Shown here: positions 1 through 64,000 of the stretch, in pieces | How positions within the stretch are numbered: position 1 is the stretch's first letter | Layout of the letters: every line of letters begins with the position of its first letter | Assembly: GCA_964016885.1 (NCBI GenBank) | Contig: OZ024746.1 | Span: 25,978,001 to 26,042,000 of the forward strand | Direction: 5' to 3' | From: Eledone cirrhosa | Taxonomy: Eukaryota | Length of the DNA: 64,000 nucleotides | The notes under the pieces: generated by a model | What the model was told of the DNA's origin: nothing | The model's input: only the letters and a program-made list of their open reading frames with translations | Databases searched by the model: none | Program-made: the position numbers and the translations under genes

Positions 1-474
1 AAATATTTGTTCTTAATACTGGAAAATAATTAAGACTTAATAGCCCTACCTTTATTGACAATCAATATTCAGATGAGCTCTATTTGATCAGTAATGTATT
101 GGAAATAATACTAGTTCATAATTGGCTATAGTTTAAATTCTTTTATTAGTTTCAATCATAAGACTGTGACCACGCTGGAGCACCACCTTGAAACGATTTA
201 GTCAGTCATATTGGCTCCAGTAATTATTTTTTTCAAGTTTTAGTTACTACTTCAATCACTTTTTCTTGACCGGCTAAGTTATGGAACACAGGCACAAATG
301 TAATCACATGCATGCACAGCGCCATGTATGTATGTATGTATGTAAGTATGCATAAAAAAATGTCAATGGGATGGAAAAGATTCTCTATCTAGTGCAAAAG
401 AACTAATCTATTATGATTCATACCCGTAACATGTACTGTGCAATACATGTTACATATATGCATCATAATATATA

Positions 475-568
475 CAAGGTGTCCCAAAAATGTATACACA
501 CTTGATTACCTGTACAGGCAATATTCATTAGAATGCTGTTAAAGTGTGTATACATTTTGGGGGACACC

Positions 569-571
<3 letters not shown>
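475..571. mobile_element. Tc1/mariner-type MITE
   Basis: TIRs caaggtgtcccaaaaatgtatacacactt / aagtgtgtatacattttgggggacaccctg, with TA on both sides. Confidence 0.75.
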
Positions 572-604
<33 letters not shown>

Positions 605-1112
605 CTTAATGATGCAATGCACCACTAGGAATTGAAGCCCTAATCATCTTACAATCATGAGTTTAACACAATAACCACACACATCATCATCATCATCATC
701 ATCACTGTTTAACATCTTATATTCCATCCTTGCATGGGTCAGATGAGTCATCCTCGTTATGAGGCAAATCTGGCCAGTTGGGTGCACTGAACCTTGCTCA
801 AATGGAACTGCATTTTGGCTGGGGTTTTTTTTTTTACAGCTGGGTGCCCTTCCTAACACCAACCACTTTTACAGTGTGGTACTGGGCAGTCCCATTGTGG
901 AGGGTCTGGCCATGCCATACCTTGCTTAAACGGAACTGTATTTTGGCCATTTTTTTTACAGTTGGATGCCCTTCCTAACACCAACCACACTTACAATATA
1001 TGTATATATATATATATATAATGTGTGTGTGTGTACTCTAGTTTTCACTCTTGAATTTCTAATTTACATTGTACCTGCTTTCCTAAAACAATCCTAACCA
1101 CATATTTCACAC

Positions 1113-1233
<121 letters not shown>

Positions 1234-2090
1234 CCCTCATCATCATTTAACATCTGTTTTCCTTGCTATCAAGGGTTTGACAGGTCATCACAGACCAAGT
1301 CAGTACAATCAGAGTTTCTGATCTGGGACCTACTTCTCACTTACACACATCCCCACAGTCTATATGTTCTCTACTCTAGTTTTCACTCATGTACTAAACT
1401 TACACTTTACCAGCTTTACCAAAACACTCCTAACCATATATTTCACAATACTTCATATAAACTATATTACCCCCATTTTAATATGGTTATTGCATTCAAC
1501 TAACTTCTTCATATAACATTGAAATATAGAATAGAAAGTATCTTAGTAATTTCTGTTCCATATTATTGTGCTTATGCATTCAGTATTTATATGTGGAAAC
1601 ATTGTAATATTTTCCTTCAGAGAAGATAAAATATAACAGCTTTTAAATTAATAACATGTCTCTCTCTCTTTCAATAAGAACGGTTTTTATTTCTAGAAGA
1701 GAGAGAGGAAATAAAGCTTGAAGCATTATACAACTGGTATTCCTATTATTAATAAAAGATAGATGCAGTGTGAGAAAGCACAAAAACCACTAAAATAGAC
1801 TCTACAGAACATCTACATTAGTTCTTTATTGACTGTATTACCTCCGTTCTATTTTACAGAAATAAAATACACTAGCTGACCCTACGAAAACTCCATCATT
1901 CAGTTAGAAACAACCACTAAGTATTAGAGATCAATATGACATTCTAAATGTTTTGTTTATAAGTTATTATATGCGTATATATATATATTTTTTTTTGTGT
2001 GGAGTGGGGGAACAACAGGTACAAAAAGTTTTATTAGTTTCATACTTTATATGGAAAGGGGAAAGAAAGTATATATATATATATATATAT

Positions 2091-2290
2091 GTAGGAGGTG
2101 AGTTTTATTGTAGTACAATAAAGCAATGCAGATATCGGATAAGAAGCACTCTACAGTTTGTAGGACTGGAGTATACATAATATAAGATCAAAAGATGGTT
2201 AAAGGAGTTCCATATATTTTATTATGCGCATTGAAATGCGCATAATAAAATATATGGAACTCCTTTAACCATCTTTTGATCTTATATTAT
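2091..2290 (-). mobile_element. Penelope-like element 3' terminus with fold-back inversion, inserted in (TA)n
   Basis: Homologous to 22546-22690 and 3948-4012. Perfect 56-bp inverted arms at 2177-2232 and 2235-2290. Right arm starts in the hammerhead half gaaa-tgcgca-ta-ataaaata. Confidence 0.65.
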
Positions 2291-2624
2291 ATATATATAT
2301 ATATGAGAGATAGAGAAAGAGATAGGTATACATATTACATGTCTCTATACCCACTCTGCATCTCCTCATGTATTGAGTACTCCCATGATTTGTGGTCTCT
2401 TTGGTGCAGACTACACACACACGCACAAAAATATCATCTTGTATTAAAAAAAAAAATGTTTCACTGCTGCAGCCACCACCATCATCTGACTTTCTTTCTC
2501 TCTCCCACACACATTTCCTATCCTCTTCCCATAAGGATTTAGAACACTCACAGTACCTCTCTGAAAAGTGGTGATGAACAAATAAAGAGAACCCTTTGAT
2601 TCTGTTGAAAACTTAATCTCACTA

Positions 2625-2990
2625 TTGCTGGTGCCATAATAAAATACACCCAGTACATTCTAAAGTGGTAGTGGGTGTGCTATGATAAAATAAACCCAGT
2701 ATATTCTGTAAAGCGATAGTGCTAGTGCTATATAATAAAATACACTCGGTACACTCTGTAAAGTGGTTTTGTTGGTGATATAAAATACACCTATTACACT
2801 CTGTAAAGTGGTACTGCTTTTACCATGATAAAATACACCCAGTACACTTTGTAAATTGGTTAGCATTAGAAAAGGCATCTTGCTGTAGAAACCATGCCAA
2901 GATGCGGATCACTGACCTATCTAGTTACTGAACGTGACAACCTGTCCAACCCATGACAACATAGATAACAGATATAAAATGATGATAATC
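2625..2990 (+). repeat. Tandem ~43-bp array ending in an RTE-type 3' tail
   Basis: Repeated ataaaatacacccagtacactctgtaaagtggt units, then ...ccaacccatgac...aaaatgatgat tail. Confidence 0.7.
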
Positions 2991-3729
2991 ATAACACTAA
3001 AGTTGTGTTAGGAAGAGTATCCACTAGATAACAATAGAATCTTACCTTAGCAAATTCAATAATAACATTTTTATCCATTAGACATTAAACCAAATTTACA
3101 AAGAGATAGTATGAAGATGAAAATGCAGATTTTCATCTAAAATACAGATTTCTTAGATGATATATTTCAAAATTTATATTTCCATTGATAATACAAGTGA
3201 AATAATCTGATAATAGTTCTCTTTACAACTAATTAGCTGTGTATTAGTTTTCTGATTTTCTTCCTTTTTTGATAAAGAATTATTAGATCATTGTAATAAA
3301 GAGGTATCGTATATTTCAACCTAAGATATCATAGATAAGAACAGGATGAGGGCCTTGAGCATTGTGTAACATTTAAGCCATTGGAAAGATATGCTTGTTT
3401 ATTGACAGATGTGTAGTCTATATTATAATAACTGTATAACTGTTTTGTCAGTCTGTCACACAAGCACAACGTTTTGTGAAAAATGTTCTAAAGTTTAAAT
3501 TTAGAATCCATAGAACACAAAATGTAAGATAAAAAGAGGGAGAGATGTGTGGAAAATGTCCTAAAAATTCATACCAGAAATCAGCATTCGGTTAATGGTG
3601 TTCTCTCTCTCACACACACACACATCATCCTCATCATTTCATGTCTGCTTGCCATGTTGTCATGGGTTGGATGGGTCATGGTAATCACAGTCAGAAATCA
3701 ACATCTTGTTCATGTGTGTATGTATTATA

Positions 3730-3804
3730 CAGGGTGTGGCAAAAAATACCTCCCACATTTTAAGGGTTGACCATGTATAATATGGGAGGTTTTTCTGCCA
3801 CACC

Positions 3805-3807
<3 letters not shown>
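3730..3807. mobile_element. Tc1/mariner-type MITE
   Basis: cagggtgtggcaaaaaatacctccca / tgggaggtttttctgccacaccgtg imperfect TIRs after TA. Confidence 0.65.
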
Positions 3808-3859
<52 letters not shown>

Positions 3860-3872
3860 GATGCAATATCCA

Positions 3873-3947
<75 letters not shown>

Positions 3948-3953
<6 letters not shown>

Positions 3954-4012
3954 AGTGCTACTTATCCGATATTTGCATTGCTTTATTGTGCTACAATAAA
4001 ACTCACCTCCTA
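3948..4012 (+). mobile_element. Short PLE-type 3' terminal fragment in (TA)n
   Basis: Reverse complement of 2091-2151; aataaa near the end; flanked by TA runs. Confidence 0.6.
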
Positions 4013-4028
4013 CATATATATATATATA

Positions 4029-4290
4029 TCATCATCATCATCACCGTTTTACGTCCGTTCTTCCACGCTAGCATGGGTTAGACGGGTTGTCCTGTTGTGG
4101 GCAGTGTCTGGTCGGCTGACCATGCCTTGCTCATACAGGAACTGATTTGGCTTGATTTCTACAGCTGGATGCCCTTCCTAACACCAACCTCATTTACAGT
4201 GAGGGCTGGGTGCTTTTTCGTGGCGCCTACACGTCCACTTTACAGTGTGGGCTGGGTGCTTTTTTGTCGTGGCACCTCCACGACCACCTT
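4029..4290 (-). mobile_element. RTE family A 3' UTR fragment
   Basis: Near-identical to 12310-12525; (CAT)n tail. Confidence 0.85.
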
Positions 4291-4440
4291 GGATAAATTG
4301 GATGTTGCATATTCTGTCCTTAAAATAATGGGTTATGTACTAGTGTATGTGCATGTGTATATGTGTATATACATGTACATAACTCATATATAATGTACAT
4401 AATACATTTTACATAACTCATGTATGAATCATCATCATTT

Positions 4441-4771
4441 CATCATCATTTCATTTTACGTCCGCTTTTCCCTGCTTGCAAGGGTGGGACGGGAACTGAT
4501 TCTGGCTTGATTTCTACAGCTGGATGCCCTTCCTAACACCAACCTCATTTACAGTGAGTGCTGGGTGCTTTTTTGCCGTGGCACCTCCACGACCACTTTG
4601 CAGTGGAATGATAGGGACCCCAGTCCCTATCATCTCATTTCTACAGCTGAGTAAACTGGAGCAATGTGAAATAAAGTGTCTTGCTCAAGGAAACAACACA
4701 TCACCCGGTCTGAGAATTGAACTCACAACCTTTCGATTGCAAGGCCAATGCTCTAACCACTAAGCCATGTG
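4441..4771 (-). mobile_element. tRNA-derived SINE with CORE-like block and RTE-derived tail
   Basis: A box ggcttagtgg and B box gagttcaattc on minus strand; ccttgagcaagacacttt block; near-identical to 22150-22477 and 33506-33839. Confidence 0.85.
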
Positions 4772-4945
4772 TAAGTATATATATATGATGTTACTAGTTA
4801 AGAACAGTGAGACCATTGTTTAGCTTAGTACAATATACTTAACAAAGTAGAGTAAATATTATACTGATTTTCTACCTTACAGCTACCCCCTTGTTGTCGA
4901 AATTGTAAGAGCTCAACTGTAGGGCAGAAAATCATTATAATATAC

Positions 4946-6027
4946 ATATATATCTAAAACAATGAGTTATGTACTAGTATGTATTTATTTGTGTGTGTAT
5001 CAATGCATATATGGCTATAGCTAAAACAAGCTAAGGAACTAAAATGAGTGGTGATCAATGAAAAGTAACTAACTTGATTAAAATGACTTAAGTTATTGTC
5101 AACAGATGCCTATCTTACACAGGTATATACTGAAATATCCAGTAATCTCTTAAATACAACAGTAAATAATATTACTGAGTTCAGTACAGCTGTTATTACT
5201 TCAGCTTTGATATTTCTATCTTTCAGTTTTATCTCATTATTTCTGGCTATAATACGTTGTTGTTGTTACCTATGAAGGTTTAGATACCCCCCCAGCCCAT
5301 GAAGTTGCATTACGTAGGAGGTTTCATAGGTGTTCTAATAATAGAAGCCCTTGTCTATATATTTATATAACAAAAGACCAGAAAGAAGAAGAGGCACAAA
5401 AGAGAACAGATAGTCATTGAAGAGGTCACAGGTAAAAAAAGATAAAGTGAAAATCATATGGTGTGAGTTTCTTTTTATTGGCAATACTGGCAACATGTCC
5501 ATCCCCAAATATAACAATATATATATATATATAAAAAAAGTTTGTCCTTCATCAGTGATCTTCCAACTATCAGAGGCATTTCATCGCTTTAAAGACCATA
5601 TACCTCCGGTTGGTGCGAGCAACGGCTTAAAAAAGTCGTTGGGACACGTAAATAAAGGGGACACACTTCATGGGCTGAGGGGGCATCCAAACCTTCATAG
5701 GTAACAACAACAACGTGTTATAGCCAGAAATAATGAGATAAAACTGAAAGATAGAAATATCAAAGCTGAAGTAATAACAGCTGTACTGAACTCAGTAATA
5801 TTATTTACTGTTGCATTTAAGAGATTACTGGATATTTACCTGTGTAAGATAGGCATCAGTTGACATAATAACTTAAGTCATTTTAATCAAGTTAGTTACT
5901 TTTTTATTGTTCTTTTCATTGATCACCACTCATTTTAGTTCCTTAGCTTGTTTTAGCTATAGCCATATATGCATTGATACACACACAAATAAATACTAGT
6001 ACATAACTCATTGTTTTAGATATATAT
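4946..6027. repeat. ~360-bp inverted duplication (4946-5305 / 5665-6027)
   Basis: Arms are reverse complements with a few indels. Confidence 0.9.
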
Positions 6028-6900
6028 CACGATTTCACCGAACTTAAATTCATAGAAATCTGGGACTTGTCTCCTTCTTCCTCACTTTCTGTTGCCTCAC
6101 CATTTTGTTTGTTTACCCTCGTGTCCCCTTTATTTACGTGTCCCAACGACTTTTTTTAGCCGTTGCTCGCACCAACCGGAGGTATATGGTCTTTAAAGCG
6201 ATGAAATGCCTATGATAGTTGGAAGATCACTGATGAAGGACAAACTTTTTTCATATGTAACCCATTTGCAACTCCGCAGCGCCCTTATTATCATATTTAC
6301 ACATATTTTTTTCCTCTGCTGCTATCCGTCTTTTTAGTTCTATGTATCTTTACCCTTTCTAGCAGTCTCTCTCTCTGTTAGCCTCTTCCTCACCCTTCAC
6401 TCACTCATTCTCTGTCACTACCTCTCCTCCTCCTCTTTCTTCCCGTTTGACCTGTGAGTAATTCTTTTCTCTCACATTCTCGGCCAAGCTGGTCGGAATT
6501 TTTTCTCTCTCGTCTACGATTTCACAGAACTTATGTTTACCGAATTCGCAGACCAGACCCCTTCTTCCTCCCGTTAAACCTGTGCGAAATTCCTTCCTTG
6601 CTCACATTTCAACCAGGTTTGATGGTCTTTATTCTCTCGTTCACGATTTCACCGAACTTAAATTCATAGAAATCTGGGACTTGTCTCCTTCTTCCTCACT
6701 TTCTGTTGCCTCACCATTTTGTTTGTTTACCCTCGTGTCCCCTTTATTTACGTGTCCCAACGACTTTTTTTAGCCGTTGCTCGCACCAACCGGAGGTATA
6801 TGGTCTTTAAAGCGATGAAATGCCTATGATAGTTGGAAGATCACTGATGAAGGACAAACTTTTTTCATATGCAACCCATTTGCAACTCCGCAGTGCCCTT

Positions 6901-6905
<5 letters not shown>
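6028..6905 (+). mobile_element. Non-coding element with ~260-bp direct terminal repeats (pseudo-LTR-like, probably PLE)
   Basis: 6028-6288 matches 6642-6902; partial inverted copy at 5533-5664; ends in (TA)n; no TG..CA termini seen. Confidence 0.55.
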
Positions 6906-6934
<29 letters not shown>

Positions 6935-7105
6935 TGTGTATATCAGCTGAGTGTATCTGGCTTAGAAGAGGTACACCTTATTTCTCTGTGTTATAAGAAA
7001 TTATTAAAAGGGTTGTTGTCAAGAACAGTATCCAGTTATAAAACATTGCTTCAAAAACTCTGAACTAACCCATGCCAGCATGGAAAAGTTAATGTAAAAA
7101 CGATG

Positions 7106-7146
<41 letters not shown>

Positions 7147-7451
7147 CACAGATATCAAAATACCAAAATCCAGAGAGGACTCGTTAAATATATATGCATA
7201 TATAATAACAGTAGAGCAAATATTCATTATTTGAATAGATTATAAGTTTTTGTACAGAATCTCTGCTTTCACACTATCCAGGGATTCTCAGAAACTGAGA
7301 TATTCTAAAATCTAGGGACACAGATATAAACATTTATAAATATTTCAAAATATTCCAAGCAAATATCATATTCAAACTTGCCCATTATTGGTTTATTTAC
7401 ATTTCTAGTCAATTGTTAAAATTTTTATCTAGGCAGTTAAAAGTTGACCAG

Positions 7452-7706
7452 GTCTCTTAGGTGTAACAGTTAACACAGCTGTCTGGTAACATGCCAAATG
7501 TTTGGGTTTTATTCCAGGTGTCTTTAGTGTAGCAGTTATCACAGCTGACTGGTGACATAGCAGATGTTGGGTTTAATTCCTGGTGTCTTTGGTGTAACTT
7601 AACACAGCTGTCTGGTGACACAGCAAATGTGGTATTTGATTCCTGGTTTCTTTGGTGCAATAGTTAACACAGTTGTCTGATGACACTGCAAATGTGGTGT
7701 TTGATT
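7452..7706. repeat. ~62-bp minisatellite, about 4 diverged units
   Basis: Recurring gttaacacagctgtctggtgacacagcaaatgt. Confidence 0.85.
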
Positions 7707-8809
7707 GCTGCAAGCATCTCTGTCCCCATGTCTAAAACTAAGATGTACTGTTTCAAAGGTGCTGGATGCTTTTCCATTGATGGCATTGTTTCTAATTTGT
7801 AGCCACCTTTGATATTTTCATTCTCAAAGTATTTCCTTCAGTAACCATGTTAGTATACTACATTAATATTTCTTATTCTTCTTATACCTAGCTTTTCTCT
7901 CAGCTCAGCTATGCTTTGTCATTCATGTACATCCATCAGAACATACTCATTTCATTTCTCTCCAGCATTCACATACCATCTGCATTCACTGTAATATCAC
8001 ACATTGCACACTGGTATTATACAGCCAACCTTTTGTGCTAGATATAGTGTCTTAAACTTAGTTATATGTCTGTCCATGTCTCCGTTTACATTTACTGTTT
8101 CCTTATGTCTTGTCACTTAGCAGTTTGACAAAAGGAGTTCCATAAAATAAGTGCTAGACATGAAAAATAAAAATAAGTACTGAAGTTGATATGAGCTATT
8201 AAATTCCTTTAAAGCAGAGAACCAGCATGGCTAAAGTCTAATGACTGAAACAAACAAAAGAATAGAAGAATATCACTAAAAATAGTTGGATAGGAAAGAA
8301 ATATGTCTGTGGAACCAGTTAGACAAAACCATGTGAAATATAGTTGATTTAAATGACATAATCAATCTGTTATCTTTGTAATTAATCTTGATAAATTATG
8401 TTGTGTTAATTGAGGTTAGACAACATTAGTGTACTAGACAACATAACATATTTCCAGAAATACATACATACTTACATAAAAACATATATGTATATATATA
8501 TATACACACATATGTATACATATATAATTCATACATTATGTCTTAAAAATTATTGTCTATATTAAGAGATGAGTCATTCTGTGGCAGGTATACATTGACA
8601 GGTAACTTAATAATTGGTGGAAATGTCTTCACATTTATTATTATTACTATATATATATATATATTAGAGGAAGGGAGAGATACCTTATTAAAAAAAACTG
8701 ACTTATGTAAACATTGGATTACTGTAGTTCACCAAAGAAGACAAAGTGCTGTACCGGTTTATGACCATGTTGTAGACTAAGATACAAACCCGTTTCATCC
8801 TTGTATCCC

Positions 8810-9445
8810 CATCATTGTTTTATATCTGTTTTCTATGCTGGCATGGGTTGGATGAGTTGTTGTGGTCTTACTCTAAACAGGACGGATAGTTATCTCGCGC
8901 ATACATTCTTTATTTTGGCTTGGTTTCAAAATTTGGATACTCTTCCTAATGCTAACCACTTTACAGATTGGACTGTGTGTATATTATCATAACACAAACA
9001 CTCCCACTTTACAAATCGGACTGGGTGTATTTTATCAAAACACAAACACTCCCACTTTGCAGACTGGACTGGGTGTATTTTATCATAACACAAGCACTCT
9101 CACTTTACAGAGTGTATTGAGTGTATTTTATCATGGTATCAGTACTACCACTTTACATAGCATAAAAGGTGTGTTTTATTGTGGTATCAGCACTACCACT
9201 TTAAAGTGTGCTGAGTACATTTTATCATGGCACCACCACTACTGCTTTAGAGTGAATTTGGTGTATTTTATTGTGGTACCAACACTCTTACTGTACAGAG
9301 TATACTGGGTGTATTTTATTATGGTATAAGCACTCCCACGTTACAGAGTGTATTGGGTATATTTTATTGTGGTACCAGCACTTTTACTTTACAGAGTGTA
9401 CTGAGTGTATTTTATCAAGAGACTAGCATTACCACTCTACCGTGT
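8810..9445 (-). repeat. RTE-type tail followed by ~11 tandem ~43-bp units
   Basis: ccactttacagagtgtactgggtgtattttat units; same unit as 2625-2880 in opposite orientation. Confidence 0.8.
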
Positions 9446-10501
9446 GTACTAGTTGAAATATAATAATCAGATTAAATGCCCAAGTAATTGATCAGGCTCA
9501 GTACACTCAGCTGTTGAAATCTTGCCTCTGTCAACTTTTGGAAGTTAATAAAATACCAGTCCAAGGGTGCTGGATTGGATACACTTTGCAACATCTGTTC
9601 CAGGTTTCTGCATTCCAAGAAGTTCGAATCCCACCTACTGTCACTGGCAAAGCTGTGACACATTTGCCAAGAATTACAACCTGCAGACAGTTATACTCCT
9701 TCCCCAGCAGGCTGGATTCTCATGGGAAATAATTGGCCTAAAAACAGGATCACGAACATTCTCAAATACCAATTGAAATATGTTCATGACGTTTTGTACT
9801 CTGCTGTAAGCGGAAATAACGATTAGATAGAATTTGATAGTCTATTTAAATGGTCACCCATTTAAATTTCTTTCGCATTTTAACTTTATCTAATTTTTCT
9901 GCTATTTCAACCCTTTTACTACTATATTTCTAAAGAAATACACTAATTTAGTTATATTCTTAAATCCCTCTAAATATTGATTCTTTTCAAAATTATTTGG
10001 AAATCATAGGCACTGTCTATCATTAGAAATATGATAATAAAAATGTTAAACATGTTTTCCTAATCTAACAACCAGAATAAGTAATTCTCTTCTCTGAAAT
10101 GGATTTATCATGTATTAAACTTTGATTTGGTTCACACACATACACAAAGACATGGAATGCACACAGACAGGCACATCCATACACAAACATACACCTGAAA
10201 ACAAACCCAATAGACATAAACATATAGTTACACATCTGAGTAGCAACAAACTTAGTGCAGCCAGTAAATTTCATATTTTGCAGCTATTTAGAGCAGATGA
10301 TGCCATTATGAAGGGAAACCATATATGTATGTTCATAAAATACGGATATGGTAGTGCTACAAATAAATGCATCCAATGGTGACAATGATGATGATGATGA
10401 TGACGACAATACAGTCAGAGACCTTGAATAAACATTTGAAATAGTTTGACATTTACAGCTTTTCCTTGTTCTTTGATAAAATGAAACTGAAATATGTCCT
10501 T

Positions 10502-11875
10502 GTAGATTAGCCACACTTCTCCATAACATAGTAGTAGTGGTGGTGGTAGTAGTAGTGGTGGTAGTAGTAGTGGTGGTGGTTGTAGTGGTGGGGGTGGTAG
10601 TAGTAGAAGTAGTAATGATTGTGGTGGTGGTAATAGTAGATTAGCCACACTTCTCCACGACATAGTAACTATATAGTTTGGTGGTGGTGGTTGTTGTGAT
10701 GGTAGTAGTAATGGTGGGTGTGATTATTATGGTGTGGGTGATTGCGGTGGTGGTATTGATAATAGTAGATTAACCACACTTCTCCATGAGAGTAACTACT
10801 TAGTAGTAGTAGTAGTGGTTGTGGTGGTAGTAGTGGCTGTGGTGGTAGTAGTAGTAGTGGCAGTAATAGTAGTGTTGGTAGTAGTAGTAGTGGTGGCAAT
10901 GGTTGTAGTAGTAGATTAGCGACACTTCTCCATGACATAGTAACTACTTAGTAGTAGAAGTGGTGGAATTGGTGGCAGTGTAATAGTAGTAGTACTGGCA
11001 GTAGAAATGATGTTAATAGTAGAAATGATGTTAATAGTAGAAATGATGTTAATAGTAGAAATGGTGTTAATAGTAGAAATGATGTTAATAGTAGAAATGA
11101 TGTTAATAGTAGAAATGATGTTAATAGTAGAAATGATGTTAATAGTAGAAATGATGTTAATAGTAGAAATGGTGTTAATAGTAGAAATGGTGTTAATAGT
11201 AGAAATGATGTTAATAGTAGAAATGATGTTAATAGTAGAAATGATGTTAATAGTAGAAATGATGTTAATAGTAGAAATGGTGTTAATAGTAGAAATGGTG
11301 TTAATAGTAGAAATGATGTTAATAGTAGAAATGATGTTAATAGTAGAAATGGTGTTAATAGTAGAAATGGTGTTAATAGTAGAAATGATGTTAATAGTAG
11401 AAATGGTGTTAATAGTAGAAATGGTGTTAATAGTAGAAATGATGTTAATAGTAGAAATGATGTTAATAGTAGAAATGATGTTAATAGTAGAAATGGTGTT
11501 AATAGTAGAAATGATGTTAATAGTAGAAATGATGTTAATAGTAGAAATGGTGTTAATAGTAGAAATGATGTTAATAGTAGAAATGATGTTAATAGTAGAA
11601 ATGGTGTTAATAGTAGAAATGATGTTAATAGTAGAAATGATGTTAATAGTAGAAATGATGTTAATAGTAGAAATGGTGTTAATAGTAGAAATGATGTTAA
11701 TAGTAGAAATGGTGTTAATAGTAGAAATGATGTTAATAGTAGAAATGGTGTTAATAGTAGAAATGATGTTAATAGTAGAAATGGTGTTAATAGTAGAAAT
11801 GGTGTTAATAGTAGTAATGGTGTTAGTAGTTGTGGTGGTAGTAGATTAGCCATATCTTCCATGACACAATAACAG
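10502..11875. repeat. Compound satellite: five ~33-bp anchors separated by GTA/GTG-rich spacers
   Basis: gtagattagccacacttctccatgacatagtaa-like anchors at 10502, 10636, 10765, 10911, 11841. Confidence 0.85.
11000..11820. repeat. 18-bp minisatellite (gtagaaatgRtgttaata), ~45 copies
   Basis: Two variants differing by one A/G; accounts for ORFs 10948-11862 and 11007-11849. Confidence 0.97.
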
Positions 11876-12306
11876 TTTAATATATTTCTTTCCTAGTTCC
11901 TCATTCATAGATGACATCACACTGTATAAAGGTCATTCTCATTGGAAATATAGAAGGGGTACACCATAGCTTCTATATATATATACATATATATATGCTA
12001 GCGTGGAAGAACGGACGTAAAACGGTGATGATGATGATATATATATATATATCTCATCATCATCACCGTTTTACGTGGGGGTGGTAGTAGTAGAAGTAGT
12101 GATGATTGTGGTGGTGGTCATAGTAGATTAGCCACACTTCTCCACGACATAGTAATATATATATATATCATCATCACCGTTTTACGTCCGTTCTTCCACG
12201 CTAGCATATATATATATGTATATATATAGAAGCTATGGTGTACCCCTTCTATATTTCCAATGAGAATGACCTTTATACAGTGTGATGATATATATATATA
12301 TATATC

Positions 12307-14918
12307 ATCATCATCATCATCACCGTTTTACGTCCGTTCTTCCACGCTAGCATGGGTTAGACGGGTTGTCCTGTTGTGGGCAGTGTCTGGCCGGCTGACC
12401 ATGCCTTGCTCATACAGGAACTGATTTTGGCTTGATTTCTACAGCTGGATGCCCTTCCTAACACCAACCTCATTTACAGTGAGTGCTGGGTGCTTTTTTC
12501 CGTGGCGCCTACATGTCCACTTTGCAGTGGGAGGGTGTGAGGGCATATTGTCTATATGCTTCAGCTTGTACCCATGGGAGGTCCGGTACTCTGTATTACT
12601 GCGTGACGCCAGAGGTCACGGTTGTGTGTCATCGCCTTTGAGAGGTGCAATTGGGTCAGGTCAGCCCCTATCGCCTCATCCCAGGTCTTCTTGGGTCTCC
12701 CCACTCCGCGCTTCCATTGACTTTTAGCGCTCTGCACCTTTTTATGCAGCTGTCATCCTTCATACGCATCACATGTCCATACCAACGCAACCGCCTCTCC
12801 TGCACACAGCATTTGATTCCTCTGATGCTTAGTCTCTCTCGCAATTCATTTATGCTTTGCCGTTCGCGTATATTACTATTAAACATCCATCGGAGCATGC
12901 AGGCTTCGTTTCTGTCTAATCTACGTAAGTCTTCCACCTTCAGCGCCCAGGTCTCACTACCATGTAACATTGCTGTTCGGATACACGCATCATACAGTCT
13001 GCCTTTCATTTTGAGGGAGAAGCCTTTTGCAGCTAGCAGTGGCAGTAATTCCCTGAACTTCTTCCATCCTGTTCTTACCCTAGTTATTGTACTTTCTGAA
13101 CACCCACCTCCGCTGCTAATTCGGTCACCTAGGTAGCAGAAGCTGTCTACTGTTTCTACAGAGTCCTCCCAGAGATTGGTGGTACTTGTTTCCTGTGGCT
13201 GTTTGCTGCTTGCTGTCCCAGCACAGCTGCTACATGTGAAGCCTACATTCTTAATTAAGCTTCCTGAGATCCTGCTACATCTATTGTGTACCCATTGTTT
13301 GCATTTGGGGCAGAGAATGGAGTTCCTACCTACACCTTTCCTACATACTGAGCAAGGCCATTTCCCTGAGGGGATCTGGGTTCTGTTTTCTCGTCTACTT
13401 ACAAGGACCTTAGACTTTGTCATGTTGACTTTGAGACCCTTTTTTTCTAGTCCCTGCTTCAAAGTTTGGAATTTCTTCTCTAGTTCTACCATAGATTCAG
13501 CTATAAGTGCGAGGTCATCTGCATACAGGAGTTCCCATGGGCATCCGGTCTTAAACTCCTCCGTTATTGCCTGCAAGACTATGATCAACAGGAGAGGGCT
13601 AAGAACAGAGCCAACCTGTATGCTAAATTCCTCGCTATACTCATTGCTAATCCTAACTTTGCTGACTGCTCCCCTATACATGGCTTGTACAACTTTCACA
13701 AGCCATTCATCTACTCCTAGTTTTCTAAGAGCCCACCAGATTATAGCACGTGGAACTCTGTCAAAGGCTTTCTCGAGATCGACAAATGCCAGGTAGAGTG
13801 GCTTACTTTTAGCTAGGTACCTTTCCTGTAACTGCCGCACAAGGAACAGGGCATCAGTGGTGCCTCTTCCTGGTACAAACCCAAATTGCATCTCATCTAG
13901 TTTCACCCGGTCCCTAATCAACTGTGCTATAACTCTTTCTGTTACTTTCATCACCTGGTCCATCAGCTTTATACCTCTATAGTTTCCTCTATCTAGTGCA
14001 TCACCTTTATCTCTGTAGCAGTTGACAATGATGCTACAGCACCAATCTTTTGGTATGACACCTTCTAGTATTACCTGGTTAACAATACGTGTGGTTATAG
14101 TGTGACCTACAGACCCAGAAGCCTTCAGCATCTCGGCAGCTATACTCGATGGACCGGTTGCCTTCCCCATCTTCATATCTTTGATTGCCTTACTTACTAC
14201 GCTGCTGCTGACTTGTACTGCTGGCCCCTCTATAGGGTCTACTTGGAGTAGGGTCTCTTCTTCCCATGCATTCTCCTCATTTAGTAATCTATCATAATGG
14301 CTCTTGCATGCATCTTTCTTCTCACCACTTGTGAGGGCAAGCTCACCTTTATCATTCCGGATACACTTCTCTCCAATGATATCACAATTCTCTCTGACAC
14401 ACTGCCTCACAATCTTGAACACCTCCTGTTTCTGGTCCTCACGTTGCAAAACATGCTTGAATTTTCTATCCTCTGCTTCCCTCCTAGCTAAGTATACTTG
14501 TCGCCTAGCTTCCCTCTTGGTATCTATGTAATGTACTCTGCTTCCCCCATTCTTCCATTCTTTCCATGCCTGTCTCTTGGCCTTAACTGCCTCATCTACC
14601 ATATTGTTCCACCAAGTCACTCTCCTCCTGCTTGTGGTCTTACTCCAGCCACAGATCTCATCCGTCGCCTCTAGTAAGTTATTTTTTAGGAACTCCCAGT
14701 GCTCTTCTACATTGAATGTCTCTATCTGTTCTTCTTTACTGGTGTAGGCATTGAGTAAAATATCTTTAAATCTGTTACTGGCCGAGGGGTCTTTCAGCTT
14801 CCAGATCTTTCTTCTCCAGGTTGGCCTCTGTTTCCAGGTTCGTCTAGTTCTGACCGTGAGGTCGCTGACAACTAAGCTATGTTGGGAGGTACATTCCTCA
14901 CTAGGGAAGGCTTTTGTG
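12307..14918 (-). mobile_element. RTE-clade LINE (family A), 5'-truncated
   Basis: RT motifs NYRGIKL, QFGF, AFVDLEKAFDRV, YADDL; end of the APE domain (SQH) just upstream of the called ORF; 3' UTR and (ATG)n tail. Confidence 0.95.
12668..14915 (-). pseudogene. RTE ORF2 (RT plus PHD-like finger), defective
   Basis: QVGSVLSP lacks the VHQG seen in the 40.6-kb copy; C-terminal frameshift near the expected GRP motif; no 5' end. Confidence 0.85.
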
Positions 14919-14922
14919 TTTA

Positions 14923-14949
<27 letters not shown>

Positions 14950-14954
<5 letters not shown>

Positions 14955-16470
14955 AAACGAAAGATAGTTACTTTAGATCATGTCTATTTTATTATACGTA
15001 TTTCGAAGATGCAAGGCTTATGTATAACATAATCCAAAACATGTTTTTGTCAGACAAAATGCATAGGAGATGCAGAATTTTTTTGATTTACTGGCAGTCA
15101 AACAAGCTGGACAGATTGGTGACAACCGAGCATATGATTAGAAAAAAAAACCCAACACAGAAGATGTTACATAAGTGGGAGAAAAATACAGTTGGACTTA
15201 ACGTTTTTGAAATTATTTAAAATATGATGTAATTAGTTTGGTAAAAAAAAAAAAGTAAATATAGACTATTAGTCAGTTTATATGTTACTTATATTAGCTA
15301 CTATACCAAAAAATATATATATTTTATACCAAAGAAAAAATATTCGAGGATGCTAAAGTAATATTGTAATTATATGATAAAGAAAAAAAAATTAGGATTA
15401 CAAAATTCAAAAGTAAATTATCTATGCTTATGTATAATTTGAATTGGTATTATATGAGTGGAAAAATATTTAACAATTGGTATGACTTTTTTTTTTTATA
15501 TAACTGACTTCAAAAGAAGAGATGCAATTAATTTATCCTTTCAACAATTATATTTAAGTAGGTAATATACGAATAGAGGAAAATATTAACTATTGGTGTA
15601 ACTATTATTATAAGAAAAGTGTATGTATTATAGCCTAGTTTATAAATTTATATTAAATTTAATTTACTTATATACTAACTAAAGATAAGGTAGATGAAAA
15701 AGTTATAATGAAAAAATATATTAGTTTACTTATTTTGTCTATTCGTCTTTATTTTCTATCTAAACATAACAAAATTGAATAAAAATCATATACAAAGAAA
15801 TATTACTTATTTAATTTTTTTTAATTAAATTTAACTAAAAACGCTATGAAACGTTTTTGAAAACTTGTGAAGACAAGAACTAAAGATTTCAGAGCGTTTA
15901 TGGATAGTTAATTACCTATTATAAATGATATGTAGAATTTCTGTGGTACAGAAATTAAATCCTTTAGATACGGAAGCATTTTTATAAGGCAAAGCATTAG
16001 AAAGTTTCTGCCAAGAAAGGGAATATTCAATATTATTATTTTTAAGGGACCAAATCAATTCAGAGAGGGACGTACTAAATCTTTTATCTTCTTTTAAACG
16101 AGTGATGATTGTACCATCTTTCTTTAAATTTTGAAGAGGTGGCACCAATATAATTATAAAACTTATCTTTTGTTTTAACTATGCATTTATAAACTAAATT
16201 ACAATCAAGACAGTTATTATTTAGTGGGAAAAAATTCTTTTTTTTTTACAATTATGTTACTATTCAATGATGCCACTCTGTGTCTATAAGTCATCAGGTT
16301 TTTGTCGTCTATGTTGTTGGTGTAATCGTTGCTAATTGAGATGTTGTTTATTCTATTAGTGATTCCAAGATTACCATTATGAGTTAACTCCCTATGATTA
16401 GTTCTGAGATATCCATTGTTAATTTTAGCTATATTTTGGGCACTAATTTTAATAGTCGAGTAGGAAAGTT
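14950..16470 (-). mobile_element. Degenerate Penelope-like element (GIY-YIG remnant plus 3' UTR)
   Basis: Minus-strand PLNNNCLDCNLVYKCIV..YIGATSS..STSLSELIWSLK..FCTTE, matching the 26.6-27.7 kb ORF; hammerhead-like motif at the 3' end. Confidence 0.8.
14985..15061 (-). ncRNA. Degenerate type-I hammerhead ribozyme motif
   Basis: attttgt-CTGACAA-(weak stem II)-GAAA-tacgta-TA-ataaaat; core G8 is A. Confidence 0.6.
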
Positions 16471-18999
16471 TGATTGTATGTTGGTCAAAGATTCTACTAT
16501 ATTTATGTGTTTTTTTATATCATCGTTTAATCTCTATTTTTCCATGCTTCCATGGGTTAGATGGACTGTCACATTATGAGACAAGTCAGGTCTGGAGATC
16601 ACGTCTTGCTCATGTAGAACTATATTTTGGCTTGGTTTTTACAGCTAGAGGCTTTCCTAACACTAACCATATAACAGTGTGGATTGGGTGCTTTTTATCG
16701 TGACATCATCATCATCACCATCGTTTAACGTCTATCTTCCATGCTAGCATGGGTTAGATACCGAAAAAATCATCTTACAGGGCAGACTGGGCACTTTTTG
16801 TCATGTCACCAGCATGACCACCGTACAGGATAGACTGGGGCTATTTTTCATGTCGCCAGATCATTGGTGCTTTGTTGTTCATGTACATTACTCTTACATA
16901 TCAATCGGACCATGCTCATCTCATTTCTTTCCAATCATCATAAGTCCTCTATACACCAATGCCCAAGTTTCACTTCCATGCAGCTTTGCCATTCATACAC
17001 ACACATCTGCCTTTCATTGAGAGAAAAATCTTTTGTAGGCTAAACCCCACTCTCACCCCATTCCTTATCACTTCCCTTGCAGCCTGGCCAAGGATACAAG
17101 CACCTTAGTATTGAAATGTGGAAGTGCTGGTGTTATGATAAAATTCACCCTGTACACTCTGCTATAGGAACCATGCCAATATGGAACGTATGAGCAAGAT
17201 ATAGACATGTGATCTGCTCGTCTAGTCTCAGAATATGATAACTTGTGTAACCCATGCAAGTGTGGAAAATAGATATAAAAGTGTTGATGAAGACAATGGT
17301 GATGATGACATACACACACACACATTCCTTGAGTAGAATATGTAAAGCAGATAGATGATTTACAATCCAGTGATCAGAAATATGTTAAACTTCCACCATT
17401 ACACAATCTCAATTCTTGCAACTAGTTTACATCTGCTAGTAGAGATTTACAATAAATATTCCATCAACACAGCCTCACAGAATTCTAGGAAAATATCAGA
17501 TTTCTTTCTCTCCAATGTCACCAAATTAATTCGTTTACTACACCCAGTTGTTAGGTCAGATTTCACACACCACGAGGACAGATTGAATAAACTATGAATA
17601 TTGTTGCATATAGCATACCTAATAATATTCATAGTTGCATTTTCTTGTGTATGAGAAATTTTATACTAAAATTAAGGGGAAAAATATACATAAGTACATC
17701 ATCAGTTTTCAGAAATTTTTACTGAGCATAAAAACACAAATTTTGATGACTAGATTGCAAATACATGTTGGTATCAATTGCATATAAATGGTATTTGATA
17801 TCATCATGATCATCATTTAACATCTATTAGACGGGTTGTGACATTATGAGATAGGTCAAGTCCGGAGAGCACATTTTGCTCATATGGATCTGTTATTCAG
17901 CTTGGTTTCTATGCCCTTTCTAACTTCAACCACATTACACCGAAATGACCATTGCACTGAAAATACAGGGTTAACTGGGCATTTTTTATAACCAGCATGA
18001 TCACCTTACAGGGTGAACTGGGAGCTTTTGTTGTTGTGGCATCAGATCAGAACACAGGGTGACTTTTGATGCATTAGTAATATTTGCTAACCATCTGATT
18101 GTTTTACATTCTTTAATGTCACGAGAAACTGAATATTGAAGTGAAATACAATTCTGATGGATACCATGGTACAAGTTCACAAAAAAAAATTGCATAGACA
18201 TTCTCCAGGGTTGTATTAAACACATGGATGTAATTTATTTCTATCATTTTAGATTTAGAAACTGGGGTCTTATTTATTGTACACAAAGAAATACAATATT
18301 TTATATAATATGTTTGATAATATCCACAAATAGTTACGAACATTATTAAACATAACATGTTTGATAATATCCATAGTTACAAATATTATTGCACATAGCA
18401 TATCTAATAATAGAGAAAATGAATACATCTGCTTATCTATCAAAGTTTCATTACTTTGTCAAATATTTATTTGATTTGAAAACTATGTTTCAAATTTTTG
18501 AAAATTTCATAGAAATCTCATGGTTAACAAAGATACATGATGACAAGTTGATCTTTAGCAAAAACTGTGAATTCCAGGAATTTTGAGTGTAGATGAGTTG
18601 ATTTTGTCAATTGAACAATAAATGGTATGAATTTGTGATGTATAGAGTACAACATCTAAACATGAGATAAAGAGATAAGCTAAAGGTGCGAGTGAGAGAT
18701 AAATATTGATAGGTTATAAGCAGTCACTGATCTGCAGTGATCAAGGTCGAAAGCTGGGCAGAACAACCTCTACTTCTATTAGAATTTGCTACCACTGGTT
18801 GTACCATCTTTTATATGAGAAGATGATCTACTAAGCCCGGGTACTCAATGGGATTTGTGCACCAAAATATCCAAGTTGTTGTTTATTAAGATGCCATTAT
18901 GGCAATGAATAAGAAGAGAAAATGGCTGATATTTTGGATACAATAACAAGCTGGTTACATTTAATTTTGCTACACACACACAAACAATTATATATATAC

Positions 19000-19043
<44 letters not shown>

Positions 19044-19515
19044 ATGGACTCAGAATTATATGGACAACATTGTGGTATTTAAACCTGGTGGAGCCCATCC
19101 TTCTCTAGGTCTGAACACATTCAAATTCTGGGTGAGAGGAAGAGAGAGGGGGAGAGTCAACCCCAGTACCGGACCAATACTTTATTTATCAGACTTGAAA
19201 GGCAAAATTGATCTCGGTGGTATTTGAACTCAAAGCCACAAAGAGCTAGAATGAATACTGAGCAGTAGTCTGTCTATTATTCTAATGATTGCTACCTTCA
19301 TGTATACATCTATCTATTTATATATATGTGTGTGTGTGTGTGTACATACATACACACAGTCCACAAACATAGCTTTGTTACAATATGGTGAAGAAACCAA
19401 GTATCACACACTACCCGTAAAACAATGGAACATATACTGGTGTTAATAAACATGATTCTCATTATTCAATTATCTAATAAAACAACCTTTTACAGTATAC
19501 CTGTGACAATGGAAG

Positions 19516-19690
<175 letters not shown>

Positions 19691-20647
19691 CTTGATAGCC
19701 AAAAGGCAAGAAATTTTACATGGAAAATAAACTTGTTTCGGATTTCACAATATCAAGTGAAATTGTATCTGTAGAATCAATGTTATTTTTGTTGTAACAT
19801 TGCCAAGGAAAAGACAATGTTAGATATAGAAACTAATAGAAATAAGTAATTTAAAACAAATTCTTTGAAGAAAGTAGTGAAAAATAAAACTAGAAGAAAC
19901 AAGTGAATATTGAATGTAAATCAAGTCTTCCTTATTTAGAAGTGAATCAAGGAAAGAAGTGAATCAAGGAAAGAATAGAACTAAACATGGAATAATGTTG
20001 CTGCTAGTTGATACAGAGCTATAGAGAGAGTGTGGTGGACAGAGAGACACTGAGGCGGTCTGGTGTCGCCTTTTGTGGATAGGGAGACAACCAGGTGGAC
20101 AAAGAGAGACAGCCTAGAGAGCAGAAAAACATAGTGACTGTCTGGTGTAGACTCTGGTAGATATAGAGACAGCCTAGTGAACAGAAAGACATTAGAGAGA
20201 GACTTGATAGCATCTAGTGGACATTAAGACATAGAGACAATGTGGGTAGATTCTGGTGGAGAGAGAGGGTGTCTGAGGTAGCCTCTGGTGGACAGAGAGA
20301 GACAGTCTGTGATTGATTCTGGTAGACATAGAGATAAGGAGACAACATGGCACCTGATGTAAGATCTACATAAAACTTTAGAACATCGTTCAAGAACTGT
20401 AAAAACAATAAAATGTTTGTAATGTTTATGATGTGTGAGGGAGGAGGAGAAAAACAATATATAGATTCTGAAATTGGCAGATTTTGGTAATGAGAGATTT
20501 CTAGCTGACAACAATGTCAATATCTCTTATTTTGATGGAGAATAGTGTGGGTGAGTGTATGTATAAACACACAAATAAACACATATATGAACACACACAC
20601 ACACGTCTGTGTGAGTGCGTGTTTATATGTATTTGTGTGTGTATGTA

Positions 20648-22148
<1,501 letters not shown>

Positions 22149-22149
22149 C

Positions 22150-22477
22150 ATCATTCATCATCATTTCATTTACGTCTGCTTTTCCCTGCTTGCAAGGGTG
22201 GAACGGGAACTGATTCTGGCTTGATTTCTACAGCTAGATGCCCTTCCTAACACCAACCTCATTTACAGTGAGTGCTGGGTGCTTTTTTGCCGTGGCACCT
22301 CCACGACCACTTTGCAGTGGAAAGATAGGAACCCCAGTCCCTATCATCTCATTTCTACAGCTGAGTAAACTGGAGCAATGTGAAATAAAGTGTCTTGCTC
22401 AAGGAAACAACATCACCTGGTCGGAGAATTGAACTCACAACCTTTCGATTGCTCTAACCACTAAGCCATGTGCCTCC
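22150..22477 (-). mobile_element. tRNA/CORE-like SINE with RTE tail
   Basis: Same family as 4441-4771. Confidence 0.85.
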
Positions 22478-22545
22478 ATATATATATATATACACATATA
22501 TATACACACATATATATATATATACATATATATATAAACATATAT

Positions 22546-23560
22546 GTAGGAGGTGAGTTTTATTGTAGTACAATAAAGCAATGCAGATATCGGATAAGTA
22601 GCACTCTTCAGTTTGTAGGTCTGGAGTATAAATAATATATAAGATAAAAAGATGGTTAAAAGAGTTCCATGTATTTTATTATGCACATTTCAAAAACAAA
22701 TATCATCATGCGATGACAATTGCGTTTTTGTCAGATAAAATAGGGAGACATGATATGAAGGTTAAAAAAACACTTGTGAATAGTGCAGTTTTAAATCAAC
22801 ATATGAAAAGTAGTTTTAGATTGATGTGTGATATTTGGAAAAAAAGAATTGAGGGCGTGGGGTGGTGGAAAGGATGAAAAAGAGGAGGAGATGAGAATAA
22901 AAAGTGGAGGGGTAGGAGTATAATAAGGAAGGATGAGATAGGAGAGATGGGTGATAGAGAGAGAGAGATAGCTTTTATAACTGAGAAAAATATATTGTTT
23001 TACATAGAGAGATTAAAAAACCGTTGGAAGATAATATATAAATTAAAAGAATTTGAAAATTAACAAAGAGAAAAATTTTAGAATAATGTTAAATTAAGGT
23101 TTGTCTATTGAAGGGTTTAATAATATGTGCGATGAAAAGAAATTGTTAATATGTATTATTAAAAAATATAAAAATATAACAATAGTAATGTAATTAAGGA
23201 TATATTGTGAAAAGAAGTAGAAGAGTGGATGAATAATTGTAATATGTATAAGTTAGATGAGCATGAAAGGGAGAAAAAAATAATGAATTGAGGATGAATA
23301 ATCTAACATAAAAAAAAATTTATGTTTACGAAGGATTTTTCAAGGTGATATAAAGTATTTAAAAGGGTAAGGATATATTGTGGGGAGTAATAATGAGAAT
23401 TGAGAAGTATCTAGGAAGAAAAGGTACAGATTAGAGGTTAGAAATTAAAAGAAAAAGAAAAAAAGAAAAGAAAAAAGGAAAAAAAGAAAGAAAGGGAAGT
23501 GATAAAGAATGAGTAACTAGTATTATATAATGTATAATAAATAACATTGAAATAAGGTAG
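22546..23560 (-). mobile_element. Probable PLE 3' UTR/terminal repeat
   Basis: Shares its terminus with 2091-2230; hammerhead-like motif; abuts (TA)n; right boundary set by the CR1 insertion and uncertain. Confidence 0.55.
22672..22742 (-). ncRNA. Degenerate type-I hammerhead ribozyme motif
   Basis: tattttat-CTGACAA-aaacgcaattgtcatc..gatgatatttgttttt-GAAA-tgtgca-TA-ataaaata. Confidence 0.65.
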
Positions 23561-23561
23561 C

Positions 23562-24915
23562 ACGCAACATGGCTTCCGCCCAGGAAGAAGCTGCCTTACA
23601 CAGCTGCTACATCACTACGACTGGGTACTGAGACAACTACTAGACAGCTCACATGTGGACGTGATATATCTTGACTTTGCGAAGGCCTTTGACAAGGTCG
23701 ACCACGGAATGATATGTCACAAACTACACGGACTCGGCATAACTGGAAAAGTAGGTGAGTGGCTGCATGGCTTCCTAAGGGACAGAGGCCAGGCAGTCGC
23801 AGCAAATGGGGCCCTCTTGAGGGAAACACCAATAACAAGTGGGGTGCCCCAGGGGACAGTCCTGGGACCACTACTGTTTTTGGTGGCTCTCTCAGACATG
23901 CCCTCTGTAGTGCATACAACAACATCCCTCACTAGCTATGCTGATGACACTAAGGTAGCACAGGCAATCAAAAACTCGGCTGACGCTGCCCTTTTACAGC
24001 AGGATCTGGATGCCATATACAAATGGGCGGAAGAAATCAACATGTAGTTTAATGCTGGCAAATTCCAAGCCCTACAATTCAAACCTGCAAACACAAATAT
24101 AGTGGAACACAACTACACAGGACCAGGAGGGACTGATATCCCCGTGTCAAAATCGATACGAGACCTGGGCATAGACATGAGCGATGATGCATCTTTTTCT
24201 TCACACATCATGAAAGTGGCGACAATGTGCAGACAACTCGCTGGCTGGATCTTGAGGACTTTCCGGACAAGAGATCGAGACACCATGTTGACACTATGGA
24301 GGACATTTGTCCTAAGCTGCCTGGACTACTGCTCCCAGTTGTGGTCACCCCATAGTGTCAAACTAACCACGGAGCTTGAGGCAATCCAGCGAAGCTACAC
24401 CAAGAGGATTGCCAAGATGAGGGAGACAAGCTACTGGGAGAGGTTAAAGGAACTGAACCTCTACTCCTTGGAACGAAGACGGGAGAGATACGCAGTGATC
24501 TACATGTGGAAAATCCTGGAGGGACTAGCACCAAACTTTGGCATTGGGAGCTGGACCAACCATTGAACAGGACGTCACTGTGTGGTGCCAAAGGTCCCGT
24601 CTTCCACATCTAGAATAAGGAGCAGGTATTGCAATAGCCTGGGATTCCAGGGCCCTCAACTCTTCAACAGGCTGCCGAGGGATCTGAGAGACTTGCATGA
24701 CGTGGAGATGGATGTCTTCAAGAAACATCTCGACACCTTGTTATCCAGGATCCCGGATGAGCCCACAGCAAGACACGAGGGAAACCTAAGGGCAGCAGCA
24801 ACAAACTCCCTCTGACACCAGTGGCCAACCTATACAGGCTGGAGATAAAATGTGTAGCAACAAGGGCGGTGCCCCAGCATGGCCTCAGCCAGATGGCTGA
24901 AACAGGTAAAAGAGT
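23562..24915 (+). mobile_element. CR1/L2-group LINE, 5'-truncated RT pseudogene
   Basis: QHGFRPGRSC, YLDFAKAFDKVDH, SGVPQGTVLGP, YADDTK, LDYCSQLWSP, LERRR; in-frame stops at ~24045 and ~24564. Confidence 0.93.
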
Positions 24916-25022
24916 ATATATATATATATACATATACATATACATATATATACATATATACATATACACATATATACATATATAATATTAATAAATGGAA
25001 ACTATATTTATAAAACCATATT

Positions 25023-25087
25023 TATTTCATTATACATATTTCAGGGATACCACATTAAATTATGGTATGCCTTCATCAGACAAAATA
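25023..25087 (-). ncRNA. Type-I minimal hammerhead ribozyme, intact core
   Basis: tattttgt-CTGATGA-aggcatacca..tggtatccct-GAAA-tatgta-TA-atgaaata. Confidence 0.8.
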
Positions 25088-26577
25088 CAATATATAACAG
25101 TTTTACAAATAGCTTTGACGTACCCTTTTAAAATGCAACCATTACTTTTGGAGGCTGTCTGGATAGTGATTTGTTTATATTATTTTAATAAGTCATAGTG
25201 TTAAGCACAATTAGAAAAAGAAGGAGAGAAAGAAAAAAAAAAGACAAAAAAGACGGAGAGAGAAAGAAACCTGGAGAAATATCGGAGAGAAATGTATGGA
25301 GAAAAGAAAGAGATAAATAAAGATAGGAGGAAATAAGAAAAACAAAGGAAAGCAACAGAGAGATATCAAGTCATCATACAGATAGAAAAACTCAAGAGAG
25401 AGAAATACTATATAGAGAGAGGGGGAGACAATGAAAACTTTACGTCATGTCATATTAAGTTGAGTTAACAATTTATATGAAATGAATAATAAAAATATAA
25501 ATATCAATATTCATGAATGGGACATAGATATATAATATGAGAAATTAAACATTGTTCAATAATGACTATATGTTTAGTTTAAAAACTTGAGATCAATATA
25601 CCAAAATCAGAGTTAAATCGTTCAAAATGTACCCTTGCTATAGAGATCAGTATCTTATGCAAAGACATACAAATATATATGTATATATATATATATATAT
25701 ACACATACGCACGTCCTGAAAATAGAAATTATGTTTACTCAAGCCAACAATATAGCCATACAAAACGTAAATGATTTCTCTTAATCACTGCTATACATTC
25801 CCTGTGTTATAAAAAGTTCACAGTATATATACATAAATATATACGATTAATATTCATGTCGTCATATATACGATTACTATTCATGTATTTAATATTATGC
25901 ATATCTGCAACATACCTCTCACCCACATAGATATATATACATACATATATACACATACATATGTATAAATAAATATTTGCGTGCGTCACCCGCATCGCTC
26001 ATGTATATATACAGACACAAAAAACCTATAACACTTTATATGCATGTTAATACACACATATGCATTTGTATAGAGATAATCAAATATCAATATATTACTA
26101 AAGGATTATAACTTGTAAATATAACTATAACAATATAAATTTAAAATACCAAAGGAATATATATCAGTATAGTTAAAAGAAATCTAGAAATATCAAAGCA
26201 TTAAATATCTTTAAAACACTATAGAGTATCTTAAGTTAAAATAATATGTTTTATATATTAAGTATAGAAATTTATCCTACGTATATCTCAATCAAGATAT
26301 TGAAAGGGTAGACTTATGAAAGTTATGAGAAGCTATCAGAATCAAAACAAATAAATAAAAATAATTTAAAAGATTTAAAAAACCCAATGATTCTACAGAT
26401 AACCTTATATTTAGTATAGAAATTTATCTTACGTATATTTTATTTAATACATTGGAAGTATAGACATTTTAGAGTAGTTTATTATATCCATGTTTATATT
26501 TAGGAAGAAAGTTTAAAAAGAATCTAATGATTTATCGACAGGTTTCATATATTAACTAAATTACTTAATTAATTATA

Positions 26578-27735
26578 CTACATTTTAAATTTATATTTAT
26601 ATTTAAACGTTGAGTTCAATCTATGTCTGCAGCAACTGAATAAATTGTTCCTTAAATTAAGGGAATTTTTGGACTTTAATATAAAGAATATTTCTTCAAT
26701 ACAAAGATCACAATTTTCTGTAGAGGAATTAAAAGGAGTAGCTTATGAAATAATATTCCAATTCATCGAGTATTTAATATTATCTCGCTTTAGGTCCCAT
26801 AGTAGGCTAGATAGCGAAGTTGAAGATTTTTTGTTTGGATCTGTGAAAGAATTCTTATGATTATTGAAGCGAAATTTAAATTCTGTAGAGGTGGAACCAA
26901 CATATTTAAATGAATTTAAATTAGTTTTAACATTACAATTGTACACTACATTTTTAGCTAAGCAGTTGTTATTTAACGGACAGTTAGATTTATTTCTACA
27001 GTTACAGTTATTTAATTGAATATTGTTTGGGTTATTATTGGTATTTTGGTTAGGTTTTAAATTCCTATTATTAATTCTATTAATATTTTGTGCTAAATTT
27101 TTGGTGGACGAATAAGTTAATTTTATAGTGTGTCTATTAAAAATTGAGTAATATTTATGTGTTCTAGGGAAGCGTTTGTCAAGAGCTTTAAAGAATAGTT
27201 TAGCAATAGGGGTTTTAATATTTAGTGAGAAAGGGGGAGCAAACCATAATATATTTCTAGTTCTCTTTCGGCTTTTGGAATTATTGTAATGTTTTCTATT
27301 ATAGTTGTTAAAGTTGTTACCGTAATTGAAATTGTTATTATTTTGGTTAGTTTGCTTATTATTATTATTATCGATGTATTTAATTTTATTTCTATATCCA
27401 GCTCTACCTAACGCTTCGTTGTAATACTGCGCTTTTTCATCAAATATATTTTTATTAGATGAAATTCTTGAAATTCGTTCTTGAACAGAGTTCACTATAG
27501 TATTTTTAACAGATCTGGGGTGATTAGAGTTAAAGTTGACATAATTCAAGTTCTCATTTAGTTTGTGAAATGGATAATGAAGACATGTGTTGAGATTTAG
27601 TGTTACATCAAGAAAATTGACTATTCTATGGTTATTCTCTATTTCTATTTTTAGATTAAGGTAATTAAAAAATTGTATAATTTGTTTTCTTTTTCTATTT
27701 AGTTCACAGCTATTATTTTCTATAAGTAAAAGCAT
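26578..27735 (-). pseudogene. PLE ORF C-terminal half (RT thumb, CNCR..CPL..C linker, GIY-YIG endonuclease)
   Basis: VNFLDVTL, SNHP, CNCRNKSNCPLNNNCL, NVVY..YVGST..FKFRFNNH; same frame continues past the stop at 26743 as ATPFNSSTENCDLCIEE..LNLRN..CCRH to a TAG at 26578. Confidence 0.9.
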
Positions 27736-27849
27736 GTCATCCTCCGGCCAACTGAACTCACTCGATATGCAAATTGGGCTGCTCAGCCGTTAATTTTTCA
27801 TAAGGAAAGTATATACTTTCGGACGTTCAACCATCTGGCAGAAAGGTAT

Positions 27850-27892
27850 GCGGTGCTGACGATAGCTAGCAGGCTTGAAACTAGTACATCGT
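27850..27892 (+). ncRNA. Type-I minimal hammerhead ribozyme, intact core
   Basis: gcggtg-CTGACGA-tagct agca ggctt-GAAA-ctag-TA-catcgt; palindromic actagt stem III; GUA cleavage triplet. Confidence 0.75.
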
Positions 27893-27945
27893 TCCTGTGT
27901 CAGTGTTGAACAAAAAGGTGACGTGGTTGCCTAAACACTGTACGG

Positions 27946-27993
27946 CGTAAATCAGGCTGTTCGTTTGTTTACAAACGAACAGCCTGATTTACG
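27946..27993. repeat. Perfect palindrome with 23-bp arms
   Basis: cgtaaatcaggctgttcgtttgt-tt-acaaacgaacagcctgatttacg. Confidence 0.95.
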
Positions 27994-28071
27994 TTTGTTT
28001 ACAAACGAACAAAGCGAACATTATAATAAATGTTCGGTAAACTGATACGTGCATATATATATGTGTGCCTG

Positions 28072-28106
<35 letters not shown>

Positions 28107-28283
28107 GATACTGTGCGTCTGTATACATATATGTATGTACGTGTACATACATACTTACATTTAAGTAAGTGCCGTACTAGGAGTGAGAAATGAAATTTCG
28201 TTTCATTCTATTCCATTTATATATATATACATATATATATATACACACATATATATATAAATGAAGTAATTCCGTCGGAAAAG

Positions 28284-28342
28284 TCCATTCTGATGATTGA
28301 AAGCAACATTTTTTTGCTTTTCAGAAACCACTGGTAAATGGA
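28284..28342 (+). ncRNA. Type-I minimal hammerhead ribozyme, intact core
   Basis: tccatt-CTGATGA-ttgaaagcaa..ttgcttttca-GAAA-ccactgg-TA-aatgga. Confidence 0.8.
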
Positions 28343-28368
28343 ATAATTGCCTTATGTTGTTTATTACA

Positions 28369-28404
<36 letters not shown>

Positions 28405-28848
28405 CTTTTCTTTTCTTTTAATATGACTTTAATCTTTAAATGTAAACTGCCATGCTTAAATATTATAATGGATGTCAACCCACTGTGCATCAATATATAC
28501 ATATGTTTCTGTATGTCTCTTGTGTTGAAAAGGAGGTCAAGTATGTAAAAAAATCATTGAAAAAATTGCTCCGAAGACTCCAAACCTCGGTTTGGAAGAA
28601 ACAATTGTAAGCCAATAAATGATTTGAACAGAACTTTGATTCATGTAATTTCTATATAACTGCTCTGTAGAACAACTGATGTTATTACATTGAGCTATTT
28701 GTCTTACTGGTAATAAGGTAGTAATAAATTACTGTCTTTCACTGTTTAGGGTTTAAAATATATATAACTATAAAAGGTTTTACTGTATACATAACCATAA
28801 ATAGTATCCTTAATACTATATATATACATGTACATATATATATATATG

Positions 28849-29207
28849 CAGAGGTTATATTTAATTTGTTGGGATACAACAAGCTTAAAAATATTTTTAT
28901 AACTGATATAAAGCACTCAACAAGTTATTGGAGTAAATATACAATATATTAACAAATATATTGTAATGGAAACTATATTTATAAAACCATATTTATTTTA
29001 TTATACATATTTCAAGGGCTTATCCAGGAAGCTCCAACCGTTAAGGTTGTCTTTTTTCAGGGTATGTCAATATTTATTTATAAAACTAATCTGTATTGTA
29101 TTTTATCTGATGAAAGTGCACCATAATTTGCCTTGGTGACCCTTGAAATATGTATAATAAAATAAATATGGTTTTATAAATATAGTTTCCATTTGTTAAT
29201 ATATTGT
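28849..29207. mobile_element. PLE terminal-repeat insertion with inversion, in (TA)n
   Basis: 28966-29018 is inverted relative to 29140-29192; homologous to 24985-25200 and 41898-42480. Confidence 0.75.
29099..29164 (+). ncRNA. Type-I minimal hammerhead ribozyme, intact core
   Basis: tattttat-CTGATGA-aagtgcacc..ggtgaccctt-GAAA-tatgta-TA-ataaaata. Confidence 0.8.
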
Positions 29208-30208
29208 ATATATATATGTGTGTGTGTGTGTGAATACACACACATATATATACACATATGTGTGTGTATATAGTTAATAAATGAAACAAAACAAAACACA
29301 GGAAGCAAAATTACAGATTAATATTAGGTTCATATGTGTGTGTACACACAGAGAGTAGTACTGATTAAAAACTGAAAGATGAGTTCAATATACTTAGTGA
29401 AATACAAGCTGTATATGTATATACATGTGTGTGTACTCATGTATACACACACTTATTTTATATTGCACTAGCTGTAGTATAATATAATACTACAGTTTAC
29501 TATAGTTATAGTTGTTACAGTGTAGGGTGTAGTATAATATAATGCTACAGTTATAGTTATTATAGTGTAGGATGTAGCATATGAGACCATAACTATAGTT
29601 GTTATAGCATAGGATGTAGTGGTAGCATGATATAAAAGTTGTTATAGCATAGGATGTAGTGGTAGCATGATATAAAACCACAGCTATAGTCATGTAGGAT
29701 GTAGTTGGTGGTATTCCTGTAACAATACAGAATCTATTATTGTAATAAATAATTATGGTATAGCACTGATAGTATCATCAAGGGGTTCATAACAGTAACA
29801 ACTGATTAATAGCTTTGTCTTTTCACAATTGTAAGGTCTTGAGTTTGATTCCCAACAACACATTATGCTCTTGAGCAAGATACTTTATTTCATGCTGCTC
29901 CAGTGAAGTCAACTGGAAAAAATAAGACGTGCCTGTAATTTAAAGGGCCATACTAGTCATCACTGTATCACACTGAATCTCTCTGAGAACTACAGTAAAG
30001 GTATAATGCTCAACCACATACACTGTAATACAAGATAATCCTGTAATTCAAAGTACCAGACTTGTTACACACTGTGTCATGCTGAATCTCACTGAAAATT
30101 ATGTGGAATGCTCAGTCATTTGCACAATAATACAAGATGGACTGTACTTGTAATTGGGAGGGCCAGCTATGTCACACACTGTCGCACTGAGTTTCTCTGA
30201 GATCAACA

Positions 30209-30415
30209 TTAACCCTTTAGCATTTACATTACCCTATATTTACTACTGTATTTTCAAGGTAAACACTTTATCTCACATAATATCGAATCTACGAGATTTT
30301 GGTATTATTTATTTTGAGAACAATACCTGAACATAAGCTGGTTATGTCTAGTTTGAACAGAAAAAGGTGAGAGAATTCTGGCCAGATATGGCTGGTTTGA
30401 ATGCTAAAAGGTTAA
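30209..30415. mobile_element. piggyBac-type MITE family A
   Basis: TTAA-ccctttagcattta ... tgaatgctaaaagg-TTAA. Confidence 0.8.
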
Positions 30416-30675
30416 ACCCTTTCATCACCATATTACTAATGAAAGACACTGCCTATTTTTTTCAAATCATTTTGAAAAAAGGAACAACATTTTGTTGGGT
30501 GACAGTAATACGATTAACTCTTTCATTATTAAGCTTATGTTTGGAACATAACTTAAGGGTTCTTACACAAAATTATGGTGGAAGGTTTTTTGATAAATGT
30601 AAACACTTTAAAATAAGCAGCTTTGTATCTTAAAATCAGAGGCTATTTTAGGCAGTTTGGAATCAAAAGGGTTAA
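30412..30675. mobile_element. piggyBac-type MITE family B
   Basis: ccctttt..aaaaggg-TTAA termini; related copies at ~33915-34049, 46658-46981, 50706-51000, 57569-57802. Confidence 0.65.
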
Positions 30676-30899
30676 GGGAATACATGTCTGTGGAATACTC
30701 AGACACTACACTGTAATTCGAAGGCCAGCCTTGTCACACAATGTGTAGCACTGAATCTTCCTGAGAGCTACATTAAGAGTACACATGTCTGTGGAATAGT
30801 CTGTCATACTATAATAGAATATGGACTGTACCTGTAATTCAAAGGACCAACTTTATCACACACCACACAGTAACATGTTATATCTTACTGGGAACTACG

Positions 30900-30978
30900 T
30901 TAACCCTTTAGCTGGTTTGAACAGAATGAAGTGAGAGAATTCTGGCCGGATACAGCCAGTTTAAATGCTTAAGGTTAA
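30900..30978. mobile_element. Internally deleted piggyBac MITE family A
   Basis: TTAAcccttta..tttaaatgcttaaggTTAA; interior matches the right half of family A. Confidence 0.7.
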
Positions 30979-31693
30979 AGGTACATATGTTTGTGGAATA
31001 CCCAGCCACTTACATGTTTAATTTATATGAGCACTGTTCCATTCGATAAAACAGCTGGAGCACTTCTCAGAGCCAATGAAAGTCCAATACACACATCAAC
31101 AAATATTTAGTTGTGAACAGATCAATACCAGCAGCTATGTCCGACTGTCCCCACTATTAGTAGAACAACAGTAACACTCATCATCCTAAAGAGATGGAAA
31201 CCTAACACAGGAGTAGCTGCTGCATTTTCAGATATAACTTATAAGTGCCATCCTTGGAGAATTCTCAAGATTAACAAAGCTAAGAAGTGACATAGCTGGT
31301 TGCAATAAACAGAGAATGATGATATTAGTCTTCATGTTAACTAGCTTTCTTTAGAAAACAATCTAGCAACTCTCCATTAATCTCTAGAGGTTAACAAAAA
31401 CATTGATGACAAAGGTAATAATTTGATATTTGGCAATATTATGGTTTTTATTTCTTCAGTATTCTAAGTGAAATCTTTGGTAAATATGAGACAATGATGG
31501 AAGTCGTTGAAAGTAAAAAGGAATTACTGCTTTTTCAGTTTTATTTGATCAACAGATATTATCGGCTGTTTAACTAAGCTTTACCCAAAGGTCTTAACAC
31601 AAATCATTTCTTTACAAATTAAAAACAAGATCACTAGATGATATTTTTGGTCCCGTAAATAGTACACAGCCAACAACTTAACTGTGTATGAGA

Positions 31694-31757
<64 letters not shown>

Positions 31758-32496
31758 CACACACACACACACATATGTATGTGTATACGTTTATATATAT
31801 ATATATAATTCTTTTTCTGGTTCCAATCATAAAAGTGTGGCCATGCTGGGGCACCACCTTGAGATTTAGTCAATCATATCAATCCCAGCTTACTTTTCTC
31901 AAGTCTGGCACTTATATTGATCTCTTTTTGTGGAAACATAGTCATGAGACATAAATGGATAGACACACCATCATAAGCAGTAACAGCATATTAAACATCT
32001 GTTTTTCCTGCTAGCAAGGGTTTGATGGACTGTCACAGACCAAGCCAATACTTCATTGGTACTACTGATCTTTCAGATGGGCTGGGACTTTATCGCTCTT
32101 ACATATGTTCCAGCAATCTACAGTGTGCCATGGAATCAGGGCACCAGCACTACCACTTTACAGGATTCACTGGGTATGTTTTTTGTAGCACCTGCACTAG
32201 TGAGGTCATCATGTCTTTGGCACAACTGAAGTATCTTCTCCACCCTCTGTTTGGAAGGGTGCCCTTCCTATCAGCAACTATTTTACAGGATGTACATGAT
32301 GATGATGCACATATATAACTTGTTTGATAGAATTAATCCATCACCTGGTGTTTGCTTTTAATCAAATGTCAGCCACCCATATATATTGTAGTCAAAGAAT
32401 AAACAATGAAGTAAGGAGAAAAAGCAGACATATTAAAACACTGCAATATGATCATATGATAATTAAAATCAATTTAGTTTAAATTGAATTACTCAC

Positions 32497-32527
32497 TGTT
32501 TAGCATTCAAAAGCCACAGCAGGAAAC
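32497..32527 (-). other. Candidate 31-nt host exon
   Basis: Minus strand reads tttatttttatttttag|GTTTCCTGCTGTGGCTTTTGAATGCTAAACA|gtgagtaa; unique-looking sequence. Confidence 0.4.
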
Positions 32528-33505
32528 CTAAAAATAAAAATAAAATAGACAATGATAATTTAAAAAAATATTTTAGAAGAAAACAAAACAAATATATATT
32601 CAACAATTAATTTGTATTTAATTTAAGAAATATAAATGTTTGATTAAAATTTCTTATAATTTTTCTTGCTTTACTTTTAGGTTTTGGTTACTCTTTACTC
32701 TCTTACTAGTTTCAGCCATTTGTCTGTGGTCATGCTGGGACACTGCCATACAGTTAATCTTTCTTTTTTATATTGAACCACTGAATTATGTGACAAACAC
32801 ACATGTGCGCGTGTGGACACACTTACATACAATAAGTTTCTGCAGTTTCCATCTACCAAATTCCATTCTCAAGGCACTAGTCAACTGAAGGCTTTCATAC
32901 AAGACACTTGTACAAGGTGCCACACAGTGGAACTGAATCCAGAATCAAATGGTTGCAAAGTGAACTCCTTGACCATACAGCCATGCCTGTGTTAGTAGAT
33001 GAAATCATTATCATCATCGTTTAACATCCATTCTCCATGCTAGCATGGGTAGGACGGGCAGTCTCTTTGTGAGAGATCAGGTCAGAGGACCTTTATTCAC
33101 ACACACGGAACTGTTGTGGAGCAAGAACATTTAAATCATGTTCAATATCATATTTTAGTTACTTTAGTCAATCTGAAGGTGTGTTGCTTAGTGGTAAGGG
33201 TGTTCAGTTCACAAACATTAGGTTATGAGTTTGATTGATGTTGCTGCAGTTTGCTCAGTTGGAAAAAAAAGAGTTGTACCTGTAATTCAAAGGGCTAGCC
33301 TTGACATATATTTATGTGTCCTGCTGAATCTCCCTGTGAACTATGTTAAAAGTACACATATACGTGGATTGCTCAGTCATTTGCATGTTAATTTAACAAG
33401 CAGGCTGTTCCACTGGCCAAACAACTAGAACACTGGTTGTTAGACCTGACTGAGGCCCAACACACACACACACATAACATAGACAAAATATATAAAATAT
33501 TTTAT

Positions 33506-33839
33506 GGAGGCACATGGCTTAGTGGTTAGAACATTGGCCTTCCAATCGAAAGGTTGTGAGTTCAATTCTCAGACCGATGTGTTGTTTCATTGAGTAAGAC
33601 ACTTTATTTCACATTGCTCCAATTTACTCAGCTGTAGAAATGAGATGATAAGGACTGGGATCCCTATCATTCCACTGCAAAGTGGTCGTGGAGGTGCCAC
33701 GGCAAAAAAGCACCCAGCACTCACTGTAAAATGAGGTTGGTGTTAGGAAGGGCATCCAGCTGTAGAAATCAAGCCAGAATCAGTTCCTGTCCCACCCTTG
33801 CAAGCAGAGAAAAGCGGACGTAAAATGATGTTGATGATG
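33506..33839 (+). mobile_element. tRNA/CORE-like SINE with RTE tail, full length
   Basis: ggaggcacatggcttagtgg head, B box gagttcaattc, tail ccacccttgcaagcag..gtaaaatgatg. Confidence 0.88.
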
Positions 33840-34900
33840 GGGAGCAAATACAATTTGCAAATAAATAAATTTATATCATTGACTCTCTTTTTTGGGAAAC
33901 CGATAAGAAAGATTAATCCTTTTGATATCAAACCGCCTGAAACCACTGGTGGTTTTAAAATACTTGGACCAGTTAGGGAAGAACATATCGATCATTTTTG
34001 TTTTGCATTTGAAAAGAAGCTATGGAAATATGGTGAGGAAAGGGTTAAATGAGTGCTGGAAGGAATAAAAAAAATTAAAAGAGAAAAAGAACAATTTTGA
34101 GGAGAGGGAAATAGGAAGGAGGGGGGGGGGCAGGGAAGGGTAGGGAAGGTGGAAATAGGAAAGTGGAGAAAGGAGGGGAAAAGGAAAATAGGAAGGAGGG
34201 GGGAAAGGGAGATAAGAAGAAGGGGGAGAGGAGGAAAAATGGAAGATAGGAAGGAGGGGGAAGGGGTGAGAGAGACAGTTAAATGAATAAATGAACCTAA
34301 AATATTATGGTTCAAAGAAGAAAGGAAAGCATCAAGAAAGGAGAGTAAAATGAAGGTTTTCAGGGAACAGAAATGAAAGTTCTAAACGAGAAAGGCCTTT
34401 AGAAGTTGACAGAACATGTGAAAATATAAAGACTTCAAAGTATATAGGGCAGATGAAAAATAAAAAGTGTGATGCTGGTGGTGGTGAGGGGGATAATTTA
34501 ATGTATATGAGTGATGTGGACAATGGAAATAGTAAATTTGAAGGAGATTAAAGGAAAAAAAATAAAAATATGGATTATGGTGGGATTTTTGTGATTAAGA
34601 TAACAATAATAAGAGGAGGAGGAGAAGGCAGCAGATGTAATATTTTGGAAATTTTGTGTTTTTTAATATTCTCTTAATTTACATGGTTTTACTGTGATGT
34701 CATAGAATCAAGTCTGGATAACAATAACAAGACGATTACATATTTTTCAGTTGATCTATTTAGATATTTTCAAAAAAACATCTGCTATGAAATTCTCAAT
34801 CTGTACTGCCATTAACACTTTTGTAACCATATTTCTATTGAAAAACACTTTATTCTAATTAATTAGTGAAGAATTTGAGGGATTTATTAAATTTATTAAA

Positions 34901-35086
34901 TACTATATATATATTCGAATATAAGCTGAGGAATATGTGACCAAAAAAAATCAATGGTAAAATGAGTTGATTAGCTGCCTTGGCTTATAAATAGGATTTT
35001 GATTTTTACCCATTTCTCAAACATAAAATAGGAAGTGCGCAGGGAGGAAGGGGGGGGGGGTGCTTATACTTGAGTATATAAGGTAT
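34901..35086. mobile_element. Degenerate pogo/Tc2-like MITE
   Basis: tactatatatattcgaatataagc ... gcttatacttgagtatataaggta imperfect TIRs. Confidence 0.5.
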
Positions 35087-36549
35087 GTCATTATTAAAAT
35101 AGTAACTTAACATATGATTCTTATGTTAGAAGATTTTCTAGGGGCTTATATACTCAACTTGTCCAACTATTTTTTCTTGTTAAAAACCTGTGTTGAAGCA
35201 ATTAACCTTTAGTTAACATACATTCAAAATTCATTCAATGCTTCTTAATAATATGAATGATCGACTAAATTGTTTTATTATAAAAAGAAAATCAGATTCA
35301 TCTTTAGTACTTATTCTCCTGATAACAGAGCAAGTTGTAATAATATAATAATATAGGTGTTGTTACTGACATCACCTACTGGTTGAGCTCTGTTGAGTTC
35401 ATGATTATAAGGTCATGGTTTCAATTTCCAGACCGTCTTTGAGTAAAACATTTTATATGATGTTCTTCCAGTTTGCTTGCAATGTCACTGGTGCTCAGTT
35501 GTACTGGCCTTTCCTTTAGACAACATTAGTGGTGTGGAGAGGAGAGAGAGGCATGCATAGGTAACTGCTGGTCTTCCACAAAACACTGTCTAAGCTTGCA
35601 CTTTGGAGAGGAACTTTCCAGATGCAAACCCATGATCAGTTGACCCAAGGGAGGGGGGTCTATCCAGTTTTATATTGAAAAGTCTTCAGATATTTTAATT
35701 AATTAATAAAGAATGTTGAAGGATTTACTAAAACTATTAATTATTTCCTAAAAAAAAAAAGAGAGTAACTTAACATGTGGTTCTTATATAAAATTATGCT
35801 GAAAGATTTAAATCTAAATAGGAACCACATGGGTGGTTCTGTTTCATAGAACCAGGGCCAGTTTTGGCTGGCTTGTTATGAAAAGGGTTAATAATTATAC
35901 AACAGATTATGTTTATTTCTAACATCGTTAGTGTTGAAATGGTTAAGATATTCCAAATGAAATCAAACTGACACAAATGTAAAAAAAAACAAAAAAAAAA
36001 AACAGTCTATATAGGACTTGGTAAAATGTTTGTTCCATATTTTTTGTATATTATATATATATGTATATATATATTGTATATTATATATATATGCCATAAA
36101 CAATTCCAAACTTCTTATTTCGGAAGTTTAGTTTCTATATTTTTCTTCAATCAAAAACTGTCAATATATTTCCCAATGAAGAGTTTCTTCCAATAATAAC
36201 TTTATTTCACCTCAACTCCACCATCAAAGTTGAAATAAAATCTCAATAAAACCTTTATGGAATACAAAACTTCTGTAAGAAATCATAAGTAAATAACGGA
36301 ACGTTATTGATCTGCAGTCAAATACGAAAATATTGAAAGAAACAAAACCTTTTGATTATTTGGAAAATTCCAGTGAAATTGATTTTAAATATTTCCAATA
36401 CTTTTCCATGTCTTCTATCTTGGTTTGAAGATATTCAGACATTCTTGTCACTCCACATAACACGAGATCTTAAACAGTAAATTCTATTCTAAAAGTAACT
36501 TATTTTTGAATTCCCTATGTAGTAGAATTGGGTCTAGTCTATATTTCTG

Positions 36550-37430
36550 TATGAAGGCAACTGGACCATCAGGTAGAATTGTTGAGATGCTGAAAGTATC
36601 TGGCATGGTAGGTCACACACAAGTCATATACATAGTAAATTAGGTAATACAGGATAGTGCCATACCTAAGGAACAATGTAGCATCAACAGTATCTCAGCA
36701 AAGGAGATGCACTCGAGAGAAAGGTAACTACAGAAGCATCAAGTTGATGGACCAGGTCATGAAATTTACTGAAAGAGTTACCGTACAACTGATTAGCGAC
36801 AGAGTTAACATAGATGAGAGTCAATTTGGTCTTATGCCAGGAACATGAACTATCAATACTCTCTTCATAGTGAGAAAACTGCAGGAGACTTACTTAGCTG
36901 GGAGTAAGCCTTTCTACCTAGTATTTGTGAATCTGGAGAAAGCCTTTGATAAGTTATTACGCTCTGTTATCTAGTGAGCTTTTAGGAAATTAGGAGTAGA
37001 TGAGTGGCATGTGAGGACTGTATAGGGCATGTACAGAGGTATTGTCAGCAAGGTGAAAATTAACAATGGGTAAGAGTGATGAATTTAGCATGCATGTAGG
37101 GTCCATCAGGGTTTAATTCTCAGCCACCTTCTGTTTATTATAGTCCTCACTGGAGTAGTTTAAGACTGGCTGCTTGTGGAAACTGCTATAGGCTGATGAC
37201 ATAGTTCTCATAGCGGAATCTGTTGAATTCTAGACATAAAAACAAACCCTGGAAATCAAAGTTTCTCAAATAAACCTAGCAAAGATTAAAGTTCAAGTAT
37301 GTAGCAAAAAAGACATGTCTTTGATATCATCAATAAAATTGCCATGTTTGATAAGCAGGAAAGGAGTAAGGAGGAATTTCATGGACAGACAAAAGATGTA
37401 GTGGGATCACAGGCAGGCTAAACAAAGACT
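36550..37430 (+). pseudogene. Old RTE RT fragment
   Basis: KGNYRSIKLMDQVMK..SQFG, VFVNLEKAFD; many stops and frameshifts. Confidence 0.85.
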
Positions 37431-38398
37431 ATAGGTAGGCCTTGTATGTTTACAACACACGCACACACATACTATTAACTAAATACACACATGCTGTTTA
37501 CAATACACACATGCTGTTTACAATACACACACACTATTTACAATACTCATACATACATACTGTTTACAACAAATGGTATAAGAAAAGCCATTACTAATTT
37601 CAATAAAAGACTAAGCCACCATCGAAGACATGTCAGCCATCACTACAGTCCACAATTCAATCATCTCCACCACGACTCACACCTCCACCATACACCCTCC
37701 TTATATTATACTTCCTTTACTATACATTACTATACCACACACCCCTTATATCACACCCACCTTATATTAGACACTCCTATGCCATACACCACAAAACCAT
37801 ACCCTCCCTACGCCATATGCCATACACCATACCCCTATGCCCCCTACACCATGCAAGTGACTGAGCATTCCAGACATGTATCCTTAACGCCTTTCAACAT
37901 CAGTCCACCCAGAATCAGTTCTGGTTCTACAAAACATAATTTTATACAAGAACAATATCATAGTAATGAAATGATTAAAATTTTTAGTAAGTCCCTCAAA
38001 ATTCTTCATCAAATTAAATAAAAACAATGAATTTCATTAGAAATACAGTCACTAAAATCTCAAGGAGATTCGGCATAACACAGTGGGTGACAATACTAGC
38101 CCTTTGAATTACAAAGTATAACTCATGTTTTCCAGCTAAGTGGACTGGAGTAGCATGCAGTAAAAGGTCATGTTTAAGGACACACCAAGAATTGAACTCC
38201 TGACCTTAAAATAATGAGCCAAGCACTGTAACCACTAAGCCACAAGACTTCACACACCACACATATACCAAACAGGAATTGTAAAAGTTATTTATCAACT
38301 GATATTTACCTACATTGTACATAATTTTATCCCATCATATTATTTATGTAAACTTATGACATATGACATACATCACTTTTTATTACATGGGCAATTAA

Positions 38399-38438
<40 letters not shown>

Positions 38439-39618
38439 CACAAGTATATATATACATATATATATATATGCACACACACTCAACTACATAAAATATTAAC
38501 ACAACTATTAATGATAAAAATATTACAGTATATTTTTATCATTTTATTTTCCAACAGGGAATTGTTAATGCTACTTGTTTTGTTATTTTTTTCTCCTGAA
38601 TAATTCTTACAAAAATAGTTAAAATATATTGGTCAGTAAGTAGATTGTAGAAAATTGTTTAGAATGCTAGAAAGCATCATGAAAAACCGTCTTTAAAAAA
38701 TCTACCAAAACTGGAGGTGTAATATATTGTCAAGGATTTACCAACCATGAATAAGGCCATCCAATATATGGAGACTAAGCAAATATTCGACAACAGAAAC
38801 ATTAAACTGTTATATAACTGTCTTTCTTTTTCACCTTTTTCTTATTTTTGTTGCTTCTGCCTATTTGTTCTGACTCTCTCTTGTCTTGATTTTGTTTCTT
38901 AACTCTTAAGATCCTGTCATGATTGAGCAGAAAATATCTGAAAATCAGATTTGTCAATTCAAATATTTGTAGTATATTTAATAGTTAACAGATTGCTTTG
39001 AAAATTTCCAGTATTATTTTTAATCTGATGCAGTCATAATGCTGTTTTGTATTTTTCAAGAATGTTTTGCTAATGCGGTTTCATGTGGTACAGGATGTTA
39101 AGAATTGATTGTAAGAGATATTATCTTTCCCAGAATGGCATGGCTTACCAGCTCTATACAGTCATTTAAATTGATTAAACATAAGTTTTTAGAATTAAAA
39201 TATCCAGTAATTTTGCTGTATGTAGCAGAAGATAAACATCATGTCTCTTTTCTTGATAAATGGAATGTGTGTGTATATATGATTTACATTGTTACATATA
39301 CACATATATGTGTATATGTGTGTGTGTGAGTGTGCATGCACATGCATGTGTGTTATATATCTATGAATATATGCATCATCACCAGCATTTAGAATCCATT
39401 TTCCCTGCTTACAATAAATAAATAAATATATATATTTATATATAGTGTATTTATGTATGTGTTTGTTTTATTTGTGTATATATGTTATATAAGTTAAGGT
39501 AGTGGTAGTGCTGATGCAACAATAAAATGTACCCAGTTCACATTGTCAAGTGAGTGGTGTTAAGAAGAACATATATATCATCATCGTTTAACATCCATTT
39601 TGCACGCTAGCATGGGTT

Positions 39619-39653
<35 letters not shown>

Positions 39654-40080
39654 GTCATAAATGTCTGCAAGTCATGAGAAAGAGAATATCAAACCCAAAT
39701 GGTGAATGAAAAAGAGAGAATAAAAATAAAAAAAAACTGATTCTTAATATCAATAATATTAAGTGAATTGTTTTTCAATAGTTAAATACATAAAAATAGA
39801 TTAGAAATAGATATTGAATTAATCTTTTTTAAAAAGATTATTGGGGAGAGGGGGAGGGGGATAATTTTTATCATTATTTATGTTATTGTTTTTTTCACTA
39901 AATGTTTTATTTCTTTGTATTTCTACATTTATTAATCTTCACAGCTTGCAAATCAGATTAAAGTGGCCAATCACATCAGAAAGTGATCAATAACTTCAGT
40001 TTTAACTTACATAACATTATCTTGATTGCTATTTCTCCACGACTTCAGGATACAATATTCTTTCAAAAGCCATTTTCCCA

Positions 40081-40147
<67 letters not shown>

Positions 40148-40421
40148 CACCACATCATCATCATAGATTAACATCTACTGTTCCCCGCTTGTATGGGTTA
40201 GACATGTCATCCACGTCACGTTATAAGTCGAGTCTGGTCAGTTGGCCATACCTTGCTCAAACAGTATATATATATAAATAAATTCCTGTTGTTGGAGGGG
40301 GGGGGGGGCGACCACAGTTACAAAAGGTACTCAATACATTGGTAGAGTATAGGCATCTTTATTATTCCAGTTAATTTCATATGAATGAAACAGTTCTAGT
40401 CCTGTAGAAGTCATTTCTATA

Positions 40422-41706
40422 CTTAGCCACTATACTTAGCCTTTGTTGACCGAGAGAAGGCCTTTGATAGGGTACCCCGATCTGTCATCTGGTGGTCCCT
40501 AAGGAAGCTAGGTGTTGAGGAATGGCTTGTGAGGACAGTGCAAACTTTGTACAGAGGTACTCTCAGTAAAGTCAGGGTAGGAATGGAGTTTAGTGAGGAA
40601 TTCCAGATACAAGTAAGAGTTCATCAAGGTTCAGTCCTCAGCCTGCTCTTGTTCATTATAGTCCTCTAAGCCATAACAGAGGAGTTTAAGACTGGCTGTC
40701 CATGGGAACTTCTCTATGCTGATGATCTGGTTCTTATAGCAGAATCAGTAGAGGAGCTAGAGAATAAATTCTGGCTATGGAAACAGCAGTTGGAAGCAAG
40801 AGGACTGAGAGTGAACCTAGCTAAGACAAAAGTGTTGATAAGTAGAAAAGCGGACAAAACCCTGATTCCATCAGGGAAAAGGCCATGTTCGATATGCAGA
40901 AAAGGAACTGGCATAAATTCTATAAAATGCACACAATGCAGATCCTGGGTACACAAGAGATGTAGCAGGATAGCAGGCAAACTAACAGGTAGGGAGAAAT
41001 ATGAATGCAGTAGATGTACAGGGAAATTAGACAGTAGAAGTCGCATTGATAGACACATTTTTCAGATGCAGGAGGGCGCTATAGAAGTGGTGGATAGCTT
41101 CCGGTACCTAGGAGATCAGATTAGCATGGGAGGAGGGTGTTCCGATGCCATAGTATCTAGAATAAGGGCGGGTTGGAAGAAGTTTAGGGAGCTTCTTCTT
41201 CTGTTGACGAAGAAGGGTTTCTCCCTGCGTATGAAAGGCCGGTTGTATGATGCCTGTGTGAGGAGCGCGATGCTGCATGGTAGTGAGACATGGGCAGCAA
41301 CTGCAGAGGATATGCGACGGCTGGAGAGAAATGAGGCAAGCATGCTCCGTTGGATGTGCAGTGTAAATGTGCGTGAACGACCCAGCATAAATGTGTTGAG
41401 AGAGAAACTGTGTCTGCGAGGGATAGAATGTAGTGTACGGGAGAGGAGACTGAGGTGGTATGGACATGTGATGTGCATGGAGGATGACCGAGGGGTGAAG
41501 AAGTGCCAGGAAATGCCAGTTGAAGGAAGACGTGGTAGAGATAGACCACGAAAAACATGGCTGGAGGTGGTGAGAACAGACCTCAGATCATTGAAGCTCA
41601 CGGTGGAGATGACGAAGGATCGTGACGAGTGGAGAGATGCTGTGCTGAATAAGACCCGTCCCACCCTTGCAAGCAGGGAAAAGTAAACGTAAAATGATGA
41701 TGATGA
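40422..41706 (+). mobile_element. RTE-clade LINE (family B), 5'-truncated, flanked by ~140-bp direct repeats
   Basis: LYLAFVD, VHQGSVLS, YADDL, PHD-like finger, RRLRWYGHV; (ATG)n tail; 40282-40421 matches 41732-41865. Confidence 0.95.
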
Positions 41707-42026
41707 TATATATATATATATATATATATAGATTCCTGTTGTTGGTGGGGGGGGGGACCACAGTTACAAAAGGTACTCAATACATTCGTAGAGTATAGGC
41801 ATCTTTATTATTCCAGTTGATTTCATATGAATGAAAGTTCTAGTCCTGTAGAAGTCATTTCTATATATATATAGAGATATAGATATATATATATAAGCAA
41901 AGGGATATTTAATTTGTTGGTAATTCAACAAATATATTTATAACAGATTCGAAGCACTCGACAGATTTTCTGGTGTATAATATCAATGATATTAATAAAT
42001 GGAAATTATATTTATAAAACCATATT

Positions 42027-42087
42027 TATTCTATTATATATATTTCAAGGGTACTAACATTTTGGTACGCTCTCATCAAATAAAATA
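42027..42087 (-). ncRNA. Hammerhead motif with one core mutation (TTGATGA)
   Basis: tattttat-TTGATGA-gagcgtacc..agtaccctt-GAAA-tatata-TA-atagaata. Confidence 0.65.
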
Positions 42088-42215
42088 TAAAGTTTGTTTT
42101 ATAAATATTGACATATCTAGGAATGAGACCTTAATGGTTGAAGTTTCACCTGGATAGTACTTGAACCGTTTAGGTCTCATTCCTGGATATGTCAATATTT
42201 ATAAAACAAACTTTG

Positions 42216-42276
42216 TATTTTATCTGATGAGAGCGTACCAAAGTTTTGTTACCCTTGGAATATATATAATAGAATA
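42216..42276 (+). ncRNA. Hammerhead motif with one core mutation (GGAA)
   Basis: tattttat-CTGATGA-gagcgtacc..ttaccctt-GGAA-tatata-TA-atagaata. Confidence 0.65.
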
Positions 42277-42295
42277 AATATGGTTTCCATTTATG

Positions 42296-42460
42296 AATTG
42301 TTTCTACTTTTGGCACAAGGCCAGCAATTACCCAGTGCATTACTGGTACTTTATTTTATCGACCCCGTAAAGATGAAAGGCAAAGTTAACCTTGACGGGA
42401 CGTAACTATGATAGAAAGCATGGCGCCCGACCCTCTACCGATACTGCCAATTCACCGCCC
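42296..42460 (-). mobile_element. tRNA-derived SINE family 2
   Basis: Matches 46051-46233 and 62673-62860. Confidence 0.85.
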
Positions 42461-43206
42461 TTTATTAATATCATTGATATATATATATATATTATATATC
42501 ATAGGATTTGTTTACTTCAAGCTCTAGCTGTTTAGTATAGCTCCTTAAACTGGACAGAATTTGTTGTCATCTGCCCCTCAGTGTAATGGCTAATACACTT
42601 GCTTGGTATTCAAGAGATACAGAGTTCAATTCCCTGTAGCAACTACTGTCATTTTTTCCATTGCTAAGGGTATTTTACCTAATTTTCTAAATTTCATAGT
42701 TATAAATTGTTGTTGCAGTTATTTTCTGCATTTGGATTCCCACCTTGGCCAGTATTGTTCCAGACCATGTCTAACTTAATAGCACCACTTGGCAAAGTAT
42801 ATATACATATATATATATGATCCCATAACTCATGATGGAGTTATAGGAGCACCGTTATGACATTTTAAAGACCTTGTGGAGTCCATCCCCTCACCATGTC
42901 TAAATACACTCGATTTCTCAGAGAGAGAGAAAGAGGAGAGAAATAAGACAATGAACCAACCACACTATTGCACTGGTACTCTCGACCATTAGGCCACGCA
43001 CCGCCACTTTTTTTGTTTATGCCTCAAGTAAATAGGTTTGTTTTATAAAATAATTCAGCTTTTCTTGAAGATTTCACAAAATTCAATTTTATTTTTGAAG
43101 TTTTAGAAAATATTCAAGAAAACAAATGTAAGGTAAATTAATAAAACATTTTCTAGAATATTAACTTTGTGTTTATGTGTGTGTAATGAGCATGTTTATG
43201 CACGTG

Positions 43207-43258
<52 letters not shown>

Positions 43259-45004
43259 TATAAAGATATAATTGTATAGATATGTATATATGTAAAGTGT
43301 GTGTGAATTAAAGTAACAAATTTAAAACATTAATTTTCTTTTCTCGTGAAGAGATAACCAAATCATGAAACTGTTTTGTTAAATCTAAAATAAAATATTT
43401 TATAGAAAAAATATACTTTCTCCCTAGTTTTACTTTCTCTAATCAAACTAACAATAAATTCCATCGTTTTCACAATAAACTGTTGAAACAGTTATGGTTT
43501 GTAATAATGTTATCGAGAAGTTTCTGGAAAAGTTAAATTGTGTCAATGTGAAAAATAGAAAAAAACATTAAAAAATATTTTTAAAGAGTTAAAAAAAAAA
43601 TACAATCAGCCAACCAATTCACGAAATACTCAAACAGCCAACTAACCAATCAGCCAGCTAACTCACCAACCAGCTAGCTAACCAATCAACCAACCAGCTA
43701 GCCAACCAAGCAACCAGCCAGCCTGCAAAACTCAATTATACTTTCCTTCTATGGAACATTACACTGGTTTCACTTTCGATGTGACAATCGTATTTCCTAT
43801 TGTTTTCGATATGTTTTAAATGAATATGGCCTTCAAAGTAGTCAGAAATTGGTAAAAAAATCATTATGCAATGGAATTGTGAGACAAAAACCTAGACTTT
43901 AAACAAAACTTTAAACATTTTAAATATTAAAATATTAAAACTTCATGAGAATTTTAAAACAGTACCATCATGTGTTGATTATCTACCTCAGTTTATAAAT
44001 GGGGTATGAGTTTTGCCTATTTCTCAGACATAAAATAAAGGGTTGGCTTATATTCAGATTAGCTTATATCCATGTATATATGGTAAACAGAAAGATACTT
44101 TTACTGATTTTAGTTATTAGAATGTGGCAATGCTGGAGCACCACCTTCAAGGGATTTAGTAAATTATATTGACTTCAGTACTCTTTTTTTAAAATCTTGT
44201 ACTTATTTTATCAATCTTCTTTTGTTGAACCACTTAGTTACAGGACACAGATACAAATGTAAATACAGATATGGATACACACACATACATATGATGAGAT
44301 ACTACAGTTTCTGTCTATCAAGTTTCACTCACAAGGTATTCATCATGCCCTAAGTTTCACACAGTGGGAGTGAACAATAAACTATGTGGTTAAAAAATGA
44401 AATCCTTAACCACAGCCAAGCCTGTGCCAACTCTCTCACACACATATCACCATTACAATTTTATGTCTGCTTTTCCATGCTTGCATATATATATATCATC
44501 ATCACCACTGTTTAACAGCCATTTTTCCATTCTAGCATATATACATCATCATCATCATCACCACTGTTTAACAGCCATTTTTCCATTCTAGCATATATAC
44601 ATATGTGTGTGTATGTGTGTATTGTATATATATATATATATAAGAAAGTTATTTGTCTTTAATATAGCCAGACATCTCAATGAAAAAATAAAATATCAAC
44701 TGACGTGTTTTAATTTGTCTAACCTAAATGCCCCGAATTAAGATTTTGGCTTAAGTTTAATATGTTTAAATATATATGGTTTTGATCAAGTGATCTTAGT
44801 AGACCACAAAAGAGGAAAAAGCCAATATTTACAATAGAATAGAGTAAATATATAAGTTTATTTATTTTTTTCCTTACAGCATAGCTATGATAATATTTTT
44901 GTGGGAAAAAGTGCAATTTATACAGGAATAGACACAGTACTATAAAATAATTCAATGATGAGTATAGAGCTGGGAATAATAAATAAATAAGATGCTTTTA
45001 GCTG

Positions 45005-45802
45005 TTTTGATATCAACCCACCAGAAACCCACACTGGTTCTATGATACAAAGCTGTTTGATTATATTCATCTAAAAATCTTCCATCACACTTTTATGTAA
45101 CAACCTTTGTTATGTTCCAAACATCAGCTTAATAATGGGAAAGTTATTTAACTAAATCCCTCAAAATTCTTAATTATTTTCAAAATTATTTGAAAATCAT
45201 AGGCAGTGTCTTCCATTATAAATATGGTAACAGGGTTAAAGTGTTTATATTTATCTAAAAAGCTTCCATCACAATTTTATCTAAGAACTATTGTTAAATT
45301 ATGTTCCAAACGCCAGCTTAATAATGAAAAAGTTAATTATATTACTAAATCCCTCCCAATTCTTGATTATTTTCAAAATTATTTGACAACTACAAGCAGT
45401 GTATTTCATTAGAAATATGGTAAGAAAAAGGATAAAAAAGATTTATCTAAAAAGCTTCCATCATAATTTTATCTAAGAACTATTGTTAAATTATGTTCCA
45501 AACATCAATCTAATAATGAGAAAGTTAGTTATACATTATTACTAAATCCCTCCCAACATTTTATTATTTTCAAAATCATAGGCAGTGTATTTCATTAGAA
45601 ATATGGTAACAAAAAGGTTAAAGTGTTTATATTTATCTAAAAATGTTTTATGTTAGAACCTTTGTTAATTATGTTCCAAACATCAGCTTAATGAGAAAGT
45701 TAGTTATATTAGTAAATCCTTCCCAATTCTTGATTATTTTCAAAATTATTTGAAAACCATAGACTGACTCTCATTAGAAATGTGGTAATGAAAGGGTTTA
45801 AA
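45005..45802. repeat. MITE family B with ~185-bp segment in about 4 tandem copies
   Basis: Repeated atctaaaaagcttccatca..ttccaaacatcagc..cattagaaatatggtaa..gggttaa. Confidence 0.75.
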
Positions 45803-46050
45803 TAAATGATGTTTTGTAGCATTGTAACAGTATTTTATTGTTGTGGAAATAATAGCAAACATTATGTAGCAGCTAGTGTTTTATTGTTGTTGAGATAATA
45901 GCCAACATTATGTAATTTGGTGCCTCAAACACTGAACATCTAATTATGGCAGCTTCGTAATTGATTCTAAAAACTTTAAAAAGTCTTCAATAATAGAATT
46001 AACAAAACAAAACAAATTACATTTGTAATAGAAATACAAATAATAATAAT

Positions 46051-46233
46051 TGTTTCTACTTTAGGCACAAGGCCAGCAATTACCCAGTGCATTACTGGTA
46101 CTTTATTTTATCGACCCCGTAAGGATGAAAGGCAAAGTGAACCTCGGCGGGATTTGAACTCAGACCGTAAAGGGCCGTAACTCTTTGCTGGAAAGTATGG
46201 CGTCCGACCCTCTACCGATACTGCCAATCCACC
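46051..46233 (-). mobile_element. tRNA-derived SINE family 2 with 18-bp TSD
   Basis: TSD aatacaaataataataat at 46033-46050 and 46234-46251; inserted in the tail of an older relative (46252-46457). Confidence 0.88.
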
Positions 46234-47592
46234 AATACAAATAATAATAATGGTTCCTGATTTAGGTACAAGGCCAACAATTTTGGGGGGAGGGGAAAGT
46301 TGATTAAATCAACCCCAGTACGTTACTGGTTCTTTATTTTATTGACCCTATAAGGATGAAAGGCAAAATTAACCTCGGGGATTCAAACTCAGAATGTAAA
46401 GGGTCGTAACTATGTCACAAAGCATTGTCCAACACTCTACCAATACTGGCAATCCAATAACAAAGCTACAATATAACAGCAATGCTAACAACAACAACAA
46501 TAATAAACCACAAGAACAATAACATTTATGATATCAACATTAACACATCCTAATTTTACATCTACTACCTGTTTTTCCATACTAGCATGGGTTGGACAAA
46601 CACACACAACACCAAAATCAATTTAATATTGTTGTTGTATGTTTGTAATGGAATGAGTTAACCTTTTTGATACCAACATAACCAGAACCACTCTGGTTCA
46701 ATGAAACAAAACCATCCATTTTAAAGGGGGGTACATCCAACATAATTTTATATATGAACTATATGTTACGTTACTAACATAACAATAAAGTAATAATTTT
46801 AGTAAATCCATCCAAATTCTTCAATTAAACCTTTTGGTACCTACTTGGCTTTTTAAAGAATTCCCATTTAAACATAATTTGTTATCTAATAAACACCATC
46901 TTAATAATGAAAAAATAATTTTATTAATTTCCTCTAAATTCATCATTAATTATAGAATGTATTTCAATGTAAAAGGGTTAAAGTTTGTTTTCATTAATAA
47001 ATTTACTGGGAAATATTTTCTAACTGAATCTTGAGAAATAACAATCATTCTGGATGTGGGTGTAAGAGAAAGACAGAGAGAGAGAGTGTGTGTGTATGTG
47101 CGTGTGTGAGAGAGAGAGAGAGAGACAGAGTGTGTGTGTGTGTGTGTATAGAACTCAACCGAAATGAGAGAGAACAAATGTTTGGGCCTTGTATATATAA
47201 AATAATTCATTAATTGAAGGAATAAGTAAGAGCTGCTGTATATGGGTTGTTTGTGTGAAGTTCATCAGCCACAGAACAGTGAGAGAAGGGGGAAGAAATA
47301 ATGTCAGGACTGAGTTACAACTGATGGGTGAGAAGGAGGGTGACAAGTAGGATGTCATATGTGTACAACAAGTGTGGTGGGATTTAAAGGGGTAATCTCA
47401 GATAAAGTGGGGGAGGGGATACTGTGAAGATGAAAACAGTTACTAAAGAGCTATGACAGGTGTGATGGGATTTAAGAAGGTGATGTGAAGGTGATCATAG
47501 ATAGAAGAGGGGGGGGGGGGCTAGTGATTGTGAGAATAGTTAATAAGGAGTGATGATGGGGGGGGGGGGGGGGGGCATGAATGGTTTAAGCT

Positions 47593-47653
<61 letters not shown>

Positions 47654-48584
47654 AATGCAGTGCTGTTTTAACTACTTTCTTTGTTATGCTACGATTTAAA
47701 ATTGTGGTTAAAGCTATGTCATGGAACCATTCCTCATAACCAAGTAAAAAGAAAATGTGATGATATTCAAATTCAAGAACAACAGAAAATTTTCCTACTG
47801 AACGAATGAGGAATTTTGCTATGAAAATAAAATAGTTGGCAAGGGAGAAAGTAAAAGTCTGATACATGGTGGAGGGGAGCAGAAAAGAAAGATGAAAGAA
47901 TTGGTATATTGAATTGAAGTAGTTTTGGATCAATGCTTTTTCCTATTGCCTGATCAGATCTGAATAAATATCAGGAATTTAATACAGAAATTATTGAACA
48001 ATGAAACTATATTTGTTCTTCTCAGCATGTATGGATTGGATTCAATATACAGCGAAGGTTTTGGCTATGATAGCACCGCTTCACTCAGAATTTAATGTTT
48101 CTTCTTACTTTCCTCTCTCTCTCTCTTAAACACACACACACACACAGCTCAACCTACATACACACACACACACACAGCTCAACTTACACACACACAGACA
48201 GAATTTAATGTTTCTTGTTACTTTCCCCTCTCTCTCTCTCTCTTTCACACACACACAGCCCAACCTACATACACACACGCACACAGCTCAACTTACACAC
48301 AGACAGAATTTAATGTTTCTTGTTACTTTCCCCTCTCTCTCTCTCTCTCTTTCACACACACACAGCTCTCTCTTTCACATGCACAATCTCTCTTTCATAT
48401 TCACAAACACGTAAGTACACCCACGTAGATACACAAACAGACAAGCATGTAAGGTGTCTCCTACACATACACATAGATATACAAACATGTAGACACAGGC
48501 ACACATGGTTCTTAATATGTAACATCTAAGATATCTTAGATAATTTAAAGTGTGAAATAGCATGTAATAAAAGGTTACACACAA

Positions 48585-48930
48585 GTGTGTTGTGTTTGTA
48601 TGTATGTCTATATGTGTATGTATGGTGTGTATGTATGTATGTCTATATGTGTATGTACGTTGTGTGTGTATGTCTATATGTGTATGTATGTTGTGTGTGT
48701 GTATGTCTATATGTGTATGTATGTTGTGTGTGTGTATGTCTATATGTGTATGTATGTTGTGTGTGTGTATGTCTATATGTGTATGTATGTTGTGTGTGTG
48801 TATGTCTATATGTGTATGTATGTTGTGTGTGTGTATGTCTATATGTGTATGTACGTTGTGTGTGTGTATGTCTATATGTGTATGTATGTTGTGTGTGTAT
48901 GTCTATATGTGTATGTATGTTGTGTGTATG
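48585..48930. repeat. 33-bp minisatellite
   Basis: tatgtctatatgtgtatgtatgttgtgtgtgtg, ~10 copies. Confidence 0.93.
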
Positions 48931-51900
48931 TAGAGCATATTCCAAGTGAGAAGCTTAAACATGTTCTAACACATACATATTATATATATACGTGTGTATG
49001 TACGTTTGTGTATGTATGTGTGTTTGTATACGTGTGTGTATGTATGTATGTATGTATGTATGTATGTATGTGTGTGTATGTATGTATCATATGTCCTACT
49101 TAGCAGGTTTAATAGGTAAGCAGCATTAATAAACCTTTATATTCCTGATAATATTCTGTTGCAGTTGACCAGGTGTCAACTACTTCTTTAACATACCATA
49201 GTGTCAACTTTGCTTCGTAATCCATAGTTGTGAGTTCAATCCTCCTTTGTTTAAAACATTTTTTTCATTTCTTTCTTATTCTTTTTATATTTTAGATTCT
49301 GAGATCAACTCTCACTACTTCTTCCTTGATCTCATCACTTCTTCCAATGTCTTCCTTGGTCTTTCCTCATCGAGAAAGCCAGAACAAACACCATAAGGTA
49401 TTTAATCTCACACTCAAATGACTGATAATTTGTCAACTATAACAAGTTATGTAATGGAGCTACATTCTATTGTTTAAAGCAATGTAATGTGTAAATAAAA
49501 CTGATGGTGGTAATGATGACAACTACAGTGTGGATGTTAGTAACACACATACACAGATATAGGCACAGTCACACACATTGATACACTCACAGAGACATAG
49601 TCACACATTGATACACAGATACAGTCACCGACAGATACACACAGTAACACAAATACACAGACAGAGTCACACATAGAAAATAACATACTTGCAGACATAT
49701 GAACACATATACAGACACACAGTCACACATACAAACATGTACATGCACACACATCCACAGACAATCACACACACACACCGTCACACAAACATACTTCGTT
49801 TCAAAACATGCCCACCCTTTTTATTTGTAAGTATGTGAATATACATATATATATTGTAAAGATATGTGACAGTGTTTAGTGTGTTCAGCTTGCAATCTTT
49901 ATGTTGTGAGTTTGATTCCCAGTGGCATGTTGAGCAAGACATTCTATTTCATGTTCACTCAATTGTAACTGTAATTCAAAGGGCCAGTCATGTGACACAT
50001 TGTGTCTCGATGAATCTCCCTGAAAACTACAATATAGGTACACATGCCTACAGAATGCTCTTCCACAGGGATGCTAATTTCTTGAGCAGGCAATTGGAAC
50101 ACTCGTCATCGGAATAGATTGAGGTCCAATACACACACACACACACACATCATGATCTATAAGTTAGCAGCCTACATAAATTAACCCTTTTGATACCAAC
50201 CTGGCCAAAACCAACTCTGGTTCTATGAAACAGAGCACCTTATTTTAAAGAGTTCCTATTTAAGTTCAAATGTTAGTAAATCCCTCAACACTGGTTCATG
50301 AAACAAAACTTCCCATTTTATAGGGTTCCATTTGAAACCCAAGCCTTCCAACATAATTTTATATAAGTTACTATCTTAGAAATGAAATGATTAGTAATTT
50401 TAGTAAATTCCTTAAAATTCTTCTAGAAATGCAGTTATGAGAGTCATCATTGTCATCATCGTTTAATGTCTATCTTTCAACACTAACATGCGTTAGATGA
50501 ATTGTCCTGTTGCGAGATAGACCAACTCATGTGACCATGTCTTGCTAATACAAAACTGACTGCTACAGCCGGATGCCCTTCCTAAGGCCAATCACATTTA
50601 CAGTGAATACTGGCTGTTTTTTGTCATGACACCTACATGATCGCTTTACAGCATGGGCTGGGCGCATTTTGCTATTGGTGTTGAAGATGACAAAAAGTTA
50701 TTAGTTAATGCTTTTGATACTAAACTGCCTGAAACTGCCCCTGGTTCTATGATGTAAAACTGTTTATTTTAAAGTGTTAATCAATATCATCAACATCATT
50801 TAACATCTATTTTCCATGCTTGCATGGGTTATATTTCTATAAAAAACCTTCCATCATAGTTTTATGTAAAATTAAGTTTCAAACACCAGTAATGAGAAAG
50901 TTAGTTATATTACTAAATGCTGCCAAATTGGTTATTTTCAAAAAGATTTGAAGATGATAGGCGGTGTCTTTCATTAGAAATATTCTAATGAAAGGGTTGA
51001 ATATGCAAACAATAAAAGAAGAATTTGAACAAATAAAATGTCATAGATTTCAACATTTCCTGGGGGTGAGAAATTTTAAATATTCTATTTTTGATCCTTT
51101 TATTTTATTTATTTATTTATCTCTTATTATTACCATTATTATTATTATTATTTTTTTTTTTCTAAACCAGAAAATGCAAATTTTCTGCACTGTTAAAGAA
51201 TTATAGCCACAGTTGAACATTATTTCTAAAGTGTTTTAGAAAATTATGGGTTCTTTGACCTAAATAGTTTCTTCAATTTATAACATGCATCAAATACTTT
51301 TCTTCATTGCTTGATCAACTTTGAAATGATGAAAGCTACTTGAGTTGAGAGAGGCAGAGTACAACTGATAGAGATGAAAGGTGAGAAATGCTTTATGAAG
51401 CAGAGTAACCAGTAATGAATGCTAAGGTTACCTAGAGGTAATAATCTCGAGAGTAGAGAAAGGAGGAAACTTAATTTACTGAAGCAAGTAAAAGAGGGCG
51501 TACATCAAAGGGAGGAATGGTAATGTTATTTTTTTTTATATAAAAAGAGGTTGTGAAAATTGAATAAAAAATGTCTAAAAAAAAAAAGGGCCTAGAAATT
51601 ATGGAATTAAATTAGAGGAAAATATATTCTTCTATTCTTTTATCGTTTACTAGTTTCAGTTAGACTGCTGCCATACTGGGGCACTGCTTTAAAGGGATTT
51701 AGTTGATCATATCAACTCTAGTATTATTTTTTTAAAAGTTTGTTTTATTTTATTTTATCATTTTTTTTTTGGGGGGGGGGTTGTTACATGATCACATACG
51801 TAAATGGTTGCGAGGACACTTCAGTTATTTCAAAGATATGACAGCTTCTTTAGTGTTAGTGTCATGGTAAAATGCACCTAGTATATGCTGTAAAGTGCAG

Positions 51901-53024
51901 AATTGTATGTGTGATGCAGCACTGGACCATCAGAGAGGTCAGTAGTTCCAATTAAGTACCGACTTGGTCTATGATGACGTGTTTAGATTTTGCTAGCAGG
52001 GAAAATGGATATCAAATGTTGATGATGACAAGGATGATGATGATAATATGGACACATATATATATGTGGAGGGCTTTTGCAGATTCCATCTACTGAATTC
52101 CACTTACAAGGCATTGGTCAACCTGGGACTGCAGCAGAAGACACTCGCCCATGCTGCCACATAATAGTGTTGAATCCAGAATCATATAGTTGAAATACAA
52201 ACTCCTTAATCACATAACCATATCTGCATCTATGTTCTTTTCTGTTTTGTAAACTTTGGGCATTGGACACTAACAGAGAAATTTCAATGCAGAGAAGAAC
52301 ATCAGTTTGATTTTTCTTCTCACTGGTGTTAAGGATATGACAACCCCCTAGATAAAATACACCTAGTGTACTCTGTAAAGTGGTTAGTGTTAGAAAGAAC
52401 CCAACTATAGAAACCATGCTAAAACAAAAGGCTGAGAGGATTCTTCAGTTGTGTCAAAGACATGACAACCACCCTATTGCTGGTGCCAGTATAAAATACA
52501 TCCAGTACACTATGTAAAGTGGTTGGTGATTGGAAGGGCATCTAGATGTAGAAATCATGCCAAACCAAAATGTATATAAGCTAGATGTGGTCTATATGAG
52601 AGGCCAGAAACTCTAAATAAGCACTGACTTGGTTTCTGATAAACTGTCCAATCCTTTCAAACAAGGGGGAAAAATAGATGTAAAAATCATGCTGGTGCTG
52701 GTGGTGATGATTATGTTGGTGTTTCTACAATGTCTTAAATTCTATGATATGTATCTGAAGGTAGTTCTGTTTAGATCATGTATAAATAAGCAGTGTATTT
52801 CTACAAACATACTTTGTGTAAATTGATCAAACTCCTTTTTATTTGAAGTTTCTCTTTGTATTATTATTATTGTTGGTTAAGCTATCTTTGGGATTATGGT
52901 AATTCTATAATGCTATAAAGGTTTCTTTTTCTACTTCAATGGAAACAGATTGTAACAAACAAGTTATACATGTGTGTGCACACACATGTGTATGTATACA
53001 TACACGCATATACATACCTATATC

Positions 53025-53056
<32 letters not shown>

Positions 53057-54665
53057 ACATATATATATACAGACACACACAAATATACATATATATCTGA
53101 TAAAATACCCCCAATCAGTCACATCTACCCATACTCTGCATTTCTATGGATAATAATATATTTTCCTAGAGAAACCAAAATAGTTACATTTAAGAATGTG
53201 TGAAAAACTCTTCAAATCTACATCTACTTTGACAATACAAAACAGTTTTACCTCCTCCATTACCATATTTCTTATGATGGTTTTCAAATAATTTTTGAAA
53301 TAATCAAGAATTTGAAGATATTTAGTAATACAACTAACTTTCTCATTATCTATCTGATGTTTGGAACATAACAACAAATGTTCTTACATAACATTATGGT
53401 GGAAGGTTTTTAAAAAAATATAAACACAAGAAGACTGAGATGGATCTGTACTATCAAGACTAATAATATGATGTTACATAGCTACTATCAATTAGTTACA
53501 ATATTGATTTATCATGATCAGTCAACCTTCTGAAACGATTGTAAAACAATGAACTAATTAAGTACTAAGCTTCACCTTTTGTTTTCATCATTCAAAGTAT
53601 ATATAAATATAAGCACATAAAAATAAACAGTTTGATATCATCAAAGGCAGTTTCAGGTTGTTTGGTATCAAACAGGTTAATGGTATTTGAATATAACATA
53701 TTTTCAAATATTATATGAATTTTTGATGAAATAGAACAGGCATGCACATACCAGACCCTGACAGGAGGCCCTGAATGAAGGCAGACAATAACAAATATGG
53801 GATATATGTGGATAAAGATGAGAAACAGAGGGAAAAGGTTTCTGATAAGGTCAAAGGCTCTGATGGAAGGACTTTGGCAATTGATTAATTTGTTGATAGG
53901 GTAACAAGGGTAAAGACCCACTTCAGTCATGAATAACCATGGGATTTCCACCTAAAGGCATAAGTCCAGGCAAGGTTGGTTGTATTTGTTAATTCAAATG
54001 TTTATCATACATTTACTATTGAACAGATTGTTGTAGAAATTTGCAGTACTAAAAAAAAAAAGACTAATTTTTAATGTGATTCAGTCATAATGCTGTTTTG
54101 TAATGTTCAAGAATGTCTTGCTAATGTGGCTTTATGTAGTTTAGAATAGAATGGGAAATCAGTGGACAAAACCCCAGACCTCACTCACTAACCAAGTGGG
54201 GCTGGAGCTCGTCAAATTGGACCAAAGAAACAATGTTTTCTTTGGCCTTTCCATTGCTGATACTATCTACTAGTTGCAACTCCTGGCAAGAGGAGCAATG
54301 TGAAATAAAGTGTGTTGCTTAAGGACATAACACATCACGTGGCCCAGGAATCGAACTCGCAACCTCCCGACTGTGAATCCAATTCCCTAACTAGTAAGCC
54401 ACCCACCTATAGTTTGTTAATTCCAATGTTTATAGTATCTTCACTAAAGGACAAGTTGTTATGAAAATCTGCAGTACTAAAGACTTGAAATATTAATGTG
54501 ATGCAGATATAGTGCTTTTTGTACTTTTCAATAATGTTTTGCTAATACATTTGAAATATTGGTTAGAATATTAAAAGCATATCATGCAGGAGCTCCCAGT
54601 AGGTAGTATTGATCTTCAACCTGACCTCAACAATACAAACATACATTCATCCTCATCATCGTTGT

Positions 54666-54881
54666 TTAACCCTTTAGCATTTACATTACTCTATATATAC
54701 TATTGTATTTTCGCGGTAAAGGCTTTATCTCACATAATACTGAATCTATGAGATTTTGATATTATTCATTTTGAGAACAATACCTTAACATCAGTATGAG
54801 TGGCCAGTTATGGCTGGTTTGAACTGAAAGAGGTGAGAATGTTCTGGCCAGATACAGCTGGTTTAAATGCTAAAGGGTTAA
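54666..54881. mobile_element. piggyBac-type MITE family A with perfect ends
   Basis: TTAA-ccctttagcattta ... taaatgctaaaggg-TTAA; interrupts an RTE-type tail; partial copies at 56556-56760 and ~63215-63432. Confidence 0.88.
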
Positions 54882-55331
54882 ACGTCGGCTTTCCCTGCTA
54901 GCAAGGATTGGATGTGTCTACATAGACCAAGTCAGTACTGAAGCGAAGCTACTGATCTCCCTGACAGGTCAGGCATCTGTGTCTTGCTTATGTACGGTCA
55001 CACATTCCACCAAGTGCACAGGAGAGGTTGTCATGTCTTTGACACAACTGAGAGTCCTCCCAACCCTTTCTATGGCTGGATGCCCTTCCTATCACCAACC
55101 ACTTTTCAGTGTGTACTAGGTGCATTTAGTGTTCAAATGTACAAGTATACATATATACACACATGGTGTCCTTATGAATAGATCTAGCATTTAATACTAT
55201 CAAGCAATAAAATGCAACATTTATTCATTATTGTAATTAGTATATTATTAAGATCATTAATTGAGGTAAAATTATAATGTATATTAGGACAATAAACTAA
55301 TGAATGTCAGAAAGGTTAAGAAAATAATTAG

Positions 55332-55377
<46 letters not shown>

Positions 55378-55884
55378 ATGATTAATTGGATATCTAATTA
55401 GCCATAAAGCATTTAGGTAGTAAATAATTGGGTGTAATAGACATAAAATAATCAGCTACAATTAGTGCCTTCACTAATTAGTCACAATAGACACTAAAAA
55501 AAATTACCAATAATAATAATAGGCTTTCTATATATCAATCTTTCTAATTATTGCCTCTTAATCAATATAATGAAGGCTAGAAATATGATTTATTTCAAAC
55601 TCCATTGAAATAAATGGTGTAACAATTTTAAAGAACAATATGATAACTGTTTGGGTAATTAGAAACAATTGTTTAATGAAGGTGTAATAATTAGCTAAAA
55701 CTAAACGGTTGGGAAAATGTTAATCAAGAACCTTTCCAGTTTCTCATATGGAGTGGTGATGGTCATATTACTTCTTATTCACAGGGAATTATTTTTGAAT
55801 TTTTTTTTTTTGATAAATATAAACATTTTAAAATGTCGCCTGTAACATGGATGAGTGAAAGATAGTCAAATACTGGGACTTTAC

Positions 55885-56085
55885 TGACTACTTCCTTTTG
55901 TGCTGGTTGCCATCAACACCTCTGGTGACCTTAGTCCCCAAAACTGCCATTTCCCTCTGCAAAGCCAGGTTAGTGCATCCTGCTTGGAGAAAGAATCACA
56001 TGAGGCAGAATGGTTGATGCAGTGGTTCTCACTGGCTGTTGTCCTTGGCAATGCTTTCACCATTTTGTTAGCAGAACACATCTGT
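55885..56085 (+). pseudogene. Probable C-terminal remnant of a CRE-like (restriction-like endonuclease) retrotransposon
   Basis: FVLVAINTSGDLSP..EAEWLMQWFSLAVVLGNAFTIL resembles, from memory, the F.P.A.ET.G..G ... L.QR.S.A..RGNA..I pattern. Confidence 0.5.
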
Positions 56086-58371
56086 GATATACAGCCTAGA
56101 CTCAGGTATAGAGTCTGCCCCCCCCCCCCCCTTACTTTCACTATTCAATATTTTTCTTTTTCTTTTTTTATTGCAAACATTTATAATTCAAATGAAATTT
56201 GTTGAACATTTTAAAATAAACAGTTTAGTATCAATAATTCAGTTAATTTTAGGTTGTTTCCTCTGATAGAACTTTTATAAAAATTCAGTTCCTCTGGCAT
56301 TCTTAATTTGCATCTGGCATGGGTTTTTCTGTTGTATTTTTTTTAAAAATAATTCTTTATTTAATATAGAGAGTGGTTTCTCATGCATGGAGATAAAATA
56401 GGGTGAAGATTCTTAAAGATGAAAAAAGGAGTTGCTATCAGCCACTATGAGTAATTGAAACATATATATTTCCCCAATTCAAAGTGACTAGCTAGTATCT
56501 GGGAGATATGGGGTTCAATTCCTCAGAAGCCAATGACGTCTTTTTTTTCCATCTTTAACCCTTTAGCATTTACATTACTCTATATATACTATTGTATTTT
56601 CAGGGTAAAATCTTTACCTCACATAATATCAAATCTATGGGATTTTGATATTATTTACTTTGAGTACAATACCATCACAAAAGTATGACCGTCCGGTTAC
56701 AACCGGTTTAAACAGAATGAGGTGAGAGAAGTCTGGTTGGATACGGCCGGTTTAAATGTCTTTACTCTATTTTATAGCATCTCCATGCATGAGCACACCA
56801 CTCTTTATATTAACTTTACCACCTCAGCACTTTGCAAAGGTCCAAGAGATGGCTACGTGATTCTTTATTTCTTTTATCATGTGTTATATAATGTGCTATA
56901 CACACTAGAATGTTCCACATCATATGATAGGTAAGTTTTGGTGTATATGTTCGACACACGGAGTAACAGTAAATAAATATAAATGTATTAATAAAAAATA
57001 TATAAATGAATTCACTATTCCTATATTTGGATAAAATGAATCGTTATCTTGCTTATGTTCAAACACTATAACAGTAGCATTAAATAAGCAGTAATTTGAG
57101 GAAAAAAGAAAGAAAAGAAATTGAAAATGTTTATCCCAATTCATCACATTCAAGAAAGAGTAAAAGGGAAACATAATTTTGTAAAACATTGAGTATTTAG
57201 TGTTGTCTCTGTAGATGACAATTACTTGTGTGTGTTGTGTGTATGCATATAAATGTGTGTGTGCACGTACACACACACTTACTCACTTTAGTTATTGTTT
57301 GTTTCTCTGTGTCTCACATTTTACCTGTCACTTCAGTTAGTATGTATACTCCTTCTTCAACTGTGTGAGGGAAAATTTGTGTGTTTATTCTTACTGTTTG
57401 TTCATGTCTCATAACTTGTCAGTTTGGAAAATAGAGATTGACAAATTAAGTACTAAACTTGATAAAAAATAAGGACTGGGAGTCAATATGATCAACTAAA
57501 GCTTGTCATGGTTGCACTCTAATGGTTGAAACCAGTGAAAGAATATAAGAATACTGTGGGAAACTCTTTAACCCCTTTGAGGCCATATTTCTACTGAAAT
57601 ACAGAAATGCATTCCATTTCAATTAATTAATGAAGAAGTTTGAGGAATTTACTAAAATCATTAATTATTTCATCACTAAGTTAGTAATTTAATTGGTTCT
57701 TATATAAAATTATGTTGGGAGATCTTAATTTAAAGAAGAACCCTTTAAAATGTTTTGTAGAACCAGAGCTGGTTTTAGCTGGATCGGTATCAAAAGGGTT
57801 AATCTGGCAGTCAATCAGGACCAGACCAATTCTAAATGAAATAAACTATTGTATTACAAAATATATAACCTTTGACCTCCAAAAAAATTTGAAATACTGA
57901 TATCTAATGTACTTGTGTGTATCCTGTTTAGAAGAGGTACACCATGTCACTGAGTGTTGTAAAAGGAGACTAAAAAGGGTTGGTGCCAGGAACAGCATCC
58001 ATCCATAAGATATTGCCTAAAAAAGGATCTTATGATGAGTATGACTTCTTTCATGGAGCCTGCAAGCTTAACCCCTGTTTTAGCAAGGAAAAATGGTCTT
58101 TAAACATTAGCTGCATGTAATTAAATGTAGATTGAATCATAACATGAAGAATGCTAGAAAACAATGTTTTTTTATTGTTTTATGCTTCAATCAACTTACT
58201 AAACTATAGATAAAAGATCAATAACTTACTAAACAATAGATAAAAGATCAATCAACTTACTATGCTATAGATAAAGATCAGTGAGGCTAGTAAGAGCTGA
58301 AGCCTAAATAAAAATTAAAAGTTTATCAACTTCATGAAACATAAACTAGAAATGAAAGTAAACAACTATAA

Positions 58372-59014
58372 CAATAGTTCCCAATTTTTGGTCTGTATAC
58401 CCTTGCTGATTAATAAAAGTAGAATTAGGGGTCTGTAAACATAAAACTGTACCAGCGAGGGGGCTAAGTTTAAAATTTCAAGTACTTTGTTAAAGCCGTA
58501 TAATATACACAACACACACTATTCAGTATCCCCTTCTACTCTAAGTATAAACATTTCCTTCTTTCAATTGTTATAATCATTATATAATCTTTTCAAGTAT
58601 TTTGTTAAATTCATAATATATACACACCTTTCTCTATTGTTAGTCTGACTCAAGTATTTTGTTAAAAACAAAATATACACACTATTAAGTTTCTATTCTT
58701 CCAGGAGTCTGAGAGATAAGTTCAAAATTTCAAGTACTTTGTTATAAACAAAATATATACACACTATTAGGTATACATTATTCTTTTAAGCATAAACATT
58801 ACTCTCTTTCAACTCTTATAGTTATTTTAGGAGATAAGTAATTGTTGCGGGGAGGTTGTGGGGAAGGAGTGGTTGCTCATGCATGAGGGTACTACAAAAT
58901 AGCTTATAAAATAGAGTAAAGACTCTTAAAGATGGAAGAACAAGGAATTGATCCCTGTATCTCCCAATTTTAAATAAAAGGGATCGTTGGTAATGAAAAG
59001 ATCAGGAACCACTG
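58372..59014. mobile_element. Non-autonomous hAT (Charlie/Buster-like) element with internal tandem repeats
   Basis: caatagttccca ... tcaggaaccactg ends; candidate 8-bp TSD aactataa / aactagac with central TA. Confidence 0.5.
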
Positions 59015-59645
59015 AACTAGACTATAAGGTAGAACTTTCTAGACTACCTACAGGAGCCTATTAGCCACTTTGATACCTAGCCACTCGAAACTGCTTGTTT
59101 GAAAGAGTTTATATTTATATGAAAATCTTCTACCATAATTTTATGTAAGAACCTTTGTTAAGTTACATTCCACATACTAGCATAATAATGAGAAAGTTAG
59201 TTATATAACTATATTCCTTCAAACTGTTATTTTTATATAGCTATGTGTTTCATTAGAAATATAGTAATGAAAGGCTAACACAGATTTACCGTGGGTCTTG
59301 CTATGTAATCATGTAGTATTACTAACTATATGTGGTATTACTGTATAACCATATGCTATTACTAACTATGGGTTTTACTGTATAATCATGTAGTTTTGTT
59401 AACTGTAGGTTTTGCTGTGTAATCAGGAAGCATTACTAACTTAATCATTGATCTGTAATCAACTCTGATTTACTATATATATTGATTGCTAAATAATCAA
59501 TGTTTTGTTCTGTCTCCATAGTAATAGTTTCAAAAAAATGTATAAACCATTTCTTTGTTCCGCCCATCATTCCAAAACTCGAAAATTACTCATTTTCTTC
59601 TTTTTTTTTCTTTCTATTAGTAACTTATCTCTATTTCTCTGTTTA

Positions 59646-59699
<54 letters not shown>

Positions 59700-60199
59700 G
59701 ATTTAGACAGGTTTTCAACTTCCACATTATGTGTTGATAGTTCTTTTCTTTTGTTTGTACCCACAACTGTATGTGTGTACACACACACACTATCCTAATC
59801 ATCATCATCTAATGATGTAATGTCTGTTTTCCTTGCAAGCAAAGGTTAGATAACTTGGTGCAGACCAAGTCAGGACTTAATCATTCTCAGATAGGCTGGA
59901 GGTTGTATCTCACTTACATAAATTACCACCCTACAGAGTGTAGTGGGTGCATTTTATCTTGGCATCAACACTAGGGAGGTTATAATGCTTTAGACAGAAC
60001 TGAAGAGTCCTTGTCCATGATAAAAAGCATCCAGTCGACGCTGTATATGGGGCTGGCATTAAGAAGGACATCCAAACATAGAAACAAAGCCAGAAACAGT
60101 TCTGTTTGAGCAAGACATGGTCATCTGATCTGACTTGTCTCAGAACAGGGCAACTCGTCTAACCCATGCTAAGTGGTGTATACTAAATGTATGCTTCAA

Positions 60200-60495
60200 C
60201 CCATGCACATGGGAAGGTGGGTTTTCTGTATTATGCCAGAGGTGCAATTGTGCAAGGTCAGCTTTTATCACCTCATCCCAAATGTTCCTACTCCATAGCT
60301 TCCATCAACTTTGAGTGTCTTGTACTTTTTTATACTGATGTCATCCTTCATATGCATCACATGGCCATACCAACGCAATCTCCTCTCCTGCACACTGCAT
60401 CTGATCCCCCTTATGCCCAGTTTTTCCTTTACACTTTGCTGTTCATGTATATTACTGTTACACATCCATCAAAACATGCAAGCTTCATTTCTTTC
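60200..60495 (-). pseudogene. RTE ORF2 C-terminal fragment
   Basis: KLGIRGIRCSVQERRLRWYGHVMHMKDD. Confidence 0.88.
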
Positions 60496-60513
60496 TTTTA
60501 TATGTATATATAT

Positions 60514-60688
60514 ATAGGAACGAGTAGGACCCCGACGGCTAATTCTGGGTCTAGAATTAACCGTCAAAACGGCTTGAGCTCAGCCGTCGGGGTCCTACTC
60601 ATTCCTATTACCCACTCTACTACCCTAAGTATTGAGTACTTTGGTGCGTTATGGTCCATCTGGTTCCTTACCGCATTTCCTTCGTTAT
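60514..60688 (+). mobile_element. Short fold-back cassette with a partial hammerhead, in (TA)n
   Basis: 27-bp inverted arms 60514-60540 / 60582-60608; stem II gacggctaattct/agaattaaccgtc, AAAA in place of GAAA, stem III cggct-tgagctc-agccg-TC. Confidence 0.6.
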
Positions 60689-60702
60689 ATATATATATAT
60701 AT

Positions 60703-61035
60703 ATTAGAAAGTGAGGTTTTTTATACAAAATGAAAAATAACCGAAGTGTCCTACACGAGTGAAAGTATAAAGAAAAAAAGATGAAATCGAAAATGCAACT
60801 GGAGTCTTATTTTAAAAAATATATATATATTTATTTGGTTCCTTTACCGGTTTCGCAGTTCTTGTGCTTTTCAAAAGTAGAGTTGAGATGGAGGGTCTGT
60901 GGTTTTTCTCAGACCTCCATCTCAACTCTACTTTTGAAAAGCAAAAGAACTGCGAACACGGTAAAGGAACCAAATAAATATATATATTTTTAAAAAAATA
61001 AGACTCCAGTTGCATTTTCGATTTCATCTTTTTTT

Positions 61036-61041
<6 letters not shown>
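60703..61041. mobile_element. Fold-back insertion with ~134-bp arms and a degenerate hammerhead, in (TA)n
   Basis: 60766-60899 is inverted relative to 60910-61041; minus strand 60841-60880 reads ctt-TTGAAAA-gca..tgc-GAAA-ccgg-TA-aag. Confidence 0.65.
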
Positions 61042-61107
<66 letters not shown>

Positions 61108-62248
61108 TGATTAATGTTCTAACTAATCAAGATAGGATTTATAAACATTTTGTAACTTGATGTAGCATAGGAATGAACATCAGTAAGATGGAGCCCCCAG
61201 ATCAAGTAGAACAGAAGCTTTGATTGAACATTGACTCACTCTGTAATGACCCATCCAACTTATATTAGCATGGAAAACAAACGTTAAATGATGATGATGA
61301 TAGTGTGAGTGTGTGTGTTTTATGTCCTGTTATTAAGTAGTTTGATCATATAAGAGATTGATCAATTATAGCCAGACTTGGAAAACTATATGTACTGGGG
61401 CTGATATGATTGATTAAATCTATTTAAAATAGTGCCCCAGCATGGTCACCATCAAATGATTGAACCAGTAAAAGAATAAAAGAATATCACTAAAACCTGA
61501 AAGGAGATCTGAGAAGGAAATCAGCTGAAAAATCTTATTAAAAATGTATTATTGAAAACAATATAAATTTCTTTGAGGAACAAAATAAAAAAATGGAATA
61601 TTGTTAGTAAGGAAAAGGTGAAGTGATACGTTATTTTGGTTAAACTGTGTATTATAGGATTCATATAGCTGAAGAATTAGTTCTAAGAGAAAGAATGACT
61701 GTGGTGAAATGATATGGAAAGAAAACATGATCAGAACTGAAAGAACAGATGCCATAATCTAGATATTGTTTGAAACTAGAAAATAACTAGAGCAAATTTA
61801 TGCTTACATGGCATGAAATAATTCTTGATGAATAATGGTGAGTGCTGCAATGAAGGTAAAGGAGAGAAGAAAAAAAAAACTGAACATTAAAATAAACCTA
61901 AATTATGATGGTATGAAAATCCATGCAGGTTTGATTATGATGCAGACATAATAGTTTGCAGGCTGTGAAGGTAAGAAAATAATCTTCTTGCAAAGGGCAA
62001 GGGTAAAAAAACAACACTCCCAATATATATTTTCCTCAAAATGAATGAATTAGAAAAGTAATATTAGAAAATAAATTACCATTATCATAATTTTAATGTA
62101 GAATTCTCCTGGTCCATAAAATGAAACAATAATGTAACTTTAGTAATTGTAAATCCCATAACATGTAAGTATACCGTAAGCAGGAAGATGAAAATATTGC
62201 TACAATGTGTGTGTGTATGTATATATATATATACATACATACAAAGAT

Positions 62249-62305
<57 letters not shown>

Positions 62306-62316
62306 CATACAAAGAT

Positions 62317-62377
<61 letters not shown>

Positions 62378-62672
62378 TATAGAGGAAATTGTTTAAAAGA
62401 AAGTAAATTGTTCAGGTGATAAGCAAAAAAAAAAGAAGTATAAAGATAGATCAATATAAGATATGGCTGTGTGGTTAAGGAGTTTGTTTCACAACCATGT
62501 AGTTTCAGGTTCAGTTTCACTGCACGGTACCTTAGACAGGTCTCTTCTATTATAGCCTGGATTTGACCAATGAATTGGGAAGAAAGAAACTGCAGAGGCA
62601 GATAGTATACACACACTCACAACAGTTGCTAATTAGTGTGTAGCTTATCTGCAAGAGTTGCATTATGATGTC

Positions 62673-62860
62673 AGGGCGGTGAATTGGCAGTATCAGTAGA
62701 GGGTTGGATGCCATGCTTTCTAACATAGTTACGTCCCTTTACAGTCTGAGTTCAAATCCCGCCTAGGTTAACTTTGCCTTTCATCCTTACGGGGTCGATA
62801 AAATAAAGTACCAGTAATGCACTGGGTAATTGCTGGCCTTGTGCCTAAAGTAGAAACAAT
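62673..62860 (+). mobile_element. tRNA-derived SINE family 2 with 11-bp TSD
   Basis: tggcagtatcag A box, gagttcaaatcc B box; TSD attatgatgtc at 62662-62672 and 62859-62869. Confidence 0.88.
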
Positions 62861-64000
62861 TATGATGTCTCATTGATAAACAGGAGTAGGCAGGTAAGAG
62901 AACTCCATGTCAGTTGTATCTACCCAACTTAAAGGTGGTGATCAAACGTAACGGAGTTACTATGTATGAAATAAACGTTAAGACAGAAGTTACATAATCA
63001 TATTTATTACACCTCTTTCTGTGACACTAGTATGGAACTGTTATGTTCTCCGGACTTTCGCAAACATGGTAGCATTAACCAACAACATATCAACCTACTC
63101 TCATAATTATGTTAACATCTGATGACATCACACTGGTGCCGGTTACTATTGAAACGATTGCATAACAGCTCCATGCTGGCATCACAGAAATACATATAAT
63201 AAATATGATTATGTAACCTGTCTTTAACATTTATATTACTATTATACTTACTATTATATTTTTGTGGTAAAGGTGTTATTTCACATAATTATTTCACATA
63301 ATATCGAATCTATGAGATTTTGATATTTATTTTGAGAACAATACCTTAACGTCAGTATGAGTGGCCAGTTTGAACAGAGAGGGATGAGAGAATTCTGGCC
63401 GGATATGGCCGGTTTAAATGCTAAAGGGTTAATGTTTATTTCATATATATATCAAACCTCAAACAGAAGAACTGACCCAAATGTTTGCATGGATCAGGTG
63501 ATGGTATTAAACCAGACAAGGTATTAAATCTGTTACAGATGAATTTTAACTTAGTATGCAAAGTGGTGAAGCAAACATCACAAGGTATCTTATCCACTGC
63601 TCTAACAATTGCACCATCCATCTCCTTGGACAGTTAATTTATTTCATCAACCCTGAAAGGTTGAAAGTCAAAGAGTTATCCTCAGAACCCATATAAGTCA
63701 GAAGAAATGCTCTACTAACCCTGTCAATTTAGCACCCCATGTTATAAATATGATATCGATCTATCTATAGATTGTGTTCAGCAGGTTTCAGACCAGCTGA
63801 TATAAACTCCTGATTGTTCTAAGCATTAATTAATTAGTAGCAAGTGTTCATTAGATAATGAACATCTGTCGGTGAAAGATAGTAACATCAACATTCAACT
63901 TTTCCTATCAGTAGTTATCAATACAGACTTTTATCAATGTTATAAATTAGTTGAACAAATTCATAATCATCATCGTCATCATTTTACATCTGCTTTTCAT

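Follow-up and report, generated by a model that had tools for sequence, protein, structure and literature searches.

Hammerhead ribozyme motifs in a nest of probable Hydra-clade Penelope-like elements and a retrozyme-like tandem unit in a TA microsatellite of Eledone cirrhosa

Hammerhead motifs clustered at one locus

A 64,000-nucleotide stretch of the Eledone cirrhosa genome (contig OZ024746.1, positions 25,978,001 to 26,042,000; hereafter the window) carries several hammerhead ribozyme motifs within 4.2 kb, raising the question of what brought them together. The preliminary description of this DNA counted four motifs with intact cores, and all four lie where it had placed them (hammerheads A1, A2, B and C in Table 1), each with the CUGANGA, GAAA and UH elements, a complementary stem I and a self-complementary helix III. 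Their cores are complete at C3 U4 G5 A6 N7 G8 A9, G12 A13 A14, A15.1-U16.1 and H17. A fifth motif, with the core CCGAAGA, had been overlooked (hammerhead D). We consider it likely, with a probability of roughly 0.85, that this cluster represents five young mobile-element copies, namely four Penelope-like elements (PLEs) of the Hydra clade and one 480-bp non-coding tandem unit, that piled up in a TA microsatellite, each with a hammerhead motif of type I for which cleavage as an RNA dimer, via the palindromic helix III, is likely.

Table 1. Features of the window with their positions, strands and predicted cut sites
Feature	Position	Strand	Remarks
Putative LINE-type (non-LTR) retrotransposon remnant, 3' part	23556..24906	+	RVT_1 E=3e-20 on 23556-24044; in-frame stops
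TA/TACA microsatellite, left target tract	24907..24988	.	from sequence
A1, putative Hydra-clade PLE copy, 5'-truncated within RT catalytic motif	24978..27747	-	short 3' end ~24978, +53 from cut
Hammerhead A1, type I, in A1 3' pLTR, helix III AUAUGUAU	25023..25087	-	cut after 25031
A1 ORF remnant	26570..27741	-	translation; aa 355-737 match intact copy L123 at 91%
A1(-)/B(+) head-to-head junction	27742..27747	.	11 bp deleted between short direct repeats, followed by microhomology of 2-4 bp
B, one unit of ~480-bp non-coding tandem family, retrozyme-like	27744..28220	+	long 3' end ~28218
Hammerhead B, helix II = U-U plus 4 bp, helix III ACUAGU	27850..27892	+	cut after 27886
Internal TA tract of B	28045-28105	+	from sequence
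C, 120-bp two-armed insertion of second putative Hydra family	28256..28375	+	left arm 28256-28287(-), long-end tip; right arm 28286-28375(+), short end
Hammerhead C, helix III ACCACUGGU	28284..28342	+	cut after 28336; 5' arm of stem I comes in part from the junction
D, one-armed 5'-truncated pLTR of third putative Hydra family	28402..28819	+	long 3' end ~28819
Hammerhead D, core CCGAAGA (U4C), helix III ACAAUUGU	28566..28614	+	cut after 28609
A2, two-armed insertion of A1 sister family	28845..29211	+	long end in left arm, 28845-29019(-); short end in right arm, 29021-29211(+)
Hammerhead A2, helix III AUAUGUAU	29099..29164	+	cut after 29156

A strict descriptor recovered three of the four canonical motifs and nothing further in the 64 kb, and three matches were reached in none of 40 dinucleotide shuffles of the whole window and in none of 1000 of the region. 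This descriptor misses hammerhead B only because its helix II starts with a U-U mismatch, and a relaxed version found exactly these four motifs in the window. When the helix III constraint was dropped, there were 249 matches in 644,903 bases of loci, which had been selected for carrying these motifs and partly overlap, versus 1 in 163,532 block-shuffled bases. The complementarity of stem I in hammerhead C holds for 4 pairs that derive from the family, while the other 2 come from the inversion junction. Relative to their families, the window copies of hammerheads C and D carry one substitution each, in helix II and stem I, respectively.

Exact-pattern searches of the 3.0-Gb genome gave at least 92,000 such motifs (A-type, 77,185; B, 14,351; D, at least 813; reversed-pattern controls, 0), a density of at least 31 per Mb from these three patterns only. 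Each motif in the window belongs to a high-copy family, every one of these families ends at (TA)n, and the window copies are 96-99% identical to dispersed members. This genome-wide pattern agrees with the earlier proposal of PLEs and non-autonomous ribozyme families that target TA microsatellites; that picture of a nest is supported, although it did not include the Hydra clade, motif D or the pattern of two-armed insertions. At least two hammerhead families occur in 25 of 111 three-kb loci, and three families in 6 of them, so by the standards of this genome, in which small nests are common, the cluster is unremarkable. The putative LINE-type remnant terminates at the TA tract in which the nest lies. 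The element copies in the window are truncated and likely inert.

Covariation was computed on A-type copies only. Across 13 A-type subfamilies 96.7% of cells are paired and both sides change in 11 of 21 pairs (0 of 500 shuffles), specifically in 9 of 9 helix II pairs and 2 of 4 helix III pairs, with one-sided changes only in helix I; the 13 sequences are related, so that their independence is overstated, and the collection pattern already demanded alternating R/Y in helix III. The innermost helix III pair, made of adjacent bases that are pairable only between two molecules, is UA in 6, UG in 5 and CG in 2 of these subfamilies. Among helix III inserts collected without a helix III constraint, 11 of 20 distinct ones are self-complementary versus 1.5 expected, and the palindromes differ between families. 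Helix II thus covaries across the A-type subfamilies while helix III stays palindromic, as cleavage in dimers would require; a lack of stem covariation across genomic copies is what the preliminary description had named as refuting evidence. Together, the palindromic helix III and the covariation support the view that these RNAs would cleave as dimers.

Two other accounts of the cluster are hard to sustain. That the motifs are chance matches in AT-rich DNA would fit the result that Rfam reports no hammerhead here, either at gathering score or among the 95 matches at E<=10, yet this reading is refuted by the shuffles, by tens of thousands of exact copies versus zero in controls and by the covariation, leaving it practically no credence. 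Domestication of the array by the host, for processing of one of its transcripts, would explain why four of the five motifs share a strand over 1.3 kb, but this is very improbable given the near-identity of the copies to dispersed family members, the helix-breaking substitutions in window C and D, the variation of helix III palindromes by family and the recurrence of three-family nests elsewhere.

Element families that carry the motifs

The A1, C and D elements show the arrangement expected of EN+ PLEs, with pLTRs in partial tandem, an inverted 5'-truncated copy and an optional tail. All three have a CxCX5C linker, with CxxC and CxH around a conserved E and N; RWR and DKT motifs occur in A1 and D, and an RWK motif in C. 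No CCHH was seen in A1, C or D in a by-eye comparison with the CCHH layout. Insertion prefers (TA)n and the hammerheads are canonical except for D's variant core. Judged from these motifs, as defined in PMC8557442, and from comparison by eye with published Hydra proteins, A, C and D probably belong to the Hydra clade. The families, previously called unrelated, are so in ribozyme sequence only, since A, C and D appear to be paralogous Hydra lineages.

The preliminary description missed a PLE RT/endonuclease ORF in A1 (348 aa stop-to-stop, 26743-27789(-)). This remnant runs, in order, through the C-terminal half of the RT, the thumb, the CxCX5C linker, a GIY-YIG-type endonuclease, CxxC and CxH, and is interrupted by a single in-frame stop near 26743. 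Full pLTR-ORF-pLTR copies of A1 were present in 3 of 10 fetched stretches (L123, L125 and L130), with hammerhead motifs 3951-4416 bp apart and intact single ORFs of 743-746 aa that include LYRDD and YVG motifs and join an RT to a C-terminal GIY-YIG endonuclease. There are 236 homologues of the intact ORF at E<=1e-20; among 50 of these, Pfam matched GIY-YIG in only 4 and RVT_1 in only 2. The window ORF and the intact copies had no significant Pfam match, and searches of the PDB with the intact A1 ORF, by sequence and by profile, returned no match. In regards to A2, the fetched copies are partial: in L159 and L160 the pLTRs follow just the C-terminal end of an ORF (71-74% to A1). Full pLTR-ORF-pLTR copies were also found for C (L156, motifs 2692 bp apart) and D (L157, 4223 bp apart).

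The D core departs from the canonical U4: CCGA occurs in 25 of 26 motifs, in the first 100 of the 813 listed and in 17 of 21 motifs of an older D subfamily that is 75-80% identical. U4C is the family state in two D subfamilies, and motif D is classed as a hammerhead variant by resemblance.

B is of a different nature. Its units measure 482-502 bp from cut to cut, have a GC content of 0.35 and one type-I hammerhead each, are strongly self-paired (z -10) and are arranged in tandem, with 25 of 28 same-strand spacings falling at 456-556 bp. The longest ATG frame is 66-137 aa and runs across the TA tract, and in none of 30 loci does a Hydra ORF continue from B as it does from a pLTR. We considered B as the inverted pLTR of A1 and rejected this, as A1's own pLTR carries the 25023-25087 motif. 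When four contig sets of one study were compared with positions 27400-28040, none of the pieces listed spanned the A1/B junction, which neither confirms nor questions the assembly.

Two-armed insertions and their 3' ends

Each family has two fixed 3' ends past the cut, at +53 and +145 in A1, +55 and ~+146 in A2, +39 and +107 in C, +49 and +210 in D, and ~+243 and +304 in B. Taken in listing order, tail-out two-armed insertions pair a short with a long end in 26 of 27 A-type, 12 of 13 D and 10 of 15 B cases. All 48 clearly resolved pairs are short+long, the remainder being unresolved or irregular, with no short-short or long-long pair; two long-long exceptions occur in loci selected by identity (C in L084, B in L048). 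For A2, in which ends were read individually, 21 of 22 pairs are short+long and 1 is ambiguous; 17 A1 junction rows were left out of this reading, as their arms extend beyond the loci and landmarks misfired. In C and A2, long arms as short as 29-82 nt are seen repeatedly, and the insertions that carry the motif all copy through the cut site. There are also four B-Hydra hybrids, A1(short)/B(long) in the window, B(long)/C(short) in L153, and those in L276 and L277, all of them short+long; a further 20 B stretches, one of them a repeat, contained no additional hybrid. That B shows the short+long signature and that the hybrids follow it points to Hydra enzymes as the likely mobiliser of this retrozyme.

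The short end lies on the left in 10 of 10 clear B pairs, and A-type pairs have no such bias (10 versus 15).

These structures suggest a mechanism in which a Hydra RT/endonuclease complex would cut both strands within (TA)n and each freed 3' end would prime reverse transcription of the element RNA from one of its AT-rich sites, with the proximal site used by one end and the distal site by the other, after which the two truncated cDNAs would join head to head through microhomology. The template spans the ribozyme site, and so the RNA would be uncut or re-ligated (circular or tandem). Each insertion leaves TA on both flanks, so that later copies may land alongside, and B would likely be mobilised in trans by the same enzymes. 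Two-armed insertions likely record how Penelope enzymes integrate DNA, and those enzymes likely move small ribozyme RNAs. Tentatively, and at somewhat less than even odds, we extend this to a joint reading in which every two-armed Hydra insertion would be one two-primer event by an asymmetric RT/endonuclease dimer, with one cDNA from the proximal and the other from the distal RNA site and with templates that may be two different RNAs. The B retrozyme would ride in these complexes, making the four hybrids direct products of Hydra enzymes copying retrozyme RNA, and D would exemplify a Hydra element thriving with a U4C core.

The Poseidon PLE PAc of Anolis offers an in vitro comparison (Frangieh et al. 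2024, PMC11167929), with two RT start sites, cutting of both strands, and insertion for which the ribozyme is dispensable. It has in common with the present families two fixed 3' ends past the hammerhead that define the tail, an AT-rich target and extension of both strands. It differs in that tails of the present families measure 61-161 nt and sit upstream of the point where the ORF begins, and in that short+long pairing is near-obligate here while the start sites there did not differ between strands.

A doubtful but weighty alternative accepts the same elements and takes the hammerhead fold to be mainly an RNA dimerisation or protein-binding module, with cleavage weak or dispensable for transposition. 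It is favored by D, which reached at least 813 copies with U4C, a change that reportedly lowers in vitro activity considerably (PMC3088659), and which keeps CCGA in its older subfamily; by the copying of all motif-bearing insertions through the cut site; by the Poseidon ribozyme mutants, which left insertion unaffected; and by Naiads, which spread without canonical motifs (PMC8557442). However, many diverged families retain the remaining core bases, the UH site and all three helices, a viroid with U4C is still infectious according to PMC3088659, and the Hydra motifs in Craig's File S2 all have the CUGA core (PMC8557442). Spread of B as a satellite, by DNA-level amplification or by a LINE and not by Hydra enzymes, is improbable. 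Its tandem arrangement, the absence of a nucleotide match to A, C or D exemplars in library searches and the proposal of unequal crossover as a local amplifier of retrozymes (bioRxiv 10.64898/2026.07.22.740005) fit that account, but the arrays are short, dispersed and tail-out (neighbours 15 -/+ versus 1 +/-), B terminates at two fixed sites before (TA)n with short paired to long, and its U-U plus 4-bp helix II matches published Hydra motifs. Quite improbable as well is an origin of the inverted arms from a single cDNA, or from an antisense template, that folds back and primes itself, one end then being trimmed by the endonuclease. Self-priming has been proposed for rotifer head-to-head Penelope structures (PMC3846280) and endonuclease resolution for the tail (PMC8557442), and arms often overlap in sequence here; it is contradicted by non-overlapping arms such as those of C in the window, which share no sequence, so that neither was copied from the other, and by the recurrent 29-82-nt long arms.

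Relation to known elements

The elements are of a known kind, and the testable new details are the short+long ends, the signature and hybrids of B, and U4C as a family state. With the Hydra clade of C-terminal EN+ PLEs (PMC8557442; e.g. Hydra-1_Obim) they have in common a single ORF, RWK-like and DKT motifs, the CxCX5C linker, the endonuclease CxxC and CxH, insertion at (TA)n and, close to the 3' end, a hammerhead of type I; by eye, the N-terminus and helix III of family C are closely like those of Hydra-1_Obim. In contrast to that clade, A1 and D are ~4 kb (typically <3 kb), several families are present in very many copies where PMC8557442 found few families, the CCGA core of D is absent from all motifs in its File S2, and the A-type helix II is long (3 bp, a Y-C mismatch, 6 bp).

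Compared with the minimal PLE hammerheads, as presented in the available part of Cervera and De la Pena (2014, PMC4209133), the position in the pLTR, the palindromic helix III, the large helix II, the extra base after A9 (B and D here) and opposite-strand pairs 100-700 bp apart are common to both. G10.1-C11.1 is not kept here, A-U being commonest in A-type, helix III is 6-9 nt and above the minimal form, and the variants in that part of the paper include U3-A8 and not U4C. The identical core change is known from a viroid U4C hammerhead (cited in Perreault et al. 2011, PMC3088659), whereas in this genome two PLE subfamilies with hundreds of copies have it as their family state. Like the animal non-LTR retrozymes in the available parts of Cervera and De la Pena (2020, PMC7229834) and the Li et al. 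2026 preprint, B lacks coding sequence and is arranged in tandem, with 35% GC, strong self-pairing and one type-I hammerhead per unit. Its ~480-bp unit slightly exceeds their 150-450 bp range, it is described here from DNA, and those parts do not report tail-out arms of PLE type, a pair of fixed ends or (TA)n targets.

PLEs have been named a strong candidate for moving animal retrozymes (PMC7229834), and the PLE-retrozyme link is backed by phylogeny in the Li et al. preprint. B carries the Hydra insertion signature at the nucleotide level, which names two candidate priming sites and bears on the enzyme that moves retrozymes. The near-strict short+long rule, with arms that at times have no common sequence, constrains the mechanism of PLE integration, including the inverted ends and tails. 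In addition, natural hammerhead variants abound in this genome, a fixed U4C core among them.

Hammerhead motifs and the elements that carry them

The window, positions 25978001-26042000 of contig C6, is AT-rich with abundant TA microsatellites, and across its 64 kb a strict type-I hammerhead descriptor matched only the motifs of A1, C and A2, families whose positions are collected in the table. When an unpaired base was permitted at the foot of helix II, the search returned exactly the four motifs of the preliminary description (A1, B, C and A2) and none besides. This bears out all four, three of them by strict matches whose number was never reached in the comparison with shuffled sequence that it had proposed (0/40 shuffles of the window, 0/1000 of the region); the Rfam search proposed with it gave no hammerhead match in the window. 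Permitting one core mismatch added five sites, at 28571 (CCGAAGA), 42224, 42079, 22734 and 15053.

Features of the nest and of the surrounding window (window positions, strand in brackets)
Feature	Position	Hammerhead	Remarks
A1	24978..27747(-)	25023..25087(-)	Truncated Hydra-clade Penelope-like element (PLE)
A1 frame	26743-27789(-)		348 aa
A1 asparagine-rich stretch	27250-27400(-)		Thumb-endonuclease interval
B	27744..28220(+)	27850..27892(+)	Non-coding, retrozyme-like tandem unit, ~480 bp
Palindrome in B	27946-27993		48 bp, near-perfect; from a short insertion missing in other B copies compared
C	28256..28375	28284..28342(+)	Hydra family
D	28402..28819	28566..28614(+)	Hydra family
A2	28845..29211	29099..29164(+)	Sister family of A1
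Older two-armed A-type insertion	41866-42290	42079(-), 42224(+)	One core mutation in each hammerhead
Decayed A-type hammerheads		22734(-), 15053(-)	G8 changed in both
Older Hydra ORF C-terminus remnant	16519-15849(-)		35-58% to A1; may go with the 15053 motif
18/36-bp tandem array	11000-11830		
48-bp tandem array	8956-9450		
192-bp tandem array	45061-45788		
AT-type microsatellite	20649-22148		1.5 kb

The earlier proposal of a nest of PLE or non-autonomous ribozyme families in TA sequence is supported and sharpened, with A1, A2, C and D being Hydra elements, B a non-coding tandem unit, and the ends lying at (TA)n. Specifically, among 90,315 candidates for the A1 frame the scored copies number 116; they are 91-99% identical to it, and their open frames reach up to 816 aa. 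Because these copies run on through window 26600-24978 the A1 motif is assigned to the 3' terminal repeat (pLTR). In three of ten extended copies (L123, L125, L130) the motif occurs twice, once before and once after an ORF that is broken or runs to 743-746 aa. The ORF carries RWR, DKT, LYRDD, CxCX5C, CxxC and CxH motifs, the features that section 11 of PMC8557442 attributes to the Hydra clade. In the window copy the ORF breaks off in the catalytic motif, at its DD, and is interrupted by one stop. Inserts similar to the asparagine-rich stretch of the A1 ORF are described in rotifer Penelopes (PMC3846280). A2 is 77-81% identical to the A1 pLTR, and upstream ORF ends in its copies are 71-74% identical to A1. 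The C and D families are 2.7-kb (L156) and 4.2-kb (L157) elements, both with A1-type cysteine motifs; in their ORF pieces, identity to A1 is 32-40% for C and 33-52% for D. Compared by eye with the PMC8557442 supplement, the C N-terminus and helix III resemble the published octopus element Hydra-1_Obim, which appears to be its nearest named relative.

B units are 482-502 bp long, 35% GC and strongly self-paired, in part via the TA tract, and where a copy is untruncated the upstream sequence is the preceding B unit. Among the first 100 of 14,351 sites listed, 25 of 28 same-strand neighbours are spaced 456-556 bp and 15 of 16 opposite-strand neighbours are tail-out. Some B copies end in their own internal TA tract. 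At L198 the flanks of a B array start with one common sequence, inverted, which by eye encodes a Hydra-like RT motif.

Covariation in the fold, and the U4C core of family D

The stem covariation across genomic copies on which the preliminary description would have its claim judged is present in A-type motifs. In 13 subfamilies, obtained by clustering 39 distinct helix II sequences, 96.7% of cells are paired and two-sided changes are seen in 11 of 21 pairs, a result matched by 0/500 shuffles, with slid controls pairing 33-55%. All nine helix II pairs covary and helix I has one-sided changes only. The central two bases of helix III are adjacent and unpairable within one molecule, yet they read UA, UG or CG; this point is weakened since the collecting pattern already demanded alternating R/Y at these positions and the 13 sequences are related. 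With helix III unconstrained, self-complementarity was seen in 11 of 20 distinct inserts, versus 1.5 expected. Computed self-duplexes of the four helix III strings lie between -2.2 and -8.2 kcal/mol, and none of the strings forms a hairpin. Self-complementarity agrees with the dimer model of PMC4209133, where lone minimal motifs stayed uncleaved and dimers cleaved weakly; dimer cleavage here is putative.

Judged from its copies, U4C is the state of family D, because CCGA dominates the family (25/26 motifs, with TCGA in one; 100/100 of the first-listed of 813 matches) and an older subfamily at 75-80% identity (17/21 motifs in 20 stretches, leaving out the L169 pair, which has one CCGA and one CTGA). 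A CTGA version of a slightly shorter D pattern occurs 62 times, 26 being CTGAAGA. In three insertions one arm reads CCGA and the opposite arm CTGA, the outcome that would be expected of CpG decay. As given in PMC3088659, U4C is known in a viroid, in which it reduces in vitro activity; the Hydra motif table of PMC8557442 holds no U4C core.

Pairing of short and long ends

Every family has two fixed 3' ends, one short and one long, which lie 3' of the cut site where an AT-rich motif runs into (TA)n. For a Poseidon element, PMC11167929 shows two RT start sites delimiting a tail. Under independent site choice half of head-to-head insertions would be short+long. We examined 89 distinct head-to-head junctions at identity-selected loci, with 17 A1 rows unusable, and found short+long ends in 21/22 for A2 (one unclassed), 16/17 for C (L084 being long-long), 9/10 for D (one unclassed), and for B eight loci versus one long-long (L048), with 10 rows unclassed. 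In a second sample of -/+ pairs drawn from pattern listings with ends disregarded, A-type pairs were short+long in 26/27 (one via a prediction checked later) and disrupted in one. D pairs, 13 of 15 fetched, combined short with read-through beyond the short site in 12/13 (one unclassed), and B pairs were clearly short+long in 10/15, with one irregular, two ending in internal TA and two unclassed. In L196-L210, from the first 50 Mb of contig C1, the short end lies to the left in each of the 10 clear B pairs, a bias absent from A-type pairs. Because the two arms of the window C insertion have no sequence in common, two separate priming events would be required, and we infer them for this insertion.

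The four hybrids of B with Hydra elements pair their ends likewise. The window A1 arm (short) meets B (long) head to head with an 11-bp deletion and 2-4 bp of microhomology, and at L153 C (short) is faced by B (long). B is fused with a further Hydra family ORF (helix III insert TGCGCA) at L276:4800-8410 and L277:930-2350, where the outer ends, predicted before the sequences were inspected, were short+long as predicted. Later deletions fusing separate insertions would give four of four with p ~1/16, and for that reason a short+long rule for B-Hydra hybrids is put forward as a lead only. B heads frequently abut unrelated DNA, and therefore insertion with target deletion is also a fair explanation. 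L276 and L277 are the two cases of fusion to another Hydra ORF among 43 distinct single-direction B sites.

The tail is described as often or optionally at one end in PMC8557442 and PMC3846280. No statement of a strict short+long rule was found in the open papers searched; the supplements of bioRxiv 10.64898/2026.07.22.740005, PMC11167929 and PMC4209133 may describe retrozyme ends, arm pairing and core variants.

Abundance and nesting

Exact patterns matched the genome (3.0 Gb, 1796 contigs) 77,185 times for A-type, 14,351 for B and 813 for D, with zero matches for the reversed patterns, and genome-wide the motifs number well over 92,000 in all. These three patterns give at least 31 motifs per Mb, or ~2 per 64 kb; for scale, PMC7229834 gives 126,247 motifs for axolotl and >6,000 for a coral. 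The local excess in the window comes from nesting, because 25 of 111 three-kb loci hold at least two hammerhead families and six hold three. Loci L001-L130 contain many further bystander hammerhead families; in most of them helix III is palindromic, and in some its insert is 14 nt long. The starting state would have been a LINE remnant whose 3' end bore a TA tract. This tract, or TA beside earlier insertions, would then have been entered by the A1|B unit, A2, C and D, with no temporal order implied.

Already known are the Hydra clade, retrozymes and the presence of hammerheads in terminal repeats of PLEs. What is new, as read from the sequences, is these families, a U4C core that is fixed, end pairing that is close to strict, and a Hydra-type insertion signature on a retrozyme.
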